64,000 nt of DNA, from NCBI GenBank assembly GCA_965223325.1, contig CBDCWI010000002.1:3744001-3808000 (forward strand). The letters are read 5' to 3'. Shown piece after piece: positions 1 through 64,000 of this stretch. A program made the translations under genes and the position numbers. The stretch comes from Candidatus Multivoradales bacterium. Lineage in GTDB: Bacteria > Acidobacteriota > Thermoanaerobaculia > Multivoradales > Multivoraceae. Positions within the stretch are counted from its first letter, which is position 1. Each line of letters opens with the position of its first letter. Below the pieces are notes generated by a model that saw only the letters and a list, made by a program, of their open reading frames with translations, made no database searches and was not told the DNA's origin.

Positions 1-214
1 CGTGATCATCGTCACGTCGCTCTACCAGGACTTTGTGCCGTCGAGCTGGGCGAGCTACGCCCCGACTCTGGTCGAGTGGGCGACCCTGATCGGTAGCTTC
101 GGTCTGTTCTTCACCTGCTTCCTGCTGTTCTGCCGCTTCCTGCCGGTGATCGCCATGGCGGAGGTCAAGGGTGTATTACACGTCGGCCGTGAAGATGAGG
201 AGCACCACTCATGA
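1..214 (+). CDS. actC: Alternative complex III subunit ActC (NrfD/polysulfide reductase family), 3' fragment
   Basis: C-terminal [21 protein letters not shown]...[14 protein letters not shown] is typical of ActC; ATGA overlap with a DUF3341 gene; truncated by the window edge. Confidence 0.85.
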
Positions 215-750
215 GTCGCCAATTGATCAGTGCGGTCTTCGACAACGAGTCGGATCTGCTCACCGCAGTGCGTGAACTGCGTTCGCGAGCCGTGCGCATT
301 GACGACGTCTTCACGCCCTACCCGGTACACGGTCTGGAGGACGCAGTGGGCCTCCGTCCGACGCGAATAGGCTGGGTCTGTGCAGTTCTCGGTCTCTCGG
401 GCGCCGCCTTTGCCTACCTCTTCCAGGAATGGACTTCGGTCGTCAGTTGGGATCTCAACGTTGGCGGCAAGCCGTTCGACTCGTGGCCGGCTTTCGTACC
501 GGTGATCTTCGAGGTCGGGGTGTTGTGCGGTGGCATCGGTTCGGTCCTGGCGCTCTTTTATCTTCTTGGCCTCTATCCGGGGAAGAAGGTCGAGCTGCCC
601 ACCGACCGGGTCACTGACGATCAATTCGTGGTCGTCGTAGACGCCTCGCAGGCCAACTTCAACAAAACCGAGGTGCTCCGAGTCCTCGCGCAGCACAATG
701 GGTTCGACGTTTTTGAGTCGATCGAGAAGAAGGCCAGGGAGGCGGCATGA
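211..750 (+). CDS. actD: Alternative complex III subunit ActD (DUF3341)
   Basis: [11 protein letters not shown] and [20 protein letters not shown] motifs; two TM helices; operon position. Confidence 0.9.
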
Positions 751-1427
751 GCGGTCGCTTGATCAATACCGTCCTGATTGTTCTGTTCGTCGTGTTTCTG
801 GCGGCGAACCTTCTCCTCGGTCGTCGCGGCGAGGGCCGGCGCGGCTTCGAATTCCTTCCCACGATGGTGCACTCGGTGCCCTACGACGCCTACTCCGAGC
901 ACCCTCTACTGCCCGGTGGAATGGCGATGCAGGAGCCGCCCGAAGGTGTGATTGCCCGTGGCCGGATGCCTTTGCATTACGGTGCGAGCCCGGAAGAGGC
1001 GCTGCGCGCGGGTCGCGACCTCAAGAACCCGATTGCGCTGGCCAGCGCCGAGCAAGTGGAAGCCGATCTCGCCCGAGGTCAGCACCTCTTCGGCATCTAC
1101 TGCCTCCTTTGCCACGGTCCGGAGGGGCGCGGTGACGGAACTGTTGCACAACGCGGCTTTCCAGCTCCCCCGGCCTTCAACAGCGAGACCTCGGTAGCGC
1201 TCCGCGACGGCCAGATTTTCCACATCATCACCTTCGGCCAGAACAACATGCCCGGGCACAAGGCGCAGATCGATCCCATCGATCGCTGGCGCATTGTGCA
1301 GTATGTGCGTCAACTGCGCCTCAATCTGGCTCCCACAGGCGAGCCCTCGTCGCCCTCAGTAGCAGCGGAACCCCTGGTCGCAGTGACCGAAGATGATGCA
1401 GGCGACGCGATGGAGGTGCAGCAGTGA
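747..1427 (+). CDS. actE: Alternative complex III monoheme cytochrome c ActE
   Basis: Single CLLCH heme motif, PPEGVIARG, DGQIFHIITFGQNNMPG (Met axial ligand region); N-terminal TM anchor without an obvious lipobox. Confidence 0.88.
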   Translation: MSGRLINTVLIVLFVVFLAANLLLGRRGEGRRGFEFLPTMVHSVPYDAYSEHPLLPGGMAMQEPPEGVIARGRMPLHYGASPEEALRAGRDLKNPIALASAEQVEADLARGQHLFGIYCLLCHGPEGRGDGTVAQRGFPAPPAFNSETSVALRDGQIFHIITFGQNNMPGHKAQIDPIDRWRIVQYVRQLRLNLAPTGEPSSPSVAAEPLVAVTEDDAGDAMEVQQ

Positions 1428-2644
1428 CCGTGTCGACCGTCGATTCAATCTCAGAAGCCCGGCTCGACCTTCCCCCGGCGCTGGCGGCGTGGCTCCGCGT
1501 CCTCGCAATAGCCGGCGCGCTCTTGCTGGTTCTAGGAGCCTTCGCAGCTCCCGATCGTTTGTGGCCGAGCTTTCTGATCATGGGCTACTTCGTTTTCGGG
1601 ATCGGGGCCGGAGCGCTCTACTTCCTCGCGATGTTCCACGGCGCCAGTGGCGGCTGGGGAACGGTGTTCAAGCGCGTGCCCGAAGCGCTCTTGATTCTGG
1701 TGCCGGTCGGCGGTGGCTTGATTCTCGCGGGACTCGCTGGTGACTTCTTGATGGCGACGCTGTCTCAAGAGCCTCATCGCCTCTACCCCTGGATGGTGAC
1801 CAGCGAGGCCGCACACCACGGCCCCGAGGTCCACAGTTTCAAAGATGTCTGGCTACAGCCGATGTTCTTCTACGCCAGGGCGATCTTGATCATCGTGGGT
1901 GTTTCCTTGTTCGCCCGGTCGATTCGGATGCACTCGATCGAGCAGGATCGAGACGGTTCGACCGAGCACTCGGTGATCATCCGCCGGCGATCGATTCAGT
2001 TTCTGGTCTTCGGAACCCTCCTGTTGGCGTCGGCAGCCATCGACTGGTTCATGTCGCTCGAACCGGCCTGGTATTCGACGATGTACATCGTCTACCACTT
2101 TGCCGGCAACTTCGTGACCGCACTCGCCGTGGTGATTCTGATTCTCCTGGGACTGCGCGGCCTTGGCTTCATGCAGGGCTTCACTACGCATCACCTTCAC
2201 GACCTCGGCAAGCTCCTGTTCGGCATGTCCACCTTCTGGATGTACATCTGGTTCAGTCAGTTCATGCTGATCTGGTACACCAACATGCCCGAAGAGACGA
2301 TCTACTTCACCAACCGCCTCGGCGAGGGGCGCACCGCTTTTCTCGTCGCGCTACCGATCCTCATGTGGGTAATCCCGTTCTTTACCCTGCTCTCGCAGCG
2401 CGCCAAGAAATCGACCACCGTCATGAGTCGCATTTGCGTCGTGGTTCTGCTCGGGCACTGGCTCGACCTCTTCCTGATGGCAGGAGGGCAGGCGGCCAGC
2501 GGCGGCTTCGCGGTCGCAGAGGTTGGTGCCGGCCTCGCCGCGGTCGCGCTGGTTTTTCTGTTGCCCAGCAGGCAGCTGACCCGGGCGCCACTGGTCGCGA
2601 CCAAGGATCCCTATCTCAAAGAAAGCCTTCACCATCACGTCTGA
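1424..2644 (+). CDS. actF: Alternative complex III membrane subunit ActF
   Basis: About 10 TM helices; DWFMSLEPAWYST, HLHDLGKLLF, WMYIWFSQFMLIWYTNMPEE motifs. Confidence 0.9.
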   Translation: MTVSTVDSISEARLDLPPALAAWLRVLAIAGALLLVLGAFAAPDRLWPSFLIMGYFVFGIGAGALYFLAMFHGASGGWGTVFKRVPEALLILVPVGGGLILAGLAGDFLMATLSQEPHRLYPWMVTSEAAHHGPEVHSFKDVWLQPMFFYARAILIIVGVSLFARSIRMHSIEQDRDGSTEHSVIIRRRSIQFLVFGTLLLASAAIDWFMSLEPAWYSTMYIVYHFAGNFVTALAVVILILLGLRGLGFMQGFTTHHLHDLGKLLFGMSTFWMYIWFSQFMLIWYTNMPEETIYFTNRLGEGRTAFLVALPILMWVIPFFTLLSQRAKKSTTVMSRICVVVLLGHWLDLFLMAGGQAASGGFAVAEVGAGLAAVALVFLLPSRQLTRAPLVATKDPYLKESLHHHV

Positions 2645-2720
2645 GCTCTGGTTCGGGCGATGATTCCACCGGGCGCGCATTCTCCTTGAGGCCTGCGAGC
2701 TCGGAAGCGAGATATAAACG

Positions 2721-4235
2721 ATGGAAGAGAAAGCTACCGTTGCTTCCCACAAAGCACTGACCCTCAACACCCTGGCGTTCACCGTCTGCTTCGGTGCCTG
2801 GATGCTCAACGGTGTCTTGGTGACCTTCCTGGTCGACAATCAGATCTTCGACTGGGGTCCGGTCAAGATCGGCTGGTTGATGGGTATTCCAGTCTTGACC
2901 GGCTCGGTTTTCCGGCTACCGGCCGGCATCCTCACCGACAAGTTCGGTGGCAAGCCCGTACTCGGTGCGCTGCTGGTCTTGTGTGCGATTCCAATGTATC
3001 TGCTGTCGTTTGCCAACAGCTACACGGACTTCGCGCTGGCCAGCTTCGGCTTCGGGTTTGCCGGCGTCAGCTTTGCCATCGGGATCGCCTACACTTCGGT
3101 GTGGTATCCGAAGCATCAACAGGGAACCGCGCTCGGCATCTTCGGAGCCGGTAACGCCGGCGCCGCACTGACCACTCTGTTTGCACCGACCGCCCTCGGC
3201 ATGCTTACCGACAACGGAGCCAACCTCGAAGGCTGGCGCAATCTACCGCGCATCTACGCTCTGATTCTCCTGGCCATGGGGATCATCTTCTTCCTGTTCA
3301 GCACCAACAAGAAGCCGGCGACCAGCGCTCGCACGTTGCCTCAGATGCTCAGCCCGCTGCGCGATATTCGCGTGTGGCGCTTCGGCCTCTACTACTTCTT
3401 GGTCTTTGGTTGTTTCGTGGCCTTCTCTCAGTGGCTGGTGCCCTACTTCGTGAACGTCTACTACCTGCCGCTGGTCACGGCTGGCATTTTCGCCGCGCTG
3501 TTCAGCTTTCCTTCCGGGGTCATACGAGCCCTCGGTGGTTGGATGTCTGACAAGTGGGGCGCGCGCCGTGTCATGTACTGGGTGCTCGGGTCGTCGGTCT
3601 TGATCAGCTTGATGCTCACCGTGCCGCGCATGGAGATCATGTCGCCGGGTCGCGGCATCATGGCCAAGCGCGCCGGTACCGTATCGGCAGTCTCGGGTAG
3701 CGAGATCACGGTCGATGGCGTCAACTACGCCTTGATCGACAAGAGCGGCGTGCCTAGCGAAGACGTACTCAACCAGGGCGTGATGTTCCTACCTCGCAAG
3801 GCCGTGTGGCAGGAGCCGGTAGTGACTGCGGGTGATGCGGTTGCCAAGAAGCAACTGCTCGCGAAAGGCGTGACGCGAATTTCCTTCCAGGCCAACGTCT
3901 GGGTGTTTGCCGTTCTGGTGATTCTGATCGGCAGCATCTGGGGGATCGGCAAGGCGGCGGTCTACAAACACATTCCGGACTACTTCCCCGAAGAGGTGGG
4001 TGTCGTCGGTGGCATGGTGGGTGTTCTCGGCGGACTCGGTGGGTTCTTCTGCCCGATCATCTTCGGCTATCTGCTGGAGGGCACCGGGTTGTGGACCAGT
4101 TGTTGGATGTTCATGCTCGCGCTTTCTGCCTTCTGCCTGATTTGGATGCACCGGGTCATCGAGCGCATGCTGCGCGAGCAGAGTCCAGATCTGATGCGGG
4201 AAATCGAACACCGCGAGGGCGCCGTAGCACCCTGA
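2721..4235 (+). CDS. narK: NarK/NasA-family nitrate/nitrite MFS transporter with an extra soluble insertion
   Basis: Nitrate signatures QGTALGIFGAGNAG and GVVGGMVGVLGGLGGF; conserved Arg in VFRLPAG and VIRALGGWMSDK; YFLVFGCFVAF. Confidence 0.9.
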   Translation: MEEKATVASHKALTLNTLAFTVCFGAWMLNGVLVTFLVDNQIFDWGPVKIGWLMGIPVLTGSVFRLPAGILTDKFGGKPVLGALLVLCAIPMYLLSFANSYTDFALASFGFGFAGVSFAIGIAYTSVWYPKHQQGTALGIFGAGNAGAALTTLFAPTALGMLTDNGANLEGWRNLPRIYALILLAMGIIFFLFSTNKKPATSARTLPQMLSPLRDIRVWRFGLYYFLVFGCFVAFSQWLVPYFVNVYYLPLVTAGIFAALFSFPSGVIRALGGWMSDKWGARRVMYWVLGSSVLISLMLTVPRMEIMSPGRGIMAKRAGTVSAVSGSEITVDGVNYALIDKSGVPSEDVLNQGVMFLPRKAVWQEPVVTAGDAVAKKQLLAKGVTRISFQANVWVFAVLVILIGSIWGIGKAAVYKHIPDYFPEEVGVVGGMVGVLGGLGGFFCPIIFGYLLEGTGLWTSCWMFMLALSAFCLIWMHRVIERMLREQSPDLMREIEHREGAVAP

Positions 4236-4263
4236 GAGTACCCACGCTGAGGATGACGAATCG

Positions 4264-6351
4264 ATGACGACGAAGCCGCTTCCTACCCAATCTCCGGCGA
4301 TTCTCGCCGAGCGGGGTTGGGCCTCGCGATTGGCGGCCGCAGTAGGCGCCTTTCTGCTCTTCGCAGGCCTTTCTGGGCTAGTGGTGTATCTGGTTCCCTT
4401 CTCGGAGGGAACCCAGATCGCGTTGCTGGTGCATGTCGTCCTTGGCCTGATTCTCGCCCTGCCGGTTCTGTTCTATGCCTGGGGACACATGCGCACCTGG
4501 ATGAAGCAGAGGGTCACCGCTTCGATGTTTCTGGGTTACGCGCTGCTGGTTGCCGTCCTGGTTGCGATCACTACCGGGTTCATCGGCACCGGCTTCGCCC
4601 TTTTCGCGAGCCGGCTTCCTCCGTTCGTCGACCTGGTCCATCTGGTCTCGGGCATTGCTGGGTTGGCCCTGGTAGCGAGCCACTTGGCGTCGGCGCTGTT
4701 GCGTCGGCTGCCGGCGGCCCGCCGCTCCACTCCGCTCAGCGGAGCCATGAGGAGCTTCGGGCGACGGACTGCGATTCTGGTGGGCGCCTTGGTATTGGCC
4801 GTCGGGCTGGCCTGGATTCTGTGGCCGCAGCACAACTACCGCTTCCCGGTTCCAGACGACTACTCCCTGCCGTCGTACGCGCAACAGTTCGAGGAGTATC
4901 GCGGCAACCCTTTCGCTCCCACCTTCGCACGCACCGTCGACTTCGAGATGGTCGAGCCGGCTCTTTTGGCGAACTCGGCGTCTTGCGGAACCAGCCGCTG
5001 CCATGAACAGATCCTTGCCGAGTGGCAGCCGAGTGCGCACCGCTTCTCGGCGATGAACCAGCCCTTCCAGGAGATTCAGAAGCGCTTTGCCGCCGACCGA
5101 GAGCCGGCCGAGACCCGCTACTGCGCCGGTTGTCACGACCCGATCTCGCTGTTCGCCGGAGCGAAAGATCTGCACCAGATGGACCTTTCGTCAGCGGGTG
5201 TCGACGAGGGGATCTCGTGCGCCAGCTGCCATTCGATTTCACAGGTCGACCAGCGCGGTAACGCCGACTATGTTCTGACCCCGCCCGAGAAGTATCTCTG
5301 GGAAGCGACCACCGGTTGGACCAAACTGGTTTCGGACTTCCTGGTTCGTGCCTATCCGCGCCAGCACCTCGCCGACTACGACCGCGCCCTCCTCCGCACG
5401 CCCGAGTTCTGTGCGACCTGCCACAAACAGTTCATTCCCGAAGCGCTCAACCGCTTTGGCATGGTGACCAGCCAGAACCAGTACGACGAATGGAAGAACG
5501 GCCGCTGGCATTCCGACGACCCCGAGGTCGATCTCTCCTGCCGCGACTGTCACATGCGTTTGGTTCCGTCGACCGATCCAGGCCGTGGTGAGGCCGGTGA
5601 TGTGCGGCGCTCCCCTTCCGATCGGTCGCACCGCCACCACGGAACGATTGCCACCAACAACTTCATGCCCGCAGTCCTCGACCTGCCGAACTGGCAAGAG
5701 CACGTACGCCTGACCAACGAGTGGATGCGGGGCGAGACCGTGTTGCCTGAGATAGCCGACATCTTCCCTCTAGGTCCGGTGTCGAGCGTCACCCTGGCCG
5801 CTCCCGACGAGGCCGCTCCCGGTGAGGAGATCGAGTTGCGGGTCGTGGTCTCGAATCGCAAGGCGGGGCACAACTTCATCACCGGCCCGCTGGACTTTGT
5901 GCGCTCCTGGGTCCACTTGCGACTCCGCGACGAGAGCGGAAACCTGATCGCCGAGTTCGGATCGATGGATCCGGTGACCCGCCGCATTCTCGATCGCGAA
6001 GACACGCCGCATGTGAGCGCCAACGCTCGAGACGAGGGGACGCTGGTTCTCGAGTCGATGCCCATCGACGAGGACGGTGAGATTCTTCGCCAGCACGAGT
6101 TGTGGCGCAAGGCTGGCGGTACCGGCAAACGCGTCATTTTCCCCGGTCACTCCGATTCCCAGCTCTACCGCGTGACGGTTCCCGAGACAGCCTCCGGCGA
6201 GATCACCATTGAAGCCGACTTGAACTATCGTCGCTACCGACAGGAGTTCCTCGAGTTGGTGGTGCCGGAGCTCGAAGAAACGAGCGGCGTGATTCAGCCG
6301 GTCGTTACGCAGAGTCACGCCGCCGCGACGCTTCTCGTGCGCGGTCCCTGA
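4264..6351 (+). CDS. Membrane-anchored multiheme cytochrome c (c554-like) with N-terminal His-bearing TM (cytochrome b-like) domain
   Basis: Five TM segments with four His (LLVHV, WGHM, LVHL, ASHL); heme motifs CAGCH, CASCH, CATCH, CRDCH plus atypical CGTSRCH; EWQPSAH; C-terminal NRKAGHNFITG region. Confidence 0.8.
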   Translation: MTTKPLPTQSPAILAERGWASRLAAAVGAFLLFAGLSGLVVYLVPFSEGTQIALLVHVVLGLILALPVLFYAWGHMRTWMKQRVTASMFLGYALLVAVLVAITTGFIGTGFALFASRLPPFVDLVHLVSGIAGLALVASHLASALLRRLPAARRSTPLSGAMRSFGRRTAILVGALVLAVGLAWILWPQHNYRFPVPDDYSLPSYAQQFEEYRGNPFAPTFARTVDFEMVEPALLANSASCGTSRCHEQILAEWQPSAHRFSAMNQPFQEIQKRFAADREPAETRYCAGCHDPISLFAGAKDLHQMDLSSAGVDEGISCASCHSISQVDQRGNADYVLTPPEKYLWEATTGWTKLVSDFLVRAYPRQHLADYDRALLRTPEFCATCHKQFIPEALNRFGMVTSQNQYDEWKNGRWHSDDPEVDLSCRDCHMRLVPSTDPGRGEAGDVRRSPSDRSHRHHGTIATNNFMPAVLDLPNWQEHVRLTNEWMRGETVLPEIADIFPLGPVSSVTLAAPDEAAPGEEIELRVVVSNRKAGHNFITGPLDFVRSWVHLRLRDESGNLIAEFGSMDPVTRRILDREDTPHVSANARDEGTLVLESMPIDEDGEILRQHELWRKAGGTGKRVIFPGHSDSQLYRVTVPETASGEITIEADLNYRRYRQEFLELVVPELEETSGVIQPVVTQSHAAATLLVRGP

Positions 6352-8139
6352 GTGGCAACCAAGAGAGAGCGTCGGCTGTGGACATCGGTCGTTCTGACCG
6401 TTCTGGGGGTCGCTGTCCTGGTGGCCCTGGGGCTCTTGCGATCGATGCGCGAAGACACCGACCTCGCCGACCCCGAGGCCTCGGTGACCACCGAGTTCCA
6501 GCATGCGACCTCGAGCGAAGCTCCCGAGCTCGCCTTTCGTGATGTGGCAGTCGAGCTCGGAGTCGACTTTCGTCACGGTCCGGGAAGGCGGACCCGATTG
6601 CTGCCCGAAGACACCGGTTCGGGAGTTGCCTGGGGAGACTACGACGGCGACGGGGACGACGATCTCTACCTGGTGAACTTCCCGAACCCCGAAGACCCGC
6701 TGGACCCGACGGGTAACAATCGGCTGTGGCGCAACGACGGCGGACGTTTCTACGACGTGACCGAGCGCGCTGGCGTGGCTGATCTGGGAGGTAACGGAAT
6801 GGGCGCCGGCTTTGCCGACTTCGACGGTGACTCCGATCTCGATCTGTTCGTCGCCAATTACGGTGCCGACAGGCTGTTCGAGAACCGTGGCGATGGCACC
6901 TTCCGCGACCTGGCCCCAGCGCTGGGGCTCGCCGGAGACGGTTGGTCGATCTCCCCTGTGTGGGGTGATGTCGATCGGGATGGGCGGCTCGACCTCTATG
7001 TGACGCGCTATGTGAAGTACGACGCCCCCGCTCCTGAGCCGGTAGCGACCGACCCCAATTGGGAGTCGGTTCCGTTCTCGCTCAACCCGAACTCGTTCGA
7101 CTCGCTGCCCAACCGCCTGTACCTGCAGCAGCCGGATGGCACTTTCGAAGAGTCGGCGCTCGTTCTGGGCGTGGCCAACGCGGGCGGGCGCACCCTGGGC
7201 GCAAGCTTTGTCGACGTCGATGGAGACGGCTGGCTCGATCTTTACGTTGCCAACGATGTGTCGCCCAATGCCCTGTTCAGGAACCTCGGTGGCGACGAGG
7301 GGTACCTGACCTTCGACGACTGGAGTGCGGTGACTGGCACTGCCGATGAGCGTGGATCGATGGGCATCTCGGTGGCCGATTTGTTCAGCTCGAGCGGTGG
7401 TCCCGACGGCCGACCCGACCTGTTCATCAGCCACTGGGTTGCGCAGGAGAACGCCCTCTATGTCTCGACTCTCACCGAGACCGGGAGGCTCGAGTACCGC
7501 GATCGCATTCGCCAGTACCGGTTGGGCGAGGTGTCCACCGATCGGGTGGGCTGGGGGACGGCGTTCGTCGACTTCGATCTCGACGGTCGCCTGGACATCG
7601 CAGTCGCCAATGGCAGCACCCTCGAGGTGAGACCCTCAGAGGAGCGGGCGCCGAAACTCGAGGCGCAACCCGCGTTTTTCTTCTGGAACGGTGGCGACCG
7701 TTTCTACGACGTGACGACGAGCGCCGGAGCCGACGCGGGTACGGCTCGCGTCGCACGAGGACTGGCCACCAGCGACTTCGACCTCGATGGTGACAGCGAC
7801 CTGGCGATTTCCGTCAACCGGGGAGCGTTCGTCTTGCTGCGCAACGAGAGCGAGCACGAGGCCGGCGCTTCGGGGGGGAGCTGGTTGGCCGTGCGCCTGG
7901 CGACGACAGACGCCTTGGCGATCGGGAGTCGTATCGAGGTCAGAACCGGTGAGACGCTGGACACCCGGTTCGTCGGCGCCGACGCCTCGTACGCTTCTCT
8001 TCACAGTCGAGAGCAGGTTTTCGGCCTGGGTGAAGACAGTCGCGCTACCGTGTCGATCAAGCTGGCCGGAAGTCCGAGCCTGCGGTTCCTGGAGGTGCCG
8101 GCAGGCCACCGTATGATCGTTCCAGTGCGCTCCCTCTAA
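6352..8139 (+). CDS. CRTAC1-family FG-GAP repeat / ASPIC-UnbV protein
   Basis: Repeated DYDGDGDDDLY, DFDGDSDLDLFVAN, DVDRDGRLDLYV Ca-binding loops; C-terminal AIGSRIEV...SYAS...FGLG ASPIC/UnbV motif; N-terminal TM anchor. Confidence 0.88.
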   Translation: MATKRERRLWTSVVLTVLGVAVLVALGLLRSMREDTDLADPEASVTTEFQHATSSEAPELAFRDVAVELGVDFRHGPGRRTRLLPEDTGSGVAWGDYDGDGDDDLYLVNFPNPEDPLDPTGNNRLWRNDGGRFYDVTERAGVADLGGNGMGAGFADFDGDSDLDLFVANYGADRLFENRGDGTFRDLAPALGLAGDGWSISPVWGDVDRDGRLDLYVTRYVKYDAPAPEPVATDPNWESVPFSLNPNSFDSLPNRLYLQQPDGTFEESALVLGVANAGGRTLGASFVDVDGDGWLDLYVANDVSPNALFRNLGGDEGYLTFDDWSAVTGTADERGSMGISVADLFSSSGGPDGRPDLFISHWVAQENALYVSTLTETGRLEYRDRIRQYRLGEVSTDRVGWGTAFVDFDLDGRLDIAVANGSTLEVRPSEERAPKLEAQPAFFFWNGGDRFYDVTTSAGADAGTARVARGLATSDFDLDGDSDLAISVNRGAFVLLRNESEHEAGASGGSWLAVRLATTDALAIGSRIEVRTGETLDTRFVGADASYASLHSREQVFGLGEDSRATVSIKLAGSPSLRFLEVPAGHRMIVPVRSL

Positions 8140-8262
8140 GCCCTGTTCGAGCGCCGGCGCGGTGGTCACCGCTTCTGGAACCAACGAAACGGGTCGTATT
8201 GATCGCATTGATAGGGTGGTGCCCGATCGACGAGGTACCAGCCAACAAGAGGAGAGCGTGCC

Positions 8263-8832
8263 ATGAAGTACACGGTTCCCGGCCCTACGAACACTCTGGT
8301 GACGATCGCTTTCGCGGCAATCGCGGTTCTGGCGCTGCCCGCCCTCTCGGCTGGCGGCTCTGATGCGACATCGACCAGCCACGACGCGCATTCGGCGTTC
8401 GAAGCCCTCAAGGCCATGGAGGGCACCTGGGTTGGCACCGTCCAGACGAATCGTTCGGACGAGCCCCGCGAAACCAAGATCACCTTCAAGGTCTCGGCCG
8501 GAGGTCACTCCGTCATTCAGACCTTCGCCCCCGGTAGCCCAATGGAGATGTTCTCGGTCTACCACATGGACGGTGACGAGCTCCTGATGACGCACTACTG
8601 CGCGATCGGAAACGCGCCGAAGATGAAGTTCGCCGCCTCCGACGAGGCGGGTGTCGTTGCCTTCGACTTCAACGGCGGCACCAACATGGATCCCGCCAAA
8701 GACGCTCACGCTCACGAGGGCACGATGCGGCTGCTCAGCCCGGATCGCTACGAGAGCCGATCCGTCGGTTTCGCCGACGGCGAGCCCTCGCTGGTGCAGA
8801 ACTTCAAGATGGAGCGCATCGCAGTCGACTGA
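8263..8832 (+). CDS. Secreted conserved hypothetical protein
   Basis: Signal peptide; RBS GAGGAG; AFEALKAMEGTW and MFSVYH...LMTHYCAIGNAP motifs. Confidence 0.75.
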   Translation: MKYTVPGPTNTLVTIAFAAIAVLALPALSAGGSDATSTSHDAHSAFEALKAMEGTWVGTVQTNRSDEPRETKITFKVSAGGHSVIQTFAPGSPMEMFSVYHMDGDELLMTHYCAIGNAPKMKFAASDEAGVVAFDFNGGTNMDPAKDAHAHEGTMRLLSPDRYESRSVGFADGEPSLVQNFKMERIAVD

Positions 8833-8872
8833 ACGGGGCCCCGAGCTCGCCCAAGCAAGTGGAGGACCTTGG

Positions 8873-10051
8873 ATGCTTTCGAGATGGCGGCGGACTGCGA
8901 TCGCGGGGGCGACTTTTCTGGTCGCGGTAGTGTGTCTGGGGCAGGCGGAGGAACGGCCGCGCGCGCGCGACATCGGTCTTGTTGTTGGCACCTTCGAAAC
9001 CGGTGCCCTGAACGCGATCACTGACGTCACCGGCGTCAAGGTAGGCCATCACACGGTTCATCGTGGCGATGACGTTCGCACCGGCGTGACGGCAATCGTT
9101 CCGGCTCCTGGCAACCTCTACACCCACCCGGTTCCAGCCTGGATTCACGTTGGCAATGGCTACGGCAAGCTCATCGGTGAGACCCAGGTGCGTGAGTTTG
9201 GCGAGATCGAGACCCCGATTCTGCTCACCTGCACGCTTTGTGTATGGAGCGCCGCGAATGCCCTCAAGGAGTGGATGTACGAGCAGCCAGGTATGGGGGA
9301 ACACACCCTCAACCCGGTGGTCGGTGAAACCAACGATGCTCGAGTCAACAACATGTGGTCCGACCCGATCGGCCGCGCCGAGGTCTTTCTTGCACTGGCC
9401 GATGCCAGGAGCGGCCCGGTCGCCGAAGGCAGCGTGGGGGCTGGGGCCGGGACGCAGGCCTTCGCGTGGAAGGGCGGCATCGGCACCAGTTCCCGCGTCC
9501 TGCCCCAGGAGCTTGGCGGCTACACCCTGGGCGTTCTGGTGCAAACGAACTTCGGCGGCACCCTTTCGGTGAACGGGGCGCCGGTCGGTCGCGAGCTCGG
9601 CCGCTACGCCTACCAGCGGCAGCTCGAGGGTCAATCGGCCGACGACGCCGAGGACGGTTCGATCATGATGGTGGTGGCCACCGATGCCCCACTGAACGCT
9701 CGCAGTCTCGACCGCCTCGCTCAGCGAGCCATGCTCGGGCTCGCGCGAACCGGCTCGTTCGCCCACAACGGATCCGGCGACTACGTCATTGCCTTTTCGA
9801 CCCATCCCCGCGTTCGCCGTCCGCGCCAGAGCCGCGGGCCATTTGAAACCGAAATGCTGACCAACGAGGCCATGTCGCCGCTGTTCGCGGCCGCTGTCGA
9901 GGTCACCGAGGAGGCGATCTACAACGCCATTCTGAAAGCCACCACGGTGACCAGCTCACGGGGAACTCTCGAAGCGATTCCACTCGACCCGCTCATCGAG
10001 GTCCTCGAGAAATACAGGGTGCTCGGTTGGGACAAGAGCCTCCGGCCCTAG
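8873..10051 (+). CDS. P1/S58 family aminopeptidase (DmpA-like)
   Basis: RPRARDIG, NAITDVTGVKVGH, NGYGK, KGGIGTSSR, autoprocessing NGSGD; start taken at ATG 8873 behind GGAGG. Confidence 0.92.
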   Translation: MLSRWRRTAIAGATFLVAVVCLGQAEERPRARDIGLVVGTFETGALNAITDVTGVKVGHHTVHRGDDVRTGVTAIVPAPGNLYTHPVPAWIHVGNGYGKLIGETQVREFGEIETPILLTCTLCVWSAANALKEWMYEQPGMGEHTLNPVVGETNDARVNNMWSDPIGRAEVFLALADARSGPVAEGSVGAGAGTQAFAWKGGIGTSSRVLPQELGGYTLGVLVQTNFGGTLSVNGAPVGRELGRYAYQRQLEGQSADDAEDGSIMMVVATDAPLNARSLDRLAQRAMLGLARTGSFAHNGSGDYVIAFSTHPRVRRPRQSRGPFETEMLTNEAMSPLFAAAVEVTEEAIYNAILKATTVTSSRGTLEAIPLDPLIEVLEKYRVLGWDKSLRP

Positions 10052-10168
10052 CGGCGCATCACGGAGGCGGCGTTCGAGCGCCCAGGAACTCGCTTTTCTA
10101 GCCCCTCCGAGGAGCGGGATTCTCCCGCCCATTCGACGGGCAATCCGGGAACTGCCGCACTCCCACCC

Positions 10169-10196
10169 CCAGTGAACAATCTTTCACTGGTAAAAT
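10169..10196 (+). promoter_or_regulatory. Palindromic operator-like site abutting an extended -10 element
   Basis: CCAGTGAA-N6-TTCACTGG perfect inverted repeat, followed by TGnTAAAAT, upstream of the S8 protease. Confidence 0.45.
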
Positions 10197-10252
10197 GGCG
10201 GTCTTCCCCGTTCCTGCTTTTGTCGGTTCGCTGAGGACCGCTGCCATTCCTC

Positions 10253-13200
10253 TTGCCCGGAGTTCTCATGCGCGCTGCCTCTGTGTTCGCTTTCGCCCTC
10301 GTTTGCCTACTGAGAAGACACCCGAGACGCCGCGTCTGCTTGGCGCCAGTCCTCGTTCTAGCTCTCGCCACTGTCTTGGCCGGCCCCCTTCTGGCCCAGC
10401 AAGGCACGACGAAGGTCTTGGCGCCCGCCGGCTCGTTGGACGGCCAGGCCGGAGCCCTGCGCCTGGCGACCTATGGCTCGCGGGCTCTCTACCTGCTCGA
10501 CCAGGCGGCGCTGGGTCGCGCAGCAGGCGTCGAAGGAGTTCGGGTGCTTCCCGATGCCGACCGTTTGTTGATCGAGGCGGCACCGTTCGATACCCAGCGT
10601 GAGCGGCCCCAAGTGCCGGCGGGTCTACGGGCTCTCGACTTCGAAGGTCCTGCTCTTCATGTCGTGCAGTTCGTTGGACCTGTGCAACAGGCGTGGCTCG
10701 ACGACCTGCGCTCAGAGGGAATCCAGCCCATCCATGCCGTGGCACGGCATGGCTACCTCGTCCTTGCCGACGGGGCGGCACGACGCGCCCTGCAGTTGCG
10801 CGCTTCAGGAAGGGGAGCAAGCGGCGATCCGCTTCAGTACGTGGGTGCTTGGGAGCCGTTCTGGAAACTCGGCGCGTCCTTGCGTGCTCGTAGCCGTGGC
10901 AAGGGCTCGTCTTCATCGGGCACGATTCTGGTGACCGTTCAGATGGTGCGGCATGCGGGCCGCGCGGCCTCAGAGAACCGCATCAGCGCCCTGGCGACTC
11001 GGGTCGTCAGTACCTGGCAGCCGATCCTCGCCTTCCAGAACGCGCTTGTTGAGATCGACGCGGCAATCGCGGTCGAGATCGCCCGCCTGCCAGACGTGAC
11101 CTACGTCGGCGAGCGCGGCGAACGCACCATGGACGACGAGCTGCAGGGGCAGATCATGGCCGGACAACTGACTGCCGACGGAGCGCAGCCGACCGGGCCG
11201 GGTTACGCGGCGTACCTGACGAGTCTGGGCATGAGCACCGATCCGCTCGCCTATCCGCTGGTCGATATCACCGATGACGGGATTGGAACCGGTGATGTCG
11301 ACTCGGGCGATCCGACGCTCTATGAGTTCGGCGATGCGTCGAACCCCTCGCGGCTTTCCTATGTGCAGAACTGTACGGGCGCTGCCAACGGTGGCAGCCT
11401 CGGTGGCCACGGTCATATCAACACCAGCATCGTCGGCAGCTTCGATGATCGCCTCGGCTTCCCCTACCAGGATCTCGACGGGTACCAGCGCGGCCTCGGG
11501 ATCAGCCCGTTCGGTCGCGTCTCTGGAACCCGGGTGTTCGGGCCGTCGTTTGACCTGACGGGCTGTGGCGGCACCGATGTCGGCTTGATTCGCGCCATCC
11601 AGGACGCTGGCGCAGACATCAGCACCAACTCTTGGGGCTGCTCGGGTTGCGCCGGCAGCTACGACGAGAGTTCACAGGCCTGGGATGTTGGTACCCGCGA
11701 CGCCGACCTCACCGAGGCCGGCAACCAGGAGCTCACCTTCATCTTCTCGGCTGGCAACTCGGGGCCGGTCGCCGCGACCATTGGTTCGCCGGGCAACGCC
11801 AAGAATGTGATTACGGTTGGCGCTTCGGAGAGCTATCGTCCGGCAGACGACGACGGGCCGTGGACAGACGGCTGCAACATCGGGCCTGGCGGCGCGGACT
11901 CGGCGATGGACGTGATCGGCTTCTCGAGTCGTGGTCCCGCACCGGGTAACCGCACCAAGCCCGAGGTCATCGCGCCCGGGACCCACATCCAGGGAACCGC
12001 CAGCACCAACTCCGGGTTCAATGGCAACGGAGTCTGCGACCAGTATCGCCCTGGCGACCAGACGGTTTTCGCGGCCTCCTCGGGCACCAGCCACTCCGCC
12101 CCTGCGATCGCCGGCCTCACGTCCCTGGTTCATCACTGGGTCGACAGTCGCCTCGAGCGCTTGGGCGACTCGACTCACGCGTTGAGCCCAGCGCTTATGA
12201 AGGCGTACCTGATGGCACACCCTGCCTACCTGACAGGCGTGGACGCGGGCGATGACCTGCCGAGCAACAACCAGGGCTATGGCATGCCAACCCACCAGCT
12301 CCTGTTCGACGACGCCGCGCGCGTGCTGCTCGACCAGACGGTCGTGTTCGACGCGGTCGGCGAGGAATGGACCTGGCAAGGCTCAGCCGCCGACCCGGCA
12401 CGGCCGGTGCGCATCGTCATGGTGTATACCGACCAGGCCGGTGCGATCGGGACCAGCCCTCAGGTCAATGATCTCGATCTCGAGGTGCGAGCAGACAACG
12501 TGATCTACCGCGGCAACAACATGAGTGGCGCTGTGAGCGTTCGAGGTGGAGTGTTTGACGCAACCAATAACTACGAGGCCGTGTTCCTGGCTAGCGGTGT
12601 CGGAGCGATCGAAATCACCGTTGGAGCGGTCGACATCGCGGGCGATGGCGTTCCCAACACCGGCGACGAAACCGATCAGGACTTCGCCCTGGTTTGCTAC
12701 AACTGCGCCGCGGAACCGACCTTTGCGCTCGAGGTCACACCGCGCGAACTGGCGATCTGTGCACCCGAAGACGCGTCGTTCAACGTTCAGGTCGCTTCGA
12801 TCCTCGGCTTTTCCGACGCCGTCGACCTCGACTCGAGCGGTGTGCCCGCTGGCGTGTCGGCTGTGTTCTCGAGCTCGTCGGTGATTCCGGGTGATTCGGC
12901 GACCCTCACCTTGAGCGGGACGGGCGCGGCCGAGTCGGGACGCTATGACCTCGTGGTCACCGGAACCTCCGGTTCGCAGAGTCGCACTGCACACGTCGCC
13001 CTCGATCTCTTCGATACGAGTCCGGGTAGCGTCGTGCTCGAAGCCCCTCTAGACGATGCAGCTCTGGTCGACTCGCCGGTGACCTTCAGTTGGAGCGCAC
13101 CTCCTGGCGGTGGTACGGCAACCCTCGAGGTAGCGACCGACTCGTCGTTCCAGGATCTGGTCGCTGAAGTAACGGAGATCACCGGAAGCACCTACACGGC

Positions 13201-13960
13201 AGCCAGCCTCGAGAGCGGCACTCGCTACTACTGGCGTGTCAGGCACCGCAACGCCTGTGGCACCGCCGACTGGTCGGAGACCCGCACGTTCGAGACCACG
13301 CCGCTCCCGGGTGATTGCCCCGCGGGCAGTGAGAAGACCACGTTCTTCCTCGACGACTTCGAGACTGACGTTTCAGGTTGGGAGACCGACGGTCCAGGCG
13401 CGACCTGGTCGGTCGAGCCGGGACGCGCCCACAGCGGCAGCAGAGCTTTTCACGCCGCCAACGTTTCAACGGTCTCCGATCAGCGCCTGGTGACACCGGC
13501 GGTGACCCTGCCGACCGGAATGACATCGCTGTCCTTTGTCTTCTGGCAGTACCAGGCAATGGAGAGCGCCGGCAGCCAGTCGTGCTTCGATGGTGGCGTT
13601 GTCGAGGTCTCGACCGATGGTGGCGACTCCTGGTCGGCAGTCGACAACGAGATCATTCTGACCCAGGCCTATGACGGACCGCTGGCGGGTTCGCACGGCA
13701 ATCCACTCGGGGGCCGCGATGCCTGGTGCGGAGATCCGCGTGACTGGATGCGTTCGGTGATCGCGCTCGACGAGTTTGCGGGGTCTTCGGTTCAGCTGCG
13801 ATTCCGGCTCGCAACCGACGCGTCGATCGGTCGCGAGGGTTGGTTTGTCGATGATGTCGAGGTGCGCGGTTGCCGGGTCACCGACCCCCATATCGAGTCC
13901 CTGTTCGAGGACGACTTCGAAAGTGGCAACGCTTCGTCCTGGTCTTCCGAGACTCCCTGA
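10253..13960 (+). CDS. Large secreted S8 (subtilisin-like) serine protease with C-terminal Ig/Fn3-like and jelly-roll domains
   Basis: Triad DITDDG / GHGHINTS / SGTSHSAP, oxyanion SAGNSG, FSSRGP, KPEVIAPG; Fn3-like YYWRV; DGGVVEVSTDGG; start codon uncertain. Confidence 0.9.
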   Translation: MPGVLMRAASVFAFALVCLLRRHPRRRVCLAPVLVLALATVLAGPLLAQQGTTKVLAPAGSLDGQAGALRLATYGSRALYLLDQAALGRAAGVEGVRVLPDADRLLIEAAPFDTQRERPQVPAGLRALDFEGPALHVVQFVGPVQQAWLDDLRSEGIQPIHAVARHGYLVLADGAARRALQLRASGRGASGDPLQYVGAWEPFWKLGASLRARSRGKGSSSSGTILVTVQMVRHAGRAASENRISALATRVVSTWQPILAFQNALVEIDAAIAVEIARLPDVTYVGERGERTMDDELQGQIMAGQLTADGAQPTGPGYAAYLTSLGMSTDPLAYPLVDITDDGIGTGDVDSGDPTLYEFGDASNPSRLSYVQNCTGAANGGSLGGHGHINTSIVGSFDDRLGFPYQDLDGYQRGLGISPFGRVSGTRVFGPSFDLTGCGGTDVGLIRAIQDAGADISTNSWGCSGCAGSYDESSQAWDVGTRDADLTEAGNQELTFIFSAGNSGPVAATIGSPGNAKNVITVGASESYRPADDDGPWTDGCNIGPGGADSAMDVIGFSSRGPAPGNRTKPEVIAPGTHIQGTASTNSGFNGNGVCDQYRPGDQTVFAASSGTSHSAPAIAGLTSLVHHWVDSRLERLGDSTHALSPALMKAYLMAHPAYLTGVDAGDDLPSNNQGYGMPTHQLLFDDAARVLLDQTVVFDAVGEEWTWQGSAADPARPVRIVMVYTDQAGAIGTSPQVNDLDLEVRADNVIYRGNNMSGAVSVRGGVFDATNNYEAVFLASGVGAIEITVGAVDIAGDGVPNTGDETDQDFALVCYNCAAEPTFALEVTPRELAICAPEDASFNVQVASILGFSDAVDLDSSGVPAGVSAVFSSSSVIPGDSATLTLSGTGAAESGRYDLVVTGTSGSQSRTAHVALDLFDTSPGSVVLEAPLDDAALVDSPVTFSWSAPPGGGTATLEVATDSSFQDLVAEVTEITGSTYTAASLESGTRYYWRVRHRNACGTADWSETRTFETTPLPGDCPAGSEKTTFFLDDFETDVSGWETDGPGATWSVEPGRAHSGSRAFHAANVSTVSDQRLVTPAVTLPTGMTSLSFVFWQYQAMESAGSQSCFDGGVVEVSTDGGDSWSAVDNEIILTQAYDGPLAGSHGNPLGGRDAWCGDPRDWMRSVIALDEFAGSSVQLRFRLATDASIGREGWFVDDVEVRGCRVTDPHIESLFEDDFESGNASSWSSETP

Positions 13961-14001
13961 GCGCGCGGCAGTCGCTCCCGCTCCTTCTGCTGGAGTGGGG
14001 G

Positions 14002-15543
14002 CTACTGGAGTCGAGCGTTCCTCTCGCCATCGATGACGACGGGCCATCCGCAGGCGTCCTGTTCGCATAGTGCGCTCAGGGTGTCTCGGTCTTCGATGTT
14101 CGCCCAGGTACGTGAACCGTCAGGCAGGCGACAGGCGAGATGGGCGACCGTTGGCTCGTTGCCGACCTCGGCGGCTTTGCCGTAGAGATCGGTGTAGGAC
14201 TTCGTGGGCTTCGGCGGGTTGTGGCCGAACATGACGGTATACGCCTCGATCTCGGCCGTGGCGCGGTGTGACGCCTCGACCCTACGTTTCGGCAGGGCGT
14301 CGACCTCCCGCTGCAGGTTCTGTTGGCGAAACGGGTGCGAGGGTTGTCGACGCGTGTAGACGCCAAACGCGTGCTTGGTGAGCATGCCGCCATTGGCGGT
14401 GACCAGGGCACGGCCGTCGGAGGTTTCGCGCAAGAGCTCGACCGTTCGTGCGATCGAGTGCATGACGTAGTTGTTGAGCGGGCCGCCGCCAAACGTGAGC
14501 CCCCCGGTGACCGTCAGCGGCCGATCGAGGGCGAGACCGAGCTCGGCAGCCGCGACCTGAACCGCACTCGGGAAGCAGCTGTACAGGTCGATGAAGTCGA
14601 GCTCGCTGGCCTCGACCTCGGCGAGCTCGAGCACGCGCTGACCGGCGAGGCGGATGGCTGGTGAACGGTGAAGGTCGTTGCGCTCGGAGACGTAGTAGTG
14701 GTCGTAGGCGTCGGTACCGCTGGCCGGAAAGACGATGCGCTCCTCTGGTACGCCCAGCCTTCGTGCCGTCTCGAGCGAGCACATGATGAGGGCGGCGCCC
14801 ATGTCGACGCGCATGTTGGCCATCATCAACTTGGGGTAAGGGTAGGAGATCAAACGGTTCGAGGCAGCAGGCGTAGCGATTTCTTCCGCTGTGACGGGTC
14901 GTCGGATCCAGGCGTTGGGGTTCTTTTGAGCAACCTCGCTGAAGCTCGCCCACAAGCGGGCGACGCGCTCGCGGTGCTCACGCGGGGTCTCGCCGCGTTG
15001 GTGGCGTAGTGCGGTTTCGAACATCGCGTAGTACTGCGCCGGGCGTGCGATCCCGCAAGCCATTTCCTCCTCGTGACGAGTCCACTTCTGGTCGCCGTAG
15101 GTGACATCGGCATCCGGCAGGAAGTCGTTGCCCTTGCGTTCGAGCCAGTCAACGTCGAGACCGGCTTTCTGGGCACGTCCCAGGGTGCGCCCACACTCGG
15201 CTCCGGTGATCACGATCACATCGCGGTCACCGCTTTGGATTTCAGCTGCGCTCTGGTTGACGATCCACTGCACGTGGTTGCCGCCCAGCACCGAGAGGCC
15301 AGTTTCGACGTTGGTGAGACCGAGCTTCTCGGCGATCTCGAGGGCGGGGTTCGCATACCCCCAGATGCCCTGGATGACTCGCACCGAAGAAGCGTGCCTG
15401 ATGAGATCGGGCGCGTCGCTATCGATCGACGCCCGCTCGATCGCATCGATCATCAGCTCGAGCGGCGGCCTGGCGGCTCGCGGGTCGTCTTCGTGCTGGA
15501 GAACTTGCGAGACGCCAACAAGAACAGGCGTGGCTTGGTTCAT
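14002..15543 (-). CDS. Acetyl-CoA acetyltransferase (thiolase-like) family protein
   Basis: PVLVGVSQ start, ISYPYPKLM, DLYSCFPSAVQ, LTVTGGLTFGGGPLNNY, NGGMLTKH; true start placed at MNQATP (15543). Confidence 0.85.
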   Translation of the reverse strand: MNQATPVLVGVSQVLQHEDDPRAARPPLELMIDAIERASIDSDAPDLIRHASSVRVIQGIWGYANPALEIAEKLGLTNVETGLSVLGGNHVQWIVNQSAAEIQSGDRDVIVITGAECGRTLGRAQKAGLDVDWLERKGNDFLPDADVTYGDQKWTRHEEEMACGIARPAQYYAMFETALRHQRGETPREHRERVARLWASFSEVAQKNPNAWIRRPVTAEEIATPAASNRLISYPYPKLMMANMRVDMGAALIMCSLETARRLGVPEERIVFPASGTDAYDHYYVSERNDLHRSPAIRLAGQRVLELAEVEASELDFIDLYSCFPSAVQVAAAELGLALDRPLTVTGGLTFGGGPLNNYVMHSIARTVELLRETSDGRALVTANGGMLTKHAFGVYTRRQPSHPFRQQNLQREVDALPKRRVEASHRATAEIEAYTVMFGHNPPKPTKSYTDLYGKAAEVGNEPTVAHLACRLPDGSRTWANIEDRDTLSALCEQDACGWPVVIDGERNARLQ

Positions 15544-15556
15544 CGGCGGCTGGTCC

Positions 15557-16585
15557 TCAGTCGGCGAGGCGATAGATGCGGCGAGCGTTGCGGTAGAACA
15601 TCGCGTCGCGCTCGTCAGCCGAGTACTGTGCGGCGATCTTCTTGAGGCCGTTCCACAGCACCCGGTAGGACAGCGACCAGCGATCGACCGGGAAGTTGCT
15701 CTCGAACATGCACCGACGCGGACCGAAACACTCGATAGTGTGGTGGTAGTAGCGCGCCTGTGCGGCAACGAACTCATCAGACGTTGGCGGTCGCTTCTGG
15801 GTGTGCCAGCCGAAGCCGTTGTCGGGCATGGCCAGCCCACCGAGCTTGGCGACGACGTTGGGACAAGCGGCGATGCTTTCGATGTCCTTGGTCCAGGTCT
15901 TGAAGATCTGTTCGCGCAGCCCGGCGTAGGGCCCCACCCCGAGCGGAGTGCCGAAGTGGTCGAGGACCATGATGGTGTCGGGCACCGCCTCGGCGAGGCC
16001 ACGAAAAGCCGCGTTCTGATGGTGGTAGTGCCAGGTGTCGTAGGTGTAGCCGAGCTCACCGAGCTTCCGGACCCCGGTGCGAAATGCCGGATCTTCGTAG
16101 AGGCCCAGAGGAGCCCGCCCCGGGATCGTCAGCGCTTCGGGATGAGGGTCGCGCGCGCCTGAGTGCCGAATGCCTCGGAAGAGCCCATCACCGGCTTCTT
16201 CATGCGCAGCGAGGATGCGCTCGAGCTGAGGGTGCCTCAAGTCGGCACGAGAGACACAGCCGGCGATCACCGCTTGTGTACTCGCGCCCTTTCGACTGGC
16301 TGCGGCTTGTAGGGCTACAAAGGCGGTTTCGCCCACCGAGCGCAGTTCTTCGGGACCATCGGTGTGGTAGGCCTCGCCGCACTCGAGAAACACCGTCTTC
16401 GAGACCTTGTGGCCGGCGCCGGTGTCTCGCCAGAGCTCAGGGAGCAGGTAGCGGCTTCCGCGACGGTCTGCCCACAGGTGATGGTGCGGATCGATGATGC
16501 GCTGTTCTGGATCGATGACGTCTTCGTCGACGAGCGCCAGCCACTTCTCACGGTCGCTGAGTGGAGCGTGTCGTTCATGCGTCAC
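15557..16585 (-). CDS. Amidohydrolase_2 family protein
   Basis: IIDPHHHLW, GIRH, VLDHFG, RCMFESNFPVD motifs. Confidence 0.9.
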   Translation of the reverse strand: MTHERHAPLSDREKWLALVDEDVIDPEQRIIDPHHHLWADRRGSRYLLPELWRDTGAGHKVSKTVFLECGEAYHTDGPEELRSVGETAFVALQAAASRKGASTQAVIAGCVSRADLRHPQLERILAAHEEAGDGLFRGIRHSGARDPHPEALTIPGRAPLGLYEDPAFRTGVRKLGELGYTYDTWHYHHQNAAFRGLAEAVPDTIMVLDHFGTPLGVGPYAGLREQIFKTWTKDIESIAACPNVVAKLGGLAMPDNGFGWHTQKRPPTSDEFVAAQARYYHHTIECFGPRRCMFESNFPVDRWSLSYRVLWNGLKKIAAQYSADERDAMFYRNARRIYRLAD

Positions 16586-16828
16586 GGCACGTTCTCCGGG
16601 GTGTGAGCGTCATATGAGCGCAAGCGAAAAATTGGGAATTCTCGGGTGGTTGGTGATTCGCGCGATGAAAGCTAGAGTGTCGGCAACATCCAACACAGTG
16701 TCTTGAGATCGTAGCGTGAACAACCAGCGCTAGAGATCCCGAAGGCACCGTCATGACCGAAGCGCCCCTCGTCGGGGGCGGTTGGTCCCGTTTTCGTAGC
16801 GAGTCCTTCACTTCCCGGGAGTTCCAAC

Positions 16829-19800
16829 ATGAAGAAGACCCTCCTACTGATCGCGATCGCGCTCCTTCTGAGCCCGAACGTGCTGCTCGCCGACGGTCCC
16901 GAGACGGGCGTCGTCAGTGGCACCGTTACCGACCCGAGTGGCGCTCCGCTGCCGGGCGTGACGGTGACCCTCACTGGTGACCGCGGAGAGAAGAGCGCAA
17001 TCACCGAGAACGACGGTGCATATGTTTTCGCGCTGGTGACGCCGGGAGACTACGTCGTGCGTGCCGTGCTCGAAGGCATGGGCGAAGCACAGTCTGCGGC
17101 GCTTGTCACCGCCGGCGCGCGCGCGTCCATCGATCTCAAGCTCGCGCCGTCGACTTCAGAGGAGATCACGGTCACCTCCGAGGCGCCGATGGTCGACAAG
17201 TTCAACACCGCCGCCGGCCAGACGATGCAGTCCGAGGTCGGGACCGAGGTCACCGGTGAGAACCGCACGTACTACGGGGTGATCAACTTCATGCCGGGTG
17301 TGACCAACGACGACGAGAACGCCGATCTTTCGAGCAGCCGTCCGAACATCAACGGTTCGACCTGGGCCGACTCAACGGTCTATATCGATGGCGTCGACAC
17401 GACGTTTGCACGCTACGGCGGTTCGCGCGTCTTCCTGCCGTCGTCGGCGACCACCGCGGTCAGCCTCGAATCGGGTGGTCTTTCGGCTGAGTACGGCCGC
17501 ACGATCGGCTCGGCGACCAACGTCATCGTCAAGTCGGGTACCAACACCTTCCACGCCGAGGCGGTCTATGGTCGGACGGACGAGGAATGGAACTCAGAGT
17601 TCGATAGCCATCCCGAGCTCGAGCAGCGCCAGAGCGATACGCGCCCGGCTGATTTCTTCAAGCGCACCGAGCAGGAGAAGGCTTCTAACGACAACCAATA
17701 CGAGATTGCTCTCGGTGGTCCGCTCAAGCGCGACAAGGCGTGGTTCTTCATCTCTGCCAACGAGTTGAACTCGAACCGCACCGGCAAGACGATCAACGGC
17801 GATGCGGTCGACGAAAGCGGCATCACCGAGTCGCGGATCATCAAACTGAACTTCCAGCCGACCCAGCGACAGTCCTTCTCGCTCAGCTGGATCGATACTC
17901 CGGTGTTCCGGAACTTCCGCCTCGAACCAGTTTACGACCGCTATGCGATGACGCCGCATGACATTTCAGGCGAGCTCTTCTCTCTGAGTTACAACAACTC
18001 GCTGTCGAGCAAGGTTTTCCTCGAGCTCAAGCTCGCCGACCAGACGTCGAACGAGAACAAGCTCCTCGCCTTTGGCGGACTCGACATTGCTGCCGCGACC
18101 GCGGTCAAGCAGCAGGATCCGCGTTTCCCGGCGAACCCCGCCGGCGGGCCCGCCTGGCCAGGCAACAACTTCAGCCCCTACCTCGACGGTGACGGTTGGC
18201 ATAACGGTTGGTTGCTCGATAACGGTTATGGCCTCAACGAGTTTCCGCGCGAGCAACTGAACCTGGCGTTCACTCAGTTCGCCGGCCAGAACCACGAGCT
18301 GAAGTATGGCCTCGATGCGCAACAGGTCGAGTGGCTGGGCGACGTCCGGCGAGAGAACCTCTACAGTGGTCAAGGTGACAACCAGTTCGAAGCGTTGAGT
18401 CCTTCAGGGTTCCGCAACGACTTCTCCCTCAACCCGTGGGGAGTCGCCTGCGACTTCACAACCGGCGACAGCTGCATCATTCAGGACTACAACCACCCGG
18501 CCCTGCTGGCTGATCTGGGCTCGAACGACACCAAGAGCCAGAACGTGGCGCTCTACCTCCGCGATCGCTTCACCGTCGGTGACAAGTGGGTGTTCAACTT
18601 CGGTGCCCGGGTCGAGAACCAGGTGCACGAGAACGACATCGGTCGTGAAGTCATGGACTCGACCGACATTTCGCCACGCCTGAGCTTGAGCTACGACCTG
18701 AGCGGCGACGGCAGCAAGCTGATCTCGTTCTTCGCTGGCCGGTCCTACAACCAGCTTCCGCAGCAGGCGATCAACGAGTACCTGCAGGATCAGTTCAACG
18801 GCTACAACGGCTACGAGCGGAGGCTCTTCCTCGACTGTGCGTTCATCAACTGCGGTTTTGGCACGGGTGCCTTCCCGGCTCCGCTTGGCTACAGCGTTCC
18901 GGGCTCGAGCCTCGGCTTCATTCGCCCGGGCGGGCAGTGGGACCTGGTCGATGCCGGGGTATTCCAGTCCGACATCGAGCCGTACCACAAGGACGAAGCG
19001 ATTCTGGGCTACGAGTGGCAGTTCTCTCGCAACTGGGCGTTCGACGCCAAGGGGATCTACTGGAAGGTCGATAATCTGATTGGCTCGACGTGGCAGCTGG
19101 CGGAGTTGAACGGCCGGTTGGAGATTTTCCGGCTGACCGCGAACCACGGTGACTATCCGTCGATCCTGAACGCGGTGCGCGAAGCCGCTTCACCTTCGGT
19201 TCAGCCTCGTCTGGCCCAGGCCGATACGCTGGCGCAATATCGCGAGCCAGATCGCGACTACAAGGCTCTGCAGCTGCAGATCAACCGCCGCTTCTCGAAC
19301 GGGTGGGGATTGTTCAACAACGTGACTTGGAGCCGCGCCGGCGGTTCGTCGCACGGTGATGTGTTCAACAACACCAACGACACCTACGGCGAACAGCTCG
19401 AGCAGGTCATGACCCAAGTCGATATCGACAACTGCCAGGCACGTCAGGCCGCACGCAACTTCCCCGTCGACTGCCAGGCGGCCTGGGGTCCCTTCCTTGG
19501 TCAACCGCTGTCGATCATCAACCGCGATGGCCGCGCGTCGTTTGACCGCGAGATCATCGCTAAATCGAGTGGTTGGAAGGTCTTCGACTTGAGTGCCCGG
19601 CAGACGCTCACGATCGGTGGGCATTTCACATACCAGTCAGGCAAGCCCTGGAACCGCTCCGAAGGCGCTGGGGGCAGCAACATCACGATTGGTGACGGAA
19701 TCCCACAAAGCACCGGAGTTTCGGTTGCGCTCGAGGATCGCGGCGCGCGCCAGATCGGTTCGCACTGGTGGGTCAACGCCTCAGCGGCCTACGGTTTCCC

Positions 19801-19960
19801 CCTGGGAGGCAAGCTGCTTGGTGAGCTGCGCCTCGAGGTGCAGAACGTGACCGACAACCAGGATCAGGTCGGCGTGACCAGTCGCGGCGAGGTGCGTCCT
19901 TTGCGGCGCGGTTTCCAACGGCCGCGGCGGATGCGGGTCCTGGCCTCGATCAAGTTCTGA
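16829..19960 (+). CDS. TonB-dependent receptor (Oar-like) with N-terminal carboxypeptidase-regulatory-like domain
   Basis: Signal peptide; GTVTDPSGAPLPGVTV; plug SAEYGRTIG..NVIVKSGTN; GGPLKRDKAWFF; ISPRLSLSYD; terminal Phe. Confidence 0.9.
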   Translation: MKKTLLLIAIALLLSPNVLLADGPETGVVSGTVTDPSGAPLPGVTVTLTGDRGEKSAITENDGAYVFALVTPGDYVVRAVLEGMGEAQSAALVTAGARASIDLKLAPSTSEEITVTSEAPMVDKFNTAAGQTMQSEVGTEVTGENRTYYGVINFMPGVTNDDENADLSSSRPNINGSTWADSTVYIDGVDTTFARYGGSRVFLPSSATTAVSLESGGLSAEYGRTIGSATNVIVKSGTNTFHAEAVYGRTDEEWNSEFDSHPELEQRQSDTRPADFFKRTEQEKASNDNQYEIALGGPLKRDKAWFFISANELNSNRTGKTINGDAVDESGITESRIIKLNFQPTQRQSFSLSWIDTPVFRNFRLEPVYDRYAMTPHDISGELFSLSYNNSLSSKVFLELKLADQTSNENKLLAFGGLDIAAATAVKQQDPRFPANPAGGPAWPGNNFSPYLDGDGWHNGWLLDNGYGLNEFPREQLNLAFTQFAGQNHELKYGLDAQQVEWLGDVRRENLYSGQGDNQFEALSPSGFRNDFSLNPWGVACDFTTGDSCIIQDYNHPALLADLGSNDTKSQNVALYLRDRFTVGDKWVFNFGARVENQVHENDIGREVMDSTDISPRLSLSYDLSGDGSKLISFFAGRSYNQLPQQAINEYLQDQFNGYNGYERRLFLDCAFINCGFGTGAFPAPLGYSVPGSSLGFIRPGGQWDLVDAGVFQSDIEPYHKDEAILGYEWQFSRNWAFDAKGIYWKVDNLIGSTWQLAELNGRLEIFRLTANHGDYPSILNAVREAASPSVQPRLAQADTLAQYREPDRDYKALQLQINRRFSNGWGLFNNVTWSRAGGSSHGDVFNNTNDTYGEQLEQVMTQVDIDNCQARQAARNFPVDCQAAWGPFLGQPLSIINRDGRASFDREIIAKSSGWKVFDLSARQTLTIGGHFTYQSGKPWNRSEGAGGSNITIGDGIPQSTGVSVALEDRGARQIGSHWWVNASAAYGFPLGGKLLGELRLEVQNVTDNQDQVGVTSRGEVRPLRRGFQRPRRMRVLASIKF

Positions 19961-20013
19961 TCTGAGGTAACGGTGCCGCCCCAGCGCAGACTGAGGGCAC
20001 ACCCCGAGGCGAG

Positions 20014-20048
20014 AAGCGCCGGTTCCGTATGGAGCCGGCGCTTTCTTG
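20014..20048 (+). terminator. Rho-independent terminator
   Basis: AAGCGCCGGTTCC-GTAT-GGAGCCGGCGCTT stem followed by TCTT, between convergent genes. Confidence 0.75.
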
Positions 20049-20064
20049 ATGGCGCGAACGAACC

Positions 20065-21513
20065 TCAGCGTTCGGGCGGACGGAAGCGGCGCGGGCGCTC
20101 GAGAAACTTCCAGTACTCCTGCGGCACCGTGAACTTGTCTGGCTGGTGGCGCGTGCCGCGCACGCACACATAGGGGAAGTACTCGGCCTCGAAAGTGCGT
20201 GGGTAGATGTGCCCGGCGCGGACATAGAACGACAGCGCGTAGTCCGACCCCTGCAGGCTCGCACTCCACATGCAGCAGCCGTCGAGTGACAAGAGCGCCG
20301 CCAGGCGCTCGGGGTGGTTGTCGTCGTAGAGCAAGTTGATCTCGTCGATGTCGGCGAGGCGCCAGTCGCGGTGGCCGTCGCGTTCGAGTTGCTCACAGCG
20401 TTCAACGGCAAGGCCGTGATGGACGGGCTCCGGTGCCCTGGGATCAGCGGGTGCTGGTGTCCAGGTAAGGCCCGTGTGCAGGTCTTCGACGAGACCGCTG
20501 GCAAGGCGGCGAAAACGGTCGTCGCTATCGATGACTACGGCGGGGTCACCAGCCTCGAGCGTGCGCTCGAGAAGCGCGGTGGTGCCTGCCAGTGAGAGCA
20601 CCAGGAGGCTCGCGGAGTCGTTCTGCCACGTCTCGGTGGCGAGAGTGAGTTGTTCGCCGAAGGTGAGCTGGCCGGCGTGGTTGCCATCGATGAGGACCTG
20701 GCAGGGGATCTCAGCCCGAATTGTCACGCCCGTGCGCGTGGCGGTTGCGGCCGACCGGTTGGCTTCGCCTGGCTTGTCGTCGCTCCCGCAGTGCAACGTC
20801 AAGCGGCGGTCGTGGCGCGCCATGATCAGAGGCTCCCTCCACTCCACCGGCTCACATCCCTCGTGGATCGCGCGCAGGCCAAGGGTCGCGGGCCGGCTTG
20901 TGGGGTCGGGCCTGACCTGACGAAGAACGAGTGCGCCGTTCTCATCGGTGGTGCCGAGATCCTCATCGGTACGCGTTGAGGCAATGCGGACGCCGGCGAG
21001 ACGGTTGCCATGGTCGTCTGACACTTCGATCTCGAGGTCGTGGGCGCGACCTCGAGGCAAAGCATCTTCACCGCAGCGACTCCGCGGGTCACGCCCCAGG
21101 GTGTCGATGTTGTTCGATTCATCGGCTTCGCTGACCTCGTTCTCAGTGTCGAGGCTGATCACCAGGTGGTGCAGGCCTGGCCCAGCGAGTTCAACGCTCG
21201 GGAACCACAGCCGGCCCTCACCGCCGGCGGCCAGACCGGGGTGACGGGCGACGTAAGGCTCGCTCTGCCAGCCACCGCGCGTGATGCGAAGCTCGACAGC
21301 GAAGCCCGGCGCGGCTTCCTCGCCAACGTTGGCGAAGCGCGCCCCAACGCGGTTGCAGTCTCCGATCTGCGAGAGACCGATGGTGTGAATCTCGCGAACA
21401 ACCAGGTCGGGCTGCTCCGCCTGGAGGGGCGCGGCGCCGAAGGCGACCGCCTGCGCCAGGGCAAGAAGCCCTGTCGTCAAAGCGACGGATGCTGCGCTCT
21501 GAGAGAGGGTCAT
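20065..21513 (-). CDS. Secreted CARDB + DUF1566 (Lcl C-terminal-like) domain protein
   Basis: Signal peptide; PDLVV...NVG...DTENEVSEADESNN CARDB motif; VEDLHTGLTW...DWRLADIDE...WS...VCVR DUF1566 motif. Confidence 0.7.
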   Translation of the reverse strand: MTLSQSAASVALTTGLLALAQAVAFGAAPLQAEQPDLVVREIHTIGLSQIGDCNRVGARFANVGEEAAPGFAVELRITRGGWQSEPYVARHPGLAAGGEGRLWFPSVELAGPGLHHLVISLDTENEVSEADESNNIDTLGRDPRSRCGEDALPRGRAHDLEIEVSDDHGNRLAGVRIASTRTDEDLGTTDENGALVLRQVRPDPTSRPATLGLRAIHEGCEPVEWREPLIMARHDRRLTLHCGSDDKPGEANRSAATATRTGVTIRAEIPCQVLIDGNHAGQLTFGEQLTLATETWQNDSASLLVLSLAGTTALLERTLEAGDPAVVIDSDDRFRRLASGLVEDLHTGLTWTPAPADPRAPEPVHHGLAVERCEQLERDGHRDWRLADIDEINLLYDDNHPERLAALLSLDGCCMWSASLQGSDYALSFYVRAGHIYPRTFEAEYFPYVCVRGTRHQPDKFTVPQEYWKFLERPRRFRPPER

Positions 21514-21752
21514 GCGAGGAACTCTAATGCTCTCGGAAAGCACCGCCCAGAAGCACCGCTGCATGCTTCTACCGAACGGTTGGTTGGTGCGCTAGAATCA
21601 CCCTTCACCTTGGACTGATTCAAGCAACCCGGGACGGCGTGGGAGCGCTCTGAGCGGCACTCTCTGAGCGCCACTCTGAGCAAGACGACGAGCAGCCAGC
21701 TCTCCGTCGGCGGGACACTGGACGCTCTCGAAAAGCTCTGGAGACAACGACG

Positions 21753-24011
21753 ATGGACGTTTTGAAAGCGCAGATCGAACAGGCCGGGCAGTGGTTCGAA
21801 CGGGACCGCTTCCGTGGAATCCAACGACTCTACTCAGCACGCCAGGTCGCCGAGCAGCAAGGTGCGATCAGTGCCGACTACACGGTTGCGCGCGAGGCCG
21901 CCGAGGCTTTCTACAGCCGCCTTCGCGAGCTCTTCGACGCCAAGAAGTCGATCACCACCTTCGGCCCCTACACCCCGGGTCAAGCGGTCACCATGAAGCG
22001 GCTCGGGATCGAGGGCATCTACCTCGGTGGTTGGGCAACGTCTGCCAAGGGCTCGCGCGATGAGGACCCGGGCGCCGACCTCGCCAGCTATCCGCTCAGC
22101 CAGGTACCGGACGAGGCCGCACCCATCGTGCGCGCCCTGCTCGCCGCTGATCGCAACCAGCACTTCGCGCGCGCCCGCATGACTGGAGCCGAGCGCGCGG
22201 CGACTCCGGTCGCCGACTTCCGGCCGTTCATCATCGCCGATGCGGATACCGGCCATGGCGGAGATGCCCACGTGCGCAACCTGGTACGCCGTTTCGTCGA
22301 GGCGGGTGTTCCCGGCTATCACATCGAAGACCAGAAGCCCGGTCTCAAGAAGTGTGGCCATCAGGGCGGCAAGGTCCTGGTGTCGATCGAGGAGCAGATC
22401 AAGCGCCTGAGCGCTGCCCGCCTACAGCTCGACGTCATGCGGGTGCCGGGCATCATCGTGGCCCGCACCGACGCCGAGGCAGCGTCTCTGCTCGACAACA
22501 ACTCTGACGAGCGCGACCACCCCTTCATTCTCGGCGTCACCAACGGTGATGTGCCGAGCTACCGCGCTACTACCTTGACCATTCTGCGCGCCATGGCCGA
22601 AGCCGGCGTTGACGAGATATTCGGTCACAACCTCTACAGCACATCGCCGGCCGACGCCGAGGCAGCCGAACAGTGGCTGAACAAGCATGGCATCGACGAG
22701 CTCATCAAGGAGAATGCCTCCGCCTGGAAGAGTGATCCTGATCTCGGCGCGGACAAGGCGCTCAACACAGTGCTCGATCGCTTCGTCGAGGTATGGCAGG
22801 AGGATGCCGGCCTGGTTACCTTCCCGACTGCGGTTGCCAACGTGCTCGAGCAGCGCATCGGAGCGGGCGAAGAAGTTGGAATCTCGGTTTCAGACTGGCG
22901 TCAGTTGGCCGGCGGGGTGTCGTTCTTCGAGGCGCGTGAGAAGGCGCGCTCTCTAGGCGTTGATATTCATTGGGATTGGGAGCGCGCGCGCACTCCCGAG
23001 GGCTTCTACCAGATCGAGAGCGGCATTCCCTACGCCACTGCCAAGTCGCTGGCGGTCGCACCCTTCTGCGACATCCTGTGGATGGAGACCAAGACCGCCG
23101 ACCTGCACGAGGCGAAGATCTTCCAGGAGGCGATCCACAAGGTCTATCCCGACAAGATGCTGGCCTACAACCTCTCGCCGTCGTTCAACTGGGACACCAC
23201 CGGCATGAGCGATGCGGAGATGACCCGCTTCCCTGAAGAGCTCGGCAAGCTCGGTTTCGTCTTCAACTTCATTACCTATGGCGGCCACCAGGTCGACGGC
23301 ATGGCTGGCGGTGAGTTCGCCCGTGCCCTCATCGAAGACGGCATGCTGGCCCTCGCTCGCCTGCAGCGTAAGCTGCGCCTCGTCGAGTCGCCCTACAAGA
23401 CGCCACAGACTCTCGTGGGCGGTCCGCGTCTGGACGGTGCCCTCATGGCGGCCTCTGGGCGCACCGCGACCACCAAGGCGATGGGTAAGGGCTCAACCCA
23501 GTTCCAGCACGTCATGCAGACCGAGGTGCCTACCAAGCTGCTCGAAGAGTGGCTGGACTACTGGACCGACCACTACGACCTCGACACCACGCTCGGCATT
23601 CTCCTGCGGCCAGCAACCGCTGGCCACGAGCTTCTCGAACTCAGCGTGACGTCGCCGTCCGGTGACCGCGAGGCGAACGTTGTTTTTCAACCGATGGAAG
23701 ACCGTCAGGGCAAGCGCATCCTGTCGGTGCGTGATCAGAACACCTTCGATGAGAAGTTGCGCAAGAAGCGTTTGATGACCCTCACCCACCTGTGGCTCAT
23801 CCACCGCTACCGCGCCGACCAGGTGCACTACGTGTCACCAACGGAAGACAACCAGTACCAGACGCAGAAGATGAAGGCGCACGGCCTATTCGGCGACGTC
23901 TACGACGAGGTCGGCCAGATCATCGTGGCGAGTGTCGACCAGGAGCGCGTCGCCGAGCTGCTGGCGGCCGATCGTAAGGCGCTCGGCAAGCTCATTCGCA
24001 AAGAAGCCTAA
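21753..24011 (+). CDS. aceA: Isocitrate lyase, long ICL2 type
   Basis: [22 protein letters not shown], catalytic [23 protein letters not shown]; 752 aa with the ICL2 C-terminal extension. Confidence 0.95.
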
Positions 24012-24017
24012 GCGGCT

Positions 24018-25586
24018 TCAGGGCTCCTCGGTCGCTTCGTCAGTCGTTACCTCAGCGGGCGGTTCGGACGAGTCCCGGGTCGGCAGTTCCTGGTCTGTGC
24101 GGCCGCCCTCCAGGTGGATCAAGCGATCGACCGGTGCGTAGGCGTCGGTCAGGATGAGCAGCTCGTTGGTGTCCAGGTCAACCTCGAACAGGCGGCTGGC
24201 AACCTCGGTGAATGGCGGGTTGAACGCCATCCGGGCGTCGAGCTCCCGAGCGCGGTCGGTCAGCATCTCCCGAGTCGCACGAACTGGTCGATCGGTGCCG
24301 ATCAAAACGCTGTTGGAGGTCTGTGGCACGTCGAAGAGATATGTATGCCGATAGACCTCACCAATGGTTGCGTAGAGCGCTTCGGTAAACGGGTTCTTGA
24401 GGCCGGCGGCGAAGTTGACCATCAAGACACCGTCGTCGTTCAGGCGTTCTCGGGTGAGTTGGAAGAACTCGAGGGTGGTGTTCTGGAAGGGGACTGAAAG
24501 GCCGAGGTAGGTGTCGCAGAAGATCAAGTCCCACTTGCGACCGGCCGCTTCGGCCAGGTAGCGGCGCCCGTCCTGGATGTGGAGGCGCCGGGTCGGCCCA
24601 GGTTCGAACCCCATCCATTCCTGTGCCTCCTCGGCTACGGCGGGGTCGATCTCGATGAAGTCGATTTCGAGATCAGGCAAGCGCTTCTGCACGTAGCGCC
24701 CGAACGTTCCGGCGCCGAGGCCGAGGACCACGGCGCTCTCGGGCGAATCGTCGAAGAGCAGGGAAGCGATGGAGTAGCGCGGGTAGATGAGAGCGGGCTC
24801 GAGCGTATCGAGCCAGATCGCCGACTGAAGTTGCCCGTCGCTGGTGAGGATGCGGCGCCCGCTGCGTTCTCTGATCTCGAGCGTCTGGTAGGGCGTAATG
24901 CGGTTGACCAGGCGCTCGCTGCCGGCCTTTTCGCGCGGTGGGCCGATGATCGCGAAGGCGAGCAAGAGGGCGGTGAGTGCAAAGGCGAAGTGATGTTCGG
25001 AGAACTTGCCGCTCATCGCAACGGCGGCCGTCAGGGCGGTGGCACCCAGAAGAAGGCCGAGAATGGTGTCGAGTTCGAGCCAGGGAATCAAGACGAAGGT
25101 CGCGCCCAGCGAACCCAAGAGGCTGCCGGCGCTCGAGAGAGCATAGAGGCGTCCGGCGACATTGCCGAGCTGTTCGAGGTCTCGGGCGGCTAGCCTTACC
25201 GCATACGGTGAAACCGTCGCCAAGAGCACCGTCACCGGCCCGAAGAGGAAGGTCGATGCGAGCAGCGGCCCGTAGCGCGTCGAGCCAGCCCAGCCCCCTA
25301 CCCACTCTGCCATCGGTCGGGCTCCGTAGAGAAGAACGGCGAGCGCCACTCCGGCGAGGGCTAGCAGCTGCCCTACCGCTTCCAGGGTTGGGCGCCGATC
25401 GGCAAGGTGGCCGCCGAGCACATAGCCGAGCGCTAGGGCACCCAGAAAGACACTGATGACCGAGCCCCAGACATAGACACTCGATCCGAAGATCGGCGAG
25501 AGGATTCGCGCCGAGAGGATCTCGAGCGCCATGATGATCGCACCCGCGGCGGTGACCACCCAGTAGAAGCGCAGTTTGGCAAGCAT
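24018..25586 (-). CDS. Fused MFS-like/spermidine synthase-like methyltransferase
   Basis: N-terminal TM block (ALEILSARILSPIFGSSVYVW) plus VLGLGAG, EIDP, DGRRY SAM-binding motifs. Confidence 0.88.
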   Translation of the reverse strand: MLAKLRFYWVVTAAGAIIMALEILSARILSPIFGSSVYVWGSVISVFLGALALGYVLGGHLADRRPTLEAVGQLLALAGVALAVLLYGARPMAEWVGGWAGSTRYGPLLASTFLFGPVTVLLATVSPYAVRLAARDLEQLGNVAGRLYALSSAGSLLGSLGATFVLIPWLELDTILGLLLGATALTAAVAMSGKFSEHHFAFALTALLLAFAIIGPPREKAGSERLVNRITPYQTLEIRERSGRRILTSDGQLQSAIWLDTLEPALIYPRYSIASLLFDDSPESAVVLGLGAGTFGRYVQKRLPDLEIDFIEIDPAVAEEAQEWMGFEPGPTRRLHIQDGRRYLAEAAGRKWDLIFCDTYLGLSVPFQNTTLEFFQLTRERLNDDGVLMVNFAAGLKNPFTEALYATIGEVYRHTYLFDVPQTSNSVLIGTDRPVRATREMLTDRARELDARMAFNPPFTEVASRLFEVDLDTNELLILTDAYAPVDRLIHLEGGRTDQELPTRDSSEPPAEVTTDEATEEP

Positions 25587-25597
25587 GGTCGGCAGGC

Positions 25598-27562
25598 CTA
25601 CATGCGAGCCGGCTCGGGGACGCCGAGCAGGCCGCAGAGTTCTCGGAGCCCGCGCTGGAAGATCTGGGTCGCTCCGAGTCGCACCGCGCGCAGGCGCTCA
25701 TCCTCCTCGTGCAGGATGTTGTGCTTGTTGTAGACGCCGTGGAATGCCTGCGCCAATTCGAAAGCATGGCGCGCGAGGAGCGAGATCTCGAGCGTGGCGG
25801 CGGCGCGTTCGACTGTCTCGCCGATGCGTGCTGCGGTCAAGACGAGGTCCCACAGGTCGTCAGACCATAGTTCCCGTGAACCCTCGAGGTCCGCGGCTGC
25901 CACCTCTGAGTCGATACCGGCGGCCTCGAGCTTGCGTTGGATGTTCTTGGCACGGACCAGCGAATACTGGAGGTATGGCCCGGAATCCCCCTCGAAACTC
26001 ATGGCTTCGTCGAGGTCGAAGGCGATCACCCGGGTCGTCGTCGCGCGGGTCATGAAGTAGCGCAGGGCGGCCACCGAAATCTGCCGCGCCAGCTCCGTCA
26101 CATCGTCCTCGGACAAGGCGTCGTTCGGGCGCTCTTCCTGGCGCTTTCCGATCTCAGAGCGGCTGTGAGCGATGAGCTGGTCGAGCAGGTCATCGGCCTT
26201 GACGCCGATTCCTTTGCGGCCCGACATCTCGAGCGACGCTTTCTCGCCGTCAGCTTCGGCTTCGGTATCGAGGAAGCCGAGCTTCTCTGCAGTTGCTCGC
26301 GACAGAGAGACCATCTCGTAGGCGAAGTGCACACTGCGCTCGGCCTCATCGTGATGACCGAGTGCCTGAAGACCTGCCTTGACGATCTTCTGCAGGTAGC
26401 TCTGCCGGGCGTCAATCACGTTTACCACCCGGTACGCGCCGCCGAACTCAGGCGGTGTGCCTGCTTTGGGGTGGTTGGTTTCCCAGAGCGAATCTCTCGC
26501 CCGCGCCGGTGGGAAAGGGCGGTACTCGAAGTCTCGCCCCAGCAACCCGAACTTCCACAGTTGGTAGGCAATGTCCTTGCCGACGTAGGTGACCGTACCG
26601 TCGGAGCGCACGATGACCTTGTCTGGGTCTTCGAGCCCCTGGAACTCCTCCGACTCAGAGAGCGGCATGACCCAGCAGCCCCTGTTCTTGCCATCGGTCT
26701 CGAGGCGCACGGCACCGCTTTCTTTGAGGCGCTCGAACGCGGCGCTCCAGAAGTCGAGGCGCAGGATCTCGCTCTCGCGGGTCAGCACGTCGTAGCCGAT
26801 GTCGAGGCGCGCCATGGTCGCAAGATGGCACTCGACGATGCGTCGAGCGACCATGCGGCCGAGCTCGGCGCGCTCGCCTTCACCGGCCTCGAGCTGGTGC
26901 AGGGTGCTGCGTCGCAGTTCGCGCCTCGTTTCGTCTTCTTCGTACCATCGCCCGACCTCGGAGTACAGGTCCCAGCAGTAGTAGTCGAAGGGTGCTGGCA
27001 CTTCGGCCACCTCGTCAGCGGTCATACCGCGCAGGTCGAGGAAGCCCACCACGACGTCGGCAACCTGGACGCCGGTGTCATCGATGTAGTTCTGGATCTC
27101 AGTTGGGTGACCGAGGCGTCGAAAGGAGCGCACCAGGACATCGCCTAGAACGGCGTTCCGCAAGTGGCCGATGTGGGCCGCTTTGTTGGGGTTGATGTTG
27201 GTGTGTTCGACGACGACCTTCTTCTGCCGGTCGTTGGCGGCGACAAACTCTGTGCCGAGCATCTCGCTCGCAAACCGCTCGCGGTTCAAGAAGACATTCA
27301 GGTAGCCGGGTCCTTCAACGGTGACGCGCTCGATGGACGGGTCCTCGGCGAAGCGTTTCAGGAGGACCTCGTGGGTGCGCATGGCGATTTCGCGGGGCGC
27401 CTTCCTCAGTTCTTTCGCCAGGTGGAGCGGCGTGGGCGAAGCGAGATCGCCGAGCTCTCGACGGGGTGGAACCTCGATGAGCGGACTCTGCTGGATGCCC
27501 CAGGCCTCCTCTAGAGCGTCCTGGATCTCTCCCGCGATACGGGCTTTCACACGGTCGAGCAT
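25598..27562 (-). CDS. argS: Arginyl-tRNA synthetase
   Basis: EHTNINPNKAAHIGHLRNA (HIGH), RSDGTVTY, MSGRKG, FEGDSGPYLQY. Confidence 0.97.
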   Translation of the reverse strand: MLDRVKARIAGEIQDALEEAWGIQQSPLIEVPPRRELGDLASPTPLHLAKELRKAPREIAMRTHEVLLKRFAEDPSIERVTVEGPGYLNVFLNRERFASEMLGTEFVAANDRQKKVVVEHTNINPNKAAHIGHLRNAVLGDVLVRSFRRLGHPTEIQNYIDDTGVQVADVVVGFLDLRGMTADEVAEVPAPFDYYCWDLYSEVGRWYEEDETRRELRRSTLHQLEAGEGERAELGRMVARRIVECHLATMARLDIGYDVLTRESEILRLDFWSAAFERLKESGAVRLETDGKNRGCWVMPLSESEEFQGLEDPDKVIVRSDGTVTYVGKDIAYQLWKFGLLGRDFEYRPFPPARARDSLWETNHPKAGTPPEFGGAYRVVNVIDARQSYLQKIVKAGLQALGHHDEAERSVHFAYEMVSLSRATAEKLGFLDTEAEADGEKASLEMSGRKGIGVKADDLLDQLIAHSRSEIGKRQEERPNDALSEDDVTELARQISVAALRYFMTRATTTRVIAFDLDEAMSFEGDSGPYLQYSLVRAKNIQRKLEAAGIDSEVAAADLEGSRELWSDDLWDLVLTAARIGETVERAAATLEISLLARHAFELAQAFHGVYNKHNILHEEDERLRAVRLGATQIFQRGLRELCGLLGVPEPARM

Positions 27563-27762
27563 GGCGGCGGGAGCATATACCACGAATTCTATTCCCGCCT
27601 GGCCGGTCGGTAAGTCGCCCGGATCGGCCTAAGCGCTTTATTCTCAGCTAGTTAGCAATATTCCCCCGTCGAGTCTCTCGCAGCGAGGTAGCGAAGTGCG
27701 CTAAAATACGCCTTCCGGACACACAACGGCACTGGGAAAGGAGAGGCGCCCTGGCTGTCAAG

Positions 27763-28278
27763 ATGAATGACACCCTCCTCGAATTGATCGAGGGTGATAT
27801 CACTGAACTCGAAGTAGAAGCGATCGTTAATCCCAACAACGATAGGTTGAAGAACGCCTCTGGAGTCGGCGCGAAGATCAAGCAGAAGGGTGGTCCAACC
27901 ATCCAGAAGGAATGTGACCGCATCGGCGGGAGCGAAGTCGGCACAGCGGTCATGACTGGTGCAGGCGAGCTGACCGTCAAGCAGGTGATTCACGCCGTCG
28001 GCCCCACCATGGGCGAGGGCGATGAAGATCGCAAGCTCGCATCAGCGGTGCGTTCTTCGCTGGCCCTTGCAGACCGCAACGGCCTGCGCTCGATCGCCAT
28101 TCCGGCGATCTCGACCGATGGTTCGGGCTTCCCGCTCGACCGGTGTGCGCGCATTCTCCTCACCGAGGTGCATCGCTACCTGCAGGGCGGTACCAAGCTC
28201 GAGAAGGTCGTCGTCTGCCTGCACGACAACGATGAGTACAAGACCTTCCGCAAGGAGCTCCGTCGCGGTTTCCGATAG
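27763..28278 (+). CDS. Macro domain protein (divergent active-site loops)
   Basis: GDITELEVEAIVN, TGAGEL..KQVIHAVGP, SIAIPAIST. Confidence 0.9.
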   Translation: MNDTLLELIEGDITELEVEAIVNPNNDRLKNASGVGAKIKQKGGPTIQKECDRIGGSEVGTAVMTGAGELTVKQVIHAVGPTMGEGDEDRKLASAVRSSLALADRNGLRSIAIPAISTDGSGFPLDRCARILLTEVHRYLQGGTKLEKVVVCLHDNDEYKTFRKELRRGFR

Positions 28279-28312
28279 AAGCTTCCCGAGGTTTTAGAGG
28301 AGCAGGACCTCA

Positions 28313-28350
28313 GATGCCCCCTTTGGTGACATAGGGGGCATCGTTGTTTC
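28313..28350. terminator. Hairpin terminator between convergent genes
   Basis: GATGCCCCCT...AGGGGGCATC stem followed by GTTGTTT. Confidence 0.65.
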
Positions 28351-28386
28351 TGGCCTCAACGGCCGGGGCGTTTGGTCGACCCCGGC

Positions 28387-28725
28387 CTACCTGAACTTGG
28401 ACTCCTTGCCGAGATCCTTGACCAGAAGGTAGTAGAACACCGGGCGAAGCTTGTGGCGGTTCGACGGGCCGATCTTCTTGATCGCCTTGGCGATTGCTCT
28501 GTCGAGCTTTGCGTCGTTCTTACAGCCGAGCTTCTTGATCAGAAAGTTCTTCTTGATCGTTTCGAGCTCGGACTTCTGGCCCGCAGCAACGGTTCGTGAG
28601 TCGCGCCTGTAGAGCGACGGGCCAAGCGACTTGGCGATGTTCCTAAGCAGAGCTTCGTTGCAAGGGATCTTGCAGGCTTTCATTTGCGCCTTGCACGACG
28701 CCACGGCGTTGTCGAGTTTGCTCAT
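28387..28725 (-). CDS. DUF2853 family protein
   Basis: LGPSLYRRDS..V...SELETIKKNFLIKKLG...NRHKLRPVFYYLL motif. Confidence 0.85.
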   Translation of the reverse strand: MSKLDNAVASCKAQMKACKIPCNEALLRNIAKSLGPSLYRRDSRTVAAGQKSELETIKKNFLIKKLGCKNDAKLDRAIAKAIKKIGPSNRHKLRPVFYYLLVKDLGKESKFR

Positions 28726-28912
28726 GATGAGTCTCCATCGTGATTTGGTTGTGGGGAGAGTGCAGGGACATCGAGTCTCTCCGGGAGAACAGCAGTGCTC
28801 CAGCGCTCGACGTCTCGGGATCTTCAGCAGCCTACAGGGAGTGCCGGGCTGAAGACAGCATCTCATGGTGAAGGGGCGAAGACGCTCCCGAGGTCGGACA
28901 CGAGGTTCCGCC

Positions 28913-30163
28913 TCAGGCGCCGTACTTGGCGAGTTTCCCTGCGTTGGCCAGCATCAACCCCATCAAGTCACACGACCGAAGCGTTCCCAAATGCCCCTTG
29001 ATCACCTGCAGCTCATCGAAACGTTCGGTCTCATCGATGAAGCAGTGCGATCCGTGCAGCAGAAGCGGGATGGGGTGCCAGCTGTGGGCTTTCATCGGCG
29101 CTGGAGTCGAGTGATCACCAGTGATCGCCATGACGTCCGGGTCGAGGGCCAGAAGGCGTGGCAGGTCACGGTCGACCTCTTCGAGCACCGCCACCTTGGC
29201 GGCGATGTCTCCATCTTCACCGGCCTGGTCGGTTTGTTTGACGTGCAGAAAGAGGAAGTCGAAATCTTTCCAGCGTGGCTCGACGGCATCGACCAGGTTG
29301 GAGAAGCGCTTGCCGCAGTCGACGACTTCCATGCCGCAGGCGCCGGCGACACCCCGATAGAGCGGGTAGCCCGCGAAGCAGCCCGGGCGCAGTTTGTAGA
29401 GCTCGGGAAAGGACGCCAGATGAGGCGGCTTGGAAAAGCCCCGCAACAAAAAGCTGTTGGCAGCCGCTTCGTCGGCAAGCGTTTCGCGCATCAGCTCGAT
29501 GACGGGAGCGAGGCGCCGGACGGTCTGTGCGGCGGTTTCCTCCGACTCCTCTTCAGCACGGATGGGAAGCGGCGCGAACCCGGTGCGCTGGGGGTCGGTG
29601 TCTGCCAGCGCGGCCGAAAGCTCGGCTTCCGGGTGGGAGATCAACAAGACAAACCGATAGCCCTCGCCGGAATGGATGTCGACCTCGAGGCCATCGGAAA
29701 CCGCGGAGGCGCGCTCGGCGAGAATCGGGCGAAGCTTGTTGCAGAGGCGGACGCACTCTTCAGTTGGTATCCGCCCGGCGCGGCGATCGGTCAACTTGCC
29801 TTCGGCATCGACGGTGGCGAAGTTGCCGCGCGCTGCGACCGTGTCTCTGGCAACCTCGAGTCCGAGACCGAGGGCTTCGAGAACGCCGCGCCCGATGTCG
29901 ACCTCTGGACGCGTCGGGTCGTAGCCGAAGAGTCCGAGATGACCGGGGCCGCTACCTGGAGTCACCCCGGCCTGGACGGCTTCGAGACGCCCGAGCGCCG
30001 AGCGTTTTGCGAGGGCGTCGAGGTTGGGGGTGTTGGCCGTCTCGAGCGCAGTCTTGGGCTGCGTGGCGCTACGCAGGTCACCAACACCGTCGAGAACCAG
30101 GAGAACGATGCGACTGTCGGTCTGGCGGGCAAGGCCGGCGAGGAGTTCGTGTCGAGGGTCCAT
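28913..30163 (-). CDS. apgM: 2,3-bisphosphoglycerate-independent phosphoglycerate mutase (ApgM type)
   Basis: LDGVGD, TPGSGPGH, GRGVLEALG, DRRAGRI, LHVKQTD..GEDGD, TGDHSTP, HSWHP. Confidence 0.93.
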   Translation of the reverse strand: MDPRHELLAGLARQTDSRIVLLVLDGVGDLRSATQPKTALETANTPNLDALAKRSALGRLEAVQAGVTPGSGPGHLGLFGYDPTRPEVDIGRGVLEALGLGLEVARDTVAARGNFATVDAEGKLTDRRAGRIPTEECVRLCNKLRPILAERASAVSDGLEVDIHSGEGYRFVLLISHPEAELSAALADTDPQRTGFAPLPIRAEEESEETAAQTVRRLAPVIELMRETLADEAAANSFLLRGFSKPPHLASFPELYKLRPGCFAGYPLYRGVAGACGMEVVDCGKRFSNLVDAVEPRWKDFDFLFLHVKQTDQAGEDGDIAAKVAVLEEVDRDLPRLLALDPDVMAITGDHSTPAPMKAHSWHPIPLLLHGSHCFIDETERFDELQVIKGHLGTLRSCDLMGLMLANAGKLAKYGA

Positions 30164-30190
30164 GGGCTCTTTCTCTGGGGAGCGAAGGTC

Positions 30191-30625
30191 TCAGGAAACG
30201 AAGTAGGCGTGGCAGCGCACCTGGACCCGGGTCCGCGGTTCGAGCCCTGCTCCACACAGGGCAAGCGCAGTCGACTCGGCCAGTACGGGAAGCAGCACCC
30301 AGCCGTCGAAGCGACCATCGGAGCTGTAGGGCGGAACGACCGGCTCGACCTCGGACACCCGCATCCAATGCTCGCCCTTTGGGTCGAACGAGGCATGAAG
30401 CTCGATGTAGGCGCGGTCGAGATCGATTGCCTTCTCGGCTGACGGGTGCCATACCGAACAGGCGAAACGGTACTCGTCCCACTTTGCAGTTTCGATTCGT
30501 GCCTTTCCGCCGGCCAGGAGCGGTAAACGGAAGTTGCCCCGCGCGTCGGTCGCGAAGACTTCGCTCGTGCGGTCGAAGTCGACCTGGTGAGGAGGGGCAG
30601 CATTGGCTGGGCGGTTTGGCATCAA
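30191..30625 (-). CDS. Hypothetical protein
   Basis: 4-nt overlap with eda and tight packing before apgM; no recognised motif. Confidence 0.6.
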   Translation of the reverse strand: MMPNRPANAAPPHQVDFDRTSEVFATDARGNFRLPLLAGGKARIETAKWDEYRFACSVWHPSAEKAIDLDRAYIELHASFDPKGEHWMRVSEVEPVVPPYSSDGRFDGWVLLPVLAESTALALCGAGLEPRTRVQVRCHAYFVS

Positions 30626-31296
30626 CGCGCACTCACCTCCGAGACGGCGCCGCGTGCGAGGCTGAGCGCTCGTCTGATGCGGCTGAGACTCTCGTCTTCG
30701 GTTGCGCCGAGGAGCGGTCCTCCGATGCCGAAAGCCCGGGCGCCGGCGTCACGATAGGCAGGAACGTCCTCAATGTCGAAACCGCCTCCGGCGAGCATCG
30801 GCACGTCGAGGTCTCCCAGGGGTTGGCGGACGACCGATAGGTAGCCCGGCCCGCCGACGGGTGGCAAAGGATAGACCTTGATGAGGTCGGCGCCGAGCTC
30901 CCAGGCGTTGACGATCTCGGTGGCAGAAAGCGCCCCCATCACCAGATAGAGGTCGTGGCTCTTGGCCACTTCGGCGACGCCCGCATGAGTGTTGGGCGAG
31001 ACGATGAACTCGGAACCGACGCCCGCAGTTGCCTCGGCTCGCGCTCGCGTGGTCACGGTGCCCATGCCGATGTAGGGTGGCCCGTCGCCTTCGCGCTCGC
31101 CGAGTAGTTCCCCTACGACCTCGAGCGCTCCAGGAACCGACCAGGTGACTTCGATGATCTCGAGACCACCGCGCACGAACAGGCGCGCCTGCCTGAGCGC
31201 CTCTTCCGCGGTTTCGGTGCGAACGACGGCACAAATCGGTGAACGCTCGACCGCGTTGCGCACGGCACTTCGGCGCACGGCGTTCGCAAGCTTCAT
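30622..31296 (-). CDS. eda: KDPG/KHG aldolase
   Basis: AVVR, IEVT, IGMGTV, IVSP, Schiff-base IKVYP. Confidence 0.88.
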   Translation of the reverse strand: MKLANAVRRSAVRNAVERSPICAVVRTETAEEALRQARLFVRGGLEIIEVTWSVPGALEVVGELLGEREGDGPPYIGMGTVTTRARAEATAGVGSEFIVSPNTHAGVAEVAKSHDLYLVMGALSATEIVNAWELGADLIKVYPLPPVGGPGYLSVVRQPLGDLDVPMLAGGGFDIEDVPAYRDAGARAFGIGGPLLGATEDESLSRIRRALSLARGAVSEVSAR

Positions 31297-31415
31297 CGAG
31301 ATGTCAGGCTCCGGTTCGAAGGGGAGTTCAGGAGCGGCTGTTTGTGCGCTTCCGGGGGTGCTCTGGGGAACGCGAGTGTATCATCGGGGTTCTGTTTCAC
31401 TGACCCCGATTTGCG

Positions 31416-31718
31416 TTGACCAACCTTCCCCAACATGTCTTTTTGATCGTCAGTGGCAGCGGTCCGCTGCTCATCTTGACGACCTACCCGGAAGCGGGAG
31501 ATCCGCATCTGAAGAGCAAGTTGTCGTCGCGCGGCATCGAGCATTACCTCGCCTACGAGATCGATCCAGCGGTCGCCGCCGAGCGCTACACCACAACCTG
31601 GGACGCGGTGGCGAAGGATCTCGGAACCGTCGAAGACATCAGAGTGCTCGACTTCAATGGCCACCAGATCATGGCCAACTTCGCCCTCTCCGAGCTCGGT
31701 GAACCAACGAAGGCCTAG
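31416..31718 (+). CDS. Conserved hypothetical cytosolic protein
   Basis: GSGPLLILT...KL..RGI..Y.AYE...ERY...DL...DIRVLDFNG pattern; TTG start uncertain. Confidence 0.7.
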   Translation: MTNLPQHVFLIVSGSGPLLILTTYPEAGDPHLKSKLSSRGIEHYLAYEIDPAVAAERYTTTWDAVAKDLGTVEDIRVLDFNGHQIMANFALSELGEPTKA

Positions 31719-32326
31719 GTGATCGCTTCGGCGATCGGATCCAGGCCGGCCCAGGCGAGCAGTTCGCGCACCAGGGGTAGCGGAAGCCCGACGACGTTCG
31801 AGTAGTTGCCTTCGATGCTCTCGATGAAGAGGGCGGCCTTGCCCTGGATGCCGTAGGCGCCGGCCTTGTCGGCCGGCTCACCGGTGGTGATGTACCAATC
31901 GATTTCGTTCCGCGTCAGGGCCTTGAACCACACTCCGGTCGTCGCGACGGCGCTGTTGGACGTACCACTCGTTTCGCCCCAGGCCGAGCACACCGACACC
32001 CCGGTCAAGACTTCGTGGCGCCTGGCTGACAGACGCTCGAGCATGCTGCGGGCTTCCGGCTCGTCGCGCGGCTTGCCGAGGAGCTCGCCGTCGATGGTGA
32101 CGATCGTGTCGGCTGCCAGAACCACTTCTCCAGGCGCAATCTGGCAGCGAGCCTTGTCCTCGGCAAGGCGAAGGACGTAGGCCTCAGCCGGCTCACCGAC
32201 CCTCTGGGTTTCGTCGATGTCTGCCGGCCGAACCTCGGGCCTGAGCCCGAGGCCACAAAGTAGCTCACGGCGGCGCGGCGAGCCCGAGGCGAGGATGAAC
32301 CGCGGGCGGTCGCCCTCGGAACTCAT
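31715..32326 (-). CDS. maf: Maf-family nucleoside triphosphate pyrophosphatase
   Basis: ILASGSPRRRELL, ADTIV, LGKP, DKAGAYGIQG, NVVGLP. Confidence 0.96.
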   Translation of the reverse strand: MSSEGDRPRFILASGSPRRRELLCGLGLRPEVRPADIDETQRVGEPAEAYVLRLAEDKARCQIAPGEVVLAADTIVTIDGELLGKPRDEPEARSMLERLSARRHEVLTGVSVCSAWGETSGTSNSAVATTGVWFKALTRNEIDWYITTGEPADKAGAYGIQGKAALFIESIEGNYSNVVGLPLPLVRELLAWAGLDPIAEAIT

Positions 32327-34899
32327 GGGTAGTAACCGCTTACAGTGCGCGTTTCGAGACCTCGTTCGTCGACTTCGACGGTCACTGTGCGGTAGCCCTC
32401 GGCTTCGCTCGTCGACTGGTAGACCAGGAGGTACTGCGAGCGGATTTCCTCCTCGATGCGGTCATAGATGCGGGTGAGCTCGCGCGCGGTTTCGATCGAG
32501 TAGTAGGCACCTCCGGTGTCGCGCGCCAGACGACGGAGGCGGCTCTGAGTGGTCATTTGCCGCGAGTCGCTTCCGAGTGCGATCGTGTAGAGCGCGACGC
32601 CACTTCGGCGGGCAAACTCGAGAACCGTGTCGTAGTCGTACTCGCTGTTCGAGTCTTCACCGTCTGAGATGACGATCAGGGCACGCTTCCCCTCGAGACC
32701 ACGAAAGTAGTAGAGCGTGAAGATCAAACTGTCCCAGAGCGTCGTTTCGCCGTCGGCCTCGAGTCCCGCCAGGCCACCGGCGAGAATCTCGGTACTACCT
32801 GTGAACGGAACCTGCAGTTTGGGTGCGTCGGCAAAGGTCACCAGGCAGGCCCGGTCCTTCTCACCGAGGACGCGCTCGAAGAAGCGCAGAGCAGCCTTCT
32901 CAGCCTCGTCGAGCTCTTCTTCCATGGAGGTCGACGTATCGAGCAGAATGCCGGCATGCACCGACAGGTCGCGCACGTGTTCGAAACGGCGTACCGTTTG
33001 CGGCTCGCCCTCTTCCTTGACGACAAAAGCAGTCGGCTCGAGGTCGTCACGCGCGCGCCCCTTCTTGTCGACCACCGAGACGTAGAGCTCGACCATGTTG
33101 ATGTCGACGCGATCGACGAGATCGGGTGCGTTGACGAAAACCACGTCTTCGACCGATGTCTCGTTCTCGAGTGTTGCGACGACGCGAACATACGCGAGCT
33201 CGTCGTCCGGTCCGCCACCGATGCCTTCAGGAATCAGCATGGGTTGGACCCAGGGCGGCTGGTAGAGCGTTGCGACCAGCGTCTCGTTGAGGAAGAACTC
33301 GACGCGATCGAGCTTCTCGAGCGCTGGGGTGAGAACTTCGGCAACCGCGCGCACGCTCCTTCGATACCCCTTGCCGGGCTGCGGCTCCACCAGCCGGACA
33401 TCGAAGCGATGGGGGCCGGTGTTGAGCGTCAGGAGATCTTCTGCCAGGAGAAGGCCGCTCGCATCGTGTGCCTCTGCCGCCAGGGTGTGGACTTGCGGCT
33501 CCGGGCCGAGGTCGATCTCGACGCTATAGGGCGGCTTCGACTTCGACAAAACGCGGCGGCCGTCGAGGGCAAAGGTAACGCGCGCAATGTCATTGCCCTT
33601 GGCGTGTGCGCGCACTCGGGTTCTGCCGGTCAGCAAGAGGTCGTTGGGAACATCCAACACGATGCGGTGAGCGGCTTCGACCGGCGTCGTGTCTTCACTC
33701 GTGTCGTCACCGTCGCGGTCATCGTCTTCGGCGATGTTCAGGGACTGGTTGGCTTCTTCGAGAGCGGCAGCGCGGCCTTTGGTATCGGCAAGCTCACTGT
33801 GGATGACCCGCGCGCGCTCCTTGGCGACTCGCGGTACTTCGAGCGGGATGCGTTGGTGAAAGTAGCGCTCCGAGTTCAGCTCTTCGACCCGTAGAACGAG
33901 CTCGTAGGCCCCGGGCCTCAGCAACCGTTCGACGACGAGAGCAAGGGCGGTATCGGGTGCACCCTCGCGAGGCAGGTCGAAGCGATAGCGGAAACTCTCG
34001 AAGAGCTCGAGCTCGCCGCGTGCCGGAGCGCGCAGGACTTCGCCGTCGACCATGAAGCGCGCGACCTTCTCGTCGTGCCCCAGGTCTTCCTGGGCGACTT
34101 CGAGCAGCGCCTGCACGACTGTGCGGCTCTGATAGCGGCCCGGGTAAGCGATCTCGAGCGCAGCTCTTAGAGGGTCAGCGTCCTGGGGAACGTCGGTTGT
34201 CGAGGCGAGGAAGCTCGTGACCCATTCGGCGGTCGCGCGCCGACGCAGCATTGGCGCCTCATCGAGGAGGCGCTCGGTGTCGATGGTCGTACTGAGGGCT
34301 CGTACGATCTCCTCGCCGCGCGAGCACTCTTCGATCAGCGACCGGTAGAGCATCTCGTCACTGCCTGAACCGTCGAAGAGGAAGAGGCTCGACAGCCCAT
34401 CCGCCGCGTGCCAGGGTCGCCAATCGGAACCGCGTCGTGCGAACACCAGGTGAAACTCACCGCGCACGACCGAACCGTTGCGATAGCGCCAGATGTCTAG
34501 CGTGCGGATGGCGTCACAACGGGCCTTCCATGTGATCTCCGGTTCGCCGTGGAGAATCATCGCGTGGGCCTGTGGACTGTCGAGGTCCTCGAGCTGGTCG
34601 AGCGCCGCGTCGGTGCCGAGCTGGATGGCGTCGCGCAGTTCGTTGCGCGGGCTCTCGGGAAACGGGTCGCTGCGTCGCCAATACGCCTCGATGAAGGCGT
34701 CGCGCTGGTAGTCATGGGCCAGGTCGCGAAAAGCCTGCCGGCTCTCGTCGTCGAGCAGGAAGGCCGTCTGGGCCATGAACTGCTGGTGACGCGGAGCCAG
34801 CGCCGCGTCGTTCGCCGGTTCGGCTTGCTGCGCGGCCCCTGTCGGTAAAAGGCCGAGAGCGAAGAGGGTCCACACCAGAACGGAACGAAGAAACGCCAT
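32323..34899 (-). CDS. Exported GWxTD-like + Ig-like + VWA domain protein (paralog 1)
   Basis: Signal peptide; RDAFIEAYWRRSDPFPESPRNE...LHGEP; VTFALDG and VEFFLN Ig-like repeats; MIDAS DTSTS, T, SDGED. Confidence 0.82.
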   Translation of the reverse strand: MAFLRSVLVWTLFALGLLPTGAAQQAEPANDAALAPRHQQFMAQTAFLLDDESRQAFRDLAHDYQRDAFIEAYWRRSDPFPESPRNELRDAIQLGTDAALDQLEDLDSPQAHAMILHGEPEITWKARCDAIRTLDIWRYRNGSVVRGEFHLVFARRGSDWRPWHAADGLSSLFLFDGSGSDEMLYRSLIEECSRGEEIVRALSTTIDTERLLDEAPMLRRRATAEWVTSFLASTTDVPQDADPLRAALEIAYPGRYQSRTVVQALLEVAQEDLGHDEKVARFMVDGEVLRAPARGELELFESFRYRFDLPREGAPDTALALVVERLLRPGAYELVLRVEELNSERYFHQRIPLEVPRVAKERARVIHSELADTKGRAAALEEANQSLNIAEDDDRDGDDTSEDTTPVEAAHRIVLDVPNDLLLTGRTRVRAHAKGNDIARVTFALDGRRVLSKSKPPYSVEIDLGPEPQVHTLAAEAHDASGLLLAEDLLTLNTGPHRFDVRLVEPQPGKGYRRSVRAVAEVLTPALEKLDRVEFFLNETLVATLYQPPWVQPMLIPEGIGGGPDDELAYVRVVATLENETSVEDVVFVNAPDLVDRVDINMVELYVSVVDKKGRARDDLEPTAFVVKEEGEPQTVRRFEHVRDLSVHAGILLDTSTSMEEELDEAEKAALRFFERVLGEKDRACLVTFADAPKLQVPFTGSTEILAGGLAGLEADGETTLWDSLIFTLYYFRGLEGKRALIVISDGEDSNSEYDYDTVLEFARRSGVALYTIALGSDSRQMTTQSRLRRLARDTGGAYYSIETARELTRIYDRIEEEIRSQYLLVYQSTSEAEGYRTVTVEVDERGLETRTVSGYYP

Positions 34900-34938
34900 A
34901 GGCGATGCTATCGCGCGAAGCGCCGGGACTGTTCGGCC

Positions 34939-36402
34939 TTAGTCGCTAAAGAGGTTGATGATGCGTTCGATCGCAGCGCTGCACACGGGACAGAAATGGT
35001 CCGGGTTGCGAGTGAACATGATGCAGTCGGCGCTCGGGCGGTAGAGACCCTTGGCCTGGTACCCGGCGCCCTCGAAGGCCCCGACTGCACCGAGGTGTGG
35101 CTCTTTGGCAAGCAACGCTGTGCTGGCTGCCTTGACCTCAGCGAAGTATTCGTCCATCCGCTCTTCCGTGGCGCCTCCTTTGCGCAGCGCCGAGCGAATT
35201 TCCTGATAGCCGAGCGACATCTCGTCGTAGGCGTCCTGGTTCCAGGGGGTCGGCACCGGAACGTCGTCGCCGAACCTACTCCACTTGAGGGTCTCGCCGT
35301 CTAGAAGCGCGGTGACGTTGGGCTCCCAGGGTTCGACTCCTGCGGTATTGAACCCCTCGTAGGCGACCTGCGAGGTGTAGTACTCATCACCGAGGCCGGC
35401 GAAGGCGTGGCCGAACTCGTGCACGATCAGGTAGGGCATCTGAGCACTCTTGGCGGCGGCTGTCGAATAGAGGTTGAAGATGCCCCCGCCGCCGTACTTG
35501 TCGCTGTTGGCGATCAAGATCAGAAAGTCGTACGGCGCCTGAGCGGCGACCTCGCGCATGCGCTGGTTGCTCATGGTGAGCATGTAACGCTCGGAATCGA
35601 AGATGTTGTAGCTCATTCCGAGCGGCGAGTTGCGCCACTTCCCTTCGCGGGGCTTGGTCACTCCGTGTTCGCTGGCAGCGACGTCGATCGCCCAGACATT
35701 GAAGTCACCTCGGCGCTCTCTGAACGGCGGGAACGAGAACAAGGCCTCGGCGACGGCGGTCGCGTCGTCGCGGTAGGAGCCCATCTCGTCTTCGGGGTAA
35801 CCATCGCCGAGGATGAGAAGGTCGACCTTCTCGGCCGGGTCACCGTTCTCGAAGACCGTCCACACTGCACCGGCTTTTGCGACCGGGGCGCGGTTGATCA
35901 GGCGACTCTCGGGGTCGATGACCTGAGAGTGGATCTCGCGAAAGGTGCCGTCGGCCGCCCTCCTCTTGAGGACCAGCTGTACGGGTGCGCGTGGCTCGGG
36001 GAAGCGTTGCGACTCGTGCAGCGAACGCCAGGCTCCTCCGCGCGCCTCAGCGGTGGTTTGCCATTCCCCGAAAATGCTCGAGAAACCTGCTGAGTAGATC
36101 GCTTGATGGGTCGCGGTGTCGATGACGGTGAACATGAACAGGCCGAGGTTGGTGGTATCGAGCAGCTGCGTGCGCCGACCCGACCACCTACCCTCGGCAC
36201 GGATTTGATCGAGAGCGATGTGCTCTTCGTTCGAAGTTCCGGTGTGGAAGTAGTCGAAGCGCAGGGTCCCACCGGTAAAGAAGCTGTCGAAGTCCTGCGC
36301 TGCGAGCGGGGTCGCAAGTGCGGCCAGGAGGAGAACTACGACGTTGCGAGCGATCGAAGGGCGATCAACGACGGTGTGCGACGGTTGTGCGTTTCGGCTC
36401 AT
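34939..36402 (-). CDS. Peptidase M64 (IgA peptidase) family
   Basis: TLRFDYFHTG, VDLLILGDGY, YGGGG, zinc motif HEFGHAFAGLGDEY, GLYRP..C.M..FCPVC. Confidence 0.92.
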   Translation of the reverse strand: MSRNAQPSHTVVDRPSIARNVVVLLLAALATPLAAQDFDSFFTGGTLRFDYFHTGTSNEEHIALDQIRAEGRWSGRRTQLLDTTNLGLFMFTVIDTATHQAIYSAGFSSIFGEWQTTAEARGGAWRSLHESQRFPEPRAPVQLVLKRRAADGTFREIHSQVIDPESRLINRAPVAKAGAVWTVFENGDPAEKVDLLILGDGYPEDEMGSYRDDATAVAEALFSFPPFRERRGDFNVWAIDVAASEHGVTKPREGKWRNSPLGMSYNIFDSERYMLTMSNQRMREVAAQAPYDFLILIANSDKYGGGGIFNLYSTAAAKSAQMPYLIVHEFGHAFAGLGDEYYTSQVAYEGFNTAGVEPWEPNVTALLDGETLKWSRFGDDVPVPTPWNQDAYDEMSLGYQEIRSALRKGGATEERMDEYFAEVKAASTALLAKEPHLGAVGAFEGAGYQAKGLYRPSADCIMFTRNPDHFCPVCSAAIERIINLFSD

Positions 36403-36411
36403 GCACGACTC

Positions 36412-37161
36412 CTAAGGCTCTTCGGCGCCACCCTTGTAGGCGATGGCAAACAGGTGTGCGGTGCGTTGGGGTTGGTTGTCGTCCTTCATCGACTCGCGAG
36501 CGCTCATAACGTTCGAGACCATGGTGCCGATGGCCTGAAGCGGCTTGCGGTAGGAAATCGAGCGCAGGCCACGCCAGCGATGTCGACCAGTTCGAATGCC
36601 ATAGACCACCTCGACGAGCGCGAAGTGTCGCTCCAGCAGACTTTGAAGCTCTTCCCGGCGATAGTGACGGACGTGGTCAGGGTTGTAGTTCGGCGGCTCG
36701 TTCTTGATGTAGTCGCCGTTGGGGGTCGTGAAGTACGCCCATGCTCCCGGTCGCAGCACCCGGGCAATCTGACGAACGAAAGCCTCGTCCTGGTCGATGT
36801 GCTCGATTACCTCGACCGCCACGATGCCGTCACGTGAATTGTCGGGAAGAGTCGACGTGCACATGTCCTCGATAAGAACGTCCTCGACGTTCGAGCGCCT
36901 TCGAGTCAGTCTCTCGAAAATGGGATCTGTCATTCCGAGATGGAGATCCTCCTGGACCTCCGCTTCGCGGGGAATGTCCATCACCGTGATGCGCGCGGGG
37001 AGGGCGATCGTGTAAGGGGATGAGCGGCCACCCACGTCGAGAACCGACGGGCTCGGCGTCGCAGCCCGCGTGATGAGTCGCCGGAGGTCGCGATGGGCGC
37101 GAGAATGGAGCGCCGGCAGGACCAGGCGAGCGTTATGGCGCAGGATCTCGTACGGTGTCAT
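36412..37161 (-). CDS. Class I SAM-dependent methyltransferase
   Basis: VLDVGG, EVIEHI, RVLRPG..FTTPN, HVRHY; start placed behind AAGGA. Confidence 0.85.
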   Translation of the reverse strand: MTPYEILRHNARLVLPALHSRAHRDLRRLITRAATPSPSVLDVGGRSSPYTIALPARITVMDIPREAEVQEDLHLGMTDPIFERLTRRRSNVEDVLIEDMCTSTLPDNSRDGIVAVEVIEHIDQDEAFVRQIARVLRPGAWAYFTTPNGDYIKNEPPNYNPDHVRHYRREELQSLLERHFALVEVVYGIRTGRHRWRGLRSISYRKPLQAIGTMVSNVMSARESMKDDNQPQRTAHLFAIAYKGGAEEP

Positions 37162-37248
37162 TCCTTTCACCGCACCATTGTTCGCAATCTTCGACGGCAC
37201 AGTCAATCTCGAACAGCCAACCTCGGGCTCGCTTCGACCGCTGGCTTC

Positions 37249-38412
37249 CTATGAGTGTTCGTTGGGCCGCGGCTGACGGGCGAGGCGTGGCAGCAGGTAC
37301 GCTGCCCAACAACCTGTTGCTGTCAGGAAGAAGAGAGCCCCCCAGGATAGCCATTGCAAGACCGAGGGCGCGTCGAGGTCGACCAGCATGCGGGCCAGAA
37401 GTGCCGGCAGGAGCAGCGCGGCCATCGCAGCTAGAGGCCACGGTCTGCCGGTCTGCAACTTCGAATAGCCACCATGCCCGAGGATGACCTGTGAGCTCAC
37501 GGCCAGCGCGAGCAGGCCGAAGCCGCCAATGAAGGTCACATGAAGCCCACCCTTGCCCAGACGCGGCACGGCCGCCGCGACCAGATACCCCAGGGGCGCG
37601 CACCAGATCCCGATGAACAGCAGCCAGCGGATGAGGCCGGGGCGGTTCGGCGGTCGGTGAATCTGCGCCGAGAGAAGGAGGGCCAAGAGCATGGTTACAC
37701 CGCGCAGGGCGTAGCCGAGTCGTAGTGCGAGGTAGTGCTCGAGGGCAAAGCTCAGGAGGAGGAGCAAGACCCCCAGCCCATTCAGGGCGAGGTCACGTGA
37801 CGACTCGCGGTAGGAGCCCAGATCGCGCGGCGCGCTGCCCCTGGTCATCAAAGGGACCGCGAAGCCGCCGATGCCGACGACCAGGCAGCAGAACAGCCCC
37901 TGCAGCACCAGACCCCGACCAAGCTCGTGCAACGTCCACATCCCGGGCATGGCGGCACCGAAGCCGGTCAGAACGGAGCCCACAACGCCGCACGCAAGGG
38001 CCGCGATGAGCCAGATGAAGTTGGCCGGAGGCCGGCGCCCTCCGCGCCGCAAGCGCGGCCAGGCGAAAAGGAAGACCGCAACCAGAAGCACCAGCCAGAA
38101 AGCCTGCGCCACCGACCAGAGCTCCAGGCCAGCAGCGACCGTCGTTCCGATAGGGCACGCAAACGAGACCACCAGCAGTGGCAGGCTGGGTGGGTCGCTC
38201 TCGGTGCGTCGAGGCAGCATCGTGAACAGGAAGCCGAGCGCGAAACAGATCAGGAACCCCTGGACCTGCACCATGGCGTGAAAAATCGAGAGGTAGGCCT
38301 CGATCACTCCCTGCCCGAAGAGAAGCCACTGGCCGACTCCCACCCACGCCAGGCCGATGCCAAGCGGGAAGAACAGCCGATACGGCTGACGGCGGAGCGC
38401 GTCGAGTGTCAG
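37249..38412 (-). CDS. nnrS: NnrS family membrane protein
   Basis: FH...QGF...LGFLFTMLPR, GLHVTFIGG, VILGHGG; the frame continues upstream of the GTG at 38343 through QPYRLFFPLG to a possible CTG start at 38412. Confidence 0.75.
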   Translation of the reverse strand: MTLDALRRQPYRLFFPLGIGLAWVGVGQWLLFGQGVIEAYLSIFHAMVQVQGFLICFALGFLFTMLPRRTESDPPSLPLLVVSFACPIGTTVAAGLELWSVAQAFWLVLLVAVFLFAWPRLRRGGRRPPANFIWLIAALACGVVGSVLTGFGAAMPGMWTLHELGRGLVLQGLFCCLVVGIGGFAVPLMTRGSAPRDLGSYRESSRDLALNGLGVLLLLLSFALEHYLALRLGYALRGVTMLLALLLSAQIHRPPNRPGLIRWLLFIGIWCAPLGYLVAAAVPRLGKGGLHVTFIGGFGLLALAVSSQVILGHGGYSKLQTGRPWPLAAMAALLLPALLARMLVDLDAPSVLQWLSWGALFFLTATGCWAAYLLPRLARQPRPNEHS

Positions 38413-38429
38413 GAGGCGCGGACCTTCCT

Positions 38430-41120
38430 TCAGGGGTAGTAGCCGCGAATCGTCTTGGCTTTGGCGCCAGGCGCGTCGACTCTCACCTCGACGGACCGGA
38501 AGCCGGAGCGTGGGTCGCTGTTCGTAGACTGATAGGCAATCAGATACCGAGAGCGGAGCTCCTGCTCGATGGCCGCATAGATGGCGTCGAGCTCGTCGAC
38601 GCCCTTGATGAAGAAGGAACGCCCGCCGGTCTCATCGGCGAGCCGGGTGAGGTTGCGCTTGGCAATACCCGACTCTTTGCCAGTGATGTTGAGGCCGATG
38701 GCGTAGATCGAAACACCGGCACGCCTGGCGTACTCGAGGGTCTGATCGAACGAGAAGCGGCTGACCTCGTCTTTTCCGTCAGAGAGAAGCAGCATCGCCT
38801 TCTGGCCCTTGAGGCCGTTCATGTAGTAGAGCGAGAACACCATGGCGTCCCACAGTGCGGTGCCGCGTTCTGCCTTCAGGCCAGCCAACCCTCCCGCTAG
38901 CTCATCGACCTCGTTGGTCATCTTGACCATCAGGTTGGGGTGGTCGTTGAAGGTCACCAGGGCGGCGCGGTCCTTGGGGGTGATGGCACTCTCGAAGAAC
39001 TGCAACGCTGCCTGCTGGACCTCTTGCACGTTGTCCTTCATCGAGGCGGAGACATCGATGACGACCTCGGCGTGGATCGGCAGGTTGTCGACCTTCTCGA
39101 AGCGCGCAATGGTCTGGGCCACGCCGTCTTCGGTGACGCTGAAGTTCGATGCCGCGAGGCCCTGGATTGGCCGCCCGTTCTTGTCCAGGGCAGAGGTGTA
39201 CATCTCGACGAACTCGATGTCGAGGTTCTCGAGGTAGTCGGGAGCGTTGATGTACTCCATATCATCGGTGGCGTTGCCGTCAGGGAGGTAGGCGACAGCG
39301 CGGATGTAGGCCAGTTCGCCGGGATTGGGCAGATCGATGCGGGCGACCCACGGTTCCTGGTAGAGCGTCGCGACGAGGTCTTCGTTGTGGAAGAACTCAA
39401 CCCGTTCGACGGGACGACCTTCGGGAGTGAGCACCGATGCCTCAGCATCGACGGAGGAAGCGTAGTCGACCCCGCTGCGAGGCTCGATGAGCGCCACCTC
39501 GAACTGGTGCTCGCCCGCATTGATCGTCATCTGGTCGCTGGTCAGCTCGACGCCGTCGGCGTCGTGGGCGGAAACGCGGACCTCATGGGTTCTCGGAACC
39601 GAACCCAGGTTGAGCTCGACGGAATAGGGCGGCCGGCGCTTTTGCAGGACGACCTGGTCGTTGAGCCAGAACTTGACTTCTTCGATACCTACGCCGGTTG
39701 CCAGCGTGTCGAAGCGCACCATGCCGACCTGCATCGTGCCATGTGGTTCGAGCAGTTTGATGGTCGCGATGTCGGAGCCGATCACGATATTGGCTTCCTC
39801 GAGCAGGCGCCTTGTCTCGGGGTCTTCGGGAACACGCCGGTCGGCAACGTCAATGAGCGGCACCTCGATGGCGTCCTCGTAGCGGAAGAAGCTCTTGCCG
39901 TTGAGGTCTTCGAGGCGCAATACGAGCCGGTAAGAGCCGGGGCGCAGGCGGCGCTCGAAGACCAGCGGGATCTTCACTCCCTGCACCTCATTGGCGGACA
40001 GGTCGTACTTGTAGCGGAACTGTTCGAAGAGCTTGGGGGTGTCTCCCTCAGCTGGCGTCGGGTCAAGAACCTCGCCAGTGAGAAAGAAGTTGTAGCCGGT
40101 GTGGTCGGCCAGCTGGACGGTTCCGATCTGCTCTTTGTCGACCGAGAGCACGCCGCGCATGACGGTACGACTCTGATAGCGGTCGGGGTACTCGAGACTG
40201 ACCTCGGCGTCGAACGTGTTGGCGTCCTCAGGGATCTCGGTGGTGTAGGAGGCAAAGGTCTCGAGCCACTCGCCATCAGGCGTTTCGGACGGCCGCTCAG
40301 TGCGCGCCAGAGTCATCTCGTAGTCCATGCGATAGCTCGGGTGAAGCGCACGCGAAAGGATGCCGGCCACAACGTCGCCGTCCTTGCAGGAGTAGATGTC
40401 TTGAAAGAAGGTCTGGATGTTGGCGCCGGAGGCTGATGAGGCGTCTGCGCCAGTGGCGATCAAGTCGCGCACCCCATCGCTCGGCCGCCACAGGTAGTAG
40501 CGCTGGGCACCCCACTTGCGGTGGAAAATCAAGAAGAACTCGTGCCCGACACGTTCACTTCGGCGATAGATCCAGATGTCGAGCGGTACGACCACCTGCG
40601 TGCACTTGAACTCGATCCGACCGTCGGGTGGGCCGTTGAGGAGCATCATGCGCGCGCGGTCGTCGTTTTGTTCTTCACCGAACTCCTGCTTGATGAACTG
40701 CAGGCGCTCGTACCACTGGATCTTGAACTCGTTGCGCGGCGACTCGGGGAACGGATCGCGAATGCGCCAGAAGCGCTCGATGAAGGCGTCGCGTTGATAG
40801 TCCTTTTCGATCTCGAGGAACGCCTGCCGCTCCTCGTCGCTGATCAGCCAGTGCACCTCGTGTAGCCACTGCCGGTAGGGGGCCGGCAAAGCCTCGGTGA
40901 GCTCGCGGACCTCTTTGCGACGCATCTTGCGCTTGCGCTTCTTTTCCGGTTTCGCCTCCTCTGCCTCAGCAACGTGCCCTTCGGCCGTCTCTTCGGCGCC
41001 TGCCTGCTGAGCGGTCACTGGGTTGGAGATCAGGACGAGCGCCATGGCAGAACCGACGAGCCCGGCCAGGATCGGACTCACGGAGGGTGGGAAGCGCTTG
41101 TTGAATCGAGGTGGCATCAT
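38430..41120 (-). CDS. Exported GWxTD-like + Ig-like + VWA domain protein (paralog 2)
   Basis: YRQWLHEVHWLISDEERQAF..RDAFIERFWRIRDPFPESPRNEFK...DRARMMLLNGPPD; MIDAS DVSAS, SDGKD; ends GYYP like paralog 1. Confidence 0.85.
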   Translation of the reverse strand: MMPPRFNKRFPPSVSPILAGLVGSAMALVLISNPVTAQQAGAEETAEGHVAEAEEAKPEKKRKRKMRRKEVRELTEALPAPYRQWLHEVHWLISDEERQAFLEIEKDYQRDAFIERFWRIRDPFPESPRNEFKIQWYERLQFIKQEFGEEQNDDRARMMLLNGPPDGRIEFKCTQVVVPLDIWIYRRSERVGHEFFLIFHRKWGAQRYYLWRPSDGVRDLIATGADASSASGANIQTFFQDIYSCKDGDVVAGILSRALHPSYRMDYEMTLARTERPSETPDGEWLETFASYTTEIPEDANTFDAEVSLEYPDRYQSRTVMRGVLSVDKEQIGTVQLADHTGYNFFLTGEVLDPTPAEGDTPKLFEQFRYKYDLSANEVQGVKIPLVFERRLRPGSYRLVLRLEDLNGKSFFRYEDAIEVPLIDVADRRVPEDPETRRLLEEANIVIGSDIATIKLLEPHGTMQVGMVRFDTLATGVGIEEVKFWLNDQVVLQKRRPPYSVELNLGSVPRTHEVRVSAHDADGVELTSDQMTINAGEHQFEVALIEPRSGVDYASSVDAEASVLTPEGRPVERVEFFHNEDLVATLYQEPWVARIDLPNPGELAYIRAVAYLPDGNATDDMEYINAPDYLENLDIEFVEMYTSALDKNGRPIQGLAASNFSVTEDGVAQTIARFEKVDNLPIHAEVVIDVSASMKDNVQEVQQAALQFFESAITPKDRAALVTFNDHPNLMVKMTNEVDELAGGLAGLKAERGTALWDAMVFSLYYMNGLKGQKAMLLLSDGKDEVSRFSFDQTLEYARRAGVSIYAIGLNITGKESGIAKRNLTRLADETGGRSFFIKGVDELDAIYAAIEQELRSRYLIAYQSTNSDPRSGFRSVEVRVDAPGAKAKTIRGYYP

Positions 41121-41275
41121 CGATGGTCCTTTTGCGCAGCGCAAAATGGCCTGAGGAGCGTCACTGCTCCGGCGACCGAACCGCCGTGTGGGCGGTGCGA
41201 GGGTCTATGGCGGAGCCAACACGCCGGGTCTATGAGTCTATTCCGCTCGGCGACCCCGCAGATATAGTCGGTCGG

Positions 41276-42514
41276 ATGGGCACTTCGAGCGCGAACGACG
41301 GTCGCTGGTACTTCGACCACAATGCCACCAGTCCGCCCGATCCGCGGGTGGTCGAGGCGATGCTGCCCTGGCTGGGTGCCCAGCACGGCAACCCGTCGTC
41401 GGTTCACTCGCATGGTCAGGCTGCGCGTGCGGCGATCGAACAGGCCAGGGTCGAGGTCGCTGGGCTCCTGGGTGCCAGCGCCCTCGAGGTCGTCTTCATG
41501 GGCTCTGGTACCGAAGCCAACAACGCGGTCGTTCTGTCGGTGGTGGCCAATGGGCTGGAGCCGGCGTCCTCGAGCGACGCGGCGACTACCCTTCCCCACC
41601 TTGTCATTCCGTCGTTCGAACACCCCTCCATCACGGTGCTTGCCGAAGCGCTCGAAGCGGCCGGCCGGGCTACGGTGACCTGGGTTGATCCATCTCCGTC
41701 GGGCGTCGTCGCGGTCGCCGACATCGAACATGCGCTTCGGCCCGAAACGGTCTTGGTGGCGTTGATGTTGGCCAACAACGAGGTCGGAACGCTGCAGCCA
41801 GTCGCCGAAGTTGCCTCGCTGTGTCGTGAGCGCGGGGTGCCTGTCCTTTGTGACGCAGTTCAAGCGGCTGGCAAGGTCCCCGTTGACGCTCCGACGCTGG
41901 GGGTTGACTGGCTAGTGATCGCGGGCCACAAGTTTCACGGTCCTCTCGGCGCAGCGGCCCTCTGGATGCGTCCTTCGGCCGTTTTCGAGCCCCTTCTGGT
42001 GGGAGGCCGGCAGGAGCGCGGTCGCCGTTCGAGTACCGAGAATGTGCCGGCGATCGTCGGTTTGGGAACAGCTTGTCGCTTGGCCGCCGGTGAGCTGGCG
42101 GAGCGGGCGCGCCACCTCGAGGGCCTGAGGCGTCGCTTCGAGGACGGCCTGGCCGCCATTCCAGACGCCCGAGTTCATGGCGACACGGTCGAACGCCTTC
42201 CCCATACGACCAACGTCGCCTTTCCCGGGCTCGTGGGTCAGGACCTGGTGATTCGAATGGATCTCGTCGGCTGTTGCCTGTCGACCGGCGCCGCCTGCGC
42301 TTCCGGCGTGGTCGAGCCGAGTGCGACGCTCAAGGCGCTTGGCCTCGATGACGAAGAGGCGATTGGAACGGTTCGGGTGAGTTTCGGGATGCCCAACACG
42401 GTCTCTCATGTCGACCATCTGCTGTCTCAGTTGGCCGTCGCCGTTGCCAGCCTGCGGGATCGCAGGTCGAGCACTGGTAGGCAGTCGGCGTCCGAGGTGG
42501 TTGGTTCCCGATGA
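41276..42514 (+). CDS. Cysteine desulfurase (IscS/NifS group)
   Basis: YFDHNATS, GNPSS, ANNEVG, DAVQ, PLP-Lys GHKFHGP, catalytic STGAACASG; coupled to mnmA. Confidence 0.93.
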   Translation: MGTSSANDGRWYFDHNATSPPDPRVVEAMLPWLGAQHGNPSSVHSHGQAARAAIEQARVEVAGLLGASALEVVFMGSGTEANNAVVLSVVANGLEPASSSDAATTLPHLVIPSFEHPSITVLAEALEAAGRATVTWVDPSPSGVVAVADIEHALRPETVLVALMLANNEVGTLQPVAEVASLCRERGVPVLCDAVQAAGKVPVDAPTLGVDWLVIAGHKFHGPLGAAALWMRPSAVFEPLLVGGRQERGRRSSTENVPAIVGLGTACRLAAGELAERARHLEGLRRRFEDGLAAIPDARVHGDTVERLPHTTNVAFPGLVGQDLVIRMDLVGCCLSTGAACASGVVEPSATLKALGLDDEEAIGTVRVSFGMPNTVSHVDHLLSQLAVAVASLRDRRSSTGRQSASEVVGSR

Positions 42515-43755
42515 CAACGAGCGCCCGAGAGACCTTAGCCGTCAACGGTAGCGGTCTGACCGCAGTCGCGATGAGCGGTGGGTTGGATTCCTCGGTGGTG
42601 GCGTGGTTGCTGGCGCAGCAAGGAGACGCACCGCTGGTTGGCCTGTCGATGTTGCTCTGGGACCAAAGCGAGAAGCCGCGGACCGAGACGTCGAACGGCG
42701 GTTCTGGGCGGTGTTGCGGAGCGCTCGATCTCGGCGACGCCAGGCGGGTGGCCGCCCAGGTTGGCATCCCCCACTACACCTTGCGTATGGATGAGGACTT
42801 CCGGCGCACGGTGGTCGACCCTTTCGTTGACGACTACCTGGCAGGCCGGACCCCGAGCCCCTGCGTGCGCTGCAATACCTTTGTGAAGTTCGATGCGCTG
42901 ATCGAGCGCGCTGCCGACCTCGGCGCCGAGCGCCTGGCCACCGGTCACTATGCACGTATTCTGGAGGGGCGCGAAGGTCTCGAGCTCCATCAGGCGAGCT
43001 TCGTCGACAAGGACCAGAGCTACTACCTTTTCGAGCTCGACCAGCGAACCCTGGAACGCACCCTGTTTCCACTCGGTGCCCTCGAGAAGGACGCCGTGCG
43101 TCAGATGGCGGCCCTCGCCGGTCTGGCGGTTGCCGGTAAGGGCGAAAGCATGGAGGTGTGCTTCGTGGACTCCGGGATTCGCGATTTCGTCGAGGTCGAA
43201 GCATCCCGGCGCGGCATCGAGGACCAACGACTCGGGTCGCCGGCCGAGATTCGCACTTCAGACGGCGAGTTGATCGGCCGAGGGCAGCCGTTCTATCGCT
43301 ACACGGTCGGTCAGCGTCGCGGGCTCGGGATCGGTGGCGGAAAGCGCCTCTACGTTCTGTCGATCGATCCGCCCACGAACCAGGTCACGGTAGGAGAGCG
43401 CGGCGAACTGGCCGCTTCAGGCCTCGAGGGCCGCGGCCTGCATTGGATTGGAGAGGCGCCGGCCGGGGAATCCGAGGTCACGGTGCGCATTCGATCGCGC
43501 CACGCTGGTGTCACGGCGCGCGTCCGGCCGCGCCCCGACGGCCGGGCCCTGGTGCTCTTTGATGAGCCGCAACATGGCGTGGCGCCCGGCCAGGCGGCCG
43601 TTTTCTACGATGGCACGCGAGTTCTCGGCGGCTGTTGGATCGATCGTTCAACTCCTGTCGAGAAGACGACTCTGGTGGATCTCGGCGGGAAGGTGGCCGG
43701 GCATGACAAAGTTGTGGGTGAGGCGGGGGGAGGGATGCCATATGACTGTGACTGA
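42511..43755 (+). CDS. mnmA: tRNA 2-thiouridine(34) synthase
   Basis: AMSGGLDS, TPSPCVRCN, ATGHYA, KDQSYYL, YTVGQRRGLG, APGQAAVFY. Confidence 0.96.
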   Translation: MTTSARETLAVNGSGLTAVAMSGGLDSSVVAWLLAQQGDAPLVGLSMLLWDQSEKPRTETSNGGSGRCCGALDLGDARRVAAQVGIPHYTLRMDEDFRRTVVDPFVDDYLAGRTPSPCVRCNTFVKFDALIERAADLGAERLATGHYARILEGREGLELHQASFVDKDQSYYLFELDQRTLERTLFPLGALEKDAVRQMAALAGLAVAGKGESMEVCFVDSGIRDFVEVEASRRGIEDQRLGSPAEIRTSDGELIGRGQPFYRYTVGQRRGLGIGGGKRLYVLSIDPPTNQVTVGERGELAASGLEGRGLHWIGEAPAGESEVTVRIRSRHAGVTARVRPRPDGRALVLFDEPQHGVAPGQAAVFYDGTRVLGGCWIDRSTPVEKTTLVDLGGKVAGHDKVVGEAGGGMPYDCD

Positions 43756-44374
43756 AACAAGACGCCGTGACCCGGTGTCCACCCGTGCTTCGATCCTCGA
43801 GGGAGCGGAGCGCCTGTTCGTCGAGAAGGGGTTCGCTGCAACGTCGATGAGTGACATCGCACTCGCGGCAGGAGTGACCAAGAGCCTCATCCACCACCAC
43901 TTCGGCTCCAAGCAGGAGCTGTGGAAAGAGATCAAGCGCACTCGGCTGGCCGAATGGGTCGAAGCACAGAACGACATCGTGTCGTCAAAAGACGCTTCGG
44001 GCGATCTCGTGTTGAAGCGGGCGATTCAGTCCTACTTCACCTTCCTGCGCGAGAACCCCGACGTGGTGCGGTTGATCTCCTGGATGACCCTTGAAGATCC
44101 GTCCTTCTCGGAGTTGGTTCACCCCGAGTTGCTCGACCGGGGTGTCGAGCGGCTGCGCCAGGATCAAAAGGCGGGAACGCTGCGCTCGGACGTCGACGCC
44201 AAGCACATTCTGTCGATGTTCGTTTCGCTGTCGGTGCACTGGTTCATGGGTCGCAACACCCTCGGGAGCAAGCGCCTTCTTGGCGATGCCGATCCGGACT
44301 ACGACGCCGACAGCGCCTACCTCGAAGACATGACAACGGTCTTCTTGGACGGCCTGCGACCTCGTGGCGGCTGA
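43742..44374 (+). CDS. TetR/AcrR family transcriptional regulator
   Basis: ILEGAERLFVEKGFAATSMSDIALAAGVTKSLIHHHFGSKQEL HTH. Confidence 0.93.
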   Translation: MTVTETRRRDPVSTRASILEGAERLFVEKGFAATSMSDIALAAGVTKSLIHHHFGSKQELWKEIKRTRLAEWVEAQNDIVSSKDASGDLVLKRAIQSYFTFLRENPDVVRLISWMTLEDPSFSELVHPELLDRGVERLRQDQKAGTLRSDVDAKHILSMFVSLSVHWFMGRNTLGSKRLLGDADPDYDADSAYLEDMTTVFLDGLRPRGG

Positions 44375-44389
44375 GAGACCACCAGTCTA

Positions 44390-44824
44390 GTGAGCGATGA
44401 CCGGGCGCTGGTGCTCGAGCGCCTGGCGGGTGTGTTTGGTGTACTGCGTTTGCCTCCGGGTTCGCTCGGAGTGGAGCGCAGGGCCGAACTGGGCGCCCTT
44501 TCAGAAGCGTTCTTTTCGCTGACTCAGACCGCCGAAGAAGCTTCTGTCGTGGCATCCATGTCTGCTTTGTCCGCCTGCTGTGAGGGCCTCGCCGACGGCG
44601 AGTGCGAACTGGAGAGCGACTTCGTTCTCTACCGAGTGGCCGGGACCCTCGACTTTTCTCTCACCGGCATCTTGTCCCGGCTTCTGGATCCGCTTGCCGA
44701 AGAACGCATCTCGGTCTTCGCGCTTTCGACCTACGACACCGACTGGATCATGGTGCCGGTGGCGCGCGCTAACGACGCCGAAGCCGCCTGGAGCAGGGCT
44801 TCGTTTCAGGTCGCCGCGTCCTAG
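44390..44824 (+). CDS. ACT domain-containing protein
   Basis: LTQTAEEASVV and LDFSLTGIL..PLAEERISVFALSTYDTDWIMV. Confidence 0.88.
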   Translation: MSDDRALVLERLAGVFGVLRLPPGSLGVERRAELGALSEAFFSLTQTAEEASVVASMSALSACCEGLADGECELESDFVLYRVAGTLDFSLTGILSRLLDPLAEERISVFALSTYDTDWIMVPVARANDAEAAWSRASFQVAAS

Positions 44825-45514
44825 CTAAGGGTCCCTTGCGGCCCGCAGGTCGATGACCAGGACGATCTCGCCACGGATGCGGTCGCGCTCTTCGAGAGCG
44901 CTCTGGATCTCCGAGAGGGGGCCGCGCAGAATCTCCTCGTGAAGTTTCGTCATCTCTCGACAAAGCGCAGCCGGCCGGTCGCCGAGTTCGTCGATGGCGC
45001 TTTGGAGAGAGGCCACGATCCGGTGCGGTGACTCGTAGACCACGACCGTATGTGCGAGTTCCCTGGCATGCCGATAGAACGTTCTTCGCTTCCCTCCTTT
45101 GGGTGGTGGAAAGCCCAGGAAGGTGAAAGGAAGCGGAGGCAGTCCCGACAGAGTCAGTGCCGTCACAACCGCCGAGGGCCCGGGCACCGCTGTGACCTGA
45201 AGGTCTTCAGCGATTGCCTGACGGACGAGAAAGAAGCCCGGATCAGAGACCAACGGTGTCCCTGCATCGCTGGTGAGGGCGACCCGGTCGCCGGCGCGCA
45301 GCGCGGCGAGAACCTGTTCGGTACGGGCACGTTCGTTGTGCTCATGGAGCGACAGAAGAGGGCGCTTGATCTCGAGTTGCGCGAGCAGGCGGCCAGTGTG
45401 CCGGGTGTCTTCACACAGGACCAGATCGGCGGCCCGGAATGCATCGCGGGCGCGATCCGAAAGGTCGCCGAGGTTGCCGATGGGCGTCGAGACGAGAATG
45501 AGTTGACCGGACAT
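44825..45514 (-). CDS. rsmI: 16S rRNA C1402 2'-O-methyltransferase
   Basis: STPIGNLGD, CEDTR, SDAGTPLVSDPG, YESPHR, REMTKLHEE. Confidence 0.96.
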   Translation of the reverse strand: MSGQLILVSTPIGNLGDLSDRARDAFRAADLVLCEDTRHTGRLLAQLEIKRPLLSLHEHNERARTEQVLAALRAGDRVALTSDAGTPLVSDPGFFLVRQAIAEDLQVTAVPGPSAVVTALTLSGLPPLPFTFLGFPPPKGGKRRTFYRHARELAHTVVVYESPHRIVASLQSAIDELGDRPAALCREMTKLHEEILRGPLSEIQSALEERDRIRGEIVLVIDLRAARDP

Positions 45515-45578
45515 CTTTCCTGATCGTAGCCGAGCATTCGGCATTCTGAGACTGCCAGCCGATGTAGCCTAAAGCGTC

Positions 45579-46316
45579 ATGTATAGAGCCCCGTTCCTCC
45601 GATCAACAACCCATCTTGCACCGCTTCGTGCCTTGTGCTCACTCGCGTCGGCGGTTCTCGTGATCGGTTGGTGCCCTCACCTGTCAGCCCAGTCGACCCT
45701 GGTGGACCGTACCGTGGCGATTGTCGACGAAGATCCGATTCTGCGCTCCGAGGTGCAAGAGGCCATCATTCTCGGCCTGGTCGAAGCCGCCCCTGACGAG
45801 TCACCAGCGGCGCTCGAGCGCCGTACTCTCGACCAGTTGATCGAGCAGCGCTTGCGCTTGCACGAGGTCGACCGGTTCGAGACTCGTGAGCCTGGGGCGC
45901 TCGAGCTCGACGAGCAGCTGGCGGAGATCAGCGACGCGGTCGGTGGCGAGGCCGCACTCGCGCTCCGCCTCGAGGAGGCGGGGCTCGAGCTCTGGGAGCT
46001 CCGCCAGATCATCGCGCTTCAGCTACGCGTCCTGCGCTTCGTCGAGGAGCGGCTTTCGCCACGCGTCTTCGTCGACCTCGATGACATTCGCGCCTACTAC
46101 GACACGACGCTGGTGCCCGATCTCGAAGCGCGCGCGATCGAAGTGCCGCCGCTCGAGCGCATTCGCGAGGAGATCAGAGCCCTTCTGCAGGAGCAACGGC
46201 TCAACGAGGAGATCGACCGCTGGACCGAAGAGCTGCGCGCCGAAGCCGATGTCATCGACCTTTTCGATCGGCCGCCTGGCAATCCGCTGCCGCGAGTCGA
46301 ACGCTTCGATGGCTGA
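45579..46316 (+). CDS. SurA N-terminal-like periplasmic chaperone (no PPIase domain)
   Basis: Signal peptide; VDRTVAIVDEDPILRSEV; LDQLIEQRL; DIRAYY; WTEELRAEADV. Confidence 0.65.
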   Translation: MYRAPFLRSTTHLAPLRALCSLASAVLVIGWCPHLSAQSTLVDRTVAIVDEDPILRSEVQEAIILGLVEAAPDESPAALERRTLDQLIEQRLRLHEVDRFETREPGALELDEQLAEISDAVGGEAALALRLEEAGLELWELRQIIALQLRVLRFVEERLSPRVFVDLDDIRAYYDTTLVPDLEARAIEVPPLERIREEIRALLQEQRLNEEIDRWTEELRAEADVIDLFDRPPGNPLPRVERFDG

Positions 46317-46334
46317 GCAGGCGAACGAAGAGCT

Positions 46335-48665
46335 CTAGCGCGCCCCGGTAAGGCGAGCGACCTGGGGTTCTGCGGCTGGATCCTCGTTTGCTTCGCCGGC
46401 AGTGCCGTAGATATCTCGATACTGCGCCTGGCCGGAGAGCACCTTCACCAGGTAGTTGCGGGTTTCACGGAAGGTGACCTTGGTGAAGAACTCGGCCGGG
46501 TCGAGTGTGTAGCAGTAGCTCTGCCAGAGCTCGGCTTGAGCCTCGCCAGCGTTGTACGCCGCGACGACCTGGTGCTCGCGGCGGCCGTAGCGTTCGAGCA
46601 GCTCACCCAGATAGGCGGCGCCGAATCGGATGGCCACCTCTGGGCTCTCGAGCTCCCCGGGCTTGAACTCCTTCTGCCCCATGTTGCCAGCGATGCGGGC
46701 CGCGGTTGGGTAGACGAACTGCGTCAGGCCGCGCGCCGCGACTGCCGAAACCGCCTTGGGGTCAAAACGGCTCTCCTGACGAATGATTGCCGCGAGCAGG
46801 AAATGGTCGACTCCCGCGTTCCGACTCTCCTCGGTGAGGTGCTCGCTGTAGGCGAAGGGGTAGAGGGCGCGCCGGTAGCCATCCGGCAGCATCCACTCGG
46901 GTACCGCCTTTGGCTTGCGCTTGTGGAGCACCTCAGAAAGCAGAAGGCCGCGCCGGACCCGGCCGCTGGCGATGAGTCTCTGACTGGCAGAGAGTGCGAG
47001 GGCGTGACGTGCGATCGGGAAGTGCCGCCGCACCACTGCCGCTCCTTCTTCCCAAACTCCAAGCGCCAGGAGCTGTTCTTCGGGTGACGAGAGGCTGCTC
47101 TGCCAAAGCGGCCACTCGGCCACTGGCACGGGCGCCAGGTCGAGGAAGTCAGCGGCGCGTGCGTCGCGGCGCAGGAGAACTTCGAGCCCGCCGCGGGCGC
47201 GCTGGCTATCGCGACTCTCCGCGTCGAACAACAAAGCCGCCCTGGTCAAGTCGCTGGTGGTCGTGCCCCCGGCGCGGCGCTTGGCGTAACGCTCGGCCGC
47301 CTCGGGCAGTCGAGACTCGGAGTCGTCGACCTCAGCCCGCTTCAGGCGCCCCATGACGCTTTGAGATAGCGGGTGGAAGACATCGCGTTCGATGAGTGCT
47401 GCGAAGTGTTCAACCGCTTGATCGGGCCGCCCAAGGAGCTCGAGACGGCGGCCTCTCCAGTAGTCGACCTCGAAGACGGTCGAAGTGCTCGAGCGGCTAG
47501 CGTGGTCGAGCCAGGCCGGTGCGCGGTCCGTTCGCCCGCGCACCAGGTCCGAGGCGGCCAGAAACATCGCGGCGCGGGCGCTCTCGTAGCGCCAGCCCCG
47601 CCTTGAACGCAGGCGGTCGAAGTGGGCCTGGGCGGTCACCTCGTCACCCTTGCGCCAGTGCAGTCGCATGGCACCGATCAACGCAGCGCCGGCGTAGTTT
47701 CCAGTTGGTTGGGCGCCGTAGGCAGCCTCAAAGGCTTGCGCTGCACGTGTCCAGCTCCCCATCAATTCGAGCGAGCGGGCCATCTGGTAGAGCGATTGGG
47801 CCTTCTCGCCGGCACTCGCCACCCGCTCAGAGAGCCCTCCGAAACTCTCCGCAGCCGTGCTGAACCGACCCTGCCAGAAGTCGCTGCGGGCGAGCCGGTA
47901 GCTGTTGTCGTAGTGGCGACCGGTGAGGGTCGACGGGTAGCCACTTGCGGCAACACTCAGGTACTTCGATGCGCGCTCGAACTCGCGATGGTGGTGGAAG
48001 GTGCGACCGATTCGGGTGGTCATGGCGATGTCTTCGTTGTCGCTCAGACCATCGAGGCGGATGGCTGCTTCGCGGGCCGGGAGGTCGTCGACCTTTTCCT
48101 GCAACAGGCGCCGGAATCGACTGATCGCCTTCTCCGTCTCGCCGCTCCTGAGGTCGCAGTCGCCGCGCGCTAGCTCGAGGGCGCGGCGGGCGCTGGTTGG
48201 AAGTCGGCTGTTGGAAATGCCGGCCAGAAGGCGGCAGTCGCCACCCTGGTCAAGGGTGCGCACCAGAACTGCGGTCGCCTCGTCGGCCAGACTACGGGGC
48301 GGTCCTTCCGCCAGAACGGTCGCAATGACCCCGGCGGCGACTTCGGGATGCCCGAGGGCTTCCTGAGCGCGGGCGATGCGCAGTCGCGACCAGTCTTCGA
48401 GGCTCGGCTTGCTCGAGACGGCGAGCGCAAAAGACGCCGACGCCTCGCGATGCCGGCCGAGCTTTGCCAGCAGGTGGCCCCGTAGGTAGTCGAGACCCAG
48501 GCGCGCGGCGGCTTCTTCGTCGCCACTGCGCAGGGCATCTGTGGCGGCCAGTGCACCCTCGTAGTCACCGGCGATCTGCATCTCGACCAGCGGGATGCGG
48601 TCGTCGGACGCGAGGGCCAGGTTGGCGACGAGCCCGCTGACTGCGAGGCTGAGAATGGCCTTCAC
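46335..48665 (-). CDS. TPR-containing soluble lytic transglycosylase (Slt-like)
   Basis: AIIRQESRFDP..S...ARGLTQF, GAAYL, AAYNAGE, FRETRNYLVKV; helical repeats; start placed at GTG 48665 (uncertain). Confidence 0.88.
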   Translation of the reverse strand: MKAILSLAVSGLVANLALASDDRIPLVEMQIAGDYEGALAATDALRSGDEEAAARLGLDYLRGHLLAKLGRHREASASFALAVSSKPSLEDWSRLRIARAQEALGHPEVAAGVIATVLAEGPPRSLADEATAVLVRTLDQGGDCRLLAGISNSRLPTSARRALELARGDCDLRSGETEKAISRFRRLLQEKVDDLPAREAAIRLDGLSDNEDIAMTTRIGRTFHHHREFERASKYLSVAASGYPSTLTGRHYDNSYRLARSDFWQGRFSTAAESFGGLSERVASAGEKAQSLYQMARSLELMGSWTRAAQAFEAAYGAQPTGNYAGAALIGAMRLHWRKGDEVTAQAHFDRLRSRRGWRYESARAAMFLAASDLVRGRTDRAPAWLDHASRSSTSTVFEVDYWRGRRLELLGRPDQAVEHFAALIERDVFHPLSQSVMGRLKRAEVDDSESRLPEAAERYAKRRAGGTTTSDLTRAALLFDAESRDSQRARGGLEVLLRRDARAADFLDLAPVPVAEWPLWQSSLSSPEEQLLALGVWEEGAAVVRRHFPIARHALALSASQRLIASGRVRRGLLLSEVLHKRKPKAVPEWMLPDGYRRALYPFAYSEHLTEESRNAGVDHFLLAAIIRQESRFDPKAVSAVAARGLTQFVYPTAARIAGNMGQKEFKPGELESPEVAIRFGAAYLGELLERYGRREHQVVAAYNAGEAQAELWQSYCYTLDPAEFFTKVTFRETRNYLVKVLSGQAQYRDIYGTAGEANEDPAAEPQVARLTGAR

Positions 48666-48867
48666 GAGGCTGTCCTGTAGGCAAAGTGGCGCGCACATCC
48701 GTGCGCGAAGTGTCGATTTGGCCGGGGAGGCATGGAGAGAGGTTCGAGGCGCGAGCGGCTGGCCCTGGCGGTGCGTGATGCAGGCTGGGTGCGGTTGCGG
48801 CCGGGTGGGCCAGTGGCCGGCTCGAGAGCGGAATCGAGGTGCAAGACGGGTTCCAATGTGGTGTGCT

Positions 48868-49767
48868 CTAGCCGGGAGTCTCGAGGTGGACCACGCGTGG
48901 ACGGCTGGCCAGGTCGGCGATGACGGCCTGGACCCGGGCTCCAGCGTCTCTTGCGAGGTCAGTAACCAACTGTGCGCGTCGCGAATCGATCTCGAACAGA
49001 ACCGGGGTCCCGCGACGTTGGCCTCGCAGGGCGCCCTGCCCATTGAGCAGTCGGCGATACACCGAGAGTGCGCGACCGTCACGCGGGAAGAGGGCCAGCG
49101 CTGGCTCCCACTCCGTCACCTCGATCGACATGACGGTCTTGTCCTCGTGATCGAGGTAGGGCGGGTTGGCGGTGACTAGATCGAAATCGCCGTCGATGGC
49201 CTGCATCAGATCCGAAGCCAGAACATGGACGTTCTGGAGTCGATGCCGCTGAATGTTCTGCCGTGCGACTGCCAGCGCTGCGGGTGAGATGTCGCTGGCG
49301 TATACCGTCCAACCCGGTCGCTCGCTGGCGAGAGCGATGGCGACGCAGCCGCTGCCGGTACACAGATCGAGCACCCGCCCGTCAGGCGGGATGTCGAGTG
49401 CCAGGGCGGTTTCGACCAGGTGTTCCGTTTCCGGTCGCGGCACCAGGACCCGATCGTCGACGTAGAAATCGAGCCCCCAGAACTCACGTTCCTCGAAGAG
49501 ATAGGCCACCGGTTCACCCGCCAGGCGCCTGCGGATCAGGTCATCGAAGGCGCGTTCGTCGGGGGGCGACACACGTCGCTCGGGGTAGGCGAGAACCGTT
49601 GCTTCTGATGTGTCCAGGACCCGTGAGAGCAACAAGCCGGCTTCGCGGCGTGCGATTTCGAACGGAGCACCGTCGAGTTGATCTCGGGCGCTCTCGAGCA
49701 GCCCGCCGACCGACTGCTGGCCTGGCGTCGGGAGGTTCAGCGCTCCATGGCAAGGCGAAGAAGACAT
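48868..49767 (-). CDS. prmC: Release factor glutamine methyltransferase
   Basis: GEPVAY, VLVPRPETE, DLCTGSG, NPPY; directly downstream of prfA. Confidence 0.95.
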   Translation of the reverse strand: MSSSPCHGALNLPTPGQQSVGGLLESARDQLDGAPFEIARREAGLLLSRVLDTSEATVLAYPERRVSPPDERAFDDLIRRRLAGEPVAYLFEEREFWGLDFYVDDRVLVPRPETEHLVETALALDIPPDGRVLDLCTGSGCVAIALASERPGWTVYASDISPAALAVARQNIQRHRLQNVHVLASDLMQAIDGDFDLVTANPPYLDHEDKTVMSIEVTEWEPALALFPRDGRALSVYRRLLNGQGALRGQRRGTPVLFEIDSRRAQLVTDLARDAGARVQAVIADLASRPRVVHLETPG

Positions 49768-49778
49768 TGCGTCGAGCC

Positions 49779-50858
49779 TCAGCCGGCAGCGGCTGCCTCC
49801 TGCATCAGTTCGGCCTGGTAGTGCGCGGTGAGTGGTTCGATCACCGGGTCGAGGTCACCTTGCAATACGTCTGGGAGGCGATGGAGCGTCAAGCCGATGC
49901 GGTGGTCGGTGACGCGGTTCTCTCGAAAGTTGTAGGTGCGGATCTTTTCCGAGCGATCGCCGGAGCCAATCATTGCGCGGCGCGCGTCACTCTGTTCGGA
50001 GTGTGCCTTGGCCAACTCGATTTCGAGAATGCGACTCTTGAGAACGCGAAGCGCCTTCGCCTTGTTCTTGATCTGGCTGCGTTCGTCCTGGCACTGGACG
50101 ACCAGTCCGGTTGGCAGATGAGTCAGGCGCACCGCCGAGTAGGTCGTGTTGACGCCCTGCCCGCCGGGCCCTGAGGCGCAGTAGGTATCGACTCGCAGAT
50201 CTTTCTCGTCGACTTCGACCTCGACGTCTTCGGCCTCTGGCATGACCGCGACCGTGACAGCGGAAGTGTGAATGCGCCCTGAGGCTTCGGTCTCGGGAAC
50301 CCTTTGCACACGATGGACGCCGCCTTCGTACTTGAGCCGGCTGTAGGCGCCGCGTCCCTCGACGATGGCCGAGACTTCCTTGACTCCGCCAACGTCGCTT
50401 TCCGACAGGTCGAGGACATCGATCTTCCAGCCCTGCGCCTCGGCATAGCGGCAGTACATACGAAAGAGTTCGCCGGCAAAAAGGCTCGCTTCGTCGCCGC
50501 CAGTTCCGGCACGGATCTCGAGCACGACGTTGCGCTTGTCGTTGGGATCCTTGGGAGTCAGCTCTCTCTGCAGAGCCTCTTCGAGTTCGGTGATACGCGC
50601 CTCGAGGGCCTCCTTTTCGGCGGTCGCCTCCTGCCACAGCTCATCGTCGCGGCCGAGATCTTCGAGGATCTCGGAAGTACCGTTACGCTCTTCGGTGACC
50701 CGGCGCAGTTCCCGGTAGAGCTCGACCGCCGGCGTGATCTCAGCCAGCGCCTGATTGGTCTCTTTGTACACGCGCGGATCTGCCAGCACCTCGGGGTCGG
50801 CGAGGCGATGCATCAAGTCGTCGTGAGTGCGCTCAAGGCGCTCGAGTTGCTCGCTCAT
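49779..50858 (-). CDS. prfA: Peptide chain release factor 1
   Basis: EIRAGTGG, HRVQRVPET (PxT), GPGGQGVN, RSEKIRTYNF. Confidence 0.98.
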   Translation of the reverse strand: MSEQLERLERTHDDLMHRLADPEVLADPRVYKETNQALAEITPAVELYRELRRVTEERNGTSEILEDLGRDDELWQEATAEKEALEARITELEEALQRELTPKDPNDKRNVVLEIRAGTGGDEASLFAGELFRMYCRYAEAQGWKIDVLDLSESDVGGVKEVSAIVEGRGAYSRLKYEGGVHRVQRVPETEASGRIHTSAVTVAVMPEAEDVEVEVDEKDLRVDTYCASGPGGQGVNTTYSAVRLTHLPTGLVVQCQDERSQIKNKAKALRVLKSRILEIELAKAHSEQSDARRAMIGSGDRSEKIRTYNFRENRVTDHRIGLTLHRLPDVLQGDLDPVIEPLTAHYQAELMQEAAAAG

Positions 50859-50939
50859 GAGAGATCAGTCCCTGGGGGTGTGGCGCACCGGTCCGGTGCG
50901 TCGGACCGACGATTCTATCGCCTCGGCGGCCGGGGAGAG

Positions 50940-51797
50940 AGAGCACCGCGCTACCCATCATCCATCGCCGTACAGCGGCCGTGTTCTCAGATCGATCGGT
51001 TTCCTGAATCGGGGAGGTCCCCGTTCGAGGTCAGGCAGAGGCGCGCGGGGGTCCTTGGCCGTCCCTGGAGGCCCGGTCAGGGCGAGGGCTCGAGCATTCG
51101 GCCCGCGCATTGAATCGCTTGCGCCGGTCCCCCACCGGGGGAGAAAGGGGGGAGAAGACGAGTAGCCGAAGCCGTGGTAACGACGTATTGAAAACGCGAG
51201 ATCGAGCCCCCAGAGCACCGCGCTACCCATCATCCATCGCCCTACAGCGGCCGTGTTCTCAGATCGATCGGTTTCCTGAATCGGGGAGGTCCCCGTCCGA
51301 GGTCAGGCAGAGGCGCGCGGGGGTCCTTGGCCGTCCCTGGAGGCCCGGTCAGGGCGAGGGCTCGAGCATTCGGCCCGCGCCTTGAATCGCTTGCGCCGGT
51401 CCCCCACCGGGGGAGAAAGGGGGGAGAAGACGAGTAGCCGAAGCCGTGGTAACGACGTATTGAAAACGCGAGATCGAGCCCCCAGAGCACCGCGCTACCC
51501 ATCATCCATCGCCCTACAGCGGCCGTGTTCTCAGATCGATCGGTTTCCTGAATCGGGGAGGTCCCCGTTCGAGGTCAGGCAGAGGCGCGCGGGGGTCCTT
51601 GGCCGTCCCTGGAGGCCCGGTCAGGGCGAGGGCTCGAGCATTCGGCCCGCGCCTTGAATCGCTTGCGCCGGTCCCCCACCGGGGGAGAAAGGGGGGAGAA
51701 GACGAGTAGCCGAAGCCGTGGTAACGACCTATTGAAAACGCGAGATCGAGCCCCCAGAGCACCGCGCTACCCATCATCCATCGCCCTACAGCGGCCG
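50940..51797. repeat. 272-bp tandem repeat, about 3.15 copies
   Basis: Units start at 50940, 51212, 51484, 51756 (AGAGCACCGCGCTACCCATC...); four variable positions between copies. Confidence 0.97.
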
Positions 51798-53247
51798 CAA
51801 AACCACGGCTTCGGCTACCACCGAGACGTTGAGTCGCTTCATCATCTCGTGCAACGTCGTCGGCTTGACCTTGAGCATCTCGCCCTACCGAGACGTTGAG
51901 TCGCTTCATCATCTCGTGCAACGTCGTCGGCTTGACCTTGAGCATCTCGGCTGCCCGTTTCTGGACGCCGTCAGAAGCCTGCAGAGCCTTGATGATCAGC
52001 TGACGTTCATAGGAGCTCACGGCTTCTTTGAACGACACGCCGTTCGCAGGCAGCGAGGCCTGGGTCATGCTGAGGCTCGACGGATTGCGCACGGTAGGCG
52101 GCAGGAGGTCGACGTCGACTTCGTTTCCCGTTGCCAAGACGACGGCTCGCTCGACGGCGTTCTCGAGCTCGCGTACGTTGCCCGGCCAGTGATAGTCGAT
52201 CAACAACTCCATGGCAGCGGGAGTAATGGCGCTGATTTCCTTTTCGTTTTCTTCGGAGTACTTCGAAAGGAAGTGGTTAGCGATCAGTGGCGTGTCCTCG
52301 GAGCGCTTGCGCAGCGGCGGCAGATTGATCGTGATCACGTTGAGTCGGTAGTAGAGGTCTTCGCGGAAGTCGCCCTTCTCCACCAGCTCTGTGAGTTCCG
52401 CGTTGGTGGCCGCGACAATGCGCACGTCGGCCTTGAGAGTTTCGACGCCGCCGAGGCGCATGAACTCCTTCTCCTGAATGACCCGCAGCAGTTTGGCCTG
52501 CGTGTCGAGTGGGATGTTGCCGATCTCGTCGAAGAAGATCGTGCCGCCCTGGGCGGCCTCGAAGAGGCCTTGCTTGTTCGAGATCGCGCCAGTGAAGGCG
52601 CCCTTGACGTGGCCGAAGAGGTTGCTCTCGAGAAGATCGGGTGGCATCGAGCCCGAGTTGACCGTAACGAAAGGGCCGTCCTGGCGCTTCGAGTTCTTGT
52701 GGATCGACTTGGCGACCAGCTCTTTCCCAGTCCCGCTTTCGCCGAGCACGAGAATGTTCGACTTCGAGGGCGCCGCCAGGCGAATGAGTTCGAAGACCTG
52801 CTGTATAGGCTTGCTCTTACCGATGATCTTGTCGAACCCGAAACGCTGCTCGAGTTGCTCGCGGAGTGAACGGTTCTCCTGGCGCAGGCGCCGGCGTTCG
52901 AGCCCCTGGCTGACCGTCAGGCGGACTTCTTCGTTCTTGAACGGCTTCGGCAGGTAGTGGAACGCGCCCTTGCGCATCGCCTCGATGGCGCCTTCGATCG
53001 ATGAGAAGGCGGTAATGATCACGACGACCTGGTCGGGGTCGGTCTCGCGAATCTGCTTGAGAACCTCCATGCCGGTCATGTCGGGCAGCATCAGGTCGAG
53101 GAGCACCAGATCGATCTCTTCGCGCTCGAGCAGCATCAGAGCCTCGCCGCCGGTGCGGGCGTTGAAAGGCTGGTGCCCTTCGGCTTTGATGAGCGAAGTG
53201 AGAACGTCCTGGAGGACCTCTTCGTCGTCGCAAATCAAGATGTTCAT
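51514..53247 (-). CDS. NtrC-family sigma54-dependent response regulator; C-terminus extended by a frameshifting duplication
   Basis: Receiver (CDDE, LLDLMLP), GESGTGKE, FGHVKGAFTGA, DEI, FREDLYYRLNV, WPGNVRELEN, Fis HTH; without the duplication the stop would be at 51786-51788 (464 aa). Confidence 0.95.
   Translation of the reverse strand: MNILICDDEEVLQDVLTSLIKAEGHQPFNARTGGEALMLLEREEIDLVLLDLMLPDMTGMEVLKQIRETDPDQVVVIITAFSSIEGAIEAMRKGAFHYLPKPFKNEEVRLTVSQGLERRRLRQENRSLREQLEQRFGFDKIIGKSKPIQQVFELIRLAAPSKSNILVLGESGTGKELVAKSIHKNSKRQDGPFVTVNSGSMPPDLLESNLFGHVKGAFTGAISNKQGLFEAAQGGTIFFDEIGNIPLDTQAKLLRVIQEKEFMRLGGVETLKADVRIVAATNAELTELVEKGDFREDLYYRLNVITINLPPLRKRSEDTPLIANHFLSKYSEENEKEISAITPAAMELLIDYHWPGNVRELENAVERAVVLATGNEVDVDLLPPTVRNPSSLSMTQASLPANGVSFKEAVSSYERQLIIKALQASDGVQKRAAEMLKVKPTTLHEMMKRLNVSVGRDAQGQADDVARDDEATQRLGGSRSRGFAAAVGRWMMGSAVLWGLDLAFSIGRYHGFGYSSSPPFLPRWGTGASDSRRGPNARALALTGPPGTAKDPRAPLPDLERGPPRFRKPIDLRTRPL
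51820..51949. repeat. 63-bp direct duplication (67-bp period) in the 3' end of the sigma54 regulator
   Basis: 51820-51882 is identical to 51887-51949, separated by CCCT. Confidence 0.97.
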
Positions 53248-56048
53248 GCGCGGAATCCCTGCGGGTCGTGGCTCTGCGCATCCTTCGATGGGTCGCCATC
53301 GTCGTCGCTCTTGCCGTAGCGCAGCAGGCGGGCGGTGAATGCACAGCCCCCTCTGTCGAGGTTACGCACCGTGAGTTCGCCCCCGTGCCGGCGCACGATC
53401 TCGTGGCTGATCGAGAGGCCGAGCCCTGTTCCGCCGGCGTCGGTCTTGGTCGAGAAGAAGGGCTGGAAGACCTGCCCCAGGTTGTCTTCTGAAATGCCGG
53501 TCCCCTCGTCGGCAACTTCGACGTCGACGAACTGGCCGCGAGGAGTGACCGTGACCCGAACCACGCCGCCCTCGGGCTGCATTGCGTCGACGGCGTTCAG
53601 CAGCAGGTTGGTGAACACCTGGTGCATCTCGCTGTCGGTCGAAGAGGCAAACGCCGGACTCTGCGGAGACTCGATCGACAACTTCACGTTGCTTGCCCCG
53701 AGGCGCTCCTCCAGCAGCTCGTGACACTCCTCGAGCACCGCGACCAGGTTCACAGGTTGCGGTGCCACGTCACGGCGGCGGGCGAACTCGAGCAGGCTGT
53801 TGACGATGCGGGCGGCCCTGAACGTCTGGCGCTCGACCTTGCGCAGAGTGTCGTGCCGCGGGTCTTCTTCGGGCGTTTGAGACAGGAGCATCTGGGCGTA
53901 GCTGGAAATGCCGGTGAGAGGAGTATTGACCTCATGAGCAACACCGGCAGCCATCACACCGATGGCGGCCAGACGTTCTTGTTCCTCCAGTCGGCGTTCC
54001 ATCTTTACGCGTTCGGTGACGTCGTGGATTACCAGCACCCGCATGTCACTCGCTGAACCGAGGAAGGAAGCCACGCTGGCCTGGAAGTGGCGTTCACGAC
54101 CCTGGGCGTCTTTCCAGGAGGAGTTCACGACGCCCTCGTCAACACTCGGGATCCGCTCTAAGGGCAGCAGCTCGGGGAGCTGCTTTCTGCGAACGGCGTT
54201 TCGTTCCATTCCGGCAAGTGCGGCAAAGGCCAGGTTGGCGGTGACCACGCGGTCGGAAGAGTCGAAGGCGGCGATCCCCGCCGGTGTCGACTCGATGATC
54301 TCTTCGTTGAACTGCTTGAGCTCGAGAACTTCGGTGAGCTGGCGCTGCAGTTGCTCGAGCAGCTGCGCGTTCTCGATCGCCAGCGAAGCCTGGTTGAGCA
54401 GCTGCCGGACCAGGATGAGGTCGTCGCTGTTGAGCGGCACCTGGTCGCTCTTGTAGCCCGTGACGACGATTCCGATGCGGCGTTCGCGGATCGACAGCGG
54501 GAAGGCGTAGCGATAGCCGTTCAGGAACAGGTGCTGGGACGACTCGAGCGGGCTTTCCGGCAGCGAGATCGCCGTCAGGTGCTCGTAGTCCTGCTCCCAG
54601 ACGCGTGTACCCAGGCCGAGCAGCGGGAGCGTGATCGCGCCACCTTCTTCATCGAGAACAGGGACCAGCCGATCACCTTCGACCAGGTAGAGATTCGAGC
54701 GATCGAGGTCGAGGCCCTCGTCGAGCTCCCGCAGAAGGCTGGTGCTCAGGCTCTCGAGATTGCGCTCGTGCAGCAGGTCACGCCCGAACTGGGTGAGTGC
54801 ACGGCGGCGCGAGAAGTTGCCGCGGTAGTGAAAGCGTTGCAATGTCGAACCGATGGCCTGGCGCGTCGGGATCAAGAGCCCCGCGACGGTCAGCCCCGCG
54901 ATGAAGGTCAGCAGGTATCGAGTGACCGAAAGATCTTCCGGAATGCCTCGATCGATCGCCAGGTTGAGGAGCGAGAAGCCGATCAACCCAAGTACCAGGG
55001 TGAGCGCGTAGGTGGTGATGTCGCGCACGATGATGGCGATGTCCCACAGCCGGTAGCGCAGGATGGCGTAGGCGAAGCTCAGCGGCACCAGGCCGAGAGG
55101 CAGCACGACAGCCGCCTGCAAGAGCCGGGGCGCCTGGTAGCCGAGCACAAAGGGCACCACATAGAGCGCCAGGAACGGCAGGTAGCCGCCGATCATGCCG
55201 AGCGTGACCCACAACACCTGGCGGCTCTCGACACCATGCCCCGTGCGCACCAACTGCAAAACCAGAACCGTCACGGCGAGCGGCACATAGATCATCAACT
55301 GCACGAGCGTCAGCTGGTCGAGTAGCGCGATGGTTTCGAGTGAGGGTGCGCCAGTGAAAAAGCGCCCTCCAAGGTAGATCAGGTCGACTTGCAGGGCGAG
55401 CAGAACGGCGCCCGGCAAGTAGAGAAACGGAATCGTGCGCCGCAGCCATTTGGCGGGTGAGATCGGCCTCGGGAAGGTGAGGAAGAAATGCAGCGTGAGC
55501 GCCGGCAGCACCAGACGAGCAACGATCTCGCAGATGTAGAGCACCCGTTCGGCCGACGTGTCGTAGGGCGGCGTCGCGGTGAACAGGTAGATCGCCGCCG
55601 AAGCCAGACACCAGGTCGTAAACAGGCCAACCCTCGGAGCCTGGGCCCTCAGCAATGTGTAGAGACCAATGATCAGGTAGAGCAGGCCAATAAACGCCAG
55701 CATCAAGTAGACGACGTCGATCTCGAGCGACGGCCTGCCGTAGGAGACCTCGACCAGGCGATCGCCGCGCTGCACCAGGAGCTCGGTTTGTGAGCGGTCG
55801 GTCAAACGCTCGCGCATCTCCTGCGGCGAGGCCGGCAGGTTGCCACCGATCGTGAGCAGCAGATCGCCCTGCTGGAGGCCGGTTTCGGGTGCCGGGATGT
55901 CGCGCACCCGCCAGACTTCACCCTGCCGTTCGGCCTCGAACCCGAGCGGCTGGAACTCCGACACCTTGGCCGTGAAGCTCAACCCGCCCAGCGCCACTAC
56001 CAGGGCAGCGAGGGCGAAAAGGGTCGCGAGTGTCAGGTTGCGGCGCAT
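53244..56048 (-). CDS. Membrane sensor histidine kinase (PDZ-like, multi-TM, GAF, PAS, HisKA, HATPase)
   Basis: GLQQGDLL PDZ-like segment, many TMs, AHEVNTPL H-box, NLLLNAVDAM, DEGTG, PFFSTK, GTGLGL. Confidence 0.93.
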   Translation of the reverse strand: MRRNLTLATLFALAALVVALGGLSFTAKVSEFQPLGFEAERQGEVWRVRDIPAPETGLQQGDLLLTIGGNLPASPQEMRERLTDRSQTELLVQRGDRLVEVSYGRPSLEIDVVYLMLAFIGLLYLIIGLYTLLRAQAPRVGLFTTWCLASAAIYLFTATPPYDTSAERVLYICEIVARLVLPALTLHFFLTFPRPISPAKWLRRTIPFLYLPGAVLLALQVDLIYLGGRFFTGAPSLETIALLDQLTLVQLMIYVPLAVTVLVLQLVRTGHGVESRQVLWVTLGMIGGYLPFLALYVVPFVLGYQAPRLLQAAVVLPLGLVPLSFAYAILRYRLWDIAIIVRDITTYALTLVLGLIGFSLLNLAIDRGIPEDLSVTRYLLTFIAGLTVAGLLIPTRQAIGSTLQRFHYRGNFSRRRALTQFGRDLLHERNLESLSTSLLRELDEGLDLDRSNLYLVEGDRLVPVLDEEGGAITLPLLGLGTRVWEQDYEHLTAISLPESPLESSQHLFLNGYRYAFPLSIRERRIGIVVTGYKSDQVPLNSDDLILVRQLLNQASLAIENAQLLEQLQRQLTEVLELKQFNEEIIESTPAGIAAFDSSDRVVTANLAFAALAGMERNAVRRKQLPELLPLERIPSVDEGVVNSSWKDAQGRERHFQASVASFLGSASDMRVLVIHDVTERVKMERRLEEQERLAAIGVMAAGVAHEVNTPLTGISSYAQMLLSQTPEEDPRHDTLRKVERQTFRAARIVNSLLEFARRRDVAPQPVNLVAVLEECHELLEERLGASNVKLSIESPQSPAFASSTDSEMHQVFTNLLLNAVDAMQPEGGVVRVTVTPRGQFVDVEVADEGTGISEDNLGQVFQPFFSTKTDAGGTGLGLSISHEIVRRHGGELTVRNLDRGGCAFTARLLRYGKSDDDGDPSKDAQSHDPQGFRA

Positions 56049-56130
56049 TCGGGTTCCAGGTCGAAGGCGGCGCCCTGGGAGTCGGAGCGCCGGGCTTGGC
56101 GGAGAGTGAACAAAGCTTCAAATAATTGGA

Positions 56131-56146
56131 AGCACGGAACGTGCCA
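56131..56146 (-). promoter_or_regulatory. Putative sigma54 -24/-12 promoter
   Basis: Minus strand TGGCACGTTCCGTGCT versus consensus TGGCACGNNNNTTGCW (one mismatch), about 80 bp upstream of the kinase. Confidence 0.6.
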
Positions 56147-56302
56147 TCGCCGCCAACTGCTCCGATGCAGGGAATATGGGCTCACGTAAGTCCTGTGAAT
56201 ACAGGAGTTTTTTGGGCTGGATCCAGCGCGTTGAATCCGTCCGCTCGCTTGAATCGAGCCGGAATACTTGCGGATCAGCGGCCGGATGGCCCCCGGAGCA
56301 GT

Positions 56303-58363
56303 CTAGAAGCGGACGGCGAGCCCACCGACGACCTGCTTGCGCGTCTCTTCTTGGTCTCCGGCCTTGCCCCAGGGCAGATTGCCGCGGCTGAGCTGCATGT
56401 CGAGCGACACGGACCAGTCGGTCGCGAGACCAAGCAGAGCACCGATTTCTTGCGTCAGCTGGATCTGGTAGCGATCGAGATCGAGGGCGGTGCCGGGCAG
56501 CTCGCCCTGGCCCGAGAGCGGGTCAAAGGTCTGCTCCATGCGTTGGAACGAGACCAGGACGCCGGTCTGGGTCGGTTCCCAGTGGGTGTCGACGGTGGTG
56601 ACGAGGTAGCCGATGCGGTTCTCGTAGGTGCCCTCGTCGAGCGACATCTGGCCGCCACCGCCGGTGGCGACGCTCGAGTGGAAGTTGGCCAGTAGCTTCT
56701 GGCCGAAACGCTGGCTGAGGCTGAATTGGACTTCCGGCAGAACATCGCCGGGGACCAGCAGCATGCTCTCGAGCTGGGTGTAGAGGTCTTCGGCGAAGTA
56801 CAAGCGCAAGGTCTCTGAGAACTCGCGGTGCAGTGCGCCGATTCTCACCTCGGTACCTGACTCGAGCTCGCGCGTGGCGCCGAACCGGTAGCAGAAGCTT
56901 TCGGCGACACCGCAGTCGGTGCTTTCGGCGTGGTATGCCGGCGTGATGTGGCGGTAGGGCGAGTGGAGGTTTTCGGGGTTCGAAAGACGCTCCCGCGCTG
57001 CTCCTTCGAGCGACCACTGGTCGGTGACCTGGAAGACGACGCCGGCGTGCGGGCTAAAGGAGACCTCGCCGTCTTCGAACGAGGTGTACAGACCGTACTG
57101 GACCATGACGCGCGACGACACTTCCTGGCTGCCCAGGCCGAAAGCGTCAATCCGCTCGCTGGGCAGCGAGGAGAGCGGGTCGTAGCTCGACGAGCGAACG
57201 GCCTGCTGGCGGTAGCTGACCCCAGTGCGCAGCGACGCGCGCTTGCGAATTGGCTGTTCGTAAGACCCTGCAACCTGCCACTGACTGGACTCGCCGGCCA
57301 GACCGAGGGTTGCGATGCGTTCGTCGACGTGGGGGTTCAGTTCGCTCGTAAAGCGCGCATCGACACGTGACTGACCGCGACCGATTTGTTGGCTCCATCC
57401 CACGCCGTAGCGCTCGAAGCCGAAGGCGTCGGTTGCCAGCGAGGAGCTGTGGCCGAACGCCGAGCTCTCGAGTTGGTTGCGCTGGCCGGACACCGTGACC
57501 GCGGTGTCATCACTGTTGATCGCCAGGACCAGGTTGCTGGTGCGCCCGAGGGTGTCGGGGCTGGTCAACTGGGACGAGGCAGCCTGCAGGGTGCGGAACT
57601 GGCCTTCGATGCCGAGCTCGACCTCGCCGATGTTCGTGCGCAGCGCGAGGTTGCCGCCCGAGACTTCCGCCGAACCGAAGGTGGCGATGTCCTGGATGCC
57701 GCGCACCGCGCTCATCGAGGTTTCGAGCAGCGGGTTCGGAAACGGCGACGCATGCCGCAGTTCCTGGGCTTCGGCGAGTTGGATGTCGCGCAACACGTCA
57801 CCGGGAATGCGACCGCGCAACGTCCAGAAGTCGGCGTCGTCGGAACCGTCGCGCCCATCGTCGACGGCAAGCTGCAAGTCGAGGAACTGGTAGGCGTCTG
57901 ACGTGGCACGAGTGACGGTGACCACCGCGGGCACGAAGCCAGGCTTGTGGGCGATGATCTTGTAGAGACCGGCCGGCAGTTTTCTGAAAGCGAACTCGCC
58001 GAGCCGGTCGGTTGTTGCCTTGGCCAGACTGAGATCGCTCAGTTGGTAGGCATAGACCCGCACCGCACCGAGCGGTGAGCGCTCGGCCGAAACGCGCCCG
58101 GTCAAAAAGCCCTGGTTGGTTCCGCGTGATGCGTGCAGCCGGTCGAGCGGTGAGGGATCGAGACTGGCCATCGCCACCGGTTCGTCGGTGGGCGGCGGCG
58201 GTGGGGCAGCAGTCGCCATCGCGCTTGCCGCCGTGAGCAGGCCGAGCGCGGCGAGCAGAGTGACGAGGAGTCCCCAGTTGGTGTGAAACGACATGGGCCG
58301 AGCGCACGGACAAGCCTTCCCAGGAAGGTGGTGCCCACTGCGATTCGTTTGTCGTTCCGTCAT
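56303..58363 (-). CDS. Putative outer-membrane protein with carboxypeptidase-regulatory-like domain
   Basis: Signal peptide; LTGRV..PLGAVRV..TTDRLGEFAFRKLPAGLYKI..KPGF; amphipathic strands; terminal Phe; start uncertain. Confidence 0.65.
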   Translation of the reverse strand: MTERQTNRSGHHLPGKACPCARPMSFHTNWGLLVTLLAALGLLTAASAMATAAPPPPPTDEPVAMASLDPSPLDRLHASRGTNQGFLTGRVSAERSPLGAVRVYAYQLSDLSLAKATTDRLGEFAFRKLPAGLYKIIAHKPGFVPAVVTVTRATSDAYQFLDLQLAVDDGRDGSDDADFWTLRGRIPGDVLRDIQLAEAQELRHASPFPNPLLETSMSAVRGIQDIATFGSAEVSGGNLALRTNIGEVELGIEGQFRTLQAASSQLTSPDTLGRTSNLVLAINSDDTAVTVSGQRNQLESSAFGHSSSLATDAFGFERYGVGWSQQIGRGQSRVDARFTSELNPHVDERIATLGLAGESSQWQVAGSYEQPIRKRASLRTGVSYRQQAVRSSSYDPLSSLPSERIDAFGLGSQEVSSRVMVQYGLYTSFEDGEVSFSPHAGVVFQVTDQWSLEGAARERLSNPENLHSPYRHITPAYHAESTDCGVAESFCYRFGATRELESGTEVRIGALHREFSETLRLYFAEDLYTQLESMLLVPGDVLPEVQFSLSQRFGQKLLANFHSSVATGGGGQMSLDEGTYENRIGYLVTTVDTHWEPTQTGVLVSFQRMEQTFDPLSGQGELPGTALDLDRYQIQLTQEIGALLGLATDWSVSLDMQLSRGNLPWGKAGDQEETRKQVVGGLAVRF

Positions 58364-58548
58364 GGTGATTCCCCTCTATCCCCTGACCTTCTCGTCAGCG
58401 ACTCCACGGATTCGACTTTCGGGTGCCCGACATCGGAGACCTGGGCGGTCTTGACGCCGAAGAAAGTCAGGGAGCGCAGCCCTGGGAGTATAGCGCCTCA
58501 TGCAATTCGTGCGGACTCGACGAATGGATCCCAGGTGCCGCAGAATAC

Positions 58549-59403
58549 CTAGTATTTCTCGTGACGATCTTCCGCTTCGAGTGGTCCAGGAGTCCGCGCG
58601 ATCACCAGAACGGCCAGCTCGCGTGCCCCCGTGTTCCGTAGGCCGGCGGCGGCGGCACGGAGCGTCGCACCGGTAGTGACGACGTCGTCGATGAGCAGGA
58701 TGCGCTCATTGTGCAACCGTGCCGCCGCTGGCGTGGCCACGAAGGCTCGCCGAAGGTGTTTGTGGCGGTCGCTCCGCGGCAGGGTCGACTGCGGTGGTCC
58801 CGGGCGCACGCGGCAGAGGGCGCCGATGAGCGGTCGATTGAGCCGCCGGGCGACGTGCCGCGCCAGGGAGTGCGCCTGGTCGAACCCGCGCGTTACGAGA
58901 CGACGGCGGTGTAGCGGCACGGCAACGACCCGGGTAAAGCGCACCAGGTTCTCCGCGTGGCGCTCCCAGAGCGCGTCGGCGAGTGGCTGCGCGAGGGCTT
59001 CGCGGTGCGAGAACTTGTAGGCGTGGATGAGCGCAACCATGGGCTGGCGGTAGGCCCAACCGACGTAGAGGTCGCGCCAGGGAGGTGGCTGTGCCAGACA
59101 GTGACCGCAGTGAACCAGGAGCCGCTTCGTAGGTCGTCCGCACGACCGGCAGCCCGGTCGAGGAGGTGAAACCAGAGCCGCGTGACACTCGCGGCACAAG
59201 CCGAGCGCCCGGCGTTGGGCCGGTGCACCGCACGCTGGGCAGGGGCTCGGCAGGAAGAGTTCGAAAGCCGAACGAGCGTGCGCCAACCAGCGCGTGCCGG
59301 GAGCCCCCAGGCCCGCCTGCCGCGCGAATCCCAACGGTCGCCGCTCGACATCCGTAAACTCGGCGAGCGAAGCAATCCAGCTCGCCCTGCTTTTTCCCCG
59401 CAC
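58549..59403 (-). CDS. comF: ComF family protein (double zinc ribbon + PRTase)
   Basis: CPAC, CREC, CRSC, CGHC; VPLH..RGFDQA; LIDDVVTTGATL; start uncertain. Confidence 0.9.
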   Translation of the reverse strand: MRGKSRASWIASLAEFTDVERRPLGFARQAGLGAPGTRWLAHARSAFELFLPSPCPACGAPAQRRALGLCRECHAALVSPPRPGCRSCGRPTKRLLVHCGHCLAQPPPWRDLYVGWAYRQPMVALIHAYKFSHREALAQPLADALWERHAENLVRFTRVVAVPLHRRRLVTRGFDQAHSLARHVARRLNRPLIGALCRVRPGPPQSTLPRSDRHKHLRRAFVATPAAARLHNERILLIDDVVTTGATLRAAAAGLRNTGARELAVLVIARTPGPLEAEDRHEKY

Positions 59404-59536
59404 CTCACCCCCCTGCTCGACCGGCTTGCCGGTCGTGTTTCTCGATGAGGTTTCTCTGCTCGCGGGAGCCGCTGGCTCTCGCTGCGTTGTCCTCTCGCTC
59501 TATAGAGACGCAAACCCCGTGGATATACTGACTTTG

Positions 59537-60142
59537 ATGAACATTTCGCCGCTTGGAACCTCGCCTGGAACTCCCCGGCCCCTCCCCGCACGACTGCTAA
59601 TCTGGCTCGCCCCCGTCGCTCTTCTCGCCGGTCTCCTGGCCCTTCCCGGCGCCGCCAGCGCCCAGGACGATCGCTACAGCTTTCACGCTTCGGCGAGTCT
59701 CGGCATCGGCGGGTCGCTCGACGCCAACCCCGATCCCGGTTTCGATGGCGAGTCCTTCCAACTCGGTTTCTCGTGGGTGACCCAGCCGCGCACCCGGGTA
59801 GGCATTCGGGTCGGCCAGCTCGACTTTGGTGCCGAGGAGCAACTCGAGAACCTGCTTGGCGCTGAGCTCAGTTGGGTGAATATTTCGGGCGAATACCGCT
59901 ACTGGGACCGCTTCTACGAGTCCGGGATCTTCGTCGGGCTCGGGCTCTACGACATGGACGGCCTGGCGCTCGACGGGAGCGACGGCAGCGATGAAGCGAT
60001 TGGCATCGTGGTCGGGGTGACCGGGGACTTTCCGATTACCCAACACTTCAGTGCCCAGATCGAGCTTGCGGGTCACTGGGCTGAACTCGACGGTACCCAG
60101 CTCTTCGGCACCCTGCATGGCGGCGTGTCCTACTCGTTCTGA
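59537..60142 (+). CDS. Small outer-membrane beta-barrel protein
   Basis: Signal peptide ending ASA-Q; alternating strands; C-terminal GVSYSF; start placed at ATG 59537. Confidence 0.7.
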   Translation: MNISPLGTSPGTPRPLPARLLIWLAPVALLAGLLALPGAASAQDDRYSFHASASLGIGGSLDANPDPGFDGESFQLGFSWVTQPRTRVGIRVGQLDFGAEEQLENLLGAELSWVNISGEYRYWDRFYESGIFVGLGLYDMDGLALDGSDGSDEAIGIVVGVTGDFPITQHFSAQIELAGHWAELDGTQLFGTLHGGVSYSF

Positions 60143-60169
60143 GACCGGGGTGGCAGAACCCTCCCTCGA

Positions 60170-60199
60170 TTGACAAGCAGAAGGCGCCGAAGCTACTCT
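60170..60199 (+). promoter_or_regulatory. sigma70-type promoter of tRNA-Ala
   Basis: TTGACA-N18-TACTCT followed by a GC-rich discriminator. Confidence 0.65.
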
Positions 60200-60210
60200 G
60201 CCCTGCCCGT

Positions 60211-60286
60211 GGGGCCGTAGCTCAGTTGGGAGAGCGCCTGAATGGCATTCAGGAGGTCGTCGGTTCGATCCCGATCGGCTCCACCA
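60211..60286 (+). tRNA. tRNA-Ala(GGC)
   Basis: GGGGCCG acceptor with G3:U70, CCTGA-ATGGCAT-TCAGG anticodon arm, GGTTCGATC T-loop, encoded CCA. Confidence 0.98.
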
Positions 60287-60468
60287 TTGTTCCTGCCGCG
60301 AGTCTCTGCCGCGGACCATGTCCCCTCCCACCGACGACGGGGCATCTTCCGGCAGATCGACGCTCAGCCGGCCAGGCGCTCCGGTCGCGACTTCCAACCG
60401 GTCGGTCGCGCCGTTCGGCGAATCCTGCGCTCGGGAGGCCCGCGGCACGGCCCGGGCCCGAGATTGGT

Positions 60469-60495
60469 TGAAACAAACCCGCTCCGTCTGACGTC
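60469..60495 (+). promoter_or_regulatory. Possible ECF sigma promoter
   Basis: TGAAAC-N17-CGTC upstream of two exported hypothetical genes. Confidence 0.35.
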
Positions 60496-60591
60496 TTCTG
60501 AGTACACCCGGCACGGGTGGAACCCGAAAACGCAATGAACTGTGCCGTGCTCGGGATCGCGATGATTCGAACCAACAGGAGTCGCCAGGCC

Positions 60592-61182
60592 ATGAACCGA
60601 ACCACCCCAGAGAACAGTCCGTCTCGCCGTACCAACGCGCGCACCGCCATGATCGCGATTGGTTTTCTCATTGTGGGGCTGTTTCTCGCGGCTCCAGGCC
60701 TCGCGTCTGACCGCTGGTTCCACGTGCGCGTTGAAGAAGACTCAGGCGCCGAGGTCAATGTCAACCTGCCGCTCTCCCTCATCGAGTCGGCGATCAAACT
60801 GGTCCCTGAAGAAGCCGGTGAAGAGGTCTACATCGAGCTCAACGAAGAAGGCTTCGACGTCGACGAGCTGCGTCAACTCTGGCAGGAAGTGCGCAACACC
60901 GCCGATGCCACCTTCCTGACCGTCAAGGACCACGGAACCACCGTGGAAGTCCGCAAGGAAGGCAACTACTTCGTCGCTGAGACCGTCGAGGGCACCGAGT
61001 ACGGCGCCCAGGTCAACGTGCGGTTCCCGCTCGAGGTCGTCGACGCGCTGTTCTCCGGCCCACGCGGCACGCTCGATCTCGCCGCGGCGATTCGCGCCCT
61101 GGCCGAGGTCGGTGATGGCGACATGGTGACGATCCAGGACCGCGACGCGCGGGTGCGCGTCTGGGTCGACGATTCGAACTAA
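60592..61182 (+). CDS. Exported hypothetical protein
   Basis: RBS AGGAG; signal peptide; internally repeated VNVNLPL/VNVRFPL module. Confidence 0.75.
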   Translation: MNRTTPENSPSRRTNARTAMIAIGFLIVGLFLAAPGLASDRWFHVRVEEDSGAEVNVNLPLSLIESAIKLVPEEAGEEVYIELNEEGFDVDELRQLWQEVRNTADATFLTVKDHGTTVEVRKEGNYFVAETVEGTEYGAQVNVRFPLEVVDALFSGPRGTLDLAAAIRALAEVGDGDMVTIQDRDARVRVWVDDSN

Positions 61183-61194
61183 GGGAGAGCGCCC

Positions 61195-61671
61195 ATGTTC
61201 AAGTTCTTCGGCATTGTCGTAGCAATGGGTCTCTCGACCCTTTTCTTCGGCATGGCCGGGTGCACGGCCTGGGTCGCCACCGGCGGTGTCGCGACAGTCT
61301 CCGTCGACACGCCCGAGGCGAACATCTACCTCCCCGTTCCCACCCGCCTGGTCGACCTTGGTCTCGACGCAGCGTTCATCGGAGCTGCCGATGAGCGCTT
61401 GGCTCTCCAGGCCGAAATGCAGCGTGAGCTCGGTGACCTCGACATCGAAGTTGGCGAGTTCGTCCGCGAGGTCTTAGACGAAGTTTCCGACATGCCCAAC
61501 GGCGCGCTCGTCGAAGTCCACGGGCCAGACGGTGAGGATGTGTGGATCGGCAAGAGCCGCGGTCGCTTTCTCGTCAAAGTCGATGCTCCGGACGCGCGGG
61601 TTCGCGTTTCCATACCCGCCCGTTCCGCCAAGCGCATCGGCAACCGGGCGCTTACGGTCGCGGGTCTATAG
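61195..61671 (+). CDS. Membrane-anchored hypothetical protein (possible lipoprotein)
   Basis: RBS GGGAG; N-terminal hydrophobic segment with MAGC; modules resembling those of the upstream protein. Confidence 0.7.
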   Translation: MFKFFGIVVAMGLSTLFFGMAGCTAWVATGGVATVSVDTPEANIYLPVPTRLVDLGLDAAFIGAADERLALQAEMQRELGDLDIEVGEFVREVLDEVSDMPNGALVEVHGPDGEDVWIGKSRGRFLVKVDAPDARVRVSIPARSAKRIGNRALTVAGL

Positions 61672-61683
61672 CGGCCGTAGCTG

Positions 61684-62307
61684 CTAGCCCTCGGTGGTCC
61701 GGGCGCGTTCAAGAAGCGCTCGCCACCCGTCGGCTTGTTCTCTGAGCGTCGCATCCGGTCCGACCGCGCGCAGATACCAGGGCCCACCTGCGCCCTCGAT
61801 CACCGCACCGTAGAGCGTGTAGCCCGGAAGGTCCTCAGTCGGAAACGAGCCGATGCCGCTCTTCTTGAGCGTGCCCGAAGTCGCCACCGTGTGGACCTCA
61901 ATGCCCTGGCCACCGAAACGATCGCGCGCCGGTTCACTACCCCCGGCGATCTGCCCGACCCAGCGCCCCAAGTTGGCGTCGACTCCCCCGCCGCCGCCAA
62001 CGCCGAAGTGAAAGAGCGCCACCCGCCCAGGCCCACCGGAGCCAGGAATGCTCAGCTGGGCGAGCCGCATGGCGGAGTCGGGCTCGACCGAAGACCAGCC
62101 CTCCGGGAGCTCGAGCCTGAGACCGGCAGCTTCGATGAATCGGCCCTCAGAATCAGCCGCCGCTTCAGGAGGCGGAGTTGCAGCCGCCACCGGCGGATTG
62201 GTTACAGCGTCGGACGACGGTTCAGCAACCGGCTCGAGGTCTGAGCAGCCGAAGCTGGCGACCAGGAGCGGCGCGATGAGGAAGGTCTGGATCGTGGGGG
62301 CTTTCAT
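61684..62307 (-). CDS. Putative lipoprotein
   Basis: Lipobox-like SFGC; Pro/Ala linker; LPEGW...MRLAQ...GGGVDANLGRWVGQ motif. Confidence 0.72.
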   Translation of the reverse strand: MKAPTIQTFLIAPLLVASFGCSDLEPVAEPSSDAVTNPPVAAATPPPEAAADSEGRFIEAAGLRLELPEGWSSVEPDSAMRLAQLSIPGSGGPGRVALFHFGVGGGGGVDANLGRWVGQIAGGSEPARDRFGGQGIEVHTVATSGTLKKSGIGSFPTEDLPGYTLYGAVIEGAGGPWYLRAVGPDATLREQADGWRALLERARTTEG

Positions 62308-62466
62308 TTCGGGGCATGTTCCCACACTGTCAGCGCCACGGTTGGCTTCGCGACCGTTCGCTGCGGGCAGGTTGAGCCAGCCCGTATTTTGAAGACACCG
62401 AGAAAGGCCTGAAAACGGCGAGTGTTTGTTCGATGCCGAGACGACGAAGGAAGTTCGACCGGGGAG

Positions 62467-62967
62467 TACCTGAGCGTTACCGCCGCAGGTGGTAGGTCGA
62501 CGACCGGTAGTTCAAGCTCACCCGCATCCGGGTTTCCGAAGAAGTGTTGGCGGCGGGTAGTCCGGCCGCAGGCCGAATGGCGCAAGCGCATGGGAATCGT
62601 TACCTGAGCGTTACCGCCGCAGGCGGTACGGCGACGACCGTTAGTTCAAGGTCATCCGCATCCGGGTTTCCGAAGAAGTGTAGGCGGCGGGTAGTCCGGC
62701 CGCAGGCCGAATGGCGGAAGCGCATGGGAATCGTTACCTGAGCGTTACCGCCGCAGGCGGTACGGCGACGACCGTTAGTTCAAGGTCATCCGCATCCGGG
62801 TTTCCGAAGAAGTGTAGGCGGCGGGTAGTCCGGCCGAAGGCCGAATGGCGGAAGCGCATGGGAATCGTTACCTGAGCGTCACCGCCGCAGGCGGTAAGGC
62901 GACGACCGGATTCCCAAGCGCATCCGCATCCGGCCGAAGGCCGAATGGCGGAAGCGCATGGGAATCG
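62467..62967. repeat. 134-bp tandem array; every unit carries the 3' 22 nt of tRNA-Sec
   Basis: Units start at 62467, 62601, 62735, 62869 (last unit 34 bp shorter); TGGCGGAAGCGCATGGGAATCG at 62578 (1 mismatch), 62712, 62846 and 62946 (the tRNA itself). Confidence 0.97.
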
Positions 62968-63045
62968 AACCCACCCACGACAAAGCATCCCCTGCCGCAC
63001 TACGGTTTTGAAGACCGCGGGAGGCACCAGCCCCCGAGCGCTTCC
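62946..63045 (-). tRNA. selC: tRNA-Sec (UCA)
   Basis: 8-bp acceptor GGAAGCGC/GCGCTTCC, 6-bp D stem with TGGT loop, anticodon loop CTTCAAA, long variable arm, 5-bp T stem, GCCA end. Confidence 0.96.
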
Positions 63046-63230
63046 TTACAGTCGAACCCGAAACGGTACCACCAGGACGGCCGATCGGTCTGACGCCGCG
63101 ACTGAAAAGAAAAACCGCCAGCTTGCGTCTCCTACCTGTGGAGGAGGAGTTGGACACCCGTTGCCACCACCTTCGTGGAGCACTGCGACGCGGTGTCGCG
63201 CCCTCCACTCACCGAAAAGGGAGACAGCAG

Positions 63231-64000
63231 ATGAAAACACAGGGCCGAGTGCCTTCGCCCTTCCTCGAGAAGATGAGGCGTGAGATCCGCGTGCGCCAGC
63301 TCAGCTACGCCACCGAGAAGACGTACCTAACCTGGACGAAGCGATACATCCTCTACCACCAGAAGCGCCATCCCGGGGAAATGGGCGCCAACGAAGTCGC
63401 CGAGTTCCTGACCCATCTCGCCGCTGACCGGAGGGTCGCAAAGGCCACACAGAACCAGGCACTCAACGCGCTCGTCTTCCTCTACCGCTACGTTGTCAAG
63501 GCCCCGCTCGCCAATATCGATGCGCTGAGGTCTCGCAAGCCTCGAAACCTGCCAGTCGTTCTGACTCGCGGCGAAGTGGCGCTGGTCCTGGCGGGAATGC
63601 AGGGCGCACCCAAGCTGGTAGCCAGCTTGCTGTACGGGAGCGGCCTCCGTCTTACCGAGGCGCTACGACTGCGCATCAAGGACATCGATTCCGAGCGCCG
63701 CATCGTCACCGTACGCCGAGGCAAGGGCGACACCGACCGCGTTACCCTGCTTCCCGAGAGCCTCCTTCCCGCCCTCCAGGAGCAGATCCAACGCAGTCGA
63801 GACGAGTACAGAAACGCCAGCAACGGCGACGGTGTCTCGCTGCCCGCCGCTCTGGCCGACAAGTATCCAAACGCAGCCAAGGAGTGGCCCTGGTACTGGC
63901 TCTTCCCTTCAACCAAACTCGCCCGAGACCCCCGGAGCGGGCGAACCCTTCGGCACCACCTGAGCACCAGCGCCATCCAGAAGGCCGTTCGACGAGCGGT
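63231..64000 (+). CDS. intI: Integron integrase (IntI-type tyrosine recombinase), 5' part; absent from the ORF track because it runs off the window
   Basis: Translated from ATG 63231: IRVRQLSYATEKTY..W, HPGEMG..EV..FLTHLA, ATQNQALNALVFLY, LPVVLT, LLYGSGLR, GKG, and the integron-specific insert VSLPAALADKYPNAAKEWPWYWLFPS...RHH. Confidence 0.93.
   Translation, partial: MKTQGRVPSPFLEKMRREIRVRQLSYATEKTYLTWTKRYILYHQKRHPGEMGANEVAEFLTHLAADRRVAKATQNQALNALVFLYRYVVKAPLANIDALRSRKPRNLPVVLTRGEVALVLAGMQGAPKLVASLLYGSGLRLTEALRLRIKDIDSERRIVTVRRGKGDTDRVTLLPESLLPALQEQIQRSRDEYRNASNGDGVSLPAALADKYPNAAKEWPWYWLFPSTKLARDPRSGRTLRHHLSTSAIQKAVRRA

Follow-up and report, generated by a model that had tools for sequence, protein, structure and literature searches.

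In the genome of Candidatus Multivoradales bacterium, the tRNA-Sec gene (selC) is followed by tandem copies of its own 3' end, and a gene for an integron integrase (intI) starts on its other side. This arrangement raises the question of whether the array was built by the integrase, as the initial annotation had proposed, or whether it belongs to the tRNA gene itself. We analyzed the 64,000-nt stretch of contig CBDCWI010000002.1 that carries this locus (hereafter, the window), together with the rest of the genome and the genomes of related bacteria.

The tRNA-Sec gene was identified by ARAGORN and by Rfam, where it matched RF01852 with 71.9 bits (gathering score, 47). Tandem Repeats Finder (TRF) detected an array with a period of 134 bp at 62467-62908 (3.3 copies, 96% matches, score 807). 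The terminal 22 nt of the tRNA occur four times in the window with one mismatch or fewer (62946, 62846, 62712 and 62578), compared with an expected count of 0 from 100 shuffles of the window. No copy of this 22-nt tail was found elsewhere in the 6.69-Mb genome, nor any that would mark a distant attR. The reported tandem array of tRNA-Sec 3' ends downstream of selC is thus real. Read in the direction of the tRNA, the trailer comprises four units, of 100, 134, 134 and 111 nt (Table 1). Units 1 to 3 close with the last 22 nt of tRNA-Sec, the third copy having one mismatch, while the final unit ends without the fragment, so that the statement that every unit is bounded by it holds for three of them.

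The differences among the units were also as first described. A single position separates the two middle units, and 8 positions separate the distal unit from its neighbor, one of these lying inside the tRNA fragment. The proximal unit, said to lack 34 bp by TCCGG, aligns with one 34-nt gap beside TCCGG/CCGGA, to which 11 further differences must be added. In the tRNA direction, the proximal unit is composed of a GC-rich hairpin directly after CCA (hp1), an antisense copy of the tRNA 3' end (S'), a linker with a second hairpin (hp2) and a sense copy of the tRNA 3' end (S). The S copies start at C56 of the T loop (CGATTCCC...), and both S and S' end exactly at this nucleotide. This proximal unit has the canonical form of the family, approximately 100 nt long with an intact S', while in the three distal units, which look like drifting copies, S' has decayed and 34 nt have been inserted.

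Table 1. Features of the selC trailer and its neighbor, in coordinates of the window
Feature	Position	Strand	Support
selC, tRNA-Sec, anticodon TCA	62946..63045	-	ARAGORN; Rfam RF01852
S0, last 22 nt of selC, T-loop C56 to CCA	62946-62967	-	
hp1 of the proximal module, directly 3' of CCA	62929..62945	-	RNAfold minimum free energy (MFE)
S', antisense copy of the tRNA 3' end	62906..62928	-	17/19 aligned positions match the reverse complement of S0
Linker and hp2 of the proximal module	62868..62905	-	covariation across 14 modules
S1, sense copy identical to the last 22 nt of tRNA-Sec; closes the proximal module	62846..62867	-	
Proximal module, 100 nt	62846-62945	-	model R1, 75 bits
Unit 2, 134 nt: 34-nt insertion after hp1, degenerate S', exact 22-nt S	62712..62845	-	model R1, 34.5 bits
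Unit 3, 134 nt: 1 difference from unit 2; S with 1 mismatch to the tail	62578..62711	-	model R1, 34.5 bits
Unit 4, 111 nt, distal and most diverged: hp1, insertion, degenerate S', hp2; no terminal S	62467..62577	-	no match to model R1
intI, 5' part (neighbor of the array, not part of it)	63233..64000	+	TIGR02249; gene ends 214 nt beyond the window

The array could in principle be an assembly artefact in which a single trailer copy was inflated, and the metagenome contigs of four DNA sequencing runs do break within the repeat. Against this, the units are mutually distinct (1, 8 and 11 differences, plus the 34-nt indel), the genome consists of only two contigs, and short-read unitigs from the four runs, which belong to one study, show 0 differences from the assembly across the variant-specific junctions (62549-62613, 62716-62836 and 62850-62958), although these runs may include the sample behind the genome assembly and are possibly not independent of it. 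Since the unitigs match these junctions, the array is not a collapsed single copy, and we regard the artefact, which the initial annotation had listed as an alternative, as extremely improbable. A single joint, from 62733 to 62942 (depth 2, side 24), has too little support to be taken as a copy-number variant. A search of sequencing runs for the locus returned these four DNA runs and no RNA run.

We also searched for the unit and for other known elements around it. The 134-nt unit matches this locus only, and related modules are confined to tRNA trailers; a dispersed repeat of the REP/BIME type, which had also been listed as an alternative, was therefore rejected. An Rfam scan of 62000-63300 at E≤1 returned tRNA-Sec only, plus two chance-level matches (isrG and IRES_Bip). 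Between 61600 and 63300, no promoter-like site was found; two terminator-like sites were found, a number not above that in shuffled sequences, and the minus-strand interval from selC to the next gene contains neither of them.

Next to selC, the intI gene is genuine. Its product is full-length (327 aa) and scores 422.9 bits against TIGR02249 (cut-off, 265). The gene does lie upstream of selC on the opposite strand, as annotated, with a distance of 187 nt, rather than 185 nt, between the selC 5' end and the intI start. The array was previously thought to occupy the cassette position of the integron. However, the true attC array lies downstream of intI, on the side away from selC: 18 attC-type repeats with AAC...GTT boxes follow intI on the same strand within the first 11 kb. 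A covariance model built from these 18 sites (R2) matches 54 sites genome-wide, approximately 30 of them in a run at C2:3808962-3829664, all on the plus strand and downstream of intI. The same model gave no match at E≤1 in the tRNA array (62300-63100). With selC upstream and the cassettes downstream, the integron has an atypical orientation in which intI is transcribed toward its cassettes. This orientation has been described for Treponema integrons (PMC3607928).

The initial annotation had suggested that the array might have arisen by serial IntI-mediated insertion of a tiny non-coding circle at the 3' end of selC, which would have replaced attI/attC as the recombination site. A genuine intI 187 nt from selC would favor such a model, as would the short, repeated units, in which S'-hp2-S forms an imperfect palindrome of attC-like length. 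The palindrome, however, lacks AAC...GTT boxes and fails the genome's own attC model, and the integron's cassettes lie across intI from the tRNA array. No IntI was found within 1.5-2 kb on either side of selC at 39 loci of relatives, where synteny of intI and selC had been expected to be informative. Among 57 genomes of the family, 6 encode an integron integrase scoring above the cut-off and 17 carry modules, and outside the window's own genome the integrase is never on the selC contig. No integrase above the cut-off was found in G006, G007, G009, G010, G012, G013 and G015; modules and arrays occur in genomes without IntI, an observation that the initial annotation had itself named as counting against its model. 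In addition, no tRNA-Sec gene lies within 3 kb or less of any of the 80 nearest IntI loci from public genomes, and seven other tRNA genes of the genome have modules far from intI. The array has no link to the integron, and insertion by IntI, which is already contradicted by the comparative sequence data, has almost no chance of being correct. The nearest relatives of the IntI come from many phyla, and 5 of the 80 loci have other tRNAs nearby.

The selC gene was found in 60 of 61 genomes searched, including the window's own, and extra copies of the tRNA tail were present downstream of it at 14 of the 39 loci of relatives. The complete order hp1-S'-hp2-S follows selC in 10 of 13 genera, with the window's own counted (G001, G003, G005, G006, G007, G008, G009, G010, G012 and G013), and an eleventh genus, represented by G002, has a degenerate copy at the same position. 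Tandem arrays behind selC were found in G013 (4 units), G010 (2-3 units) and G006 (2 units), as well as in G003 and G012, each with at least 4 units split across contig ends. Furthermore, a covariance model built from 14 modules (R1) gave matches under strict filters in 22 of 151 genomes sampled from the order. The comparison of these sequences indicates that the module is ancestral and independent of the integron. We found no description of it in the open-access literature on tyrT/rtT repeats, selC-downstream repeats and RtT RNA.

The module is not restricted to selC. In the window's genome, eight distinct tRNA genes (Gly-tcc, Glu-ttc, Glu-ctc, Ser-gga, Ser-cga, Ser-tga, Ser-gct and Sec) are followed, 14-25 nt after CCA, by an antisense match to their own 3' end with four mismatches or fewer in 18, while the remaining rows of 53 ARAGORN calls showed 6-9 mismatches in 18. 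Some of these modules are also amplified, with at least seven units behind tRNA-Glu-ctc and at least four behind tRNA-Ser-tga, and the distal units of the Glu-ctc array lose S', as do those behind selC. In relatives, locally matched arms were found behind tRNA-Tyr, Glu, Gly, Ser, Lys and Ala genes and behind tmRNA. The arms of the module thus track the local tRNA. A sequence variant of tRNA-Sec in G010 (CCCATACGC) is mirrored in the S' of that genome, and a tRNA variant in G003 is copied in S, not in S'.

To determine the structural characteristics of the module, we analyzed the alignment of 14 modules, using a hand-set structure and a covariance model for hp2. In hp2, all 11 base pairs showed changes on both sides (39 cells). 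The cells were paired in 76% of cases, compared with 34-44% when the partners were slid, and the covariation score was reached by none of 500 shuffles. RNAalifold applied to a plain MAFFT alignment recovered six of the hp2 pairs. The S'/S helix was 74% paired, with compensatory change in 0 of 14 pairs; such a lack would be expected of an S constrained by the tRNA sequence. Compared with the reverse complement of the tRNA tail, S' retained 13-20 identical positions in each of the 14 trailers tested, and S was reduced to its first 8-12 nt in G005, G010, G012, G013 and G001. It should be noted that palindrome correction at the DNA level can mimic compensatory changes without any selection on RNA.

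Folding predictions suggest that S' has two possible partners. For the module alone, most genomes give an MFE structure with hp1 and a long S'/S stem that hp2 closes at its tip. In the MFE structures predicted for the tRNA plus hp1 and S', S' is base-paired to the 3' strand of the tRNA itself in 7 of 7 genomes. Accordingly, S' of the proximal module pairs with S1 in the former prediction and with S0 in the tRNA-plus-trailer prediction. With the full module of the window's genome, S1 pairs instead with the 5' strands of the tRNA. All of these predictions reflect thermodynamics only; in the cell, tRNA folding and processing take place during transcription. Regarding strand bias, 26 first units contain 64 G-U pairs on the tRNA-sense strand and 34 on the antisense strand. 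The difference in folding energy between the two strands was a trend that did not reach significance (Wilcoxon p = 0.12-0.17), and the tRNA-Ala array of G010 folds better on the antisense strand. The unit is not a degenerate copy of the whole tRNA-Sec, given that S' has ATGGG, which complements the 3' strand exactly, where the tRNA has GTGGG, and also has the complement of CCA. A retrovirus-like primer-binding site was considered for S' as well, but no reverse transcriptase context was seen.

The known element that most resembles this design is RtT (rttR; RF00391), which is found behind tyrT-tyrV of E. coli. There, tyrV is followed by three copies of its last 19 nt with a spacing of 178 nt, and in the Rfam consensus an outer helix, formed by a 9-nt antisense piece and a copy of the tRNA-Tyr 3' end, encloses hairpins and ends with CCA. 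In both systems, tandem non-coding units lie directly behind a tRNA gene and end in an exact copy of the tRNA 3' end with CCA (three of the four units in the selC array, the third with one mismatch), an outer helix of antisense arm and 3'-end copy surrounds internal hairpins, and the layout is explicable without a recombinase. They also differ. The antisense arm behind selC spans the whole last 22 nt of the tRNA (a 19-nt local match with 17 identical), in contrast to 9 nt in RtT; the unit is 100-134 nt long instead of 178 nt and contains no Tpr-like open reading frame (ORF); and the module here is found behind tRNA-Sec and seven other tRNA genes of the genome. A search of 62000-63300 with RF00391 gave no match at E≤1, and the positive control, E. 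coli K-12, gave four matches with 133-137 bits. On the basis of sequence and predicted structure, the selC module is thus best classified as an RtT-like variant rather than as a member of RF00391. The fallback reading of the initial annotation, a tyrT-like array of CCA-ended trailer units, is the one favored by the evidence. RtT is processed from the tyrT transcript, according to earlier work cited in a preprint (bioRxiv 10.1101/2024.07.17.603846).

We considered whether the array might instead be a relic of site-specific recombination at the T loop, that is, a set of miniature cargo-less att elements resembling CIMEs, which a tyrosine integrase acting in trans accreted or amplified, in which S would be the identity block of attR/attL and S' an inverted integrase-binding arm or part of a folded-hairpin site. 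C56 of the T loop is a canonical crossover sublocation for integrases that target tRNA genes, and it is exactly there that S and S' end; direct repeats of the tRNA 3' end from the T loop are shared with att repeats and CIME remnants. Moreover, the order S-hp1-S'-body-S is, by our inference, the one that integration at a folded single-strand hairpin site would leave. Islands do use selC in this bacterial order: an integrase-like ORF starts directly after selC in G053, with an 81-nt tRNA fragment 21 kb away, and tRNA fragments lie 30 kb from selC in G060. G089 and G161 have gene islets of 1-5 kb with modules and partial tRNA-Sec copies between them; the islets contain genes for a protein kinase, an AbiEii-like toxin, a beta-propeller protein and an outer-membrane barrel, and a 2.7-kb islet lies behind tRNA-Ser in G010. 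Given these islets between modules, these sites do recombine. However, any island insertion displaces the 3' part of the tRNA together with its trailer, whatever the module does, so the islets do not show that the modules themselves are mobile. Furthermore, no integrase was found among the 13 ORFs tested from the G089 islets, nor in the islet of G010. The 100-134-nt units of the selC array have no cargo, integrase or remnants of either between the repeats, the last unit has no S, and an antisense arm and covarying hairpins are outside the usual description of att sites. The module is also inherited vertically, at the level of the family, being kept behind the same tRNA in 10 genera with diverged hairpins. 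We therefore consider a recombination relic to be an unlikely explanation.

The module could also be a functionless by-product, in which a terminator-like hairpin was turned into a palindrome by template switching, giving rise to S', and was then duplicated by slippage. Its conservation would then be due not to selection but to gene conversion with the tRNA and to the palindrome correcting itself. The loss of S' in distal units, both here and in the tRNA-Glu-ctc array, the free variation of copy number among genera, the S'/S helix devoid of compensatory change and the weakness of the strand test are all in keeping with this idea. It accounts less readily for the pairing of hairpins that is kept across genera despite complete replacement of their sequence, for a design maintained at eight tRNA genes of a single genome and, across the order, in 22 of 151 genomes, and for the excess of G-U pairs on the tRNA-sense strand. 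In our estimation, such a by-product is doubtful.

We think it reasonably probable, instead, that the array, which is unrelated to the integron, is a local four-unit tandem amplification of a conserved tRNA-trailer module that would function as RNA. Because S repeats the tRNA tail approximately 100 nt downstream, each module brings its own pair of 22-bp direct repeats, and slippage or unequal exchange between them could add or remove whole units. This is the most likely origin of the array, and it would explain why arrays have formed independently of one another, at selC in several genera and at other tRNA genes of this genome. As for function, we favor a co-transcribed RNA element acting on the 3' end of the precursor tRNA. 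By analogy with RtT of E. coli, the module would be transcribed together with the tRNA and fold as RNA, S' could have two alternative partners, the 3' strand of the tRNA itself and an S copy, and the module might thereby affect maturation of the 3' end or else the folding of the precursor and its yield. This function is favored by the fixed position and orientation of the module behind tRNA genes, the covarying hairpins, the kept complementarity of S' to the tRNA, the sense-strand excess of G-U pairs and the precedent of RtT. Several observations count against this explanation. Simple slippage predicts an S at the end of the array, where the final unit has none. The G003 variant appears in S only, and the S'/S helix shows no compensatory change. 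No canonical promoter or terminator was detected near the array, and the difference in folding energy between strands is non-significant. Finally, the islets flanked by modules in G089, G161 and G010 indicate that recombination occurs.

A bolder reading goes beyond this explanation, and we offer it only tentatively, considering it rather unlikely: the modules and E. coli RtT may together represent a widespread, undescribed class of riboregulators built into tRNA genes. Using the free GCCA tail as a toehold, S' would invade and sequester the 3' strand of the tRNA's own acceptor and T arm in the precursor, and the S copies would act as decoys that release it. If this speculation is true, then the number and integrity of units would set the amount of mature tRNA (here tRNA-Sec, and hence the selenoprotein capacity), and the use of the repeats as landing or recombination sites by gene islets would be a side effect.

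To our knowledge, RtT-type trailer repeats have so far been known from one E. coli operon and are still without a clear function. The present results extend them to a general, conserved feature of a bacterial family and order, which is found at many tRNA genes with arms matched to each tRNA. They also offer a comparative handle on the role of the trailer, through the covarying hairpins, the kept antisense arm and the natural variation in copy number. At the same time, an appealing but mistaken connection of an integron integrase with an array of tRNA ends is removed, and annotators should be aware that repeats of a tRNA 3' end alone are no evidence of integrase activity. A different arrangement behind the same gene is seen in the large genus g11, where selC is followed not by a module with S' but by 1-3 tandem partial copies of tRNA-Sec, each 77-86 nt long.

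A complete chromosomal integron lies beside selC, the tRNA-Sec gene, and extends beyond the end of the window. Its orientation is atypical, with the cassettes located downstream in the direction of intI transcription, and its approximately 30 attC sites are all found on the intI strand. One cassette of about 450 nt is duplicated exactly, the two copies being 7 kb apart. The IntI encoded here is the only match in this genome that exceeds the IntI cut-off, and no integron integrase was found near the additional attC clusters on the two contigs, C1 and C2.

Coordinates of features in the genome containing the window (L009, its integron locus)
Feature	Position	Detail
selC-adjacent integron	window 63233-64000 and beyond; L009 7231-20000; C2:3807231-3829664	
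Duplicated cassette	L009 8511-8810; L009 15571-15870	
Additional attC clusters	C2:4160143-4170447, 4398805-4401570, 4484969-4487992, 971039-982745; C1:2123306-2142671	
tRNA-Glu-ctc trailer-module array	C2:3407416-3408200	at least 7 units
tRNA-Ser-tga trailer-module array	C2:3642524-3643000	at least 4 units
Non-coding stretch	window 62372-62461 (-)	91 nt
Paralogue of this stretch	C1:492507-492597	84% identical

Arrays of the trailer module (hp1, the antisense arm S', hp2 and a sense copy of the tRNA 3' end) also follow tRNA-Glu and tRNA-Ser in this genome; ARAGORN reports a spurious 'tRNA-Arg' and a spurious 'tmRNA' inside such trailers. Immediately distal to the tRNA-Sec array is a non-coding stretch that has a paralogue on the other contig but matches nothing in Rfam; this stretch is possibly a leader, or a small RNA, belonging to the downstream gene (61684-62325).

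In two relatives, G089 (L187) and G161 (L188 and L189), gene islets of 1-5 kb lie behind selC, alternating with partial tRNA-Sec copies and trailer modules, and their genes are on the same strand as the tRNA. In G089, 13 ORFs of the islets were tested, and none of them turned out to encode an integrase. A second selC copy in another relative, G008 (L056, contig C18), has a selB-like elongation factor gene directly 3' of it and no trailer module behind it.

The selC trailer repeat of g11, a large genus, is of a different type, consisting of 1-3 tandem units of 77-86 nt each (L023, L030, L031, L032, L033, L034, L036 and L028). The antisense arm is absent from the units at these eight loci; each comprises a diverged anticodon-loop-like piece followed by an exact copy of the last 34-55 nt of the tRNA. 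Different species have this pattern in common, with varying copy number.
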